Source: Ylistrum balloti | Taxonomy: Eukaryota | Length of the DNA: 64,000 nucleotides | NCBI RefSeq assembly: GCF_031769215.1 | Contig: NW_026782274.1 | Coordinates: 558,001-622,000 of the forward strand | Direction: 5' to 3' | Shown here: one piece after another, positions 1-64,000 of the stretch | Layout of the letters: the number at the start of each line of letters is the position of its first letter | Position numbering within the stretch: the stretch's first letter is position 1 | The notes under the pieces: model-generated | The model's input: the letters and a program-made list of their open reading frames with translations, nothing else | Database searches by the model: none | What the model was told of the DNA's origin: nothing | Made by a program: the position numbers and the translations under genes

Positions 1-385
1 AAAGATGAGACATCATACATACCCAAAAAAAGAGCTTAGTTTCACACTTCAATCTATTCTGCACACCAGCATATGTGCTTCTATATATATTCTGATCATA
101 ATCTTAGATGAAATGATACACATCAGATCACCTCCACTGGTATATCACTGGATTACATTACAAGAGCCTGAATTTTTCATCTGCTATAGTGCAGGTACAT
201 ATAAATCAGTTTTATTTTATTGCTTAATTTTGTCATTACTTATATTGCTGAAACATTTTCTCTATATATGATGTGTGATCACTTACTACATCACCCCGAC
301 AACCATTCTAAATCATCATGACACATGTTTAGCCTACATCAATGCTTTGTCGGAATATTAAGTGGTCCATCAACACATGATCTAC

Positions 386-3300
386 CTGAAAGTATTTGAA
401 GGCAAGTCCCCCTTGGTAAGTATAATGGCATTTGGAGGCATGTTCGTCAGGATATCTTCTCCAAACTCATGAATGACCCAGTTCCCACTTTGGTCACTCA
501 CATGATAATGACGTTGCTATAGTGATGATATATAAACAGTTTCGTTATCCATAAAAAGTATTAATAAATGCATCATGAACTTCAAACTTATCATCATTGC
601 ATAAATTTTATATGAGCTGAGATTAAGCACTGTGATTTATTGTTAAAAGACAACATTACATTAAGCAGAATATGATATTAAGCATATTGACAATAAGTGA
701 AGTACTGTACACAGGAGATAAGTCAACATTGATCAGAATCAGAACTCATATTCATGAATCAAAACACTGAAATCGGTCCTAGTTTCCACTAACTGGAAAA
801 TGACACTATGTTGTAGTGATTGACAATAAGTATTTCACATCTTTAGATTTGTTGCCTGATATCAAACATGCTTTCATAAAATTAGTTTATTTGTGGTTTG
901 CTATATGTAAAAACAGTATAGAATATACAATAAATAATATTTTATTTTCGCAGAAAAATCAAACATCCTTAATTTAGTAAATTAATATTTCTATTTTTTC
1001 TTTAAGCTCTGGATAGAAGGTATCTAGATTGGAAGGTTGAAGTATATGTTCTTCTGTGATATTTTAATTATGTTGCTCTACATATTTATAAAAAATACAC
1101 CAAAACAATCCACAAGGACAATATCCTAAGCAGTTTGACTTACCAACTGGAAAACAGACAACAGAAGAGCTACAAGTAAGTCTGGTCTTGTGTTCTCAAA
1201 GAAGGCTTTGTTCATCTTTGTAAACCAGAAAAAGTAGCTGAAGCAAAAAAATAAACCATATATACTTTTCAATGCGCTTCACTAGGAAAGGTGAATATGT
1301 CTATAATTATATTTTTGTTGTTAAACAATTTTAAAAAAAAAAGTTCATATTTTTATTTTAATATGAGTAAGTACTGTATGTATACTGCCAGTTTGTTAAT
1401 AGGAGGTAAAGAAACAATAATCTATTATTGCATAGATATAACATACTTAATGACATCACTGTATGCTACTGCTGCAATAGTTATGACAATCAGATCACTC
1501 TGCATCCAGAATCTTTCCACCTGTGATGAAAATATAGAACTGTTTTTAAAAAGTTATTCCTAGTTTTCAAAGCTATGACATACGAAATATGACCAGTGAG
1601 CTATGGATTTCTAAATAATAATTCTATGTGCAACTATGTTTATTGAATATTTTAAAAGCAGAAAATTTACTGATAACATGATGGTCAATTAGAAAGAGAG
1701 AAATATGAATCAAGTGATTGAGGTGAACATTAAGTCAAATACACCATAGCCAGGCTCTGTTAATTACAACTGTTTATATCGTTTATATCCAAGAAAGATG
1801 TAGATATTTATCTAATATGTAATGCATTAATTCACCATTGGATGAGGCCAAATTCACCTCACAAAACTTAGAAGTACATATTTATAAAATGACTAGATAT
1901 CATCAGTATCAATATATACATTCAGGACATACAACCCCTGGATATAGATATTATTGTTATCATGTTTCCTACTGATAACAGCGTTTTTGTATGTGTGATA
2001 AGTCTGAAGTTTCCACAAGTTGATATCAGCCCAGGTGAAATCACACCACGTGAAGTGATATCACACCACGTGAAGTGATATCACACCACGTGAAGTGATA
2101 TCAAGCTCCCTTGAACATGATATCACACCCCCTAGAAAATGATTTCATACCCCCTCTAAAATTTGTATATTTTGCAGCTTCTGATTTGAACATAAATATT
2201 GTTGGCCTGAAAGAAAAGCATTTTGTTTTTCTAATGAAAAATAATTTAGAATCCCACTCAATTTTTCTGGATGATGCCGTTTCTGGATTGGTTTTCTCTT
2301 TAGTGTTGTCTGCAGAGCTAAAGAGCTAGGCATGGCCAACGAGGACTAATAATGGCGAGGCAATTTTAGAAGAACTTGCGACAAAAATTGTCCAGTTGGG
2401 TGAGTTGAAAGAAAAAAAAATGTGACTACTATATGACCATTTTGATATCACACCCCTAATCAGCCCTTGTATCCTGACTCATCAGGACTCTTGAGCTTAT
2501 AAGGGGTGTGATATCAAAATAGTCACATAATAACCTCTAAATGTATACTTTTTGGACTTACAACTCCCTGGTAATCATATCATAAGTATTGGTATATATT
2601 TTACAGACTTACCACCCCTAAGTATAAAGGGTTTTTTAGATCAAGGTTTGCTCTCCAGGAGAAAAACAACATGTATATGGTCATCATGATGAAGAATACA
2701 GTCAGAGCTCTGTCTCTGGTTTTTAGGTGCCTGAAGTGACAGAATCGTGTACTACAAGACTCATTAAGTGGAATCACATCAGTATATCTGGTAATTGTTT
2801 CTAAATATATTTTGATGAAAGCCATTATTTTTCTTATTAAATGAAAAAAAAATCAATTTACATCTTTAACATGTATATTATATGTAATTATAATTCTCTG
2901 GTGAAAAATTCTGAATTACATAATAGAATAAATCCCTTGCAATAGTCCACAATAGACCACTGTGACATGTTAACTGTGAGAACTTTCAAGCACAGTTTAT
3001 GAACAGAGGAAGTATCAATTGTTTTGACTGGCTGTTGAATACTATGATTACCTATAAGTAATGGTGACTAGTCCCAGGAGGAAAAGGACACATATAACTA
3101 TTGTCAGGTCACTCAGAATGTGGTCAAGGTATGCCCTGGTAAAAAAATAAATGTATGTGGTCAGTTCTGGTCGAGAATAAACACATTTGGTCAAAACACA
3201 ATCTTCAGGTAATGAGATATACATTTGCTGGGGTTAGTGCCCTATCAACAGTCAGACCTATTTTGAGGCAGAATCTCCTTGCAGTAGTTGCAGACATCCT

Positions 3301-6300
3301 CACAAAACAACATGCAAGAGGCATGTCACATGTTACATATAATTTGTGGTTTACATCTTTGACTTTTCTTTTAAATACGTAATGTCTGTTCATCCTTAGA
3401 AACACAACAATGTAAACAAATTTTTCCTGTCATCGTCTTACCTTAGACCAAAAAGCAACCCTTGTCCCATCTCTTCTTTACCCTGTAAACACAGATATAG
3501 TGCTGGTTCTGAATCCAAAAAGTTTGAACAGTGTGGTCAATAAAAAAAACATTTTACATGAGCATTTTAAAGAAAAAATAGCTAAATTTGATTTTTGCTT
3601 GTTAAAATTGTTCTTAAAGCCCCATTCTTAATCATCTGTCAAGTGTTAAAAGTTCTCCTTTTCATCTATTTACCTAGATGAACTCAATAAAGAAATCCAG
3701 ACTTTATATATCAACCTTCCACAATGTTTTATCTTGCTTCCACACTCAAATGTTGTTTACAGTGTTGACTACTGTTAATATCATGTCCGATATAAGCATC
3801 ACTTTACTATCAAATACTAAATTGGATGTCATAACAAAGTTACATGTCACGATACTTCAGTCTGCTTACCAGATCAAATGTGCCATATTCCCTCCTCAGA
3901 AGGTGTGTAAGCAGTCCAGCCACAGACCTCTGGTCACCCCATGTCCAATTTGACTGTAAAGACCAGCTGGACAGAGGCAGATATATATATGGCAGAAGTC
4001 CTGCCAGGAAGGACAGGCCAATCCTCAACAAGACAGTAAACGTCAAAATCTGAAAAATTATCAAAGATAGCCTCCTGAAGGTGTTCCTGTTAAAAAGTTG
4101 TATATAAACATGGTGGCAATCATCCTGACAGCAGGCAAAATTCTGGTCAGAACTGAGACTTTGCTGAGGCTCTGAATACAAATTCTGCATTTGTAAGTGT
4201 AAATTCTGGTCACAATTGAGACTTTGCAGTGGCTCTGAACATAATTCCATGTAATCTATGTGATGACTGAAACATCCAATATCTAACCCGAATGTCTACA
4301 TACCAGGTGTATATCAGTAAGTGTGAAGAGAAAAATCTCCATGATTAGTATGCATCATCTTGGATGACAATGACAATAAAACAAAGTATTTTACCTGTTT
4401 TTTGTAAAGAATGTAAAGGACCCACACTGCCATACAAAACACATAGACGACCATGGTATGCTGGTTACACAGGGAAAGTGCGCATACAAAAGATCCCAAA
4501 AACGACATCTGAAATTAAGTACAAAAGATTACAGTGACTCCTGTCTTATCTGACATCTCAGTAATCCTAGAACCTGTCTAGTCAGGACTGTTAGTAGTTT
4601 GATATCACATCTAATCAAATCTTTTTGTAGTCTGATATCCTATCGACTCCCACCTCTTAACATACTGCATTCTGACAGTATTGCCTTTTCCTACTTTCAT
4701 ATGTCTTCTCAATTCTGGATGAAGATTTCTAATCTCAATTTTAAACAAAATATACTGACAACATTTTACAATACAGAAACAACACACTACCTTGATCTTC
4801 TTTTCGTTATCAGCATCCTCAAACTGCAGAGCGATGAACATGAGCAGGGCCACAAACATGTTGTTTAGGGCGAAGACTTCGGCTGTGATGGACCATGCCC
4901 ATGTCAGCTTGCACCATCCCCACATTCCCACTGCTAACACAGCTGCTGATGGGCGACTGGTCAACCTCCAAGCATGATTTTATCATTTTAGTATTTCAAC
5001 CTCATGACAGTATTTCAACCATCCTCCTCAAAATACCCTTTATTCATTAGCCATTTATTGTACAGTATGGATCATTGTATGAAATCAAAGGCCCTGTCTT
5101 TAATTATTTTTTGACAGAGTAAAATTTATATAATATAATTGGTAATGATATTGGCTTATTGTTTGATAATTACTATGGAAAAAATTCAAAATTTGCATCA
5201 AATACCCATATTCTGTTAAAAAAGCAGGAAATTTTCCCTGTTTCATATAATAATTGATGATTCCAAACCTGAAAATAATTGTACCTTAGAATGGTGAGTG
5301 CTAGAAACACAATGGCTACCCCTCCAAACATGGAGGTCTGTAGATTAACGCGCCATGCCACACTGCTGCCAGGTACCAGATGTATTGCCATCCAGGCAAG
5401 CAAGGTAAAGAGAGGGTAGCCAGGAGGATGGGCAACCTGTACAAGATGTATACCAAAATATGTTATATACTACTGGCCAGCAGGGTAAAGAGAGGGCAGC
5501 CAGATGGTTAAAACAATATATAAAATATGTCTAGCAGCATGATGCTCATCTGTGCCATAGGAGAAGGGGGGAAAAGAAGACACTATTGCAGGAATATTAA
5601 TATGAAAAGCCAATTTTGTTCCCAAAACTTATTTGTGGAGTTAGAATGGGACAATTTACATTAGGGAAATTTGCTTCCCAACATTTCCATTTGTGACACT
5701 GTTTTACCATTTGTGAGTTCTGCAGGCCATCAGCATCTAGATTATCAAGGGTCTACTTTACACCCAGAAGACTTAAAATATCAGCAATTATGATCAAAGA
5801 TCCTGACATTCTTAACTGAGATGCCATCAATGTCCCCCTTATAATCAGAGTTACAACTACAAGCGCTTGTATTGCTATAAGTATGATTTTTTCCTGTTTG
5901 CTTGCTTTGTTATTTTCTAAAGGTCTGACCACTGATTACACTCAGGAAATTTGCTTTACTAGCCTTCAGAGAAATTATTCCTTGTTAAGTTGATAAAATG
6001 GCTACATTTTTTACCAAGATGACAAATAAATATTCATTACTTGTTACAGCTTAAACTTTCATGAATCACATAAATTTACAAAATTTCAAATCGATGACAT
6101 GTATAAGAAAACTATAAAGACTGCTAGTTAAATTGTTGATTTATACCCATTTCGAACTACTATAATGAGCAACCAAATAACTGTTTTCACTGGCATGAGT
6201 GTAAGTGAAAAAATAAAAACACAAAACAATAATACAGAAATATAGAACTACAGTCACTTCTACTGTATATCGTAACATTTCTTTGATTGTAATTCCTAGT

Positions 6301-7625
6301 TACTGAAAAAATTCTAAATATTCAATCATACAGACCTGTCACTCTAATAGACAAGCATTTGAAAAAAACTACACACAGTTGAAGTAATTCTGTCAATTTC
6401 CTATAAATAAACAAAAAAAACCCCAATCAAATAAAAAATAAACATACATAAATTTAATAAACTGCCCGTCAAGTACCTACCCCAAGTTCTTGTGCAGCAG
6501 CAATAAGTTCTCCTGTAGAAATAAAACAAGCTTGTTGCAATGTTCAGACAAATATTTTCAAAATTTTAATTATGAAAAATAATTGAATAAGATTTGAATG
6601 TAAATATGATTTAGAGAGATAATTTCAGTTTAGACAATACATTATACTTAAATAAATAAAATCTATATATACCAATTTAAAAACATTTTATAGAGGATGA
6701 ATTCACATCCATACACAACCACAATGAATATAGATTATTTTCCTTTTGAAAAAATATTCAGTTAATAATTTCTAGAAAAAAGGTAATTTGTATCATTATA
6801 TCTTCAAAATCTTTCCAATGCATTTTGCTTTGAATAATTTCTTTCCCTTAATTAAACCTTTGTTGAGAATTATATGGTGATAGCATCACTGTGTGCGAGG
6901 GATTACGTGTGGGAGATACATGAAAGTCACTTGGCTGCATAACTTTCACCCATGTGTATGATTTTGTGATGTATAATTTTTGACATATTGCATACATATT
7001 GAAATATACATTAAACCTGGTGGGAAGGTACGTTGACAGCAAAAAAAAATCTTAGTGCATACAATTTGCCAATTGAAATCTCTAAATTAACTTCCCACAA
7101 AAATAGTCATGTTTACAGCAGAAACCTACCCGAGTCTCCTCCAGGCAGGGATGGATACAGGGTTGTATAATAAACACTAAATGTCACTAGTCCAAGGATC
7201 AGACTAAGTTCCAAGTCGTATGCCTTTCTCAAGTCACTCCTGAAACATAATTTTTGTCCAGGAATATGTTGTAATTTTGGATAGATCATTCTTTCCTATC
7301 CTCGCTTGACAATTCAATCACTCTATACTAAACGACAACAAAAAATTTATATATATGCGAAATATATAGCCATGAACCTTAGGTCATTTCTAGGAGAATA
7401 ATCTTTGAAAACTGATAAAAGATGTCATGATTCTGTAACTACATAAATATTAAGCAAGTCATACAACTTTGACAATCTCATGAATAGAACTTGTGATGTA
7501 TATTCATGCATTGCTGCTAAGAAATACCTGTTCTCTGAATGTTTGTCATCCTTTCCATTCTGTACATTGGTACTGCTAGTATTCCTTTTCTGTTGTTTGG
7601 CATTCTTCTGTTTTTGAGCTTTCAT
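386..7625 (-). CDS. TMEM260: Protein O-mannosyltransferase TMEM260 (13 coding exons found; 3' part not located and probably left of the window)
   Basis: Exons (minus): 7625-7528, 7239-7130, 6512-6481, 5436-5285, 4965-4791, 4508-4395, 4049-3870, 3482-3442, 3135-3052, 2730-2613, 1520-1447, 1237-1144, 516-386. All junctions are GT-AG and phase-consistent. The translation contains [70 protein letters not shown] and ILTKGDLPSNTFR, which are TMEM260 hallmarks. Confidence 0.95.
2030..2535. repeat. Unclassified fold-back repeat element in a TMEM260 intron, with an internal 20-bp x3 tandem
   Basis: GATATCACACCACGTGAAGT is repeated with period 20 at about 2037-2100. The 19-bp inverted repeat ATTTTGATATCACACCCCT / AGGGGTGTGATATCAAAAT (about 2438-2520) encloses a smaller TCCTGA..TCAGGA palindrome. 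Confidence 0.55.
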
Positions 7626-9177
7626 TTATAACTTCTTATATTTCTCTTCTGTGGTGAAATATTTGTAAAAACTTTTATTATCTGGTGCAATTATTTTTTT
7701 TTTTTTTGGGGGGGGGTGGTTGGGGGGTTGGGGGAGGGGGATGGGGGGAATATGCAAGTATTTCAAATTTCAAATTACCCATAGGTTTTCAAACCTATCT
7801 GAGATATTCATAGAAATCGTGCTAACAAAATATCAAATTGTTATAAGATAAAATGAAAGAGATGTATCTTATAATCATGCAATTTAACAGAAGTTCTCTT
7901 TGATCTAGATTTGCCAAGATTAAAAGATTTATGTGTAAGTTGGACACTTCTCAAAGTTGGGATAACCTTTGTAAGCCAAATGAATCTGTGACATCCAATA
8001 ATCTTATTCTTGTTTTTTTTTCTTTTTTTTCAATTGCCTCATTTTTATGATTTATTTACAAACACATCCACACTAACTTTGATTTTCCAACAGAGATAGA
8101 TAGGGCATGATGTTTGGAATATTAATATTCCAAAAATTCCGCGACAGTACAAAGGAAACTTTTATACATATATATAAAATATTTATAGAAGTGTATTTAT
8201 CTAAATGATGTGATTATCATGTAGTTGATCATAATCATCACAACAAGACTGTGTATGGATTCATCGACTTACATCAGATAGGATCTGTCATAAATTTGTA
8301 TTTAGCTTACAAAATGCTCTATATTCACTCATTAATTAGCCGCTTCATTATAATACCATTATCAGCCTAAATCGTATTATATATTTACGAATACCATTAT
8401 AAAAATCTGGCGAGCATAATCATTTTTACCATAGCTTATGTTGTTTAAACCAAGGTATACCAAACGATTTCCGCCATCTTTATTTGGAGCAAATGTTATG
8501 AAACAACCAAAAAGGTTCGTCTATATAATTTATCTCTATATAAAAGAGATCGACTCAATACAGGAAGAAGATATATAGACTTCAAATGTACAACACTTCG
8601 TAATAGGTACTCTTTAAAAATCAATCTCTAATGGTATTTCTCAACACACATACATATGTATTTCCATTATAGATTTCTCACTTTTGTTGATATCAAGAAA
8701 TAAAACCATCTTAAAGATGAACAAAACTGACAGAGTGACACTGTCTACGGTAAGTAACACGCAACGGAATTTGCTACAAAAGGCAGTCACAATTGGTGAA
8801 GCTTTCTAAGAAGTCAGAAAGATTTAAGAAAAAATCTTTGTCATTGCAAGATTACGACACCTAACACGACCGATAGCCCGAAAACAGAGACAACAACATC
8901 GAAACCAAAAGCAAAAGTACCTCAGTTTGCTGGAAACGGAAGTCACACTAAGGCCAGTAACAATAAAACCAACGCCGGAGATTACGCACTTGTTAAAATG
9001 TACAAAGATTGACATTCGTCTGCAGAAGAAAACAAATATCTTTACTGATCTAAGCGAGCATGCACATTTTAAAATGTTTTAGTTAAGGATTATTTAGATA
9101 ATTCATTGCTTTAAATATGGAATCCACGCCACTTTTTCTAAAAGTATTTAAATATTCGCGCAATCGTTTCTTTTGTA

Positions 9178-9187
9178 ACCGGAAGTG
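9178..9187. promoter_or_regulatory. ETS-type site (ACCGGAAGTG) in the divergent promoter region between TMEM260 and the plus-strand gene
   Basis: Exact CCGGAAGT core about 55 nt upstream of the ATG at 9241. Local CpG enrichment at 8400-9240. A YY1-like AAGATGGCGG lies on the minus strand at about 8471-8480. Confidence 0.5.
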
Positions 9188-9240
9188 CATTCTGCGTTTG
9201 CAGACGACGCACCAAGTTGGCAAGTTGTCATTTGTTGACG

Positions 9241-12200
9241 ATGAAGACTCATCCACCTAAGTATTACTTAAATACTCTTTCTAATAACGAATTGGAAACA
9301 TTCACAGGGAAGGATATCGATAATGCTTTCCAGGTAATAACAATAGTAGAAATATTTCAATGAGAAGTCAATTGCAGTTGACAATTTGGTCTTCCCAAGT
9401 TTTGGATATAACTGTAGGATAGTAGGATGAGGACGATAGGATACAAACTGCATGAATGACAAATGGCAGTTCAGGTGGGGTTGAGAAGGGTACATATTGT
9501 TCCCTACATAGATTACTTATTTTACAATCAATTATCTATGAGTTTAAGTATTTTAAGAAATGACGCATGCAATGACAATGTTTTCTTTTTTAGACAAAAG
9601 AAATAAGTTGTGTCATAGATCTACTTATATCAATACAATTTTGGATAACCATCAGATACTTCAATGGTAATAAATAAAATGTTCATTTTGAACTGTGTAT
9701 AAACAAAATGATGGTGCCTTTCCAATTTATTGTTATTTTATAATTTTTACCTTTTGACAAATAATTCAAAGTTGTGATTGTACTGTACACCAAACAAAGA
9801 ACTTTATATCTATTCAGGAAATATATGAACAGGAGATGAAAAGGAAACGTGCACAAATAATGAGACAACTAGATTTCCAAACAAAGCAAACTTCCCAGAA
9901 AATAGCTACATTTGTGCCAAGAACACCTCTTTGCCAAACTTTCAAAAAGCCAGCTTCACCAACTGGATCATCACCTGTTCAAAAGCATCAATCCCCAGTA
10001 AGGCATTTTGAACCTTTTATATGTGCATTGAACACATCAGGAACAGACGGTCCCGGTTTCAGAAAATACACTCGATCATTACTACAAACACCCAGATTAA
10101 AGAATATCAAGTTGATTAACATGAGCTACAGTCAACCTTCAACTCCAAAAATCGGCATCAACCTATCAAAGCAAATGCCAAATCAGACACCAAGCTTCGT
10201 GAATAGAAATGTAAATTGGTAGGTAATACTAGGTAAAGTATATTTCAAAACAGATCACTTGTTTAATGTGACAGGAAATATTGTTTTTCCCAACCAACAT
10301 GTATAGCTAAGGCTTTTTACAATCATGATGCATCAGAATTTTTATTCAGCTTTTACAATGTTTGCATCTTCCTCAGCACAATTTAAGTCCTTAGTGGACT
10401 TCTGTGAAACAGTCCTTGGATTTCCATTGTATCAAATTCCAACTTCAAGTTGAACTTTGAGGGCATGCATTCCAGATGTAGGTCAAATTTACTTAATATA
10501 GAAATCAACCAAATAACTTTAATAAAGTTACTTTGATGCTTTTTGGGGAAAGTATATGACAAATTTGAGCTAAACTGAATTTCAAGATGATGCACTAGAA
10601 TCGGGATTTATGTTATCATCAATGACTTCAGAAACTTCATACAAGTTTAGAATACAGTTCACCAAGGAAATTGAAAAGATTTTGATTTTTTTCCAAAAAC
10701 TACAACAAAAACATGTGTAGACATTGAATTGAAAATCTGTTACAATTCATACATGTTCATAATTTTTTCTATGAATATTTTACCTCAAGTTTAATAGGTG
10801 TGATAAGGTGTATATGACTAACAAGCAACAATGATCTCTATTTTTTCAGGCCATCTATGCAGAACATGGATATACCTCTCACACCCCTGTTAAATGATCC
10901 ATTAAATGTATTTGAGTCAAAAACTGAAAGTCAAGATATCTTTCCTCTTGATATTCTTCAGATAATTGGTAAGATTTTTGTACATCTGTCTAAAGTTTTG
11001 AAATTTACATACTACATGTATACTGGAAGTGCATGGTAATTTTTTTAATACAGAGATCTCCTGTTTCAAGTCTTCAATTAATTTCTTTGAATTTGGTAAG
11101 ACCGAAAATCCATAACAATTACATGTAATTTTCTGAACAGCGGATTGATTCAGCTACATTAGGAATAGTTATTGCCTTTTTCATTTCCATAATTTGTCCA
11201 GAGATCTCCTGCTTCAGTTTTCAATTAACTTTAATCTCTTTGATTTTTTTTTACTACCAATGTTGTGTTTTCCTCTAAGGTATCATGATTTGACAATTTT
11301 TGGAATGGCTATCAGCCTTTAAAATTTTAAATCTAAACAAAAGACTCCTTTCCAGTTTTTTACCAATTTCTGCAAGACATGTAAAGTTAAGATAGCTGGG
11401 TTTGTGACTATGACATTTTCATTCGACAGGTTTTGGGATTTCATCGACCTATTTCCAGTCTGCTATCATTAGACAGATTTTTTAAAGCATGATTCAACAT
11501 GTTTCAGCCATCTGTTAGCCTTCCCATCTGTCATGCAAAAATTTAAGTTTATTACTACCTGAAGAACTACTTTAGCCATCTCCTTAAAATGTCATGAATA
11601 TATTAAGTGTAGGTCATAATTGTACACCTCACATTTTGAGTTTTATTTGATTTTTAAGATGGCTACCAGCAGCCATTTTGAATTCTTCATTTGAGAAGCA
11701 TTGAAGACATTCACGAATTACTACTCTGACATTGTTTATGTGGTATACTTGTCACATCTTTTTTATTTGGAAAGGATAATATCAAACACAATAGGAATTT
11801 TTTAGTACCCTTATGATTTTACCTACTACTGAGATTGCTTGCAATTCTATATAAAGTAAAGAAAAATGAAAGTCAATTAGACATCAAATCAATCAAGATC
11901 ATCAACATTAATTAATTACAAATGTGTTTATGTTGTTTCAGATGATGATACCAAACCTGTAGAGTCAATGGATAAAGAGCTACACAGATATACAGATGTG
12001 ACGCTGAGCGACCTTAATGTGGCTGATTATCTTTTGGATATCGCAGAAGACTATTCAAGCAACATAAACTCAATAGCACAAGTTCCACAAGAACAGAAAG
12101 TTAGTTAAAGTATCATTTTTATATATAAAGAAGCCTATTGACCGAGTAGATAGAGTAAAAAAAAACAGGGTTACATACTACAATCTAATAAACAGGTCTA

Positions 12201-13213
12201 AACTTGTTTCACACAGAGATTTGGACCAAGCAGATCAGATAATCCCTTTGGCAGTATGGCTGTCACTGAAGATGGTTTTTCACTGCTTTTAAAGGGCCTT
12301 CAACATTCAACTGCCTCGAAAATTTTACAATATATATGTCTGTACTGTCCTTTATTATTTAGACACATAAACATAGCTTTTCATTTTATCTCTCATTTCA
12401 GAACAGTCCAGATAAGCTGATTACAAAAAGAAAGTGCAGACATGCAAAACCTGTATGTTACGAAGAATCTCTAGTCTACAAGAAACAAAAAAAAGAGAGA
12501 GATCGACAAAGGAGACAAAAAAGAAAGGAGTCTTTCAATAAGCAATCTATTGGTCTCAGGCGGGTACGTTTTTTAATGTCACAGCTAGGATATTCAGGTC
12601 CCAAAACCTTGAAGATAAGTGATGGCTTTTAAATGCATTTCTGTGCGGATTTGATGGCTTACTCACAAGACTGTATTACATTCAAAAGATTTTTAATTGC
12701 ACATGAAGTGAAGCATATTTTCAAGAATCTTCAAGAAATTATTACTGTATAAAACAGCCTATAGTCAAAACTTCCTTAATTTAAAGATACTTTTCTTAGT
12801 GCAAAACCCATAAATTATTTTTGAGAATTTACATTATTAAATTTTTGCATTGGTTTTTCATGGTAAAAACACTGGAAATATTTCAATGTATACAATTTGA
12901 CAAAAGCCTCATATTAGTAAATATATATGTAGAATCTTTGTGCTCTGTATACACTGACATTTCTTTATATACACAAACATGGTAAATCTGTATACTGCAG
13001 TAATATTTTGGTATTTTTCATACTAATATATATTTCAGTATTCATGGGATCAGTAGTTTTAACAGTATACTGTTTATCAGGAAGTTCTTTTCTCTAAGAG
13101 TTGTAATAAGGTATGTAAATCTTGGCGATGTCATCTTATTACACGTAGAAAACACCTCATTTTTTATGTTGCAGAGCCAGAGAAAGACTAAACAAAATGT
13201 TAAATATTTCTAG
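9241..13213 (+). CDS. Uncharacterised 323-aa protein, predicted largely disordered, with S/T-P-rich middle and basic C-terminus
   Basis: Exons 9241-9333, 9818-10218, 10850-10968, 11942-12099, 12402-12563, 13175-13213. All are GT-AG with matching phases (0,2,1,0,0), totalling 972 nt from ATG to TAG. No family recognised. The first exon is the least certain. Confidence 0.75.
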
Positions 13214-13637
13214 ACAACAGCTAAATTGTGATTAGTTCTAGTGGTGAGCAAAGATTGGCCAAGTGGAAATCTTCAAGAATATATGAATATATACATGAAC
13301 AGTTTGCAGTTGGATATTTTGACTGTGGAGTTAACAAGGAAGACTGTATTGACTTTCATCATGTACAAGTTACAACAGTGTTCTGTTTAGCATCAAATTG
13401 TCACCAGTTGTACAATTGAAAAGAAGAACTTGATGTATATATTGCTACGTCTGTGATTAAACTTTTACAATTAATAGTTTTTTTACAATTGTTAAAATAT
13501 CGAGACCAAAATTGTTTACAAGATAGGTTTTACTCACTACATAGTTATGTTAAATTGTTATAAAGTCATGGGCTATTTAAAAACTTAAAATTTAAGAACA
13601 GAATCTGATTGCTGGTATAGAATTTTGAAAAATGTTA

Positions 13638-14075
13638 TTTTCATGCCCCCGCCATTTATGGCCAGGGGCATATAGCGTTGCCCATGTCCGTCCGTCCCAT
13701 CCCGTCGCGTCCCGTCCTAAATCAGTATATACCACCTAACAACTTCATTCGGAAGACAATTTTCATGAAACTTCATACAAATATCAAGTATGGAAAGCCC
13801 TCATGCAGTGTTGAATTTCTCGGCATTCTAAATAAAGATGGCCACCAGGGGGAGATAACTCTAAAAAGAGGAACATCATCTTATTTCTACATAATTTGGT
13901 ACTTGTGGGTTTTAAGGCATAAGGAACTAATATACTCCCTCATTTTTTCCAGAGAACAAAATTCCAAATTCATTTAGTTAAATCAACTTGTCAATTTAAG
14001 TATGAAACTTAAGTTGTACATATTTGCATACAAATTAAAATCATCTCTTTCGGACCTTTCACTATTATTTCACAT

Positions 14076-14109
<34 letters not shown>

Positions 14110-14137
14110 TTCATGTCTTACAGACATTTTCTAGTTT
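13638..14137 (+). mobile_element. HINE-like (Helentron-type non-autonomous) element
   Basis: 5' hairpin ATGCCCCC..GGGGCAT followed by a (GTCC)n-like microsatellite; internal AAGATGGCC and GGGAGATAACTCT motifs; poly-G run; 3' end GGGGCATTCATGTCTTACAGACATTTTCTAGTT in T-rich flanks. Confidence 0.7.
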
Positions 14138-16974
14138 GTTTATTACACTTTATCAGGGTCAGAAAGTAGATCTCCTACCAGCATGACAAATTTGATTGTG
14201 TCAGGTTTATGCAATATCTAGACTAAAACATTGTTTGAAGCTTTGTTGATACTGAGACCAATTCTCCCTCAGAGATATACTATGTAAGTGACATTGACAT
14301 ATCTGTTTAATTCTAATCCCAACAGAGTACAAATTGTGAAAATTATGAAGAGAGTCATGCATATTAATGGATTCCATTACCCCTATTACACCAATCCCCT
14401 ACAATATATTTTATTACAATATTTATGTAAACAAATTTGATTTGATTTCAGTTTATAATTATCATACAATAGCAGATACAATGGGTTATTTAATAGATAT
14501 ATTGTTATTTTTATTAAGATCTTTTTTTCATAACTCTGTTAAAGCAGTTCAGACAGCATGTAAAAATTCCATGATAAAGGAACGCTCCTGTGCAGGATGT
14601 TGGAACTGATATATGTAAAGCTCATAATGCACTGTTTCAGAATTTTCTGCCAAATATAAGATAATAGCATGATATTTCCTTATATATTTGCATTCACCAA
14701 CCCTGCTTTATGCTAAAATTCTGAAAATTAATGATATTAAGCAAGTTAGGTTCAGACATGTATGGCTGGGCCCTTCTAACTGCAGAAATATTCCGTACTC
14801 CAGCTTCAGTCCTGATCTGTACATAACATTATAATTGCAGGTTTCGCATGTCCAACTGTTCAACTGCTAACAGGAAAGCAACCTAATTTGAGTTTTGACA
14901 GAGATTTATCAATACTTTGCCAATTTTCCATAAAATTAGTTAAAATGTTTTAAATGTGTTCTTCCCATTATCCGAGTACCAAATACACATCAATGGCCCG
15001 TATTGTTTGTTCATGACCACAAAAAGTAGCTGCTAGTATAACAAAACATTGTTTTAAATCAGAATATGTGATAGTAGGTCCTTCCCATCATTTCACTCGT
15101 TCATGTATAGTTAAAACATGTTCAAGTATTAATAAATAAAGAGATAAAGACACTAGAGAGTTGGTACATGTATTTTTCATTGTCTTCTTTTGGACCCTTA
15201 CCTCTCCATTTACCATTTACCAAGTTTGTACATGTTTATGTAATTCTGGAACAATTGTAAAATGGCTTTTGTTCACAGTAGGTAATGTAATTTTATTTTG
15301 CTGTGTAGAATTGTACTAAACACCACTAAACTTAATATGAAATTAAACATCCTTTTCACAATGAATTAGGCATTTTTACTGCTACACAGAACTAATGTTG
15401 CATTCTGGTATTTTGCTGAAGATACAGTAATCTTATGGAGGAAAAAATTATATTGACCTGGGTATTTTTATATATAAAAAGTAGTAAACCTCACTGTAAG
15501 CCCTCTCAAACAGACAATCTAAATTGTCTTAATTACCACTTCAAAGTTTCAAATTTGGCCTGTTGATATTGGAAATGCAGATATTTTAGTACAATCAAAT
15601 TTTTAATGCCTTTCTGATTTGAACAGATTTGTACACTGAAATTGGTAGCGAATATCATAGAAACAATATACAGAAACACAATCACAAAAGGCAATTAAAG
15701 TATGATTTCCACCAAAAGATGTACATTAACATTACTAAGAAGTGCTTGCTTTGAATTTCCTAATGAATGAAAATAAAATAAAACAAATACTTTCTCATTC
15801 TTTTTTATTAATTCATTGCCAGGAAATTATCATTTTTCTCTATGATAGATTCAACAAAACATGCCGTCACTGTCATGTATTTCAGTCAAGAAACTGTTCC
15901 AATTATTTAAAAAAAACATTTCTGAAAAGCATCAGTTTTGCTCCAGGATCTTTAATAATTACTTACTCAGACAAAAACAAGTTAGAAAACCATCAACAAG
16001 AAAGTCAATATCAAGTAAATTGATTTACCGATTAAAAAATAAATGACAGGAAAAATACAGCTGGAAAAAAATAATTGGTTACACTCAAGGTTGACTTGTC
16101 AACTTAACACTCTGGTTTCGAAAATAATAAATAATAAGTACTGACTTTCACAACTTAAAACCGTGCATAAATCTAAGCTATTAAGGTATGTAAATAATAC
16201 TGCCTGCAGTAAATTTTCTGAACAATGATCAATTGTTTGATGCCAGGAAGTACACAATATAACACTTATTTCTTCTCAAGTACTTGGTACACAGAAGACT
16301 ATTGGTGAACTCCAATCTTGTTGACATTTGGAATGTCAATATATGATCTACAATATACATCTAATATGCATCCTGATCTGTCAATTAATCATCTCAAAGA
16401 ATTTTGTTTAGAACTTCAACAGATTTATCCAATTCTGAAATGTACAGTATACATTTCTTTAACAAATGTTAGTGAGGAAAGTAATTTAGATTGAAATACT
16501 TCTTAAATATTATTTCCATTTTGAGTAAATTTATAAACATTTCAAATCTTAAACAACTTTGATCCTCATAGTCTTAAAAAGACTGATCCAGAAAATCTAT
16601 AGTACAGTAATGACCACATTATAAAATGTTATTATATGTCCCTATAGATAAATATCAAGACAAAACAATAGACAGACTTTCCATGTATCATAATTGGAAT
16701 ACAAGATTTTCTTAAATCACTAGTCATCTCACACAAAAAAGTAAGAAAGGAGTTCTTCACCTTTATTTTTGAAGTGAGATTATTACCATTTTCACCTGTT
16801 TATATTTATAAATTCAGTTTGAAGCCTTAACTTGTAAATTTTTTCCTTCTTTTAACAAACATTCAAAGTCATACAATTTTACTGACTGTGTACATGGTAT
16901 ACCCCAATACTACCTGGTATATAATATATATTTATCTTCGGGTTGCTATTGTATTTGTATGTATGTCTCCTTGA

Positions 16975-19900
16975 CTAATTCCCTTTACCAGACAACTGGC
17001 TACATAAGTTTTTCTTTATCTTTAATTTTGCTAAAGCAGCTAATTTCTTTTTCTCAATTTCCTCTGGTGTGCATTTAAAGGGACTACTCTCTGCACTTTG
17101 ACTGCTGGAGAAGCCTGGACTAGAATCTGACTGATGACGGGGCTTGGTTACCTCCCCTGACAAATGTTTTTTTCTTTCCAATGCTGCCAGTTTTTTTCGC
17201 TCTATTTCATCTGGTGTACATTTTCCAGGACTAACACTATTTCTATCACTTGAAACACCACCAGTTACGCATTTATTCTTTTCTTCCCTAAGTTTAAGTC
17301 TTTCCACAGCGGCCTGGCGCTTTCTTTCTATATCATCCTGCTGATACTTTACAGGGCTTCCAGTAGAGTTAACCTGTACTGCACTGGCACTTTCTGCGAC
17401 AATATTCTGTGGTTTTCTGATCACACAATCTTGTTTATATTTCTTGGTCACGCTTGAACTTTCAGATAAAGTTTCCTTACTTTTAATTCGTCTTTTTTCT
17501 AGGGCAGCTTGTTTTTTCCTTTCAATTTCTTCTTGCATATATTTTGTTGGACTTAATTTGATGGAATTTTCATTCACTAACATACTTTCTGGAGACACAG
17601 CTGTGACATTTTTCTTTTGTAGTTTGGCTTTTGCTGCATCCTTTTTCTGCTCAATTTCATTTATAGAGCATTTGCTAGTGAAAGCACTTGGACTTGTCTT
17701 TTGACACTGCTGACTTTGTGGTACTGGAGGCATCTGTGAAGCTTCCACTGGAAATAGGAAAGTGATTATAATTTATATTTTGCAAGATTTTGGTACAAAA
17801 TTGATATGCATTGATGAGAAGCAACCTCAACAACATCATTCATAGATTTAATGCATTTATTAAACTCTTGTGCTAAAACCATTAACCAACAGCTAAAGTG
17901 GTATCTGAATCATCAGTAAGGTTATGAAGGATATCCTGACCTGAAGTAGTTATCAACTTTGAACAGGTTATTTTTTCAGTTTTAGCAGCATGATATACAG
18001 CATATATTGAATTTATTCCCCTAGCGATTTTTCAAGATCAACTACTTGTTTCAAAACCTACAAAAATACAGCCAAGTCAGACTGAAATTTATTTATTTGT
18101 ATTTATCAGCAACATATGATAATCATATACACCAAAGACACCCTAGTTTATTACACTACAAGTGTATTTATATGCACCAAAATGAAACCCAGTCCTGGGT
18201 TTGAATTTTTTCAAATTTATACAAAGAGGATTTTACATTTAAAATATATCTATATTTCCTTGAGAGATTTATGCCACAATTTCAAGACTTTTTCATTTCA
18301 GAAATTTATATGAAAACTTTCTCATAATATATGTATCACTTACTCTCCACTGTGTCCAACATGGCCAAGATCTGCTGTTCAGACAGTTCGTCCTCATCAG
18401 AGGTAAATAGATCTTCACTGTTGTCTACCGGAGATGGACCTAAAGATACAGACACATCAATTATACACTTCATAAATTAATGCAGAGCCCATCATACACC
18501 AGTGTAAGATTAGATGGTTACGGGAACAATTTTGACTGTGTAAAGGTAATGACCGGTCAGTAATGGCTGGATTGATGACCCCTGACTCTATATCCATCTG
18601 TTTTATCTGTATGTCATAGTACTTGTGTAGTTGTTGCACTGATTTAAATAGTAGACTTGTTACCTGCTCCAATCAACTCATAGAAAAGAAGAAAAAAAAA
18701 CCCAGAACTTTCTCTATAATTTAAATAGTCAGAAAATCCTAAGCTAAGAGTTATTGTATTGCATTGACTTTTTACATCAACACTAGTGTTTGGATTTAGT
18801 TTATACTACAATGGAAAAGTATTTTACCTGATGACTTTGAAGCAACAGCAGTGACTTTGTTAGTCATGTGTGGACTGGTAGACCTGGGCTGATCTGAGGA
18901 CATTTTTGAAGTAAGAGTAGATGCTGATGTCACAACCATTCCACTGTTTGCAGATTTGGATTTAAATTTGAATTTACTCCTCTGTGTGGATGAGACTTGA
19001 CTTGAAGATATCACAGTGTTAGCACTACTTTGAACAAAGACTGGCTTACTGCCACAGCTGACACCAGACTGTTTCAAATGAGAAGACTTCTGATTAGCAC
19101 CTCCAGTTCCAATGACATTAGAACTTTGTGGCACAGTCTTTGATTCTATTGTCATACAGTCTTTCGAACACTCGGGTAACAATGCATCAGATTTGAGTCT
19201 ATCACAGTCCTTGGTTAACAATGTACTTGACTTTGGGCTATCACACGATTTTGCCACACAAACTCCCTGCAGTGGTGCTCCTGGCAGCACTTTCCCTTGG
19301 TGTGGCAAAGTGCCTATACTCAGAGATTTTTTATTATGTCCACTGTTTTTAGGTGTTGGACTAGCCTGGCTGTCTAAAAGCTCATCTGGTTCTGCCAGCT
19401 GGCACAGGAGATCATCAGACAAACTGGTGTCAAACATTCCACTGGAGCGACGTCTACAAGTTGAGGTCGTGGAAGTGATTGTAACAGCTGAGTCTGTGCA
19501 CTGTAATCCAGAGCTTTTATTGGATTCACTTTTACTAACAGCAGAGTTCTGATTAGAGACTCCAGTATTTTCATGATTATTCACAACACAGGAATTTGTA
19601 TTTTGAGATTTAGCAACAATATATGTTCTACTAGATATGTTGACTTGACACTTCAGATTTTGGCTTGTTGTATACACAGGAGCAGAATTCCCTTTCCCAG
19701 AGACTTTGTTTGGTCCTGAGCAGCATGCATCACCAAGTCCTGACTGAAGTGTGGAAACTCTGTTGGTAGTGGAAGAAGAATTGCTGCCACCAGTAACATG
19801 AAATCTCTTTGTAGTGGTTGAAGACACATGCTTCATAACTTTTAAACCACTACTTGAATCAACAGATGTTCTTGTGTCCACTTGAGGATCACCTTGAACT

Positions 19901-22900
19901 GGATATTGTTTTTTATCAGTTGCCAACATGTTTGTAGGTTTAGAAGCTTGATTGCAAGAAACGCTTTTACCCTGAGTGACTGTAATCCTGCTCATCAGAT
20001 TTGAAGTGGATACACTTGGAACAGATTGTGTTTTTGTCACATTGTCAGAGTTCCAAAGTGACAGACATTTACGACTCTTATTATGGCTCAGATCGTGGGC
20101 ATGTTTTGTTTGCATGAGATCAATGTCATTAAAACTCTTCACTTTCCGGAATGGTGACGGTGATTTCCCCTTACTCCCTTGTAGCATTTTGTTAGGAATC
20201 ACTCCTGCTCTTTGTTTTCTATTATCAATTGGGTTTCTGTGAAGCTCTTGACGGGAATCTAAGCACACCTTGCTTATCTTACACTGAGATTCCTCCGTTT
20301 CGCGAGACTTGCGTTTGTTGCCCCTTTTGTCTGATAGAGTCCCCTTTGTCTCTATGACCGGGTCCTGTGTAGCCTTCATCAGTAAAGAGTCATCTTGGAA
20401 CATTTCATCATCACTCCAATTCAGATCAGAATTGTGATCACCGTCCTCACTGTCAACTACTCTAGCATTCTGACAACCTGGGGAAGTGTTCCCCCTCTTA
20501 ACACCAGAAGCAGTGGCATCAGCATCCGCAAACAAGTCCTTTGATTGATCTAAACCTGAACTTGCATCCTTTTTAGTACACCTGTAAATAGAATCCATGG
20601 AATGTCATTTCATGTCAAAGACAAATTTTGAGAGCTATTTTTCAACATGGTCATCCTTACTTTGACTTTATGGTCCTGCATAAGTGCACATTGTCCCCAG
20701 GAGAAATATTTCTTTCCTTGACCCAACCAGGCAACATATTTGTTTATCTGAAGTCTTAGTTGTTTCATGTAAGGGATCCACAAGTTTAAATAGTCACCTG
20801 AGTTCTACAAAATCTGCTCTTTTTGTTGTAATACCTGTTGTAGAAATCATCTCAATGATGAAAATCAAGAAATGAAGATGTAGAGACAAAGATTTTCTAA
20901 AATAGCAACAGTGACCTTGAATCTAGAATCCTAAAATATGAACTAGTCCTGGATACAATGGTCTTTTATAAGTTTGTTATGTCTCCTCAAAATTCTTTAC
21001 AGAGTGAAGCTCCATGAGTGCTGCGAGGATAAGTGTTATGCTACCTATGACAACATTCATTGTAAGGAATATATACACCTCCCCAGAGGAAAATTCGAGA
21101 CTCTGGGTTCATGAAATTCAATTTTATTTCCCACCTTATAACTTTTTCATCTATAAAAAGTATTTAATTCTACCATACTGGTATGAGTTCTGAGAAAAAT
21201 GTTCTTAAAGTTTTAGTCTATTTGACCCCATTCTCAGGCTCTTGGGGGGATTGGGACCATATAATTCGTAATTGTGGTTGACCTTTGGCCATCAAATGTT
21301 TCTGCAAAATTTGATCAAAATTGGTTCAGGGCTTTGTGAAGGAATGTCTAAAATATCAAATGTTTACAGATGCATGACAAACTTCAAGTGACAATGGACA
21401 AAAGACAATTGCAGTATGTCACTTGACAAATAGGTGACCTAAAGACTTTTAACTGGCTAATGACCAGCTATGTAGACTTTGATTCATTACAGAATGTATG
21501 GACCAGTGAAAGCCTTTATTTCATTGATCTCTCCAAGTGTCCAGCAATAGAACTCATGCAATTTCAATAAGTCAATACATACAATTCTCCTAATCCTTCA
21601 GTAACACAGATACACACGTTCTTTTCGGTTAAACTTATTGACAGTTCTTAATTGTAATTAATTTGAAGGAAATTTTTACTGCCCCAATCAAGAAACAGAA
21701 ACTAAATTTATGCATTAAAAGAAGTCATCAAAGCTTATCAGCTTTAATGAAAAATGTATAAAACTATTTGCTTTAAAAGAAATTATACTGAAGTTTGAAA
21801 AAATGCTGATATCATACTTATCAATTTCAGTCTCTTCTGTTGATATGGTAGAATCCTCATCACCTGCACAACAAACATCAATTGATTAAACACAGCTTGT
21901 CATATACAATGTAAATATTATATATTTTACAATAATTAGTATTACTAATTTCTATTAATCACTGTCGCTGGACAAAATGGAAGCACTGGGGGGAAATCCA
22001 GTATGTGCTTGGGCAGGTAACCTTTAATTTCTCATATCCAGTAGGGAATAAAATCAAGCTAGCATTGAGATAGCATGTGTGTGTCACTCATACACCTAGT
22101 ATTACATATCACTAATTCTATGTAACATGCAAGCCTTATTCAAGATCTTCCATCATATCAACACAACAAACTATCAGCAGGATAGAAAAAGTGATAACTA
22201 AAGATTTAATGGACGAGTCTATTCACTTCTCACATTTCATTATTTGAAAACAGGAATTATCTTTCATGGAATAATCTATGTTAAAGAGAAGGAAATAAGA
22301 TTCTCTGTAGGGAAAATTCAATGGTAAGAAAAGAGAACAAAATAACCCAGTACCCTCAGGTATAAATTTAAAAGTATTACCATCACCCTTTGACTGGTCT
22401 TAAACAATCTCTGGTAGAAATTCTACATTTAGACTACATAGTCTACCATCCTTACTCAGGTAGTATGTACTCTGTATATATCTTGCTTACATCTTTCTAC
22501 AGCCAGCTTCAGTTTTTCCAACCATTCTGATGGTATCTTTGTATCCCGCCCAGTATTTGAATGGGATTTCTCCTTTTTCCTGAATCTGGAGATAAATATG
22601 GATACATCAAAGTTTTATCAATACTTCAGGTAAACTAACAAAGCCCTACATCTGTTGTAAACTAATCTAAGTATGAGAAATGTAATCATTGTATTTTCCT
22701 GCTCAGTCTCAATTTCAGTAATAAATGTGGTATGTACTTACATTACAGAACTGTCATACAAGTATATTAATTTAATCAATGCTGATTAATACAAGATGAT
22801 CTTCATAGAAAAACATGGAAAGTGCACTTCAGGTAATTAATCTACACAAAGTCCCATGTCAAATATCACTTGTTTAACCTTGATTAATTGTCCCATTAAA

Positions 22901-25900
22901 ATAGGGAAATTAAACATTTTATATATAATTAACATCCTGTTACTTTCTTGTTTTTTGGTGCAAAATCTTATATTTTAATATGAAGGTAAGCAAATCACTT
23001 CGTTTTGAACATGAACACTTGTGTATATATATATACTCAACAAAAAAAGGAAGGTTAACATGTTTCCTTGGCGAATACCTGTAAATGAGTGAAAACAAAA
23101 TGACGTTTGTGCAATATTAGAAATTGGTAATGTTTTACATTACAAAATCCAAGGGGGTTACCATAATCATTCAAGCGTGAAAGTCTGTATTAGCGAAAGA
23201 GCTGCACGAGGTTTTCTGCGACTTGTATCTTCACTTGAATTTCATAAACATTCAAACTGACAACTGTTCCTTAGATCCTTAGGACTTAGAAATCACCGAA
23301 TCTTGCTATCTATTAACTTTATCATTATGCCCCGGCTGTCACAAGTACAGAGAGAAAGGCTGTAGGCATGATCCAGGCTGGGGAGTCTCGCCGTCGAGTT
23401 GCACAGCATTTTGGTTGCAGTGTTAAGACGATTTGCCAGTTGGTAAGTCGTTTAAACCAAACTGGGTCAACATCCGCCAGGGATGACCGTCGTATACGAT
23501 TGATACACTTGCGCAATCGATTCATGTGTCTCCCCAAACAGTCCGCAACAGGTTGAGAGCCTACCAATTGAAAGCGCTGCGTCGCACTATGGACCCAATT
23601 TGTTGCAACATCACCGTAAAAATCGGCGTAACTGGACCCGTGTTCACCGTTGTTGGGCCTTACGACAATGGAACAATGTTCTGTTTTCAGATGAGTCCAG
23701 GTTTTGTCTGCAACACGGTGACGGAAGGCGCAGAGTGTGGAGGCGACGAGGGGAGCGTTTTGCGAACTGCTGCGTTGCAGAACGGGACCGCTCTAGCGGC
23801 GGAAGTGTAATGGTTTGGGGTGGTATTTGTGGGGGGACTCGTACCAGGCTTGTTGTGTTAAATGGCATCAATATCGGGATGAAATTTTAAGACCAGTGGT
23901 TCTGCCATTCTTAAGACACCATGGCGTTGGCATCATTTTTTTTAATAGGATAACGCCCCAGCGCACACCAGTCATGTCAGCAGAACTTTCTTGCAGCAGA
24001 ATAAGGTACAGGTGTTAGATTGGCCATCTAAATCACCTGATTTGTCACCGATTGAGCATGTCTGGGACTTTCTTGGGCGACGCGTGAGAGAACGTCAAAA
24101 TCAGCTGTCAAACTTGCAGGAGCTGGCCAATGCCTTCATCGCTGAATGGAACAACATCTCTCCTTGAATTATCTGCCGGTTTACGAGTTCCATGCGACGG
24201 CGCTGCAATGCTGTTTACTTCGCAAACAGTGGCCATACCCGTTACTAATGGTGTTACCTTTGAAATTGACCCCAACGTCCTTTACAGTCGAATAAAATCA
24301 ACTGAACGCAAAGCTTTATAATAAACCATGACTGCAGTTTTATCAGAATTGATCAATTACTTTATTCGTACATGATTGGTAAGGATTTATGAAGGGGTTA
24401 ATTAATTAATCACAGAATAAAGTAGTGTTACCTTTCTTTTTTTGTTTAGTATATATATATCAAACAGCTTCTTGTGTCTTCAATAAGAAAGCTGTCTTTA
24501 TCTATAAGATATTTTCACACATAACTTGCATAACAAATATGTTCCATGAACAAATCTACACATCTTTTCATACCCTCATCCTTAAACTCACTTTAATGAA
24601 AGAGTATCAAACTCTTGAAAGATAAGATAAAGACTTGAGCGATCCTTGTGCCAGCAGACACTGATCTGAAACACTTCTCATTGGAGAATCTGGTAAAAAG
24701 GCTATATTTTTAATGCATTAGCTGCAAACCAAACTGGATAACTCTGGAAACTTAAATCCAGAATGGGATGAAATGTAGATTTTTTTGACAACATTCAATT
24801 TCTCTTTTAACACCAATGGGAATATCCTTATTTCAGCAGATGTTTTGATCAAGTTGAATACTCTAGGTATCAACCTTACCGAACAAGCTTGCTAGAGTGT
24901 GCAGCGAGTGCCCTGTCACTGGATTTATCTTCTTTGCTTGCATGTGTAGGTCGGTTTGACGAATTCATCCACAATCCAAGAAGGGGTGGAGTGTTTGTGG
25001 ACGGAGCTGCATCCTCCTCCCGAGACTGAAAGTAACAAACTATAACTTTAACATGTTATATATAGATAGTCCTCATTTACTTACTCTGCATCCCCAACAT
25101 ATTTTGTTTACATGTCACAGCTGATTTGATATTCAAGGCCTTGTTTCCAGTATGGAGAGGTTTTACAGAGTTGATAATGTCTATACTACTATGTAAGTTG
25201 TGGTGATCACGTTACTAAAACTTGCAGGTAACCGAGTATGGGTCAGGGTTCATGACAGCCCTACCTATAATACAAGCATTTGAGTGAAGTTCCAATGATC
25301 TGGGTAGCAGTGGGTGAGATGTTATGCATCTTTTCCTCATTTGAGAAGTTGACATCACTTTGATTGATATAATTTTACATATCATCAATAAAGCAGACCC
25401 TTATCTCTCTAGAACACCTGATATCCTTGTATCTTTGCAAGGGTTTCCATTTAGTATGTCGTTTGATCATAATTTTCTTTGATCATAATTTTCTGTCATT
25501 AAATCAGTTTTGAGTTTGAATAATGATTTTGTTGAAATTTCAGTATTCTGTTGATGTTCTAATATACATGTTTATTCTCTGATAAAAACACAAACAAGGA
25601 TATTTACCTCCTCTGGTATAAGAAGCTGGACAATGCCTGCAACATCACTGGAATGATGGCGTTGTCTGTCTGTAAGAAACAATTTTTTTTACATTAAACC
25701 TTGAAATTACACTCAACTCTGCAATATCGTTTTTCTGTCAGTTACTCTTCTGTTAGCAGTCTTTATACAATAATACAGGTGTTGTTTAACCAAACAAAGT
25801 AACATGCTGCTCCTCTTACATATTTGAAAACAAAAGGGTAAGTACACACTGTGGGTAAGTATTTTTTAAATACTTGGCAGTTTTTTTAAAAGATCAAATA

Positions 25901-28900
25901 CGTGTAGAGGGAGGGGGGTGATTGTGACATTATAAGTGTTTTGATCTCTTGAAATTTGTCAAAAAGAGTTTTGGGTAGGCACAAAAATAGCTTTGGAAGC
26001 TACTCAAAGCCTGGGAACTAAACATGTTAGTTTGCCTAATCAGAGCCTTTAAACTCTGTATCTGAAACTTACTTTTCCTTATATATCTGAGTGCATCTGG
26101 TGATGTGCAATCCCATCTCACATCACACTGAGCATCATAACCTTGTGATGCCAACAGCAAGTCATCTTTAAATGGAGTGTTATCAAGTAAGTAAGAACTC
26201 TTTTTGGACTTCGGTGTTTCAAATCTTGCATCTGATTTCAAAGTGTCCTGTCCTGAAAATAGGAATGAAATTATGACACATGGTATGTTTTACAAACATA
26301 GAATTAAGGAAACCAATAACTCTTCATTCAAAACCATTAATTTATTAATTTATTTCAATATGAGAAGTAGTCCTAGTGACTTTATTTCATTGGGAGAAGT
26401 AGTCCTAGTGACTTTATTTCATTGGGAGAAGTAGTCCTAGTGACTTTATTTCATTGGGAGAAGTAGTCCTAGTGACTTTATTTCATTGGGAGAAGTAGTC
26501 CTAGTGACTTTATTTCATTGGGAGAAGTAGCCCAAATAACTTTAATTCATTATGAGAAAAACATTTTCTCATGTAATTAAAGTGTACCCTGAGAGGTCAG
26601 CTATGTTGACCTTGCAAAATAGTTTTTCACATAAAATACACTATGCCGAAAACGCGAATGCCATGGAATGTTCCGTTACTGAGAAATTGCGACTTTTCTG
26701 AAAAACACACCTTTGGCTGAGAGGCGTTGACCTCGTTTTTGGGCACCCAAACCTGTGACATCATAAGTTCAACGCTTTTGTTGATGCAGCCATATTGTCT
26801 TTACTGTGCTACATGTGATTGTGATCTATTTTGGGATTTTCCGTGGTAATTTCTTTGTTTATTTACGTGAAAGTACTTCACATCTTCGCAATATCTAAGG
26901 TAGTGAACGAGGGGTCGGTGAATTAGCACTTAAATCCGCTAAAATGGCTTCCTATCGAGGAGGGAAGCGGTGTGTATGGTTGTCCTAACACTAACACAGA
27001 TGGGGTGTCGATGCATGACGTCGATAAATAAAACTGATTGTTGATTAAATAAAAGTATATTTGTTAGGTTGATATTTTGTTATTAATTCTACAACTAAAC
27101 ATTTTAAATTGATAGGCTAGCCTATGACTTGGGCGGTCGTTGGAATATTATTCCTTTGTAATCGTGAATGCCTAATACACGGAGAAGGCCTAGTCATGAA
27201 TGGGTCATGGGAATTTTCATCCCGAGAATTTTCATACTACTACTATATAGTATAGAATAGAATTATTAGAATTTATAGAATAGGTTATGTGTGTATGTTG
27301 TTTGTATAAGGTTTACTTGGTTTTTAGATCTTCCAGCAGACGATGTTGTTTAGTTAGCCATTTTGCGATCGTAAAAATAACAATAAGATCACCAATCTTG
27401 ATTTGTAAACACAGTTCACAGTGTAGAGATGTCATCTAAACTCATAATCACACCTGTGCCAGGTTAGGTAATTAGCACCTCTGTGGCTGGAAAAAACAAC
27501 TGTGACATCTGTGAGGCGACACGCCTGTCGGCTAACAACAGACGCGTACCAGTGCTAGGGTAAAAACCAGTCAAATAATTGTATAAACTTCTAAAACATC
27601 AAATTTTTATTGTCAACACAGCGGAGGGTGTTATAATTGGTTGTTGACACCCTATCTATATATATCCATAGTGCTACGAAAATTCCCTGGAAAGAAAATT
27701 CCCCTCGGACGAAACTTCTTCGGTACGAAAATTCCCGACACCTCGTGAATGTATGCATAGTCTTGCACAAACGCGATTTCCCGACGTCAGAAATTGTTGA
27801 TCGAGACTTGAAGATAGTAAAATTAGTCCAAAACCAAACCTAATTTTATTTTGTTTCTTTGAAACGACGATTCACTGTTCGACTACTTTCACGACTACTT
27901 TTAAGACCCAGTGAAGTACGTGCCAATCTATGTTGCCCAAGCGATCGTCTCTTTTCGAAGGGTCATTTTCCTCTTCACTGGATACATCGTCATGTAATTC
28001 CAGTTCAAATCGGTAGGGCTGGATTCCGTCTTCAGAAATATCATCCACACCATAATCAAACTCCTCAAAACTCATGTTTAAATCGCTCTCAGTTGCGGTG
28101 TCGTTGTCACTGTCAGTTATGTTGACTGCCATTTCTGTTGAACTTATGACGTCACGAGTAGAAGAGCCTCGATTCCGCGGAAATGACGATTCGGCTGATT
28201 AGGTCTGGGCGGACAGGTGAAAATCGACAACTTTGAGCTTTAATAACTCGACACTGGGGCGACGGATTTTGACAGGGTTTTCGTTATTATTATTTTTACG
28301 GCATTCTGAACATTATATCTAAATATAAAATTACTCTCAGTGTACACTTTAAGTACATAAGTACCATTACATAGACTAAAGTTAAATGCTCTGTAGTCAA
28401 TACCATATTTTATTGCAAATAAAACCACTCCCCATGGATAAAACTGACCAAACATTGCTTCCAACAAAATGCATGCATATATGACTTGTAAATCATACAA
28501 ATTTCCGAGGACAAATTAGATGGGGAAAAAAAACAAAATAGTTTCAGATGCAACTGGTGATTTACTGGTGTCAAGACTTTTCATATTGCTACATGACTAT
28601 ATATTTTTTTCCTTGTTTTTTTTCTGATTTCACAAGACATTTTCACAACATTAGGTGATAAAAGTTCTGTCTTAATGCAACAATTTGCTTGGGAAGAAGA
28701 TATAGAGATTTTCAAGATAGTGACTTTGACAGCCATCTTTACTGCCCATACATCCAAACAGTAAGGAGAATTTGTGGACCAGCTACATGTCATTATTAGC
28801 ATTATATTTATTGATACAACTTTTCTATCAGGAGTAATGTGATTTTCAAAATTACAGGCATATTGTATGGTGGCCACTTAAAAACAGCTTAGGTCCAAAT

Positions 28901-30148
28901 CTCATCTAGGATGATAATGTGGACTATACACAATTCTTCAGAAGTTGAATTTAACTTTTGATTCAGTATTTTAAATGCAGATACATGTACTTCAGTTTAG
29001 GAGCACCTCACCAAGAGTTGAATCAACAGAGCCAAAGAAGAATGATCCATCAGACAAAGACTAATTTTACACTGACCTGCTACTATTAAGGTATTGAAAC
29101 TGGAGTATTACAATAGAGGGCCATGGTATTCTATCCACAGAGAGATATCTGATAATATTATGTATTTGATGTAGAATATGGAGATGGAGATACAAAACAT
29201 TACTATCTTGTTCTTGTTTTAGATGGCCAATATTACTTGAGCCACCTAACAAGGAAGCCCAAAAGATAACGCATGCCAAGCAAAAATTAATAATTAAGTG
29301 CACCAGCACTGTCTGTTGTTAAACTGAAGTGGGAAGTCCCAGAAGTGTTTTCTGCACATAGGTTCTGTTGCAAAATTCTGAGTAAAATGTATCTATACCG
29401 ATACTCCAAATTTTATAAGGTCTCAGAATGGGCATACTAGATTTTTAATGTTATTGTTAATTGACACCATACATTAGCCAAAATTCCCGAAGCTCAGCTG
29501 AGTCCTGGTGTTCCCTATTGAAGGATCTATTCCAGTTTAATAAATATTCTAGTCAAATCAATACGAATTGTATTGATAATTGCCAATCAACCGATACACA
29601 ACAGTAAAATGAATGCAGAACCACTGAGAACATAGCAACATACGTCATCAAGAATCCCCGATATTGCAATTTAGTTTAGTTTATTACCAGTGCAGGATCG
29701 TTACGATCTTCTATACCGGTCTCAGTGATACAATGATAATGTTTATAATTATTGTCATTTGAGACGTCAGATCCAGGAACTACAGAATTTCTGCTTTATA
29801 ATTATATACCAGTTCTTGATTTGCCCAGAGTTCATCTAATCTATTTTTGAAAGAGTTAACTGTTGGTGCCGATACAATTTAATTATTATTAGACAATTAG
29901 AATCATTTACAATAAATTCCAAGCTTTCGACAGACTTTTATCAATATCTTACTATTCTTCGAATTTATCTCAGGTGACTTCTTAGTTGGAGATTCCTGTA
30001 TATCGGCGAGTCGAACTTTGTGACGTTTGTGCAGGATTTTCTCTTTTTCGTGTTCAACATGATGTGTCTGTTTAGAACTGGTGCTTGCCCTAGTCTTACG
30101 GCGAATTGTTGGTGACGTCTCATTGCCACTGACAGACCTTTTCTTCAT
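16975..30148 (-). CDS. ETAA1: ETAA1-like ATR activator (about 1115 aa, 9 exons)
   Basis: Exons (minus): 30148-29953, 26252-26073, 25669-25608, 25025-24880, 22585-22491, 21863-21818, 20581-18828, 18439-18344, 17747-16975; phase-consistent, 3348 nt. N-terminal FETPK...DVRWDCTSP matches the ETAA1 AAD region (human YETPK...DIFWDQNSP). Also PLLGLWM, acidic-hydrophobic motifs (WSDDEMFQDDSLL, SLSDDLLCQL) and C-terminal CTPEEIEKKKLAAL-type RPA32-binding motifs. Exon 1 is the least certain. Confidence 0.85.
20865..21445. mobile_element. Decayed HINE/Helitron-type non-autonomous element in an ETAA1 intron
   Basis: GTGACCTTGA and TTTGACCCC internal motifs, and a terminal block ending GTCACTTGACAAATAGGTGACCTAAA that resembles the GGTGAGCTAAAA hairpin end seen at about 47110. 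Left boundary approximate. Confidence 0.5.
21960..22090 (-). mobile_element. Possible highly decayed tRNA-SINE fragment
   Basis: Plus strand reads GAAGCACTGGGGGGAAATCCAG..GGGCAGGTAACC..AGGGAATAAAATC, resembling the reverse complement of a SINE head and body. The B-box is heavily mutated. Confidence 0.25.
23036..24449 (+). mobile_element. Full-length decayed Tc1 (DD34E) transposon, antisense in an ETAA1 intron
   Basis: Imperfect TIRs CTCAACAAAAAAAGGAAGGTTAACA / reverse complement CTAAACAAAAAAAGAAAGGTAACA, embedded in (TA)n on both sides. Transposase pseudogene spans about 23327-24248 across frameshifts: MPRLS..GCSVKTI, VLFSDESRF, GGSVMVWG, DNAPAH-(34 aa)-E in WPSKSPDLSPIEHVWD. Confidence 0.93.
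23327..24248 (+). pseudogene. Tc1 transposase pseudogene
   Basis: Multiple frameshifts and deletions split the protein over ORF-track pieces 23368, 23526, 23600 and 23815. The catalytic D, D and E motifs are still readable. Confidence 0.9.
26350..26555. repeat. 32-bp minisatellite, about 6 copies
   Basis: Unit GAGAAGTAGTCCTAGTGACTTTATTTCATTGG, near-identical copies, in ETAA1 intron 1. Confidence 0.95.
26581..28348. mobile_element. Non-autonomous Kolobok-type DNA transposon (1768 bp) in ETAA1 intron 1
   Basis: TTAA at 26577-26580 and 28349-28352 (TSD). 15-bp TIR AGTGTACCCTGAGAG / reverse complement AGTGTACACTGAGAG. Frameshifted THAP start on plus at 26944 (MASYRGGKRC/VYGCPNTNTDGVSMH). Convergent acidic ORF start on minus at 28132 (GIQPYRFE...RLGNIDW). 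Confidence 0.82.
27203..27742. mobile_element. MULE-like MITE nested in the Kolobok element
   Basis: Imperfect TIRs GGTCATGGGAATTTTC / reverse complement GGTGTCGGGAATTTTC with repeated GAAAATTCC subterminal motifs. 9-bp flanking duplication TCATGAATG (27194-27202) / TCGTGAATG (27743-27751). Confidence 0.6.
29668..29880 (-). mobile_element. 3' fragment of a CR1/L2-type LINE
   Basis: Minus-strand translation IVSAPTVNSFKNRLDELWANQELVYNYKAEIL* matches the conserved ORF2 C-terminus. It is followed by a short 3' UTR and a TAAAC-repeat tail. Confidence 0.75.
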
Positions 30149-31443
30149 GTCGTCATATTTCGATTCGAGTACGACAAGTACCAACTACTAAATTATAATT
30201 GTAAACAACTCCTCTTCCTTTTCGTTCATGGATTTAACGGAAGTTGTATTTCCCCCGATGTGAAATCGAGACTCGCCGGAAGAACTTAATATAAAATTAG
30301 TCTTTTTGAGATATTGTATCCGGAATACAAAAAATGTATATATCTAATCATATTATATTAGTACTCAGTATCCATACACGCTTTTCTCAAATTTCCTATT
30401 AGATCTTGTCTTGTTCTCTTTTGATTTTGGAATTATGAAAGGAAATATAAAAAGAACAAAAAGCAAAATGACTAACCATCTAAGTATCTCATGAGGATCT
30501 TTTCTGTAGCTTCCCTTGGTCTCTAGTTGTGTCCATTTGATTTTTGGACTGATCAGAAAGCAAATGGCTGACATGCGGCCATGTTAGATTTGATAGTAAA
30601 ATATTTTTTTATAAATGTTTCTTACGAGAAATATTCGATAAAGTATCAAGAAAGAGTAAAACACAGCGGAAACAGAGAGAAGACAGGAACACTTCTCCTG
30701 AGCAAGTAAAGATCACATGATGTTGGAATCTCTTGTATATATCTGTTATTTTGATGTCAAATAATATTGTTTACGAAAGTCAATGCTGTATTTCCCAATG
30801 TGCAGTCATCACACTTCACAATGTCTGAGACGTATATATGTTTCTGACAATGTCAAGCTGTTCTCATCATTATTTCATTGTTGTCCTAAAATGGTGAGAA
30901 TGGAAGTCTGTCTAGTATTCACCACGGTACGAAACATATCAAGTGATATTGTGGTAATCGAAACATAGCAATCATCCTGAACTGGAATATGCGTTTCGAT
31001 CCATTTCTTTCCACAGTTATCGTTTGAACGTCGATCCGAGCGCGGGTCGCTTATTCCCCTCACCTTTTTATCATAGACAGTCCTCCAGACGAGTACCATC
31101 AAAACTTCTCTAGACGAGTACATCAATAGTCTTTCAGATGAGTACCATCAAAACGTCTCTAGCCGAGAATCCTCAAAAGTTCTCCAGACGCGAAATACCA
31201 ATTGCCCTCCAGACGAGTATCATTTAACTGTCGCATCAACATTAATATAGCCAACAATTTTAACATTACTTCTTTTGCCAATGAACTGATAGGAAAACTT
31301 CCATCATATCAAGGTTTGTATCATTATAATTCAAAGTTGTTTACTGAATTTCATACTAAGAGAAACCCGAAAAGTATCAAGTTTCATCTTCAATTAATTC
31401 AGAAGAGTTTCTGTTAAATTTATCCATAAAGTTGGATAATTAA

Positions 31444-31503
31444 GTTATTCATTTATCCAGAAAGAAGGATAAACTTCGGACAGAAAACTACAGACCTGTA
31501 TCA
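31444..31503 (+). mobile_element. Short LINE reverse-transcriptase relic
   Basis: Translates VIHLSRKKDKLRTENYRPVS, resembling the VxPIxKKGD....NYRPIS motif of non-LTR RTs. Only 20 codons are recognisable. Confidence 0.5.
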
Positions 31504-32918
31504 CGGGTAATATCTAAAAAAATCACAAGCATGTAAGTTATGTACAGTTATCCCCCTTCCATCGTACACAGTCCTACCACGGACCCTAACCGTCCAAAAA
31601 ACTGAAAGACAACCTCGTTGTGAAAATTCAGATTGCAAGGTAAATAATCTGAAATCTGAAGTTTTCGGCTTTCAAGTATTGGTTTAACCATTTTTGTGAA
31701 ATTCCCTATCAAAATTCTTCCGAGTTGTTTGTAAATGACAGTAACTATGGAAACAAAATATGTAATCGACCATAATAAGGTCAGAGCTTGAACTGCCTAT
31801 CATTATTTTACAACTATACCTCATTACAGTTCGATATTTGTATACTTCAGAGAGTGAAAGAAATATGACGGAATGATAAAACCATGTACATGTGAGAACA
31901 TAAAAATCCTGTTAGGTCAAAGCAGAGTTCCTCGCCGACTTAGTAACGACAAAATGAAAATTAAATCATAAACAAACACAGTAGACGATAAAAATAGTTT
32001 ATCTCTGATAAACAGGACATGTATGTAGTCATACTTGAGCACACAAAACAATGATATAATGGTGCATGTGAATCCTATAAATTAATAAATATAATAGTTC
32101 GAACAACATAATACTGATACGTAACAAATATACGCTACCCTTGATATTATCACAACAACTTATTTATGACCTTTTTTCCTGAGTGTATCGTTTCCCCAGG
32201 ATATAATGTATCCAGACACCTCTAAATGTACACACTGATCCCGGATAAACGTACCTGATTTATCTCCCTTGACGTAGAAAATGCAATATGAACGAATAAA
32301 ATTCTTTCAACACCTGGAAATAATTTCAGTATGAAATTCCTTTTACATTATATTTGAAAAAAATATCACGAGAGGAACTTCAACTGGAACTTTTGAATTT
32401 AAAAAAAAAACTGTCCATTAACCACGTGACAAAATGCTACCTACTACCTGTCAATCTCTCCCAGAGTGCATTCCGGATCCTATATAATGTAGGAACGACA
32501 ACTCTGATAGAGACTGGTTATCTTTTGTATTAGAAAACTTGTGCTATAAATAGGACTAGAATGCTGTTAATTGTAGAATAAATATTGTGGCCTCACCGTC
32601 CCGTTTTTTTTATTTTTGGTTTTTTTATCATCCCGCATTACATATTAAACTCTATCACTATTTGTGGATTAATAACACATCAATGACGTTATCTCGTCAG
32701 AATGACGTCTTTAAGTGAGAATTGTATCTAAGATTGGACTTTTCCACTCTCGCTGCGGAAATCTGTGCAAGTCCATCCGCCTCATTCAAACCATTCCTTA
32801 CGTGTAATCGTTTTATCTAATGTGCTTCTTAAGGTAATATACTTTAGAGCACGCGACTGTTGTATATTATAAAGCATTCTACTTCTGACATCTTTTAGTA
32901 ACGGCTATAGTCGTAGCA

Positions 32919-35032
32919 AAATCTTGGGATAAAACTTTGGAACAGTATTCTGAGTGTATAGAAAATAATTGGGAATGTTATCACAGATAAATCTTGCGAT
33001 AAAACTTTGGAACAGTATTCTGAGTGTATAGAAAAAAATTGGGAATGTTATCACAGATAAATCTTGGGATAAAACTTTGGAACAGTATTCTGAGTGTATA
33101 GAAAAAAATTGGGAATGTTATCACAGATAAATCTTGGGATAAAACTTTGGAATAGTATTCTGAGTGTATATAAAAAAATTGGGAATGTTATCACAGATAA
33201 ATCTTGGGATAAAACTTTGGAACAGTATTCTGAGTGTATAGAAAAAAATTGGGAATGTTATCACAGATAAATCTTGGGATAAAACTTTGGAACAGTATTC
33301 TGAGTGTATAGAAAAAAATTGGGAATGTTATCACAGATAAATCTTGGGATAAAACTTTGGAACAGTATTCTGAGTGTATAGAAAAAAATTGGGAATGTTA
33401 TCACAGATAAATCTTGGGATAAAACTTTGGAACAGTATTCTGAGTGTATAGAAAAAAATTGGGAATGTTATCACAGATAAATCTTTCACAGATAAATCTT
33501 GGGATAAAACTTTGGAACAGTATTCTGAGTGTATAGAAAAAAATTGGGAATGTTATCACAGATAAATCTTGGGATAAAACTTTGGAACAGTATTCTGAGT
33601 GTATAGAAAAAAATTGGGAATGTTATCACAGATAAATCTTGGGATAAAACTTTGGAACAGTATTCTGAGTGTATAGAAAAAAATTGGGAATGTTATCACA
33701 GATAAATCTTGGGATAAAACTTTGGAACAGTATTCTGAGTGTATAGAAAAAAATTGGGAATGTTATCACAGATAAATCTTGGGATAAAACTTTGGAACAG
33801 TATTCTGAGTGTATAGAAAAAAATTGGGAATGTTATCACAGATAAATCTTGGGATAAAATGGAACAGTATTCTGAGTGTATAGAAAAAAATTGGGAATGT
33901 TATCACAGATAAATCTTGGGATAAAACTTTGGAACAGTATTCTGAGTGTATAGAAAAAAATTGGGAATGTTATCACAGATAAATCTTGGGATAAAACTTT
34001 GGAACAGTATTCTGAGTGTATAGAAAAAAATTGGGAATGTTATCACAGATAAATCTTGGGATAAAACTTTGGAACAGTATTCTGAGTGTATAGAAAAAAA
34101 TTGGGAATGTTATCACAGATAAATCTTGGGATAAAACTTTGGAACAGTATTCTGAGTGTATAGAAAAAAATTGGGAATGTTATCACAGATAAATCTTGGG
34201 ATAAAACTTTGGAACAGTATTCTGAGTGTATATAAAAAAATTGGGAATGTTATCACAGATAAATCTTGGGATAAAACTTTGGAACAGTATTCTGAGTGTA
34301 TAGAAAAAAATTGGGAATGTTATCACAGATAAATCTTGGGATAAAACTTTGGAACAGTATTCTGAGTGTATAGAAAAAAATTGGGAATGTTATCACAGAT
34401 AAATCTTGGGATAAAACTTTGGAACAGTATTCTGAGTGTATAGAAAAAAATTGGGAATGTTATCACAGATAAATCTTGGGATAAAACTTTGGAACAGTAT
34501 TCTGAGTGTATAGAAAAAAATTGGGAATGTTATCACAGATAAATCTTGGGATAAAACTTTGGAACAGTATTCTGAGTGTATAGAAAAAAATTGGGAATGT
34601 TATCACAGATAAATCTTGGGATAAAACTTTGGAACAGTATTCTGAGTGTATAGAAAAAAATTGGGAATGTTATCACAGATAAATCTTGGGATAAAACTAT
34701 GGAACAGTATTCTGAGTGTATAGAAAAAAATTGGGAATGTTATCACAGATAAATCTTGGGATAAAACTTTGGAACAGTATTCTGAGTGTATAGAAAAAAA
34801 TTGGGAATGTTATCACAGATAAATCTTGGGATAAAACTTTGGAACAGTATTCTGAGTGTATAGAAAAAAATTGGGAATGTTATCACAGATAAATCTTGGG
34901 ATAAAACTTTGGAACAGTATTCTGAGTGTATAGAAAAAAATTGGGAATGTTATCACAGATAAATCTTGGGATAAAACTTTGGAACAGTATTCTGAGTGTA
35001 TAGAAAAAAATTGGGAATGTTATCACAGATAA
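32919..35032. repeat. 70-bp tandem array, about 30 nearly identical copies
   Basis: Unit AACAGTATTCTGAGTGTATAGAAAAAAATTGGGAATGTTATCACAGATAAATCTTGGGATAAAACTTTGG. One 15-bp internal duplication (about 33471-33500), one short deletion (about 33860) and a few point variants. Confidence 0.98.
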
Positions 35033-35376
35033 AAAAAAAGAGGTCGATAGCGATCCGTTGGTACGTATAGTCTCAAGTCATGCATCTTTCCAGTTCAAAG
35101 TTTCCAGAATAAAAATTGATCAGCAACAAGTCCGATGATGCTAATATGTGGTTCCTTTTATAGTTATCAAAGAGATCAAAAGTGTGGACGCTTCCAAAAC
35201 AGCTTCCTACCAAGGCAAGTTTTCCTAACCATGATAACATGTTACAAAGCAATCTCTCACAGCCTGACAGAGATTGGTAACAGGATGAAGAGGAGATATA
35301 CAGTATCAAGATAATAACAGCTTGATTTCTAAGATGGAAATCAGGTCAGAGTTCGAACGATGACCCTGGCCCTTTT

Positions 35377-38300
35377 TTAGGCCTGGAAGGCACTTGTAAA
35401 GAAAAGTCCGTGTTGTCTTCCCATATTCGAGATGTTCTTGTTCATTGGGTACTGATGTGTTTTGGCATATGTTCCAGGTCCAGGTACTCTCTGTTGGCAG
35501 AGAAAAGCAAAGTTTAAAGGTCATTCAATAAGGTAAAAGGTCAACGTTAGATACATTTCTGAGGTAATACTTCTGACATGACGATGAAAAACCAGGTATT
35601 TCAATTAACCAGTTTGTCGAAATATAACATAGATGTTAATACATTTTGATACAATAATATATACAGCCTTAATTGAGTTAATATTAGAATTGGTATTTGA
35701 TATTTAACCAAACTATCGTTTTGTTAACAATAGCTAACAATATCTGTAAACATCACAATACTTGTACAATCATTTCTTCTCCATAATCGAATATTTTCAA
35801 AATCTATTTTTCTTTAACAATAAATTTATCTAGCATTTAAGATGAAGTGTACGTAAGAATTATTGGCATCTAACGAAATGCTCATACATAAATAATCAAA
35901 ATCTTTTGATAACATTTTTAAATATCTCCGAAGAAAAAAATACGGCACTGAAATGTAAAAGTTAAAGTAATCAAAAGATGAATCGGATTAAAAATTGAAT
36001 TTACTGATACATGATAAATGATGGATTGAATAAATCTATAATCTGATCTCCTGAAGTATGGTATTAAACACCTGTTTTATGTAATACAAAAGGTAGTGAA
36101 ACACGTAAGGTATTTTGATTTGATACTAACTTTACTACATGGTGTAATGTATAACGAGTATATGACACAGTATTCCAGGTACAGTGATAATACTACAGAG
36201 CTAGCTTCTACAAAGTAGGGTATTTATTGCATTTTAAACGATACTGAAATATAGAAAGATTTTCCGATTAGGATTGTTAAAAAGGATAGACAGAAATCGA
36301 GAGGGAGAGGCAGAAACCTATACTGGTCAGAAGGTAGAAAGGTACAGGCTGAACTGTCACACAACCATTCATATAAATAACATTATGTTTTTCAATACTA
36401 AGAAAAAGCTAACAACAGAGTCTTTACTACCTTGAAATGGTACCGAGGTATTTCAAAATCTCACATAATAAACTTTCAATTGTTCTGATGTTGCGTTGTC
36501 TAAAAAAACAACGTCAAGACAGAGACGTATGTAACATCTCTGGTCAAGATCAATATTTTGAGAGCCAAGCGTATAAGAAATGTAATTCTGAAATTTGTAA
36601 CATGAACACCGGGTAAGATATTCTTGATTTGATCGTTACCAAAGTAGTAAATAACTTTTGTAAAATGATATCTTTTCATGGGACTCCAATTTCGTGGTTT
36701 CTCGACAAATATCGTGACTTAGTGAATTGATACTGCTATGAAGTCTATATATGTACTTAAACTGATTATTACGTAGACACGTGAATTTGAAAGAGGACCT
36801 ACGAATTCAATGAAAATAAATCCCCCACGAAAATAAATGCCTGTACAGCATGTGCGTTCAACCTTTTCATTCGGTTTATGTTTTTGTGATCATTATAAGA
36901 CTGACAGTGAATACTATCAACTCCCTCCTTTCCTCCCCAGTATTCCATTTGTTACCCATTAACCAGATACATAGTTTTCAAGTTACGATGATAACATCGA
37001 GTCCCTTTTCGATAAAAGATTAATTACGTTAGTTCAGTGACTATGAGACTAAAATTAGTTTACATCTTAATTGTAAAATATGCATGCTTTAAAGGAGTTT
37101 TAAAATTCAGTTTGATTGTGAGATTGTACAGCTAAGTGAGAAAAACAGCTTTGATTCTGAGCTAACTTTAAACATAGAGCGATATGAATATTTTTTAAAT
37201 ATCAGTTTGAATGTTAGACTGCATGTTGGTTAGTTTAAAAGTTACTACATGACCACAATTATCTATTTTTAGGAAAACGACCTGCATGCTTTCGATGATT
37301 CTAAAATTCAGTTTAAGGTTGTGTTACAGATATATAAGCAACTAAAATACCGAAAATGACTTACATAGGCAGCACTTCCAGGTGAAATCTTTGACATATA
37401 ACGATGATATGACGTCACAACTTCTAACACAGGTACAACTAACCCATTTAGATAATGTATATATTTAATGGTAAAATCTTTGTCATTTAATGACGATATG
37501 ACGCCACAACTTCAAACGCTAGTACAACCGATCCATATATATTATGTACATATTTAATGGTACTTAAACGAAGATACTGAAATAAACACGAATAATGACT
37601 TAAAACCAAAGTGGTAGTAGTATTGTAGTACTTCTTATCTGATTCGTCTTAACATCTCAATATCTATAAATTTATACATATGAAAACTGAATGCGTTTCT
37701 ATCACTTGAAACCTTTTTATTCTTTCATCGGTTGCAATGAATCATATCGAAAACAAATCTCTCCCTGCACAATTACGCAAATACCCAATACCTAATTAGA
37801 AAAACAGTGACATTCGGAACAATTCAGTTCAAAGCAACCCGAAGGTTTATAGACTACGAAACCGGATGTCTTCATGCCTTCCGGTCACAGGGATTTGATA
37901 TAATATGCACCGTGGGTTGGGAATTCGTGCCAAGTCCCTGTGTTTCCGGATCGCAGCATATGAATAGTCTTCAGATATCCGATTTGTTCTCCAATATTGA
38001 GTCTGTATCCATTTGTTTCAAAGATTTTTTATTCTTAATGTATTAACAATGATAATTACTTTTCACCTTATAATTCAATGTTCACATCATTAAAGTTGGA
38101 CCACCACCAAGCAATCAATAAACAATATGGAGACAAATATTATTTTCTTTGCCCATAATGCAGGGGTACACAATACCATACGCGAAAATGGATGCATCTC
38201 ATCCCAATAGCCTAATTAAACAGCCTTTCACCAACCCACACCACGTCATTTTTGTTGACAAACAGCACATATGGAAAACAAACTTCAGCTGTCACCACGA

Positions 38301-40932
38301 CACGGAATAATGAATAAAATGACGCAAACGTGACTAAATATAAATCTACCACTAAATGGCACTTTTATTTAATTGATGACGTCATAATCTAGGCGAATGA
38401 ATATGACACTCAGTATTAGCATTTTCGTCCCATTCCCAAATGAACATCGTCAAAGTTACTAGAAGTAACACAAGATTCGGATCTAATATTCACTTATCGT
38501 CCTGTAAGGGAATATGACCTCTTAAAGATATTACACCACTGATAAGGATAATTAGCTAATAAGAATGTGACCACTGACCAATTTTTCGAACTATAAGAAA
38601 ATACAATTAATACGCTCCTGCTATGACACTAAAATGTTAGATAAAAATTCTGCCAGTCTGGATTGTCTAAACCGGAAGTGGCGGGTTTAGTAAAGTCTAA
38701 ATAATGGTCAGGCAGTGGTAACTTCTACATGAGTGACCACAGCAGGTTTGACCCCTCCACAGTTGTTAGATATCCCTAACCCTATAAGTAGGAATTCAGC
38801 AAAAACCGGTTCCCAGAAGCGATTGAATCGATCCAACTTGCCTTTCGCTGTGTATGCAAAATAAATGCATGGCACAAATAAAAAAAATTCACAGCTATGG
38901 AATGTAGACAAGAGCGCTTGAAAATATTCATATTATCAAATGTTTGACCTTTATACCACTTACTTCAATTCGAAAATATCAAGGTTATTTAGTAAGAAGA
39001 TAAATCATTATATCTGGTTTAATACTGGAACATTTATCAACTGTGAAATATTGTCAAGCGCCCGGGAATGAAAATGTGAAGTACGAAGACTTAACAGTTC
39101 AAATGAATCGTTTGATTCAGAAATATTGTCCAATAAATGTTATGTTCATTTTTATTTTTTTTTTTCATTCATTTATATTTTCAATGAAAATCTGAACAAC
39201 TAATTAAATCTTCGTAATTACGACTGTGTTGATACAATACACATTTCCTGAAGAATCCACAGAAGGCGACATTCACCGCATAACAAATTCATGGAAGATA
39301 AGCTTCCTTTTTAAAATGAAAATGAAATGTCTGAAGTGTGTCAAGATATTCAACCGTTCCATAAAGAAATAAAGGCTGATTTAAACGTGTATTGTGAAAA
39401 ACAGGCGGAAATTCTGTGCCCATCTCATCGTGCTGGAAAATCTTCAGAAGAGTTCCCACACCAAATAAGTGTCCAATCTCACCAAATGTTATAACGTCTT
39501 TATCAATTGAACACATGATTTTTTTTTTTATTTGCGATGCCGTTAGATTTTAGGCAGTTTTTCTAAACATATTTGTTTACACAGATTACACAGATTACAC
39601 AGATACTGTACATTGCAATAACAAGATAAAATGACAAGTTTTTTTATCGTAACTTATCAAGGACAATCAAACCTTTGGTGAGTTTGGAACACGAAATAAC
39701 GCTAATCAGAACTGTTCACAGGAAACCACTCAAACTTCACTTTCCGTGTCGGGAAGCATTTTTTGTCTGTCTGTTTGTTCGTTTTTTTTTTTTTGTTTTT
39801 TGTTTTTTTTTTGTCTGTTTGTTTTTTTGTTTTGTTATTTTTCGGTACCGCGATACCTGCACCGAGAGACGCGTGTTCTAGGAAGAGCTTTGTGTTTTCG
39901 GTTACATATATGTAACGTTTTCCGTGAAATTTTACATTTCTGTGAGAAAAAAACATTTACTATTACAAGAAAATAATGTTATGAATGATCCTCAATCACT
40001 GAGCAGTGTCTGATTGTGTACATGAAAATAACTTGATATGTCATGTCGATTTCAATATACTGGTATTTAGCACACCACATGTAATAATGACGTGTCTATC
40101 ACCACGAAAGTGACTACCTACCGTGTGTGAACTTGAGAATCGTGGTGTTTTTGACTTGAAGCTGGACGACACCGGATGTAGTGGCAGCTCTGGTGAATAT
40201 TCATAGTTACCAGGACCGGGACCTGTTCTCTGTCATCAAAAAAGTCAAATCAAACTTTAAAACTTTATACAAAAAATCTTCTGCAAAACATTTCCATTCC
40301 CTATCAACAACAATCGGATACACATCAATCTCTACGAGACAGCTGTGTGATACAGTTAAATAGCATATGTAATTGTTTTGTTTTACCGTGTCTTTTTGTA
40401 TAAAATATTGTTATCCACCTATTTTACAATCTGTAAAGTCATTTTTTTCATATGATACGAAATGAAGTTACGGAGCGTTCCGAAGATGATGCGGAACGAA
40501 ATATCCAGATGTAATTTCGATAGAGTCTACAACACTTAAGTAGAGTATCTATGGTATAATTTATGTATAGCACATTCAGTTTGACCGAACACTCACCGGT
40601 TTAAATGGCATCGTTGGAAATCGTTTCGCTTGTGATTTGAACATAGAATGTCTGGAAATAATAATAATAAACATTTAAACAGAAGTTATGAAACAAAAAG
40701 TACCGGAAACCCCCGAGGTACAGTGATCTCGATTTATCGAGATCAAAACGACGAAGAAACGCAGAAAATGAATGACTGAAATAGTGACATAAAAATCGAA
40801 GGATTTTCCACTCAAGAAATTAAACGTCTGAAATATAAAAATCAAATTATCACGATAAGAGATAGTAGTAAGCCATATGTATCCGTCGTGATAAAGTAAT
40901 GGTCAAGATCTGTTGTTGGTGTAAAAAAAAAT

Positions 40933-40974
<42 letters not shown>

Positions 40975-43563
40975 CAAAGCACTCGGGTTATGTTATCAGG
41001 AATGTTTATCAACACACTCGGGTTATGTTATAAGGAAGGTTTATCAACACACTCGGGTTAAGTTATAAGGAAGGTTTATCAACACACTCGGATTAAGTCA
41101 TAAGGAAGATTTATCAATACACTTGGGTTATCTATAAGGAAGGTTTATCAACACACTTGTGTTAAGTTATAAGGAAGGTTTATCAACACACTCGGGTTAT
41201 GTTATAAGGAAGATTTATCAACACACTCGGGTTATGTTATAAGGAAGGTTTATCAACACACTTGGGTTATCTATAAGGAAGATTTATCAACACACTCGGG
41301 TTATCTATAAGGAAAGTTTATCAACACACTTGGGTTATGTTATAAGGAAGGTTTATCAACACACTCGGGTTATGTTATAAGGAAGATTTATCAACACACT
41401 TGGGTTATGTTATAAGGAAGATTTATCAACACACTCGGGTTATGTTATAAGGAAGGTTTATCAACACACTTGGGTTATCTATAAGGAAGGTTTATCAACA
41501 CACTCGGGTTATGTTATAAGGAAGGTTTATCAACACACTTGGGTTATCTATAAGGAAGGTTTATCAACACACTTGGGTTATCTATAAGGAAGGTTTATCA
41601 ACACACTTGGGTTATCTATAAGGAAGGTTTATCAACACACTCGGGTTATGTTATAAGGAAGGTTTATCAACACACTTGGGTTATCTATAAGGAAGGTTTA
41701 TCAACACACTTGGGTTATCTATAAGGAAGGTTTATCAACACACTCGGGTTATGTTATAAGGAAGGTTTATCAACACACTCGGGTTATGTTATAAGGAAGG
41801 TTTATCAACACACTCGGGTTAAGTTATAAGGAAGATTTATCAACACACTCGGGTTATGTTATAAGGAAAATTTATCAACACAAGGATAATATATACTTAC
41901 TTTGAGGGCTGTTTATCTACTGCTACTGTTAAATATTTGTCCATCTCGTAGGCATTTGGACTAACGTTGATGTCCTGAAACAGATATACACAAACAATGT
42001 ATTACGTTACAATAGAATTAAACAGAATTTTTTTTCTGTAAAATAATTGAAATAATAGAGGTTGGATATTGTATTGTCCAGAATTATTTTGACCATCTAT
42101 CAGAGAGGTTTCGTCCATAATGCTGTTTCTTTAATTTAAGAAATACCATATACTTTGTCTTCTATCACAAATACTACTACGATTTGTTTCTATTCTATAC
42201 CTTGTCTTTCCGTCCGAAATTAAAATCGCGCTGTCCTCTGTCTATTGCTTTGAAATTGTAAGTCGCCGGCAGTTGTTCCAGTCTGAAACGAAAATAGATT
42301 GACGGTCTGGTTAACATGTCACAGTGATAAAATACACAGCACATAAAATGTCATTTAACGCGATAAACCTAATAAATTGAAGGAAAATAAATCTTTTAAA
42401 TATGTAAATGCTCTCGAAATAAAATATCAATATAAACATTTTCAAATATTTGTATCTAAATTTAAAACTCTACAAACGATTTGAAGTCTTTCTGTGTCAC
42501 ATTGATCACGTGTTCACCGAGTACCTTTATTCGTAATGCTTAATAGATTTCCGATATCCTCTATTAACCGTGGTAACCTAGCACTTCACCACAAATGTAG
42601 TCAATTCCTTTATAAAAACGGACAACAGCTATATTTTACACTTTATCAACTGACCTCTTTGTGAAAGGTTGTATCTCGTAGGCCCCGGGTAGAAGTAACG
42701 CTCCCTTCCCGTGGGGATGGGCGTCGATCTTCCGACCGTCCGACTTAAATCTGTAGGTGTGTGGCCGTTTTTCTAAGTCTACTAAAAAGTCTTCGGTCTC
42801 GTATGAACCAGGCAGTGGTGTTTCCTGTAACCATGACAACCAAACATGTTTTATTGCAGTCACAGGGACCGGGAAATAATGCATATATGAAGATATCTGG
42901 CACCTCAGACCAACTAAAAATGTTTGATCTTCCAGTGTCGCTTTAAACGCGACTTTAAAAGCTTAATTTAAATACGAAAGTCAATTACCTGTCAACTAAA
43001 GTGCTTGGTTTACCGTTTCTACATAGATCAGGTGTGTTAAGGTTTCAAAACAAAAATTGAATTAAATTAATCGCTTACGTACCCGGATGTAGGTGCGCCA
43101 CCATCCCTCTCGGCCAGAAATTGGTCCATCGTAGTCCTCGCTAAGTGCCTTCCGGTTCTTAACAAAGATATTTTATGTATAATGATTTGATAATAAATCA
43201 AGTGCACAGCTAAACGATCATTCCAAACGTAAATTAAACAATAAAATTTGATCGCCGGAGAACAAATTTATTGTTTTGCCGAGGGCAGAAATAGGCACGG
43301 CGCGTTTCACACCTCCGCACTCCATCCCTCCCTCCCCGTATCTCGTCCCGTTTTCCCTTGTTTATATGAAAATCGATATTTTATATAATTGTGGTGATAA
43401 CCATTATACACGGAAATCTAAGATAAAGACTGTTAATGATATATTGATAAATCATATTAATTAAACGCACCAGGCGATACTGGTGCCATTGGCAAACATT
43501 AGGGGTCATAAAATGACGATCAATAACCATTGATCGAATGCATTTTGAAAATATTTGTTATAT

Positions 43564-43602
<39 letters not shown>

Positions 43603-45359
43603 GAATTAGTAAATCCAAACATCATTTATACACTTCAGCCCTATCCTTAACTCCTGTCTACAGTTGTTTTAATTGGCGTTAAAATATTTTTTTTAAGAAA
43701 CTTCAGTAGATGTCTTATATAAACGTTTGAATAAAATATCTAGATTAAATATTGACGTTAAACAAAAACCAGGTAAGAAATGGGTTTACAAAGTAGGCTC
43801 AGAGAATTCTTGTATCGGAAAATTAAACTAAACAGCGACTAAAGTTTGAAATTGTAACATTTTTAAAACATCCCATTTCCTTTTGGACCATCGCACCTCT
43901 CCACCAGCACTCATCCAAGTATTTAATTGTCCTAAAAACACAAACGAAATTAACAGAAAACTATCTCATGTGTTAAAAACAGTGTCTCTCGAGTCCTTCA
44001 CCCGTGATCTTGAAAGTGGGTTTAGATAATTCTCATGAACCAAACTTGAGAGCCGTTAATCTGCAAGCAAGTTATAATTCAGTAGGAATTATTGGGAAAA
44101 AACTTATCCTTGTCTTAAATGAGACAGACAACGAATGGGCAATGGACGATGGACACTGCCAAGTGGCACTAAGGGACCAAGAGATGGATTACAAGAAGGG
44201 AATACTGACGAAAGTGGTGGGATAAAATATTGGGGCAACCAGGTGAAATGTGAAGTGTGTTTGGTTAAGATATCTAAATTATTCAATGTCTACAACAAGT
44301 ACATGTAGATACTATCTACTACACAGGGCAGACTTTAATCACTTAAGTCCTGTCAACATTACAGATTTCTGTTTGACTAATTAAAACCGTTAAGTTGACA
44401 GGCATGTGATTTTAATGAATAAATTATACTTAGTCATTGAGTGGAATTAGCACTCCGCTGTAACGTTAAATTATACCCAGTGGTCCGTACCGGGTATTGA
44501 AAAGCTTTCATAAAAGTTTATTTCTGACTGGCTTAACACAAACGTAACCATTTGTGTAAAATTATATCGAAGTTTACAGGTAAACAAAGAGTCATGCTTC
44601 CGTGAACTGCAATGTGTATTCACATAAATAAATATAAAGTTTTGTCTTACTTAAAAAGGACTTTTTAAAACTCCCATCTCATAATACAAGTTAGATCGAC
44701 TATTGTTTGACTGCAGTCAGAAAATACCTCGACTAAATCGACTCTGTTTACAGCCCTAGCGGGATATCTGAAAACTGAAACACTCGCACGATATGAATTT
44801 TTATTTTAAATGAGACGGCGATAGAAGACCTTGAAAATACATAACATTCTCTCATGTCTCGAATTTACTTGGGAAAGCTCAAAAAATTACACGACGATAG
44901 TACATGACGATTTAAAAGGCTGTATGTATTCGTGTATATATACACACGTGTAACTGTATAGAAATGTATTTAAACCCATTATCACAGACAAGGAACCCAA
45001 CTGTCAAACTTTAAAAGGCCACTGGTATTACTGTTACAATACGGTATACATATACATTAAGTGTACATGTATTTTTACACGGAATCTTGTCTCCCCTAAG
45101 AAAGTAGACACCAATAAATATTAAATGAAACAATGATTAATAGGAATCAATTCATTTCCGTATCATTATTTTACCATTCTGCACTCGCTAGAAAGATAGC
45201 CGTGGTACCTACCTTCCATGGGTGTTTGTATGCAGGCGATGTTCCCTTGTCTGGCGTGAGTTTCACGGAGACCCTTTTTTGTCCCGTCAGTGTTGAGCTG
45301 GTTCGGTCCCGGCTCTCTAGTACCGGGGTAAGGGCCGTGGACCCCTTATGGACGACCAT
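35377..45359 (-). CDS. STPG4: Sperm-tail PG-rich repeat protein, STPG4 (C2orf61)-like, 274 aa, 8 exons
   Basis: Exons (minus): 45359-45213, 43157-43083, 42824-42655, 42282-42201, 41974-41901, 40651-40597, 40229-40122, 35490-35377; phase-consistent, 825 nt. Motifs GREGWWR, ETPLPGSY, TYRFKSDGRK, ATYNFK, SMFKSQAKRFP, GPGPGNY, VPGPGTY and NMGRQHGLFF are collinear with STPG4 as I recall it. Confidence 0.85.
36657..36850. mobile_element. Decayed MITE (TACTGTA..TTTTCGTGGG-type ends)
   Basis: Right end CCCCACGAAAATAAATGCCTGTACAGCA, with a degenerate inverted match TTTTCATGGG / TTTCGTGG at the left. Confidence 0.4.
40933..40971. repeat. (GT)n microsatellite
   Basis: Direct reading of the sequence. 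Confidence 0.95.
40975..41882. repeat. 34/35-bp minisatellite, about 26 copies, in an STPG4 intron
   Basis: Interspersed variants ACTCGGGTTATGTTATAAGGAAGGTTTATCAACAC (35 bp) and ACTTGGGTTATCTATAAGGAAGGTTTATCAACAC (34 bp). Confidence 0.97.
43560..43598. repeat. (TA)n microsatellite
   Basis: Direct reading of the sequence. Confidence 0.95.
44090..44240 (+). mobile_element. Possible RTE-type LINE 3' relic
   Basis: Across frameshifts it reads roughly ETDNEWA...W..RD...RR....KWWDKI, resembling the RTE ORF C-terminus (RTDNRWT..W.PR..KR..GR...RW.D.I). Confidence 0.3.
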
Positions 45360-46679
45360 TTTAGTTCCCAATACCCTTGTGTATATATTGATATTCACGT
45401 CCTCATATCGAGTACACGTAATACTCAATATGCGTCCTTGGTGACGATCTGGTCACGTGATTCTTGAGGTATACGCCGAGTGTGATCAATAGGGATTTAA
45501 ATGGCGAGGTAGTTTCTTTAATTATCTGTCCATTACTTTTGTACACACAGGGACCCGATTAGCCTTGCCACACGTGTTTCCGTCTCCCACCACGGACACT
45601 CCGGTGTTGTCTGGACGGTTCGATCAATAGACAAACAAGCGGATTTATTGTCCCACTTTCACTACAAGGTGTAAAAATGGCACTAAGCTTACCTCCTCAT
45701 GCGGATTATTTATTTCATTATTTATATTCCTTTTTGCTGAAAATACACAAACCGATTATTTGATAATTTTGTTGGTGGCTTACAAGATCGACAAGAATGC
45801 TCATATGGATTGCGTTTTCGGTAAACCGTGTTCGTTACCGAGAATCATCTGATCACTCGACGCCAGTTTCACGTCTGATAGTAGCATTACGTCGTACGTT
45901 TGTAGATGCCTATGAAATTTACAACAGAGATTATTAATAAATATTGAATTGCTAATAGCGAGATTTCAAGTCTCCAGCAAGAAGGTAACGTTATAAATTC
46001 ACGAAAAATGGAGGTTACTGTGTCTACAGTACAAGAAACAGAAGTAAAAATCGGCGAAGCTAGTTGAAAATATAAATGAATTAAGATTTCGGGGTATAAC
46101 AACTGAATATGGCTACATTATATACGTAACGGCCGGATGAATTCTGCTTCAGCAACACACGTCAAACAAACCTTGGCCGAATCCATGAAATGTAACGCCT
46201 CCATAAATGAGAATCGAGGCACTGATAACCAAATGAAAGGTCTTGCTAATGGGCTGATGAAGAAAAGGTCGATCAGGAAATATGGTCATGACTATAACCA
46301 TCAACCTGGCTCAAACCAATTTTCCATTGCCGACTCGTGATCGGAAGAGATGCTGCGGGACACTTAAATTTAAATCATTTGGTCTGTAAGTGGTCTCTTA
46401 ATTACCAGACTTCCCAAAGAAAGTCGTAGTAATTTCTAAGGGTAAATATGAGGAAGAGAATAACTGCACCATGGAAGTCAGTACAACTTAGAAAGAGAAA
46501 GTTACTGTCAGCCATCAAACTAATGAAAATTCAAACCGCTTTCAACCAAACTTTCTTTTAACTTCCTCGGTTTACATTTTGACCACATCGTTTCTGTCCT
46601 CCACACAGGTAAAACTTTGTTTTCTATACAGGTAAGTTTGATCAAAAATATCTATGTCTTTCATACAGGAAAAACTTGA

Positions 46680-47118
46680 TAAAACATCTTGATTTCAACA
46701 CAGACTTGAAACACTTACTGCCCCTGTAATCTTTAACAGTAGTTGAAAGAAGTCACTTAAAGTTTTCAACACATTTGACCTATGTGACCTTGAATATGGG
46801 TCAAGGTTATTTTTTTGGCAAACTTTGTTGGGCTTCATCAAAAGCACTATCCAGCCAAATATAATGATTCTAGGCCTCCTTGTATTTTGGAATAAGTCGT
46901 TGAAAGGTTTTAACACATTTGACCTCTGTGACCTTGAATAGTGGTCAAGGTCTTTTCTTTTTGCAAACTTTGTTTGGCTTCATCAATGGATCCTTTCAGC
47001 CATACACAATGATTCTAGGCCTTTCGGTATTTCAGAAGAAGTTGTTTAAATGAAAAGTTGACGGATGCCGCACTATGGCATAAGCTCATTTGGCCCTTTG
47101 GGCCAGGTGAGCTAAAAA
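46680..47118. mobile_element. HINE/Helitron-type non-autonomous element with two 144-bp internal repeats
   Basis: ACATTTGACC..GTGACCTTGAA..GGTCAAGG block at about 46771 and 46915. Terminal hairpin GCTCATTTGGCCCTTTGGGCCAGGTGAGCTAAAAA. Confidence 0.7.
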
Positions 47119-47627
47119 ACAGCGACCCAGCACATAACTCAGAAGCATTTTAATCTGATGAATTCATGATATTATATATACAACATCAAATTGAGTTAAA
47201 TTGAGTTATTATGTGTATGATAGAATGGTGTGAGATTCCCTAAACTGGGTAAACATTTACACTTGTGTCACACTCGCACACATTCATCTTTCAAACAAAA
47301 TCATTAGCATATTCCAAACAGGATGGTATATATGTCAGGATTAGAGACTTTAATTAAACTGAAATTATTTTTGATAAAGTCACTGCAATTTGAACATGAA
47401 ACTGATCTGTTATTACACTTAATCATTATACTTTCTCATCATATAACATAGGCACAAATAAGTCTCCCCAGCATACAAAACTACAGGTGGTGCACACAAT
47501 GTGTGGTCTTGGTTTCACAAACTTCAGTTGGTACTCACTTCCAAAACAACAACTGGAAACAATGTCCTTAATTGTGTATCAAACATTCCCTACAAAGCCC
47601 CTCCCATGAATCCTACTATATGTTCCA

Positions 47628-48010
47628 CCCCAAACTTTCCCTACCTAGTCACTACCCAGAACCCTCCTATACAGACCCACCTCAAATTTGCCCTAAATAG
47701 TCCCTCCCCCAAATCCTCCTGCAAAGACCTACCCCAAATTTTCCCTTCATAGCCCCTCCCCCAAATCCTCCTCTAAAGACCTACCCCAAATTTTCCCTTA
47801 ATAGCCCCTCCCCCAAATCCTCCCCTAAAGACCTACCCCAAATTTTCCCTAAATAGCCCCTCCCCCAAATCCTTTCTGTAAAGACCTACCCCAAAATTTC
47901 CCTAAATCGCCCCTTCCCACAAATCCTTCTATACAGACCTATCCCAAACTTTCCCTACCTAGTCCTTACCCTACATCCTCCTATATAGACCAACCCAAAC
48001 TTTCCCTAAA
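47628..48010. repeat. 52-bp C-rich (minus strand G-rich) minisatellite, about 7-8 copies, just downstream of the PAF1 stop
   Basis: Unit approximately ATAGCCCCTCCCCCAAATCCTCCTCTAAAGACCTACCCCAAATTTTCCCTTA; period 52 (e.g. AAAGAC at 47723 and 47775). Confidence 0.9.
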
Positions 48011-48148
48011 TCTAAGCTTTCTCAAACACCCATCCCAAACCATCCTTAAAAAGTCCCCGCCCCAAAACCCTTCCCACTTATCAAAGTTACCAACCTGACT
48101 TAAACCTCCCTCACATAGATAAGTCTCTGGAATCTCCACTGTACATCA

Positions 48149-51100
48149 TTAATCTTCTTCAGAACTGCTAGATGAACCGAAGATTTCTTCCTCATCCTTC
48201 TTTCCTTGTACATTTTCAGCTTCACTTTCACTCTCACTGCCACTATGTTCACTGCCACTTCTGGATCTTGAGCCACTACGACTTCGACTTCGGCTGCGGC
48301 TCCTACTACGGCTAGAACTACGGCTTCGACTGCGGCTGGATGACCTACTCCTACTGCGACTGCTACCTCGTGACCTGTTACTGGCCTTGTCATCCTCTGC
48401 TCCGCTTGCATCCCCTGCCTCACTGCCACTGGGGAAATCTTCTAATCCTGAAAAAAACCATTGAAACACCATTGTCAAGGGTTTTTGTGAACAAACCATA
48501 AGAGAATACTAGGTAAATAAAGATAGGGAAATCACTGCCTGTTAAAATCTAAATCACTGTTGTCCTCAGAAAAAAGACAGGAACAATAGAGTTACAATTA
48601 TCACTTTAACAAGCTAACTGGATATATATCACCAGTTTTGTCTTGAAATTATCTAAACTTTGTCTTCATATTGCCTTTTATACATTTTTGTATTGATATT
48701 ATTATATATGTATATTTTTTGTGGAATTACTTTTCTAGGCAATGATTGTGAAATATAAAATTTCCAAGTACAATCTTTTCTGAATTCCAGGAAGAACACT
48801 TTCAAATTAAGCATTTTTACTCCTTTATAAAGGGTCCATTATGAGTCATTGAGGGGTTAAACTTACCTGAGTTCTGCATCTCTTCCTGTTGCTCTTCTTC
48901 CTCATCCTCCTGAGCCAACTCCAACATCATCATTCGTACATCCTACAAAATGAACATTATCTATAACATCCTGCCATAATAAATGGTGATTGACTGCTGT
49001 ATGTTCAAGGCCATGGATGTATAATGGACAAGTCCAATGCACTTTTTGCTCCTATGAAGTTTCATTTGAATACGGCAATTTGAATAAGACTGAGTATTGA
49101 TCAAAGCAATCATACAGAGACTGAAAAAATTTGTATGTTGCTAATACAACTTTATGGGACATGATGATAAGCATATAAATTTGAAACTGATACTGAGAGA
49201 CCCCTTTTCCCAAATAAACAATTAACCAGCCTAGATAAATTCTGAAGATAAAACGAACTCTTTGCTCATTGAAAGCTTTCACTGAAAGTCTGAATGTTCA
49301 AATTGAAGCAGATGTAAACCAGTTTTTGTACCTGAGCTCCAACTTCTCTCTCTGCCAGCTCCCTGTGTTTCACCACAAGCCTGGACTTGGCGACCTGGGT
49401 ACCAGCTGTCTTACGTCTCTTACTCAGTCTCACCCTGTACAAAAGTTACATATAAATATATACTGTTGTATGTAATGTAATGCTTTACCTTATAGTGGCA
49501 TGGAGTTTTAAGGCTGTATGCTACAAACTTACAAATTGATAAGATCTTAATTCTGGCCATTATGTTTCCAGTATGTTTGTATGCATGCCTGCTTATACTA
49601 CATATCTGTAGTAAACAGAGCTCACCTATTAATAAAATAAATGAATGATATTCTGGACCTAAGTGATTAAGGGATTTCTGGTTCGTTTCATCTATTATAA
49701 GTCTCTTATGAAGTAAACCTGCTGTGTTGCTGTAGCAACCTACACTCTAGGTTTCCATAGTCTGTGTACAAGGGAGTGAACCAGCAGACCAGATGAAGAG
49801 ATGGGAAGAATAACCTCTGATGAGAGGACACCAAAAAACAGGCATAACTTCAAATTTTAAAATTACCTGGTTTCCAGTTCATCATAGTATACACCATCCT
49901 CCCTGAATACGAAGAAGTAGGTTTCCTCATATCCCCGTGATAACTTGTTCTTGACATTCCAGTTGTACTGTCTGGCCAGCAGATAGTCATACCTGTAAAC
50001 AGCCATGAAAAAATCAGAATATCATACACATTTTAGAAGGTTGTCTATAATGTCCTGTAAATCCACACTATAGCAATCATTTCTAGGTCTACTCCTGAAC
50101 TAAATAGATCTGTAAAATACTCCTTTACTCCTACTGAAAAAAATAGGTAATAAAGATGACGACTGCCTGATGTGTAACAACCATAACTCTAGGATTTACC
50201 TACTGACTTATATTGATAATAAGAAGTCAACTTACTCTTCCTCAGGATTGTAATCAATACCCTCCTCTGCGTCTCGCTTGCGTTTTCCAAGGGTTTCCTC
50301 TGTCGGTAGGAAGTAAGCTACAAACTGTTCACCACTCTCATCTATGGCTCCTCTGTGAACAAACACACCATGGCATTTCAGTGAATCTAGCTCTTAAAAA
50401 TTGATACTGGAGCTGTTTCAATGAGAGTATAAAATCACAATGAATTTCTTTAGTAATTTAAAAATTTTGGATTTCACTTTTCAGACATCTGTGGCATATC
50501 ATTAATATAGGATTTTACAGTCTTTTCTGTAAATAAATAAGTAGAATTGTCTGATCCATTCTCCTCACTTCCATGTAATACAATTGTAATTACTTTAACC
50601 TGGTATATAACAGATGAAAACATCAGAACAACTATTACATTGTATTCAACATATCAATCAACAGAATGCTGAAGACAGTCAACCAGTGGTATCCTTAAAC
50701 TATGATCAACAATGCTGATAAAACCAAGAGCATCAGTGAAACTGATGAAGGCTCCCAAAACACTCTGACTTTGGTGCATAAAATATTGTCTTTGAATGGC
50801 CAACATGTACTGCAAGTTTTATCTTAATTATCCTGCTTAACTTATACGATAGACACAAATTATTAGCAAAGGGCAATAACTCTGCAATTAAGGGGTTGGG
50901 TCCAGATTTGGTACACTGCACATTGATTGCCACCTTGTGATTATGTTTCACCATCCTTGCTTACCTTGTTGGCAAAGTTATGGTCCATACACAAAAGGAC
51001 AGATTGACAGACTGACAAATTGGCCATATGCAATAGTTGCACCATACACTGTCACAATAACATGAAAAGCCAACATGGCATATCCAGAATTTCCAAATCG

Positions 51101-54100
51101 ATAAATATTAATATCAAACACCCCATTTTAAGGCTGGGTGTAATAACAGTGAATCCAGTTATAGCAAGATAAATGAATATCACTCTTTTCCATTAATTTT
51201 CTTTGTATTTGCATAGGGATTTTATCTGTAGTAGTAACATTCAAATAAAGGGGAGAAAACTCCTCAACACACCTGATCATGGCTTGAGACATTTCCTCTG
51301 TTTGAGCAGGAACAGAGCCAGCCCTGGGAGCAGGATCAGAGTCGAAGATAACTTGTGCAAAGGGATGTTTCCATAACTGTAAAACAGAGGAGAGATCAAG
51401 ATTATAACAAAATCATTATTATGCCTGTTGCATATGTAGATTAACACAGCTGAAGTATATCAACCACTAAAAGTTTTAAATCAAACACTCTATTTAGTAT
51501 ATTCATTTACTTTAATTGAAGTAAAATCTCACTCAAACTATAAGGATGTAGGTTAACTTACCATAAAGTCTGGGTACATTGGTAAAATGTCCACAGGAAC
51601 CACACCTGGTTTACTGTAGTGTTTTGTAATCTGAAACAAATACAAATCAAAGGTAATAACATATACCACACAAAGTGTCAAAAATCAATTTCTCTGATAT
51701 GTTGTAGAGTTAATGAACACAACCCCCCCACCCAAAAAAAAAAAAAAAAACATAGATTTTTTTTGATCACTTTGAATTTCCTCACTCCCATCCTAGACCT
51801 CACAATGTAGGTCAGTGTCATCACAGACCAGTCCTATATTTGGTTCTACTGTGTCTAACTGTAAAAAATTAGCATTGAGTTGTTTGTCTTTTAAACAATC
51901 CTCCATATATTTTAATGTTTTATACAATATTTTATCACTCTTTGTTTTCTATCTCTAGAATCACTATTTTGTAATACAAAGGTGGCAACATTTACATTAA
52001 TTTTGTCTTCATCAAATACAATTTACATTAATTAGCACCTTTACCTGTACACAAAAATATACTTCATGACATTGCAGAAGTGGATCAGAGTGAAGTCTCC
52101 CTATGAAGATTTACATAGTAAACACAAATTCTATCTTTTGCAGTCTTCTATATAGCAAAGATATCACATACCGGTTCTTTGGCTTTAGCAAATGTTTTCT
52201 CAATGGCTGCAATCTGGCTATCTCGGTCCTTGTACACATCTTCATCCTTCATAATCTGTTTTATCTTGAAACCCACTCTATAATTAGATAAACCATTGGT
52301 CAGGTCACCTTAGTTTTTTCAGGAAATCGTAAGCTGACCACCTCATTTGTCAGTTCAATGGTCAACTGATATCTCACCTTTTTAAGTTGTTAGTTACCTG
52401 TCTAATCGCACAGTAATACCAGTATTCTTCTCAATGACTTTTTACAGGTATGGTTTCCAGTAAATACTTACAAGTGAAATGTTCATATAATGGTTGTAAA
52501 TTATGTAGGAGTTTAAGACTTGATACAACTCTATCAAACAAGTGGCCTATAACACTGGTTTTTATGAGTGATACGTAGACTTACTTTCGTTCAGAGTTAT
52601 CCGACTTCTGTGTGAATCTGTTGTATTCTGTGGAGATGTATTCTGTTTTCCGAAGCCATGACACATTCGCATTGTGATGTCTAGATCTGTAATAAGACAG
52701 ACAGAATTCAAGATACCAGTCACTTTTAATGACCCTGTACACAAAGGTTTTTAAAATTTCCTTTCCTTAACAGAGATAAGGGGTGGGAGATATTAGATAT
52801 ATGTGCTGTATGGATGTAATGAATAACATTTTACCAAAGAGCAACAGGTGACAAAGTTTAAATATCAGTACCTTTTAGAATCAGCAGGTGTATTCAGATC
52901 TTCTTCCAAAAGTCGCTCATCTTCTGGGTCCTTGTAGTCTGTAAAACAGAATAAATGTGTCTTAATATTTCCATATCAAATATCAAAAGAGTGACATTCA
53001 TAAAACTATAAATACAATGGAATCCATGTTGACTTGATGTTTTTGTCACAACTTGGATATGTACTGCTTTGCCTTTGAGAAACAATTCATTAAAATCAGT
53101 AAGAACAATGCATAAGACATGTGCAGCTATAAGTAGAACAGCAATTTTATAATTGTTTCATGTGTTATATACCAGCTGTATTAAGCCAAGTGACCTCAAA
53201 GTCAAGGTGTAAGTTTATTGAATATTGATGAAATAACTTTTCTAAAAATTTGGTTGAGTTTATTGAACAATAAGAACAAGGTTCAAATTACTTGATGTTA
53301 GACAACAAAATATAGTTGTGTTCCAGTGTTCATTATCTGCAGTTTTCATGGCCATTCGTAACACTTCATTATTCTCTCAAATCATATTTTACACTCTGAT
53401 TAGAATAAATACAAATAGCCTGAACATCGTCAATCAAAAGTCAAGTTCTACTACGACATCATCACATATTATAAATCAGTCACATGTAAAGTGACAAAGA
53501 TTTCTAATATTGCATAAAAAGATAATCTGAACAAAAATCCAAGAATCAGTAACAATAACTTCAAAACAAAACTAGTGATATCTTTTATGTCAATTTTCTA
53601 TTTTAACTTCCTTTTATAACTATAACCAACATTAACAATAAACAATGAACATGATTTACCCGGATCTTCCTCTGAAAATTCAGAAAAATAAAAACTGTCA
53701 TAGAATTGAAATATGAGATTTACAATTCAACATGCATCACACATAAATTAAATCTGCACGATATCATTGTCAGTGAGTTTATATAGACTTCTGAATATTT
53801 CATTGTATGAACATTTCTCATTATTTGATTTTCAGGTTTAAATCTAATCTGTATATTGACTAATTTGACCATTGGCTTAAAGTCTGAAATAAACTACATT
53901 TTTTTTTAAATTCAAATATTGAGCTTTTCAAATTGTTTAACTTCATCCCTACTATAGAGAAATGTTTTAACCTCCATCTTTATGTGAACAATGAACAAAG
54001 TTGATTTATGATTTAACAACTTGTGATCAAGATATAGTGAGTTCATAATATTGTGAAAACATAAACCTTTGAACAAGTAGAACATTTTATTATTTCTAGG

Positions 54101-56011
54101 TTTCCTTTGTCAACAGAATTAACTTGCTGACAGGATTACCTTCCCTTGCTGACTCTGCCTAGATTTCCTTAACAAATAGCTAAGTGCTCTTTACATATTT
54201 ATACAAGTATGAAATTAGCCAAACAATATTTATATTCAATTAGGCCTGAGAAATTTATTTTTTTTAATCTAATAATGTTGAGCTGAAAACAAAACTGTCA
54301 ACAAAATGTTTTGAATTCATATACAAACAAACAATTCAGGAAACACATAAATAACAGGTTGATACTTGCTTCTTTTTTTCTCCACTGCAAATGAAAAACT
54401 ATTTTTTTCATAACAACCCTTAATTCTGGATTACACAAGCAATTTACAAGCTCATACATACATAAAAGTAATAAGAAATAATACCTTGTAACAAACATGT
54501 TTCTGATAATGTTATTGATACATAACCATTAATGTTAATAATCTAATGCAAACTTTGCATCTGCTATGGGATGACTGTTTAAGTCACATACTATGTAAAT
54601 GGCTAACTGCATGTATCCTGAATTAAGTCTTTTTCTTACTGGTAGAGAACAATATTACTACAGTATCCTCAATATTGGTTTTAATTTTCAGGTGACAGTA
54701 AATATCTCTGACATTTAATATAACCTGAAATGAAAACTGAGACCGAAAGTGAAAATCGGATCATGCATTTATATAATAAAATCTTTGTTATGAAAGAAAT
54801 TCTATGTCTAAATTGTGCCAACTAGCTAAGCGGAAGGAATTTACATTTCTGTTTAAGTCACAACTCTTTCTATAATTTTACGAATAATATGGTTTGATAT
54901 AGTTAGAAATTCAGCATCTTGACTGGTAAACAAACCTGTTGGGTCGATTTTGTACGTGTCAGGGTTGATAAGATCAATAGTAACACCAAGGTCATGCTCT
55001 GTAAGGAGATCATACTTGTAGGTTCTTTCCAGTGATGTTGGTTTGTAATTTATAAACCTGTGAAAGTTAAAAACAGAGAAATAAAATAAAAGGTCAGCCA
55101 TACATGTGATTCACTAATACAACACTTGCACTAATGTTCAACTGAATCATTTAGAAAAGTAACATTGTATTTCGCTCCAAATTTATTTTCTTTCAAAGAA
55201 CTAATCTGATGGCAGCATAACAAACTCCTCTTAAATTGTATTCACTTAAAAAAATCTTCTGATCTGTGAAACAAACTGATACTGCTTCCTTTGTGTATGG
55301 TATCTTACATGGGTACTGTAAATAATCAGCTTTCTACAAACCTGTTAGTCTCAAAGGGATATGTAATAAACTTTGGATCAAACGGAATATCAGGCAATGT
55401 GTTGTTGTACTTCACTCGACACACCAATTCAGATCTGAAATAGAAAAAAAATCTTCCTTTTTTCACTATTTACTAAGCATGTAATTGACCGATATTTTGA
55501 ACTATGGCAGCAGCCGGTTTATAATAAAGAAATAATTATGGTCCTACCCCTATTATGGCATTATATATATCGTAGAAGTATACATATATATACTGCGATA
55601 GGAGCATTACATATGACAATATTTGATAAAAGCGATTCCCTGTAAACAAGAACATGAAACAGCATCTTCGAAATAGGAAATGTCATAGTGAGGTAAATTC
55701 ATTCGCAATAGGTTTATGCATTTAAAACACAGGGGCACGTTACAAAAACAATGTGTGTAAAATCGTATGGAACCTTTACACAAGCATACAATTAGATAAC
55801 GATCAATTTGATTTTATCGTCATTAAGGAATGCCCATATGCAATAACAATAAGCTGATAAAATTCGCAAGCAGCATAGCAAATCCTACTCGAACAACACC
55901 CGGTTTATCATGATAATGGACGAAACGTTATTATTTGACAATTCACCTTCTTTCTCCAGACCCTCTCTTCCGATCTCGGTCATGCGAAGGCTTCTGAACC
56001 GTTGGTGGCAT
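48149..56011 (-). CDS. PAF1: RNA polymerase II-associated factor 1 (482 aa; 486 aa with the candidate microexon)
   Basis: Exons (minus): 56011-55947, 55434-55342, 55057-54936, [53671-53660 optional], 52938-52872, 52686-52585, 52277-52172, 51630-51562, 51376-51273, 50352-50236, 49992-49867, 49434-49332, 48942-48867, 48447-48149. Translation includes [75 protein letters not shown] and GYEETYFF. Confidence 0.97.
50720..51050 (-). mobile_element. HINE-like element in a PAF1 intron
   Basis: Reverse-complement 3' hairpin AACCAAGAGCATCAGTGAAACTGATG..CTCCC, internal AAGGGCAATAACTCT, and a GACA-type microsatellite near the other end. Confidence 0.55.
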
Positions 56012-56071
56012 CTTTATCCACTAGTTTTTTGTGAGCAGCGATCGCATGTCACGAACCCAAACCGAAAGAAG

Positions 56072-56100
56072 ACCGGAAGTAGTAATGTTGCACATGCGCA
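56072..56100. promoter_or_regulatory. PAF1 proximal promoter motifs (ETS ACCGGAAGT; NRF1-like TGCACATGCGCA)
   Basis: Motifs at 56072-56080 and 56089-56100, 60-90 nt upstream of the PAF1 ATG, in a CpG-enriched patch. Confidence 0.55.
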
Positions 56101-56209
56101 CAGTTACTGCGTCGAGGTACAACTAATAACCGGAACGTATTGTAAAGGTGACGGAAATATAGAAAAGATTAAAAAGTTTCAGATAATGAATTACCGAAAA
56201 TAACGTAGA

Positions 56210-57330
56210 AGTTTATACATCCTCCCTTACTGTATATTTCCGTGAAAAATATATTTTTCTACCTTACGCTATACAATAAATGGTTGTTCTGTATAAATTA
56301 TCTTCCTTGCACATATTGCAAGGAACAAATCACTGATTTTACCTATTATGCCAAAATGTTAAAATTTATACAGTTCGTGTACTCAGGGACGTCACTATCT
56401 GATTTCACATCATTCAATGTACTTGAACTATAAGTATAGTTATTTCCCTAACATCAATAAATTAAGATTATTGAAATCATCTTCCTTACGTTATATACAT
56501 TCGTTTATCTGAAATAATCTTGTTTACAGTAGTGCATATTTACCTGTGATAAGTATGAATTATATTTCTAATACTGTGTATCATAGAGTATAAGAGTTAT
56601 CTTCATTATATAGTATATTTGCGACGAGTGCAAGTTATCTCCCTTATACAGTATCATTATCTCTTTTAGTAAGTTTTCTTGATTACATTGTATATGTACG
56701 AGTTGAAGTTATCTCATTTTAATTACCTGTTGACACTTAGAGGTGCAAGCCCTCTTTTTTTTTAGTTTATTTCTGACAAGGGTAAGTCCTCTTCTGTACT
56801 CGGTAATCCTGTGATAAATTATCTCCCTTACACAGTATACATAAAAGGAAATTTCTTAAATATATCGAAATGATTTATGTAAGCTAAAGGCATACTCTAT
56901 CCACACATAACATAATTTATGTGAGTTAACTTGCCCAAATACATGGAAGGAATCCACTGATGAAAGATATCTCCATTACTTTGGTATACGCCATAACTGC
57001 ATTTTGTCTTCGTCATACATTCAGTCTTTAATTCATGTCAATGATTTCCCTTACATTGTATAGATTATCTCCCTTGCACAGTACATTTGATGATTAAATT
57101 ATCCTACTCGTTCAACATTATACATGTTGATGTTTTGTTATTTCTCTTATATAAAAATTATAAAAGTTATCTCCCTTACAAAGTGTATCTGATACATCAA
57201 TGCAAGTTATTTACTTATATTTTATATATACTTTCAAAGTTCTTGTGTACCTTATACATGTATTTGATGCAAGTTATCTCCCCTCTGCATTTTCTGTGTT
57301 ATAAATGAGTGTTTTGTCCCTTGCAGTGTG
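56210..57330. repeat. Degenerate minisatellite-like cluster of the AGTTATCTCCCTTAC motif (more than 15 copies)
   Basis: Recurrent TTATCTCCCTT variants, e.g. at about 56635, 56819, 57065, 57167 and 57275, with irregular spacing. Confidence 0.65.
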
Positions 57331-57640
57331 CCATTTAAATCTGAAATATGGTGTTACGAAAAAATTGCAGCCAAAACCTTTAATATGTAATATTTTCTCA
57401 TTAAAGTATTAATTCTATTATAGTTCAAGGTATATCATATACACAATATTGTTAGATATTTTCATGATACAGTAAGCTGACACAATTTTCAGAAGCAAAT
57501 TTATAGAAAAACAAAGAGATGTTATAGGTGCCCACCATTCCTTGATCTTTATTTGTACTTTGGATTTTTCTACTTCTTTTCTCTTCTCTTCTGCTCCAAA
57601 TGATATGAAATTTGAACATTAATCCTTTGCAGAAATAGCA

Positions 57641-58128
57641 ATAACTAGAACTGTCACCAGGATGGCCAACTAATACCCTATGCTCCCCAATCAACAATAG
57701 TTTTAGAGTGGTGTGCCAACAAGATTCCTCCTAGATGTCTTCATTTGGTCACCATTGCAACCAAATGGAAACAATTTTTAATTTTTTTCGAAAACAGTAT
57801 CATTGTTTTTTTGTCATCCCCCTAAACCGTTTTATAGCAATTTTCAACTGAATCAGATAGCTTAATTTTAACCAAACAGAAGCCTTCAAAGTGTTTCCAA
57901 AGTAATGGTTTTGGAACATCTTATATGTCAAATTATAGGCTTTAGAAATGCGAAAGGGCACAACTGAATTTCAAAGGAATGTAGCATGCCAAGTTTAAGA
58001 AATATTGCTTCAGTACTTTAGATACCCTTGGCACAATATACTGGACAGACAGACTGTCGGCTAGTCAGACAGTCAAACAGGGTGATTCCAATATACCCCT
58101 CCAAACATTGTTGCAGAGGGTATAATAA
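57641..58128 (-). mobile_element. HINE-like element
   Basis: Begins with the reverse-complement 3' hairpin AACTAGAACTGTCACCAGGATG..AATACCC. Ends with a GACA microsatellite and the reverse-complement 5' hairpin ATACCCCTCC..GAGGGTATAATAA. Confidence 0.6.
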
Positions 58129-58129
58129 C

Positions 58130-58442
58130 CTTAAACTGCCAAATTCAAGACCGCCGCCTGTCGGCCATTTCATTTTTCTGCTCGGTCCAAAAATCAAACA
58201 GTCATAACTAGGGATCAAGGGGAACCTATATATTAAATTTGAGCAAGATCCATGAAGTGCACTTCTCCTTGTTGAGATCTATCTTCTTTTAAAGTTTTAT
58301 GTTGATACCACTTAGTTTTTGTGTTATGCTCCAGAGAAAATTACGACAGATGTGTGGACAAACAGACAGACAGACGGACACACAGATGGAGAAATAGACG
58401 AAGCAGTGACTATATAATCTCCCTTCTGGGAGCATAAAAAAT
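58130..58442 (-). mobile_element. Second, truncated HINE-like element abutting the first
   Basis: (GACA/GACG)n microsatellite followed by CTCCCTTCTGGGAGCATAAAAA, the reverse complement of a 5' hairpin end. Confidence 0.55.
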
Positions 58443-58844
58443 CCTACATGAAAAGAAACTCATATACGAACATCACAACAACCTGCATAAACAAGAAACA
58501 TAGATGTCTATTTCCACAACTATTTAATTCACAATTACGATCACATATTGATATTGAAATACAGTGATTTCTCAAACACCAGATTACCATGATATCTTAA
58601 GTACATGACCTGGACTGCAGAGATCCTGCATCAGATAGGTTAAACAGGCTGGTAAATGTGTTGTAGTTAGCATCATTGTTGAAGAACTTAATAAAGTTAG
58701 GCTTAAATTTGCACAATGTTTAATTTGATTATGATGCACTTATTTCTGTAAGTTGTCTTCCTTGATGGTCCTCGAATACCCAGCATCAATTAACCCTTCT
58801 CTATCTGTGACACCTGTATTGCCTGGTGATTATCCATCATACAG

Positions 58845-59215
58845 CATCCGTTCACACTTCATATCATGGCGACAGCTGCTTTGCTGGTGATCATCAATCT
58901 CTCTTCCATATCACTGTGACAGCTGCTTTTCCTTGTGATCATCAATCTCTCTTCCAAATCACTGTGACAGCTGCTTTGCTGGTGATCATCAATCTCTCTT
59001 CCATATCACTGTGACAGCTGCTTTTCCTTGTGATCATCAATCTCTCTTCCATATCACTGTGACAGCTGCTTTGCTGGTGATCATTTATCTCTCCTCCATA
59101 TCATTGTGAAAGCTGCTTTGCTTGTTATCATCAATCTCCCTTTCATATCACTGTGACAGCTGCTTTTCCTTGTGATCATCAATCTCTCTTCCATACCGAT
59201 GTGAAACATGCTTTG
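58845..59215. repeat. 47/48-bp minisatellite with alternating A/B units (about 7 copies)
   Basis: A = GACAGCTGCTTTGCTGGTGATCATCAATCTCTCTTCCATATCACTGT; B carries TTTTCCTTGTGATC instead. Order is roughly A-B-A-B-A-A'-B. Confidence 0.92.
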
Positions 59216-59581
59216 CCTTATGGTCCTGTTGTAGTGATCCATCAGCAATTCAGATTGCACCATGCATTCACTGTCTCACAATGGTTCCCCTTCCATTTAT
59301 CTTTCTTTATTGAGTTGATTAACTTGGTGCACAGACCTAAACATGATCTCTGTGGAAGTCTTGCTTGGTGGGGCACATGCATTTAAATGCGTAGTGATCA
59401 TCAAACAGGCATAATTCATCTATCTTTGCTTTTTACTTGGTTGTCTTTTGGGTTCCAATATCAAGCAACCACTATGCCTCTTGCCTGGCTTATCTCCCCA
59501 GTAGACTGTTTGATGAGACAGGTGTTCCTCGGTCAGACACCATCTACTTCAATAACACTTTAGTAGGTGCTCTGTTGGTCT

Positions 59582-61237
59582 TCATGCCCTTAGCATGTCA
59601 CAAAAGTGTTCCACCATAGGGATGACTTTCCCAGATTGGGTGGGAAGATGGTATGTACACAGCATTACTCCATGGGGAAGGTTACAGATCATAAGACCAT
59701 CCCTGTTTCCACCTGATGTGGCATAGATACTGAAAACAGAAAAAAAAAGAATGCAGGAGTCATTGTTATCAATTTCAACAGAGTTCCATAACTTCTTTGC
59801 AGACGGGTCAAAATGAAAAGTCATGTACAAGGGTACAAATACATTAGGTGACGGCATTACATAAAAAATTTGAAAAGACTTGATTATAAATGAATGCATA
59901 ATAGCCAGACAAAATCAAAATGTAGAGGAAAGAACATGTAGATTCCAGAAACCTCACACAAGCTTAGTTGTGTGTATATAATAACAATAAAAATGATGCT
60001 GTTGATTGTTTCCTTAATAAGCTCATGATATAAAATTCAGATAACAAGAACTTTAACTATATCAAGCAAACAAATGTATGTACTTTTCTGTACTTGTACT
60101 GAGTGGCACAATAAATAGTATCTGAAATATGATAACAGCTGATATTACAAGCAATAATAACAAACAGGTGATGGACAGAAAAAGCACATGATTAAAAAAT
60201 AAATATGTTCTACAGAAAAGGTGACATGGGCCCATTTCATTTAAACATTCATGAAAACATATATCTTATTTGTTCTTGAAGCAAACTTCTTAATTTGTTG
60301 TGTATGAATATCAGAAATTATTACCTGCAGTGAGACCTTTTGTAGACTGTAAAATTGACTTTCTGTCTATTTTTAAACTGAATGGTAAGGGTGTCATTCT
60401 GGGTTGCCTGTTGTGATTGTATTTGTCGGAATGCCTGAACAAAATGTTTTGATTCCTCCTGCAAAATAAAAGTTTTATAGTGAATATTGTTCCTCTGGAA
60501 AATTCCTAATTATATATAGACTACAGTGCTAATGGGTCACATGAACAAGAGTATTTAGATTTTATAAGATGTATTCATTTTTTTATATAAGTATTCAAAT
60601 TTCATTTTTTAATAGTCAAAATGCAGAAGGTAATATAGACACCTGTAGCTACATTGAAGATGTAAATGGGTCAATTATGCAGTAGAAACACACACAATGT
60701 AAGTATCTAATTATGTTAACAGTGTTATCATACAAGTTAACACGGACAATCCCTTCATTGTGGCACAGTGTATCAGTCAGTACATTGTTCTTGTTTCTAT
60801 TATCTTGTTTGGTTGCTAGGTTTATTAACTCATCATCAGCCAGGATCATTTTGAGACTGGTCTCCTATAGAAAGTAAGCTGAAGAATACCTTGCTGAACC
60901 TCATACAGGAATCCCATCACATATTATCCAGAATGATCCTTTCCAAATTGCAGAGGACATAACCAAGTGATTTATCAAGCATTCTATTTGTTACAACATA
61001 TGTTGGAAAAAAGGGTGTCACACTAATTGAAAAACAGAGTAAAATGGAAACATGCAGGTTGGATGTATGCGTCTTTACCACAGTAGGGTCGATGTCAAGT
61101 TCTCCATAAGTATATGCAGGTTGACCATGTCTAGTCAAGAGGAGTACTCCACTCACTAAATTATGCCTCAACAGCTGATCTGAAACAAACCATTCGGATA
61201 CACAGTATGATATGGAATCAAAGAGGGCATGGCACAT
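59582..61237 (-). CDS. Divergent profilin-like protein (146 aa; possible 36-aa N-terminal extension)
   Basis: Exons 61237-61079, 60458-60325, 59729-59582; phase-consistent. An upstream exon in frame from an ATG at 61422 ends at 61315. Protein has profilin size and pattern: W....LL....V.GVLLL...G near the N-terminus, and SIYA...G...GLMI......LCTY..PTQ.G.....VE.FCDML at the C-terminus. Confidence 0.72.
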
Positions 61238-61897
61238 CTAACCTTTAGAATTAGTCAACTTACACAGAGACGTATATATCACGTTATATCGTGTTATATA
61301 TGTCTCTGACTTACACAAACAGCTGAGCATGTCAGCAGTGAATGATTTATGTCATGTCGATTAAAGTAATTGTTTGCTATGTGTCTCTTCAAGTAAACTT
61401 TTCTGCATAACAAACATATCATTCAGTCATATTTCAAGAGATGAATTATCTTGTCACGGTTTGGTTCAGTTTTAATTTTGACTGTCTTTGTTAGGCTTTA
61501 TGTTGTAGATGTATGGATGACAGATCCTGCAAGCTTAGAAAGATCTACCGCGATCGTGTTAAAACAAATGTATTATTGTATATCAAACAAAACAAGACAA
61601 TGAACCTTACTCACAGAATGACAGAATATCTATCACATTACACGTCCAAAACTTAGTAAAATATATCTACAATATCGTTTATCGTTTTGTACCTCTTATG
61701 AGTTGATCCCAGGTTGGAACAGAATTCATAACTGGTTTAGAAAGTTACTTTTTTCTTTACATTAAGCGTTCGAAATGTCAAGATTTTTCCACTCGGAATA
61801 CCTTTCATGTTATTATTATCATATCGGGAAACATTTCATCGACCTTGCCTTTACGTTTGGTACTCCTCGGGTTTTGACATTGGCGTAACAGTCAAAG

Positions 61898-63922
61898 ATG
61901 GCTTTCCCAGGTAATGTGACCACAAAATTCTACGATTACTTTTCAAGTTGTGTGTAATGATTATTGATCAAAAAGACAAGAATGAAGCAACACATTTTAA
62001 AAGTTTAAACATTGATGTGCCTTAATATGATTCATGTAGTGATTTAAATTGAAAAAGGGTGAACAAGTAACTTGTCTATTTTGCCAGGACTTGCAAGCCA
62101 CATCATGACAATTGATCGATTTGACAATCCGATTACCAATCAACACGAACTTAAGATATATCTAAGTCCGTGAAAACACCAGGATATTGCTTTTTATATT
62201 GTTTTATTTTCAAAACTCTTAAGTTCGAGTTGATCACCGTTCATTACTTGTATCTCGATATTAGCTACCCGGTAATCTGTTAAATTTAGTGTTGATGGTA
62301 CATGATATTGACTAGTTGGAAATGATGTTGATGGAAATATCAGATATCATTTATTTTAAATAGATGGACTTCAAACAAGACAAAAAATAGAATTCAATTG
62401 AAATTCATAATAAAATAATATTCTTGTCAATTCATTAGCATTTCGCACACTGTGTATATCAGTGCTAAATACACATCACACTGGTGATTCTTCTCTTGAA
62501 TGTGACTGTGTTAGTGAGTGAAACATTGTACAAAACTCCATTGTGTTTGTGTTATTAGAACTTCTTTTTTTCTATATATACTCACCAACCTGAAGAATTT
62601 GTTTCAGAATCAGTGGAGAATGCTTTGGCAAATGTCAGCTGCATGTATTAAATGACACTGCTTTATTTTTACCCTTTACAGAGACATCATACTGGATGAA
62701 GTTCTTTAAGGATGCTGGTATACCAGCTGGAGACTCTGCCAACTATGCAGTGACATTTACAGACAACAGAATCACACGGGACATGCTCCAGGACCTGACA
62801 AAGGACTACCTTAACTGTATGGGAATTTCAATCCTGGGCGATGTCATCAACATCCTCAAACATGCCAAGACAGTACACATACAGGTAAAAATATGTCTGT
62901 CCAGACAACTTGAATTTAGATACAGGTAAACATGATTTGTATACACTTGAAATTGAAGATATATGTGAAATTGACTTATAATAATGGGTTTTTTTTTGTA
63001 ATTTCTGAGATGTTTTAGTAAAATGTACTTTACACAACAGTAGGCTGTACATTGGTGATGTGAAAACCATATTAGTGCTTGTTATTGATAGAAATACAAT
63101 TCTTGGTGTATAGTATGTACAGTAAAGTCACTGTTATACTTGTAACTGAGGTCATTATTTATTTCAATGCCTCTGCTAGGAATCGAACCTGGGACCCCTG
63201 GCTTGCTGGTCTGACGCTCAACCAATCGAGCTAAAGAGAAGTTCTCTCTAGCCGAGTGGTATATTGTGGCTAGTATTTTACCAGGGTTACATACTTCCCC
63301 TCCGGGAAATAACTTGTCCTCAAGTTTCCAGATGTTACAGCGATGTTGGTAGGGTATGCCTAGTACTATTTCCGGGTCCATACATTGGCACGAATGTAAC
63401 AGCGGTCATTATTTATTTCAATGCCTCCACTAGGAATCGAACCCAGGACCCCTGGCTCACTAGTCTGATGCTCAACCAAATGAGCTAAAGAGAAGTTCTC
63501 TTTAGCTCAATTGGTGGAGCTTCAGACTAGCACATACATACATAAGTTGGGAGGGGGAACATAGTTGCCCCTGAATACACTAATACCACAAAGTATATGT
63601 AAATAAAGACTATGTCTATAATATGTATTACATCTTTCATACAAGGGAGAACTAAAATAAATAAAAGGATAAAGTCACACATATTCAAACAATCTGAATT
63701 AACATAAATAAGGAACTTATACCCATATAGCTCCAAGTTATACAATTCCTACATATCCAAGATGAGGCTGTACAATCAAACTTGGCAATTTGTTTTTATT
63801 TACTTATACCATTCTGTCTATAAACATTATGAAATTCAGTTTTTTCTTCTGTATTCCTCAGGAGCAAAGGGAGAAAACATTAAGGGGCTCACAGCCTTCA
63901 CCAACCCCAAGGAGATCCACAG
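61898..63922 (+). CDS. C19orf47: C19orf47 homologue (N-terminal SAM-like domain), 5' part only
   Basis: Exons 61898-61910, 62682-62884, 63862-63922; the gene continues past the window. [24 protein letters not shown]...ML.DL.K..L..MGI..LGD.I.ILKHAK matches the C19orf47 N-terminus. Confidence 0.9.
63141..63500 (-). mobile_element. Miniature LTR element (TRIM-like) with tRNA-derived LTRs
   Basis: Complete 151-bp LTR at 63141-63291 with TGTAAC..GTTACA ends, and a 5'-truncated second LTR at 63395-63500. The 103-bp internal region has a PBS-like TCGTGCC next to one LTR and a PPT GGAGGGGAAG next to the other. Each LTR contains a 73-nt tRNA-like segment with A and B boxes. Confidence 0.75.
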
Positions 63923-64000
63923 GTAAAAAATACAATTCTACTATTACAGGAAGAAATTTATCAAAAACTTCGCATTATTCATTGCAAATGTTTGTTTGAA

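What the first reader, a model, noticed from the sequence alone, without database searches (positions are those of the whole stretch)
17015..17680. ETAA1 C-terminus has five RPA32-binding-type motifs, four gated by S-P-x-K CDK sites
The last exon encodes KCSINEIEQKKDAAKAKL, SPTK-YMQEEIERKKQAALEKRR, SPVK-YQQDDIERKRQAAVERLK, SPGK-CTPDEIERKKLAALERKK and SPFK-CTPEEIEKKKLAALAKLK. Established: human ETAA1 has one such C-terminal helix, of the SMARCAL1/TIPIN/UNG2 RPA32C-binding class. Seen here: five copies, and copies 2-5 each start with a full CDK consensus. Inference: a multivalent, phosphorylation-switchable RPA-filament clamp for ATR activation that I do not know to be described.
Basis: partly seen in the sequence, partly recalled or inferred. 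Interest (0 to 1): 0.7.

Follow-up and report, generated by a model that had tools for sequence, protein, structure and literature searches.

The report
Scallop ETAA1 with five RPA-binding helices
The last exon of a scallop gene that looks like the ATR-activator ETAA1 encodes five copies of the short helix that human ETAA1 uses once to bind RPA32, four of them preceded by a conserved CDK-type site; such arrays are common in invertebrate ETAA1 relatives, but I found no paper describing them.

Summary
A minus-strand terminal exon (16975-17747) encodes five units of one motif. Units 2-5 each begin with S-P-x-K, nine residues before the invariant Ile.

The gene has eight exons (about 16975-30148, minus strand) and is an unannotated ETAA1 orthologue in a scallop genome. 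It carries a W-D-x-x-S-P activation core, an RPA70N-type acidic motif, and C-terminal units that match the published human ETAA1 RPA2-WH motif. Related multi-unit proteins hit Pfam ETAA1 above threshold, and every matched stretch maps to the model's C-terminal end. AlphaFold2 predicts five isolated helices in a disordered chain.

The array is not specific to this scallop:
- Four scallop genera keep all five units and all four S-P-x-K sites, one to one.
- Oysters have 3-4 units, a mussel 4 and a weevil 6.
- Abalone and a unionid have 1.
- Some lineages show recent internal duplication.

Not tested here: RPA32C binding, multivalency and phospho-regulation. UNG2 gives a precedent, where upstream phosphorylation weakens RPA2-WH binding, and human ETAA1 S894-P is reported phosphorylated. 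No RNA data exist for this species.

Verdict: a real feature, a new variant of a known kind, of moderate interest.

The parts
16975..17747 (-). Terminal coding exon (exon 8) of the ETAA1-like gene, including the stop codon at 16975-16977
   Evidence: ORF list; acceptor read from the sequence; tblastn of scallop orthologues
17605..17682 (-). Unit 1: divergent helix motif, no S-P-x-K, Lys at the conserved Leu position
   Evidence: predicted helix 29-45 with pLDDT about 55
17476..17553 (-). Unit 2: S-P-T-K (17542-17553) followed by the helix motif
   Evidence: predicted helix 72-92, pLDDT about 85-88
17281..17358 (-). Unit 3: S-P-V-K (17347-17358) followed by the helix motif
   Evidence: predicted helix 137-159
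17155..17232 (-). Unit 4: S-P-G-K (17221-17232), then C-T-P and the helix motif
   Evidence: predicted helix 179-196, starting at the Pro of T-P
17008..17085 (-). Unit 5: S-P-F-K (17074-17085), then C-T-P and the helix motif; near-invariant in four scallop genera (24-residue unit identical in three, one change in Argopecten)
   Evidence: predicted helix 228-253, pLDDT about 85-91
18345..18446 (-). Exon 7: acidic D-L-F-x-S-D-E-D-E-L-S-E stretch conserved in all homologues (boundaries approximate)
   Evidence: tblastn; alignment A1
18817..20577 (-). Exon 6: large, low-complexity, disordered-looking exon (boundaries approximate)
19366..19434 (-). RPA70N-binding-type acidic motif (RBM1-like) inside exon 6
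   Evidence: its spacing fits human W600, D606, D607, L609 and A613 as listed in PMC10479964
22483..22587 (-). Exon 5: L-L-E-K-L-K-L-A-V-E-type segment, at the place of the coiled-coil element after the activation core
   Evidence: coiled-coil character inferred, not tested
24879..25022 (-). Exon 4, with the conserved L-L-G-L-W segment
25608..25670 (-). Exon 3
26053..26250 (-). Exon 2, carrying the ATR-activation-domain core
26095..26124 (-). D-V-R-W-D-C-T-S-P-D: Trp with S-P four residues later, the spacing of human W107 and S111
   Evidence: PMC6891097
29960..30148 (-). Exon 1 (start of the coding sequence, approximate)

Best explanation
This is the terminal exon of the scallop orthologue of ETAA1, the RPA-dependent activator of the ATR kinase. 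It encodes a disordered tail carrying five short amphipathic helices of the class that docks on the winged-helix domain of RPA32. Four are canonical and one is divergent. I infer that several helices of one ETAA1 molecule engage RPA32C domains of neighbouring RPA molecules on single-stranded DNA, so recruitment rises steeply with the length of the RPA-coated stretch (avidity). I also infer that the conserved S-P-x-K just upstream of units 2-5 is a proline-directed (CDK-type) phosphorylation site whose phosphate faces the acidic patch of RPA32C and lowers affinity, which would tie ETAA1 recruitment to cell-cycle stage. Shown here: the gene's identity, the motif class, the copy number, the conservation and the helix prediction. 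Inferred: binding, avidity and phospho-control.
For: Identity of the gene: every full-length homologue has the [VI]-x-W-D-x-x-S-P core, the acidic RBM1-like motif and the C-terminal units. [quoted passage not shown]

Class of the motif: the human ETAA1 RPA2-WH motif printed in Suppl. Fig. S1B of PMC8053108 aligns without gaps to the units. By hand count, 8-11 of 25 positions are identical, in the shared register I-E-x-K-[KR]-x-x-A-L-x-[KR]-[RL].

Pfam: phmmer hits of the window exon score above the ETAA1 (PF15350) threshold, with 3-4 stretches each, all mapping to the end of the profile (precomputed hits).

Structure: AlphaFold2 gives five isolated helices with disordered linkers and pTM 0.21.

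Constraint: all five units and all four S-P-x-K sites are kept one to one in four scallop genera while x varies. Of 93 units in 29 proteins, 56 have [ST]-P-x-[KR] at the same offset. Three amino-acid polymorphisms in another individual all fall in linkers.

Partner: the terminal exon of RPA2 in the same genome keeps an acidic I-D-E-D-H stretch.

Precedent: phosphorylation of UNG2 T60 and S64 upstream of its helix lowers RPA2-WH binding, and human ETAA1 S894-P is reported phosphorylated.
Against: No binding, phosphorylation or expression data exist for this species; the only public run that holds the stretch is genomic DNA. The window's exons and the full-length scallop orthologues give no direct Pfam ETAA1 hit. 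Profile and sequence searches of the PDB found no RPA32C-peptide, ETAA1 activation-domain or RPA70N-ETAA1 chain. No vertebrate ETAA1 sequence could be fetched for a full alignment. Unit 1 lacks the Leu of the class. The human motif has R-N-R-K where invertebrates have S-P-x-K, so that site is not universal. The T-P of units 4-5 may simply cap the helix.
Confidence: 0.6

Rival explanations
1. Only the last unit is the working RPA32C-binding motif, equivalent to the single human one. The upstream units serve another purpose, such as nuclear import (basic clusters), self-association of ETAA1, or binding of a different partner.
For: Unit 5 is the best conserved: its 24-residue unit is identical in three scallop genera and differs at one position in Argopecten. 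It also sits at the C-terminus as in human ETAA1. Units 2-3 have Y-x-Q where human has C-S-P. Human ETAA1 oligomerises by an unknown mechanism (PMC7994790).
Against: Units 2-4 keep every position shared by the class (I, K, K/R, A, L/V, K/R) and are predicted as confident isolated helices with no packing. In relatives, each repeated unit matches the same C-terminal segment of Pfam ETAA1.
Confidence: 0.2
2. The upstream S-P-x-K is conserved as part of the binding interface, or as a structural element, and is not a regulatory phosphorylation site; or it is used by a proline-directed kinase other than CDK.
For: The residues from S-P-x-K to the helix start form one conserved block, S-P-x-K-[CY]-[ST]-[PQ]-[ED]-[ED]. 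S/T-P-E-E is a classical helix N-cap arrangement (established knowledge), and the predicted helices begin at that Pro. The human motif lacks the upstream S-P.
Against: S, P and K are fixed while x varies freely, which is the signature of a kinase consensus. The Ser sits at -9 from the Ile, close to UNG2 S64 (-10) and SMARCAL1 S2 (-11), which are phosphorylated.
Confidence: 0.3
3. The array is a neutral by-product of duplication of a short linear motif in a disordered tail, without added function.
For: Copy number varies from 1 to 6 among relatives, and some lineages show near-identical, recently duplicated units.
Against: The scallop units are only about 48% identical to each other, yet 62-100% identical to their positional counterparts in other genera, so they are old and maintained. 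The linkers diverge and carry the observed polymorphisms.
Confidence: 0.07
4. The gene is not an ETAA1 orthologue but an unrelated disordered protein with convergent short motifs.
For: No direct Pfam ETAA1 hit. RefSeq calls the orthologues uncharacterized or linker-histone-polyprotein-like.
Against: Three separate ETAA1 hallmarks occur in the human order (activation core, RPA70N-type motif, RPA32C-type motif), with matching residue spacing. Relatives link to Pfam ETAA1.
Confidence: 0.05

Closest known systems
Human ETAA1 RBM2 (residues 885-926), the RPA32C-binding motif
   Same: Same K-C-[ST]-P-E-E-I-x-[RK]-K-[RK]-x-x-A-L core at the C-terminus of a protein that also has a Trp-centred ATR-activation core and an RPA70N-type motif. 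The S/T-P at the helix start corresponds to human S894-P.
   Different: Human has one copy and the scallop five. Invertebrate units add an upstream S-P-x-K where human has R-N-R-K. The position of human F106 is Arg in the scallop.
UNG2 N-terminal RPA2-WH-binding helix with T60/S64 cell-cycle phosphorylation
   Same: Same helix class, with phosphorylatable residues 10-14 residues upstream of the equivalent Ile. Phosphorylation lowers binding through repulsion from the acidic patch of RPA2 (PMC8053108).
   Different: A single motif in an enzyme. The regulation has been shown experimentally, whereas here it is only inferred.
SMARCAL1 and TIPIN RPA32C-binding motifs
   Same: Same register of basic and Ala-Leu positions (table); they recruit fork factors to RPA-coated ssDNA.
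   Different: One copy each, with no K-C-[ST]-P prefix and no upstream S-P-x-K.
Multi-motif RPA70N binders (BLM p1/p2, RMI1) described in PMC10479964
   Same: They share the idea that several short RPA-binding motifs, or oligomeric partners, bridge neighbouring RPA molecules.
   Different: They target RPA70N, not RPA32C, and the motifs are not a repeated array of one unit.

Membership tests
ETAA1 (ATR activator; Pfam PF15350) | ATR-activation core: essential Trp (human W107) with a CDK-type S-P four residues later (S111) | tested here: met
   W-D-C-T-S-P at 26095-26124 (minus), and [VI]-x-W-D-x-x-S-P in every full-length homologue. Human residue numbers from PMC6891097. The F106 position is Arg in the scallop and Phe in some oysters.
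ETAA1 (ATR activator; Pfam PF15350) | RBM1: acidic helix binding RPA70N (human W600, D606, D607, L609, L610, Y611, A613) | tested here: inconclusive
   The motif at 19366-19434 has aromatic, D-D, L and A at the spacing of W600, D606/D607, L609 and A613, so 5 of 7 listed positions fit. Only residue numbers were available, not the human sequence. The PDB search did not recover the 8JZV fusion chain.
ETAA1 (ATR activator; Pfam PF15350) | RBM2: C-terminal RPA32C-binding helix | tested here: met
   Gap-free match of all five units to the printed human motif (units).
ETAA1 (ATR activator; Pfam PF15350) | Score above the Pfam gathering threshold | tested here: inconclusive
   No hit for the window's exons or for full-length scallop orthologues, even at E<=10. 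P0004 (38.3 bits), P0005 (31.2) and P0015 (37.9), which the window exon finds by phmmer, exceed the cut-off of 27 through repeated matches to the profile's C-terminal end. The window's exons were searched one by one and were not joined.
ETAA1 (ATR activator; Pfam PF15350) | Binds RPA and stimulates ATR-ATRIP kinase | not testable with these tools
   Needs biochemistry.
RPA2 winged-helix (RPA32C)-binding helix class (UNG2, SMARCAL1, TIPIN, XPA, ETAA1) | Register I-x-x-[KN]-[KR]-x-x-A-L-x-[KR]-[RL] on one amphipathic helix | tested here: met
   Units 2-5 fit, with Val for Leu in unit 3. Unit 1 has Lys at the Leu position (class table). Across 93 units, I and A are invariant and the basic positions are near-invariant.
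RPA2 winged-helix (RPA32C)-binding helix class (UNG2, SMARCAL1, TIPIN, XPA, ETAA1) | Short helix embedded in a disordered region | tested here: met
   Five isolated helices, linkers with pLDDT below 50, pTM 0.21.
RPA2 winged-helix (RPA32C)-binding helix class (UNG2, SMARCAL1, TIPIN, XPA, ETAA1) | Sequence similarity to a peptide solved in complex with RPA32C | tested here: not met
   The unit profile and the whole exon, searched against PDB chains of 20 residues or more, gave no RPA32C-bound peptide at E<=10. The motifs are too short for significance, and some deposited peptides are under 20 residues.
RPA2 winged-helix (RPA32C)-binding helix class (UNG2, SMARCAL1, TIPIN, XPA, ETAA1) | Physical binding to RPA32C | not testable with these tools
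   No complex prediction or assay was available. The partner's terminal exon, with its acidic patch, is present in the genome.
CDK substrate site (S/T-P-x-K/R) | Full consensus present and conserved | tested here: met
   Four sites at a fixed offset; conserved in four scallop genera with x variable; 56 of 93 units across relatives.
CDK substrate site (S/T-P-x-K/R) | Phosphorylated in cells by a CDK | not testable with these tools
   No phosphoproteome was available. Only human S894, at the helix-start S-P, is reported.

The most novel reading that the evidence does not exclude
Ancestral animal ETAA1 carried an array of RPA32C-binding helices, each with its own proline-directed phospho-switch. 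Array valency sets the length of RPA-coated ssDNA needed to trigger ATR, and rising CDK activity releases ETAA1 from RPA. Vertebrates kept one unit and one S-P (S894), and lineages re-expand the array independently when selection favours a sharper threshold.
Probability: 0.22. Interest if true: 0.65.

Novelty: new variant of a known kind. Interest (0 to 1): 0.45.

Why it matters
ETAA1 has been studied almost only in human cells and Xenopus, where a single RPA32C motif and a single RPA70N motif recruit it to RPA-coated DNA. The invertebrate orthologues are unannotated or misnamed in RefSeq. They show that the RPA32C motif is a duplicable module with 1 to 6 copies and a conserved kinase-consensus prefix.

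That offers a natural series for testing two things: whether valency tunes recruitment to RPA filaments, and whether phosphorylation next to the helix controls RPA binding. The second question is also open for human S894. The motif signature (S-P-x-K-C-[ST]-P-E-E-I-E-x-K-[KR]) also gives a practical way to recognise ETAA1 in protostome genomes.

Tried and rejected
- Pfam on the window's exons and on full-length scallop, oyster and mussel homologues: no ETAA1 hit.
- PDB sequence and profile searches with the exon, the unit profile, the nine-protein profile, the activation-core exon and the RBM1-like segment: nothing relevant.
- ESM Atlas: no usable hit.
- Three word-index protein searches returned only molluscan relatives and no vertebrate ETAA1, so no full alignment to a vertebrate protein was possible.
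- The three 2016 ETAA1 papers I asked for (Bass, Feng, Lee) are not held.
- RNA evidence: the one run found is genomic DNA with introns covered and no joints.
- Tandem Repeats Finder: no DNA-level array, so recent slippage is rejected for the scallop.
- An SPKK-type DNA-binding reading of S-P-x-K is rejected because x is never basic here.
- A coiled-coil or folded-bundle reading is not supported by the model.
- RPA_C (PF08784) at the default threshold found nothing, because the domain is split by introns. At E<=10 the terminal exon was recovered.
- The window's exons were never joined into one protein; all searches were exon by exon or used database proteins.

Full report
**What is there.**
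The window has no N. On the minus strand an open frame runs from 17748 to 16975. A pyrimidine run and an AG at 17749-17748 mark a splice acceptor, so the exon starts at 17747 with two bases of a split codon.

Its 257 residues contain five units of one motif, at residues 23-48, 66-91, 131-156, 173-198 and 222-247. Aligned without gaps, they share K4, I10, E11, K13, A16 and A17. Units 2-5 begin with S-P-T-K, S-P-V-K, S-P-G-K and S-P-F-K. Unit 1 has no such site and carries Lys where the others have Leu or Val. Units 4 and 5 also have T-P directly before the acidic pair.

**Is it more than chance?**
- The core pattern occurs five times. Its mean in 200,000 shuffles of the same residues is 0.00026, and no shuffle held two.
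- Four S/T-P-x-K/R sites were reached in 29 of 20,000 shuffles. In the real sequence all four sit at the same offset.
- A profile of the unit finds only these five places in the 648.5 Mb genome.
- At DNA level the longest matches between units (units 2, 4 and 5) are 64-71% identical and TRF reports no array, so these are old copies.

**The gene.**
tblastn of scallop proteins places eight coding exons between about 30148 and 16975 on the minus strand. I searched them one by one and did not join them.

The closest proteins are RefSeq models from Pecten maximus, Argopecten irradians and Mizuhopecten yessoensis. They are 66-72% identical over the last exon (64-66% by tblastn, 70-72% by phmmer). 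They are annotated as uncharacterized or as 'micronuclear linker histone polyprotein-like'. The window therefore comes from another scallop.

An alignment of nine full-length relatives from bivalves, gastropods and insects shows one shared architecture:
- a [VI]-x-W-D-x-x-S-P core;
- an L-L-G-L-W segment;
- a helical K/E-rich segment;
- W-S-D-D-E-L-F-E-D-D-S-F;
- an acidic D-T-S-x-S-D-D-I-L-x-Q-L-A-E-P-D-E stretch;
- a second acidic stretch;
- then the motif units.

**Is it ETAA1?**
Four lines of evidence agree.
1. Human ETAA1 needs F106/W107 and has CDK sites at S95 and S111 (PMC6891097). The scallop has Trp with S-P exactly four residues later, and some oysters even have F-W.
2. The human RPA70N-binding motif uses W600, D606, D607, L609, L610, Y611 and A613 (PMC10479964). 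The scallop motif at 19366-19434 has an aromatic residue, D-D, L and A at the matching spacing.
3. Supplementary Figure S1B of PMC8053108 prints the human ETAA1 RPA2-WH motif beside those of UNG2, SMARCAL1, TIPIN and XPA. It reads K-C-S-P-E-E-I followed by the same basic/Ala-Leu register as the scallop units. By hand count, 8-11 of 25 positions are identical for each unit.
4. [quoted passage not shown]

Direct Pfam scans of the window's exons and of the full-length scallop proteins give nothing. However, three multi-unit proteins that the window exon finds by phmmer exceed the ETAA1 gathering score: P0004, P0005 and P0015. Each does so with three or four stretches, and every stretch maps to the last 35 or so positions of the 818-position model. 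So each repeated unit equals the single C-terminal motif of the vertebrate-based model.

**Structure.**
AlphaFold2, given a 12-row alignment, predicts five isolated helices: 29-45, 72-92, 137-159, 179-196 and 228-253. Linkers have pLDDT below 50 and pTM is 0.21. Helices 2-5 are confident and helix 1 is not.

Each S-P-x-K serine lies six residues before the helix start. In units 4 and 5 the helix starts at the Pro of T-P, which fits an N-cap role for that Thr (inference from general helix-capping rules).

**How widespread is it?**

| Group | Units found by the core pattern |
|---|---|
| Four scallop genera | 5 (the pattern misses unit 1 of Mizuhopecten, which the alignment shows) |
| Oysters | 3-4 |
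| Mytilus californianus | 4 |
| A weevil (Ceutorhynchus assimilis) | 6 |
| Several unnamed assemblies | 3-4 |
| Haliotis, Sinanodonta, one unnamed transcript | 1 |

Of 93 units in 29 non-redundant proteins, 56 have [ST]-P-x-[KR] at -9 to -6, and 43 have [ST]-P at -4/-3.

In scallops each unit is closest to its positional counterpart in another genus (62-100% identity) and only about 48% identical to its neighbours. All four S-P-x-K sites are kept while x changes. In P0011, P0005 and the weevil, units are most similar within one protein (up to 92%). Arrays have therefore expanded independently and recently in some lineages.

A second individual of the window's species differs at three residues of the exon, all in linkers.

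**Mechanism.**
Established: RPA32C-binding helices recruit UNG2, SMARCAL1, TIPIN and ETAA1 to RPA-coated ssDNA. Phosphorylation of UNG2 T60 and S64, upstream of its helix, weakens binding by repulsion from E223 and D260-D262 of RPA2. Human ETAA1 S894-P is reported phosphorylated but its role is untested (PMC8053108).

Shown here: the scallop S-P-x-K serine sits nine residues before the Ile that aligns with UNG2 I74, close to S64 (-10) and to SMARCAL1 S2 (-11). The scallop RPA2 terminal exon keeps an acidic I-D-E-D-H stretch.

Inferred: several helices of one tail engage neighbouring RPA molecules, giving avidity. Proline-directed phosphorylation lowers affinity unit by unit. I rate binding by units 2-5 as likely, and CDK control as possible.

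**Literature.**
Searches combining ETAA1 with invertebrate, Drosophila, mollusc, bivalve or insect terms returned no paper on a non-vertebrate ETAA1 or on repeated RPA32C motifs. The held library lacks many subscription papers, including the three 2016 ETAA1 papers I requested, so this absence is weak evidence.

**Limits.**
- There are no RNA reads for this species.
- No vertebrate ETAA1 sequence could be fetched.
- No complex prediction was available.
- Exon boundaries other than those of the last exon are approximate.

**Verdict.**
The feature is real and under constraint. The gene is an ETAA1 orthologue with a repeated RPA32C-type module and a conserved kinase-consensus prefix. The array is common in protostomes rather than special to this scallop, and it appears undescribed. 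Its proposed function is plausible but untested.

Noticed in passing
window 23526-23890 (+): Two overlapping ORFs inside the intron between exons 5 and 4 of the ETAA1-like gene. The ORF at 23600-23887 resembles a DDE-type (Tc1/mariner-like) transposase (weak DDE_3 hit, 19.8 bits); the other, at 23526-23807, has no Pfam hit. This is probably a decayed transposon insertion.
   Followed up: partly
window 3840-4964 (-): ORFs downstream of the ETAA1-like gene; the one at 4614-4964 matches Pfam TMEM260-like protein O-mannosyltransferase (34.5 bits). This is probably a neighbouring gene on the same strand.
   Followed up: partly
window 48149-48499 (-): An Arg/Ser-dipeptide-rich ORF with a weak RSRP hit (16.8 bits), possibly an exon of an SR-type protein.
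   Followed up: no
database proteins P0002, P0036, P0041, P0020, P0044: RefSeq and UniRef names for the bivalve and abalone orthologues are misleading: 'micronuclear linker histone polyprotein-like', 'muscle M-line assembly protein unc-89-like' and 'Phosphomannomutase'. One Crassostrea virginica model carries a PMM domain (PF03332), which suggests a gene-model fusion with a neighbouring gene.
   Followed up: no
proteins P0011, P0017, P0047: Short (412-541 aa) insect-type relatives keep the Trp core as V-x-W-D-[WY]-x-S-P-Q. P0011 and P0017 also keep the unit array (P0047's tail was not examined), and they end with an extra helix fused directly to the last unit. ETAA1-like genes therefore exist in beetles.
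   Followed up: partly
G000:C519:1462078-1462137 (+), locus L006: Terminal exon of the RPA2 (RPA32) gene of the same genome; it ends with a winged-helix C-terminus that includes an acidic I-D-E-D-H stretch.
   Followed up: partly

What the first reader, a model, noticed from the sequence alone, without database searches (positions are those of the whole stretch)
63141..63500. Miniature LTR retroelement whose LTRs are built around a tRNA (Pol III) cassette
Seen on the minus strand: truncated LTR (63500-63395), then TTCGTGCC (one mismatch from a TGGTGCC primer-binding site), a 103-bp non-coding core, the polypurine tract GGAGGGGAAG, and a complete 151-bp LTR with TGTAAC..GTTACA ends (63291-63141). 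Each LTR contains a 73-nt tRNA-like unit (63240-63168; 63494-63422) with A box TAGCTC(G/A)(A/T)TTGG, B box GGTTCGATTCC and a CTAGTGA loop resembling tRNA-Thr(AGT). Established analogy: plant Cassandra TRIMs carry 5S rRNA Pol III promoters in their LTRs. Inference: a SINE-like/TRIM hybrid, transcribed by Pol III and mobilised by a Gypsy-type partner, which may be undescribed as a non-autonomous family. Caveat: AGTA flanks both sides of the complete LTR, so it could instead be a solo LTR inserted with a 4-bp TSD next to another LTR-PBS fragment.
Basis: partly seen in the sequence, partly recalled or inferred. Interest (0 to 1): 0.78.

Follow-up and report, generated by a model that had tools for sequence, protein, structure and literature searches.

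The report
Worn Helenus-type tRNA-bearing miniature LTR retrotransposon
This is an old, damaged copy of a tiny non-coding LTR retrotransposon whose repeats carry a relic of a threonine tRNA gene; the kind was described in 2024 as "Helenus", scallops included, so the find is real but not new.

Summary
On the minus strand, 63141-63291 is a complete 151-bp LTR (TGTAAC..GTTACA). 63292-63394 is a 103-bp internal region with a decayed PBS and a polypurine tract. 63395-63506 is the 5' LTR from position 40 onward, 88% identical to the other.

Both LTRs contain a sub-threshold tRNA-like unit at exactly the stated coordinates.

In this 648-Mb genome the family has about 1,100 LTR 5' ends and about 370 internal regions. 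Copies occur as solo LTRs, 406-bp LTR-internal-LTR elements and three-LTR arrays. 20 of 26 complete units have perfect 4-bp target-site duplications.

The family PBS is an exact complement of the last 18 nt of the host tRNA-Lys(UUU).

Kojima (2024, PMC10886601) described such TRIMs as Helenus/TRIMp3. His supplement holds clearly homologous scallop families.

This scan has already reached the same verdict on other pieces of this genome (s1-240631, s1-262772).

RNA polymerase III use remains untested, because no RNA run was available. No autonomous partner was found.

Two side observations may be new:
- a hairpin centred just 5' of the tRNA-like +1;
- rare palindromic derivatives, flanked by target-site duplications, that turn at that same point.

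The parts
63141..63291 (-). Complete 3' LTR, 151 bp, TGTAAC..GTTACA termini
   Evidence: full-length matches at 93-96% to more than 40 genomic copies.
63168..63240 (-). tRNA-like unit of the 3' LTR (LTR positions 52-124). Box A is TAGCTCGATTGG and box B is GGTTCGATTCC. The anticodon loop is decayed (CCAGCAA).
   Evidence: Rfam tRNA 14.6 bits, below the gathering score of 29; its fold is no better than shuffles (z -0.01).
63221..63260 (-). Natural LTR hairpin (LTR positions 32-71). The right arm is the tRNA-like acceptor 5' strand plus the start of box A. The loop lies just 5' of tRNA-like +1.
   Evidence: -21.8 kcal/mol, z -4.9; present in essentially all copies.
63292..63394 (-). Internal region, 103 bp (family form 104 bp)
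   Evidence: 77-87% identical to the internal regions of other copies, always between two LTRs.
63376..63393 (-). Decayed primer-binding site TCGTGCCAATGTATGGAC, matching the family form TGGCGCCCATGTAGGGAC at 14 of 18 positions
   Evidence: One search shows the family PBS; host tRNA-Lys(UUU) genes end in ..GTCCCTACATGGGCG, so with CCA added the family PBS is complementary at 18 of 18 positions.
63294..63303 (-). Polypurine tract GGAGGGGAAG (family form GGAGGGGGAG), followed by TA and then the 3' LTR
63395..63506 (-). 5' LTR lacking positions 1-39 (positions 40-151 present), 88% identical to the 3' LTR
63422..63494 (-). tRNA-like unit of the 5' LTR, anticodon loop CTAGTGA (AGT, Thr-like)
   Evidence: Rfam tRNA 21.9 bits, E 0.074; z -0.5.
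63459..63532 (.). 74-nt near-perfect palindrome. An inverted copy of LTR positions about 52-88 (63496-63532) replaces the U3-side of the 5' LTR. It turns at LTR position 51.
   Evidence: I2: 35-nt arms, 91% complementary.: -50 kcal/mol, z -12.6. The Rfam miRNA-precursor hits only reflect this hairpin.
63137..63140 (-). AGTA flank 3' of the element. It may be one half of a TSD whose partner was lost with the 5' rearrangement, or it may be chance.
   Evidence: No AGTA is found at the 5' boundary.

Best explanation
The region is one old, rearranged copy of a Helenus-type TRIM. This is a 406-bp non-coding, non-autonomous LTR retrotransposon whose 151-bp LTRs contain a degenerate tRNA-Thr(AGT)-derived unit.

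Shown here:
- The family transposes as an LTR element. It has TG..CA ends and 4-bp target-site duplications.
- It has a PBS exactly complementary to the host tRNA-Lys(UUU) 3' end, and a polypurine tract.
- It leaves solo LTRs and three-LTR arrays through LTR-LTR recombination.
- Some copies are young (LTR pairs up to 99.3% identical). The window copy is old: its LTR pair is 88% identical, 4 of 18 PBS positions are mutated, and its 5' LTR lacks positions 1-39, with an inverted duplication in their place.

Inferred, not shown:
- The tRNA relic acts as an internal A/B-box RNA polymerase III promoter, with transcription starting about LTR position 51-52.
- The RNA runs through the terminator-free element into the 3' LTR, so R would be about positions 52-151.
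- A Gypsy-type reverse transcriptase and integrase copy and insert it in trans.

The tRNA-like unit is not a working tRNA.
For: Anatomy in the window.

Family size: 2,382 first-look candidates. 1,099 LTR 5' termini with up to 2 mismatches, against 0 in the control. 381 matches to the PBS 15-mer, of which 11 are true tRNA genes.

Architectures among the fetched loci: 9 complete solo LTRs, 15 L-I-L, and 2 complete L-I-L-I-L. 20 of 26 have a perfect 4-bp TSD, where chance is 1 in 256 each.

PBS: the internal region starts T+TGGCGCCCATGTAGGGAC in nearly all copies. Host tRNA-Lys(UUU) genes found by ARAGORN end in TTCGAGTCCCTACATGGGCG.

Age: LTR pair identity ranges from 0.85 to 0.993 in 14 canonical copies and is 0.884 in the window copy.

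Published description: Kojima 2024 defines Helenus with these same features in pteriomorph bivalves. The LTR start, the tRNA-like block, the PBS and the last ~55 nt of the internal region are near-identical by eye to Helenus-3_MiYe, -1_PeMa and -2_ArIr. The LTR 3' tail resembles Helenus-1_MiYe, whose LTR is also 151 bp.

Compatible with Pol III read-through: no TTTT on the sense strand in any of 14 full copies or in the window copy, against 2-8 AAAA per full copy.
Against: No transcript evidence. The only public run holding the stretch is DNA-like contigs.

The tRNA-like units are below Rfam's tRNA threshold. ARAGORN calls none in 25 loci, and they fold no better than shuffles. This argues against tRNA function but not against promoter function.

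Absence of TTTT is weak support. About 1.5 are expected per 406 nt, and all copies share ancestry.

No autonomous partner was found. Other loci with the same PBS have no pol ORF.

The comparison with the published consensus sequences was made by eye, not by a computed alignment.
Confidence: 0.92

Rival explanations
1. One reading: a solo LTR (63141-63291) inserted with a 4-bp AGTA duplication next to an unrelated older LTR-PBS fragment, so the three parts are not one element.
For: AGTA is found on both sides of the complete LTR.
Against: In every full copy the internal region ends ..GGAGGGGGAGTA directly before TGTAAC. The upstream AGTA is therefore the normal PPT-LTR junction. Both junctions (LTR|T+PBS and PPT|LTR) and the 103-bp spacing are canonical.
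Confidence: 0.03
2. It is not an LTR element. Instead it is a 254-bp-period tandem repeat or satellite, or a tRNA-derived SINE or MITE spread by another mechanism.
For: Arrays of three LTRs and two internal regions exist. A 64-bp satellite-like array is built from LTR positions 1-64. The LTR has 6-bp inverted ends and a tRNA-like head.
Against: Solo, two-LTR and three-LTR units all start at TGTAAC, end at GTTACA and are flanked by 4-bp TSDs. A PBS perfectly complementary to the host tRNA-Lys, and a PPT, sit at the positions that reverse transcription requires. No A-rich tails were seen. Three-LTR arrays are a known by-product in TRIMs (PMC6934838, PMC10886601).
Confidence: 0.02
3. Same element, different engine. 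The tRNA relic is a passenger from an old SINE insertion into an LTR. The element is transcribed by RNA polymerase II or by read-through from host genes, as in ordinary TRIMs.
For: An AATAAA lies near the LTR 3' end in the window copy and in a subset of copies. The non-tRNA first 50 nt of the LTR are as conserved between species as the tRNA-like block (by eye). Several other published Helenus LTRs carry TTTT right after their tRNA-like unit (Helenus-2_CGi, Helenus-1_ArIr). That would stop Pol III inside the 5' LTR.
Against: A and B boxes are kept in the related published Helenus consensus sequences read here, while the anticodon stem has decayed in this family. [quoted passage not shown] There is no TTTT on the sense strand of this family. 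Rare palindromic derivatives turn exactly at tRNA-like +1, as expected if the RNA starts there.
Confidence: 0.35

Closest known systems
Helenus (TRIMp3) of pectinid bivalves: Helenus-3_MiYe, Helenus-1_MiYe, Helenus-1_PeMa, Helenus-2_ArIr (Kojima 2024, Biology 13:119, PMC10886601)
   Same: The architecture is the same: LTRs of 151-160 bp, an internal region of 105-115 bp, and 4-bp TSDs (Table S1). The LTR starts tgtaaccctggt.. and ends ..ctgttaca. It has the same tRNA-Thr-like block (..cttctctttagctcgat.ggttgagcgt.agactagtaagccag..ggttcgat.cc). The PBS is ttggcgccca(t/c)gtagggac, and the internal 3' end is ..cccctggaaactcgaggacgagtt.tttcctggagggggagta.
   Different: Here the LTR is 151 bp, the internal region 104 bp and the whole element 406 bp. 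The middle ~20 nt of the internal region and the last ~25 nt of the LTR differ from each published consensus. The exact 19-mer at the LTR start is absent from the paper's Data S1. This is therefore a sister or species-specific version, in a genome whose size (648.5 Mb, 1,372 contigs) does not, from my memory of their sizes, fit the three scallop assemblies used there. Identity was judged by eye.
Cassandra (plant TRIM with 5S rRNA in its LTRs)
   Same: A non-autonomous TRIM whose LTRs carry a small-RNA-gene-derived internal Pol III promoter. It also forms tandem arrays and solo LTRs.
   Different: Cassandra has a 5S-derived unit, not a tRNA-derived one, and belongs to plants. It has a Pol III terminator inside the LTR giving an 18-bp R (as summarised in PMC10886601). 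The family here has no T-run in the LTR.
biv-TRIM (Satovic et al. 2019, PMC6934838)
   Same: A TRIM of bivalves with solo repeats and tandem arrays.
   Different: biv-TRIM has 202-218-bp repeats, a 77-80-bp internal domain, PPT GGGGAGA, no canonical PBS and a conserved TGATCCCAAAGGAC segment. None of these fits here. It is an unrelated family.
tRNA-derived SINEs (SINE2)
   Same: A tRNA-like head with A and B boxes. Kojima proposes that a SINE2 insertion into an LTR was the origin of the tRNA-like unit.
   Different: SINEs have no LTRs, PBS or PPT. They end in A-rich or simple-repeat tails and have variable TSDs. Here the ends are TG..CA and the TSDs are a fixed 4 bp.

Membership tests
Helenus / TRIMp3 | Two short direct terminal repeats (LTRs) flanking a short non-coding internal region, total under 1 kb | tested here: met
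   The family form is 151 + 104 + 151 = 406 bp in 14 canonical copies. The window copy is 112 (truncated) + 103 + 151 bp.
Helenus / TRIMp3 | tRNA-derived sequence with box A (TRGCY..YGG) and box B (GGTTC) inside the LTR | tested here: met
   Rfam's tRNA model covers positions 1-71 at 63422-63494 (21.9 bits) and 63168-63240 (14.6 bits). Both are below the threshold of 29. Boxes TAGCTC..TTGG and GGTTCGATTCC are present, and the motif is found 3 times in the window against 0 in shuffles.
Helenus / TRIMp3 | PBS complementary to a tRNA, directly after the 5' LTR | tested here: met
   The family PBS TGGCGCCCATGTAGGGAC is complementary to the 3' end (+CCA) of host tRNA-Lys(UUU) genes at 18 of 18 positions. 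The window copy keeps 14 of 18.
Helenus / TRIMp3 | Polypurine tract directly before the 3' LTR | tested here: met
   GGAGGGGGAG+TA in the family and GGAGGGGAAG+TA in the window.
Helenus / TRIMp3 | 4-bp target-site duplications (animal Helenus) | tested here: met
   20 of 26 complete units have a perfect 4-bp TSD, and 3 more match at 3 of 4. This is not checkable for the window copy because its 5' end is rearranged.
Helenus / TRIMp3 | Sequence homology to published Helenus consensus sequences | tested here: met
   Exact shared blocks were found in Data S1 (the PBS 18-mer and the internal 3' 15-mer). Collinear similarity was read by eye along the LTR and internal region. No computed alignment was made, because the published sequences could not be passed to the tools by reference.
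Helenus / TRIMp3 | Transcription from the LTR's Pol III promoter | not testable with these tools
   No RNA run holds the stretch. This is also unvalidated in the literature. No later test was found in the library.
Helenus / TRIMp3 | Mobilised by an autonomous Gypsy-type element | tested here: inconclusive
   The 4-bp TSD and the tRNA-Lys PBS fit.
Cassandra | 5S rRNA-derived sequence in the LTR | tested here: not met
   There is no 5S match in the Rfam scan. The best small-RNA-gene match is tRNA.
biv-TRIM | 202-218-bp repeats, 77-80-bp internal domain with the conserved TGATCCCAAAGGAC, PPT GGGGAGA | tested here: not met
   The lengths here are 151 and 104 bp. The conserved segment is absent from the internal regions printed.
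tRNA-derived SINE | A-rich or simple-repeat 3' tail, no terminal direct repeats, variable TSD | tested here: not met
   All complete units end in GTTACA and have fixed 4-bp TSDs.

The most novel reading that the evidence does not exclude
The rare palindromic derivatives of this family have the form [inverted R-U5][R-U5], alone or followed by the internal region and a 3' LTR. Examples are the window at 63459-63532, and L046, L047 and L049. I propose they are integrated products of minus-strand strong-stop DNA that copied back on itself.

They are flanked by target-site duplications, so they formed before integration. Their turning point would then mark the 5' end of the template RNA. That point is LTR position 51, one base before tRNA-like +1, which is where an A/B-box Pol III promoter would start. 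This would be the first, indirect evidence that a Helenus element really is Pol III-driven.

The hairpin centred at the same base recurs, with different but still complementary stems, in other published bivalve Helenus LTRs. It would then be either a functional U3/R-boundary structure or a fixed fossil of the same copy-back reaction.
Probability: 0.25. Interest if true: 0.45.

Novelty: already known. Interest (0 to 1): 0.15.

Why it matters
As a find it adds little. tRNA-bearing TRIMs (Helenus/TRIMp3) were described in 2024, with closely related scallop families, and this scan has already filed the same family from other pieces of this genome.

Its practical value is for annotation:
- About 1,100 LTRs can be mistaken for tRNA-like genes, SINEs or miRNA hairpins. 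The window palindrome scores 51 bits on a miRNA model.
- The copies lie in and near genes. This one is next to a SAM-domain exon.

The open question is whether the tRNA relic really recruits RNA polymerase III. The palindromic derivatives and the hairpin at tRNA-like +1 give a concrete prediction for where the RNA should start, and 5'-end mapping could test it cheaply.

Tried and rejected
- ARAGORN on the window and on 25 family loci found no tRNA in any LTR. It did find the host tRNA-Lys genes.
- An Rfam E-value scan of 20 loci gave no tRNA match at E <= 1. It returned only hairpin-driven miRNA look-alikes. I rejected the miRNA-precursor hits in the window as artefacts of the palindrome.
- biv-TRIM (PMC6934838) was considered first and rejected on lengths and motifs.
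- Autonomous partner search:
  - L014/L031 is an LTR followed by a tRNA-Lys(CUU)-like PBS. It has no ORF of 150 aa or more in 10 kb.
  - L057 has no ORF and no repeats.
  - L056 and L064 carry the same PBS after an unrelated LTR end. They hold only a ~220-aa ORF with no Pfam hit, inside a 5.5-kb tandem repeat.
  - A PBS pattern designed to exclude Helenus gave 26 sites, but no more DNA could be fetched.
- Expression: no RNA run was found. Laying the one DNA-like run showed only that the insertion and both flanks are present, with no empty-site allele.
- Within-genome covariation in the hairpin was uninformative, because all copies share one stem.
- I built no consensus of the family and typed none of the published consensus sequences into tools. 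Cross-species identities are therefore by-eye estimates.

Full report
**What is in the window**

All coordinates below read on the minus strand.
- 63291-63141 is a 151-bp unit beginning TGTAAC and ending GTTACA.
- 63394-63292 is a 103-bp non-coding stretch.
- 63506-63395 repeats positions 40-151 of the 151-bp unit at 88% identity (family D1).

It scores 21.9 bits (E 0.074) at 63494-63422 and 14.6 bits at 63240-63168. Both are below the curated threshold of 29. ARAGORN calls nothing, and neither unit folds better than shuffled sequence (z -0.5 and -0.01).

The units are therefore tRNA-derived relics, not tRNA genes. They keep the D arm and box A (TAGCTC..TTGG) and the T arm and box B (GGTTCGATTCC). 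The anticodon loop CTAGTGA (CTAGTAA in most family copies) reads AGT, which is Thr.

Three corrections are needed.
- The 5' LTR reaches 63506, not 63500.
- Its missing first 39 nt are replaced by an inverted copy of its own tRNA 5' half. This gives a 74-nt palindrome at 63532-63459 (I2; -50 kcal/mol, z -12.6). The miRNA-precursor hits reflect only this palindrome.

**The family in this genome**

The window is G000:C417:558001-622000 of a 648.5-Mb assembly in 1,372 contigs.
- The 151-bp unit gave 2,382 first-look candidates. More than 40 scored copies match end to end at 93-96%.
- A 23-nt pattern for its 5' end has 1,099 matches with up to 2 mismatches, against 0 for the control.
- The 15-mer of the primer-binding site has 381 matches with up to 1 mismatch, against 4 for the control. 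Eleven of those are true tRNA genes.

Among the fetched loci the unit occurs in three forms: alone, as LTR-internal-LTR (406 bp), and as LTR-internal-LTR-internal-LTR. All three forms start at TGTAAC and end at GTTACA. 20 of 26 complete units are flanked by a perfect 4-bp duplication, and three more match at 3 of 4 positions. No copy has an A-rich or microsatellite tail.

The internal region of nearly all copies begins T+TGGCGCCCATGTAGGGAC and ends GGAGGGGGAGTA.

A search for the complementary 3' end joined to a T-loop found 11 loci. ARAGORN identifies tRNA-Lys(UUU) genes at them, ending TTCGAGTCCCTACATGGGCG. With CCA added, the family PBS is therefore complementary to the host tRNA-Lys(UUU) at 18 of 18 positions.

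LTR pairs within single elements are 85-99.3% identical, so part of the family is recent. The window copy is old: its LTR pair is 88% identical and 4 of 18 PBS positions are changed.

The AGTA before the complete LTR is the invariant end of the internal region in all copies. The three parts are therefore joined by canonical junctions and form one element. This is not a solo LTR lying beside an unrelated fragment. The AGTA after the element cannot be paired with anything, because the 5' end is rearranged.

**What it is**

I checked the source. [quoted passage not shown] Together with Cassandra and Ajax he calls them TRIMp3.

Fifty-one Helenus families come from five orders of pteriomorph bivalves. 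Animal Helenus makes 4-bp TSDs. Bivalve families use tRNA-Lys among other primers, and seven bivalve families have tRNA-Thr-like units.

His Data S1 contains the exact 18-nt PBS and the exact last 15 nt of the internal region of the family here, in Helenus-2_ArIr and Helenus-1_PeMa. Reading the printed consensus sequences by eye gives the following.
- Helenus-3_MiYe, -1_PeMa and -2_ArIr share three blocks with only scattered differences: the LTR from its first base through the tRNA-like block, the first ~33 nt of the internal region, and its last ~55 nt.
- The LTR 3' tail here resembles that of Helenus-1_MiYe, whose LTR is also 151 bp.
- Table S1 lists those families at 151-160 bp LTR, 105-115 bp internal region and 4-bp TSD. 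Here the values are 151, 104 and 4.
- The oyster families printed in the same file are different.

This is thus the same scallop-type Helenus lineage in another genome. The kind, its architecture and the Cassandra analogy are all published.

biv-TRIM of Satovic et al. 2019 is a different family in lengths, PPT and motifs.

**How it most likely works**

Shown here: integrase-type insertion (TG..CA ends, 4-bp TSD), tRNA-Lys-primed minus-strand synthesis (perfect PBS), a PPT for plus-strand priming, and LTR-LTR recombination products.

Inferred: transcription by RNA polymerase III from the A and B boxes, and mobilisation in trans by a Gypsy-type element.

Points for Pol III:
- The promoter boxes are kept although the tRNA fold is lost.
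- There is no TTTT on the sense strand in any of 14 full copies or in the window copy, against 2-8 AAAA. This is weak support, since about 1.5 TTTT are expected per element and the copies share ancestry.

Points against, or neutral:
- There are no RNA data.
- The first 50 nt of the LTR, which are not tRNA-like, are as conserved between species as the tRNA block.
- Some other published Helenus LTRs carry TTTT right after the tRNA-like unit.

No later paper testing this was found. No autonomous partner was identified.

**Side observations**

Every LTR has a 17-bp hairpin at positions 32-71. Its right arm is the tRNA-like acceptor 5' strand plus the start of box A. Its loop lies immediately 5' of tRNA-like +1 (-21.8 kcal/mol, z -4.9).

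By eye, other published bivalve Helenus LTRs have a hairpin at the same place with different but still complementary stems. The paper does not mention a hairpin. This was not tested formally.

The window's palindrome is not unique.
- L046 and L047 are [inverted R-U5][R-U5] units.
- L049 is such a unit followed by the internal region and a 3' LTR.
- L049 is flanked by a perfect TATG duplication. The other two have 3-of-4 matches.

These derivatives therefore formed before integration. Only six loci genome-wide have the perfect-arm core.

A copy-back of minus-strand strong-stop DNA would explain them. It would place the RNA 5' end at LTR position 51, the expected Pol III start. The natural inverted repeat has the same centre, and this is a serious confound. 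L049, which keeps the natural left arm, fits hairpin-induced switching better. I rate this reading at about one in four.

**Limits**

- I built no consensus of the family.
- The published consensus sequences were compared by eye, because they could not be passed to tools by reference.
- The loci examined are the best-matching copies, not a random sample.
- The species was not identified.

**Verdict**

The structural interpretation is right. The novelty claim is refuted by a 2024 description, and by earlier verdicts of this scan on the same genome. Interest is low.

Noticed in passing
window 63221-63260 (minus strand), and every LTR copy in L002-L049: A 17-bp hairpin in the LTR (positions 32-71) pairs the tRNA-like acceptor 5' strand and the start of box A with upstream sequence. 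Its loop lies just 5' of tRNA-like +1 (z -4.9). By eye, published bivalve Helenus LTRs keep a hairpin at the same place with different complementary stems. The Helenus paper does not mention it.
   Followed up: partly
window 63459-63532; L046:1427-1612; L047:1464-1634; L049:1440-1895: Rare palindromic derivatives of the form [inverted R-U5][R-U5], turning at LTR position 51. They are flanked by TSDs: TATG/TATG in L049, and 3-of-4 matches in L046 and L047. Only 6 loci genome-wide have the perfect-arm core. They may be integrated copy-back strong-stop DNA.
   Followed up: partly
G000:C14:131310-131844 and G000:C109:92719-93125: Tandem arrays with a 64-bp period, built from LTR positions 1-64. 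This is a satellite-like expansion seeded by the LTR 5' part.
   Followed up: no
L056:900-2505 and L064 (G000:C854:20600-30500): An unrelated LTR end (..GTGTGACA) is followed by TT and the same tRNA-Lys(UUU) PBS. After it comes a ~220-aa ORF with no Pfam hit. On C854 the whole ~5.5-kb unit is tandemly repeated at least three times. No pol was seen.
   Followed up: partly
L014:1501-1700 / L031:1114-1300: A complete family LTR is followed directly by TTGGCGCCCAACGTG.., a tRNA-Lys(CUU)-type PBS, and by an internal sequence unlike the family's. No second LTR or long ORF lies within 10 kb.
   Followed up: partly
window 62702-62878 (+): An exon encoding a SAM_4 domain (Pfam PF18017, E 3.5e-24) ends about 260 bp from the element. 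The TRIM lies on the opposite strand, probably in an intron or flank of that gene.
   Followed up: partly
L053:1448-2145, L054:1448-2145, L051: Clusters of tRNA genes (tRNA-Lys-UUU with tRNA-Gln-CUG/UUG, tRNA-Arg-UCU) are repeated every ~3.6-8 kb on contigs C448 and C1175. L052 holds an ARAGORN-called suppressor-like tRNA (anticodon TTA).
   Followed up: no
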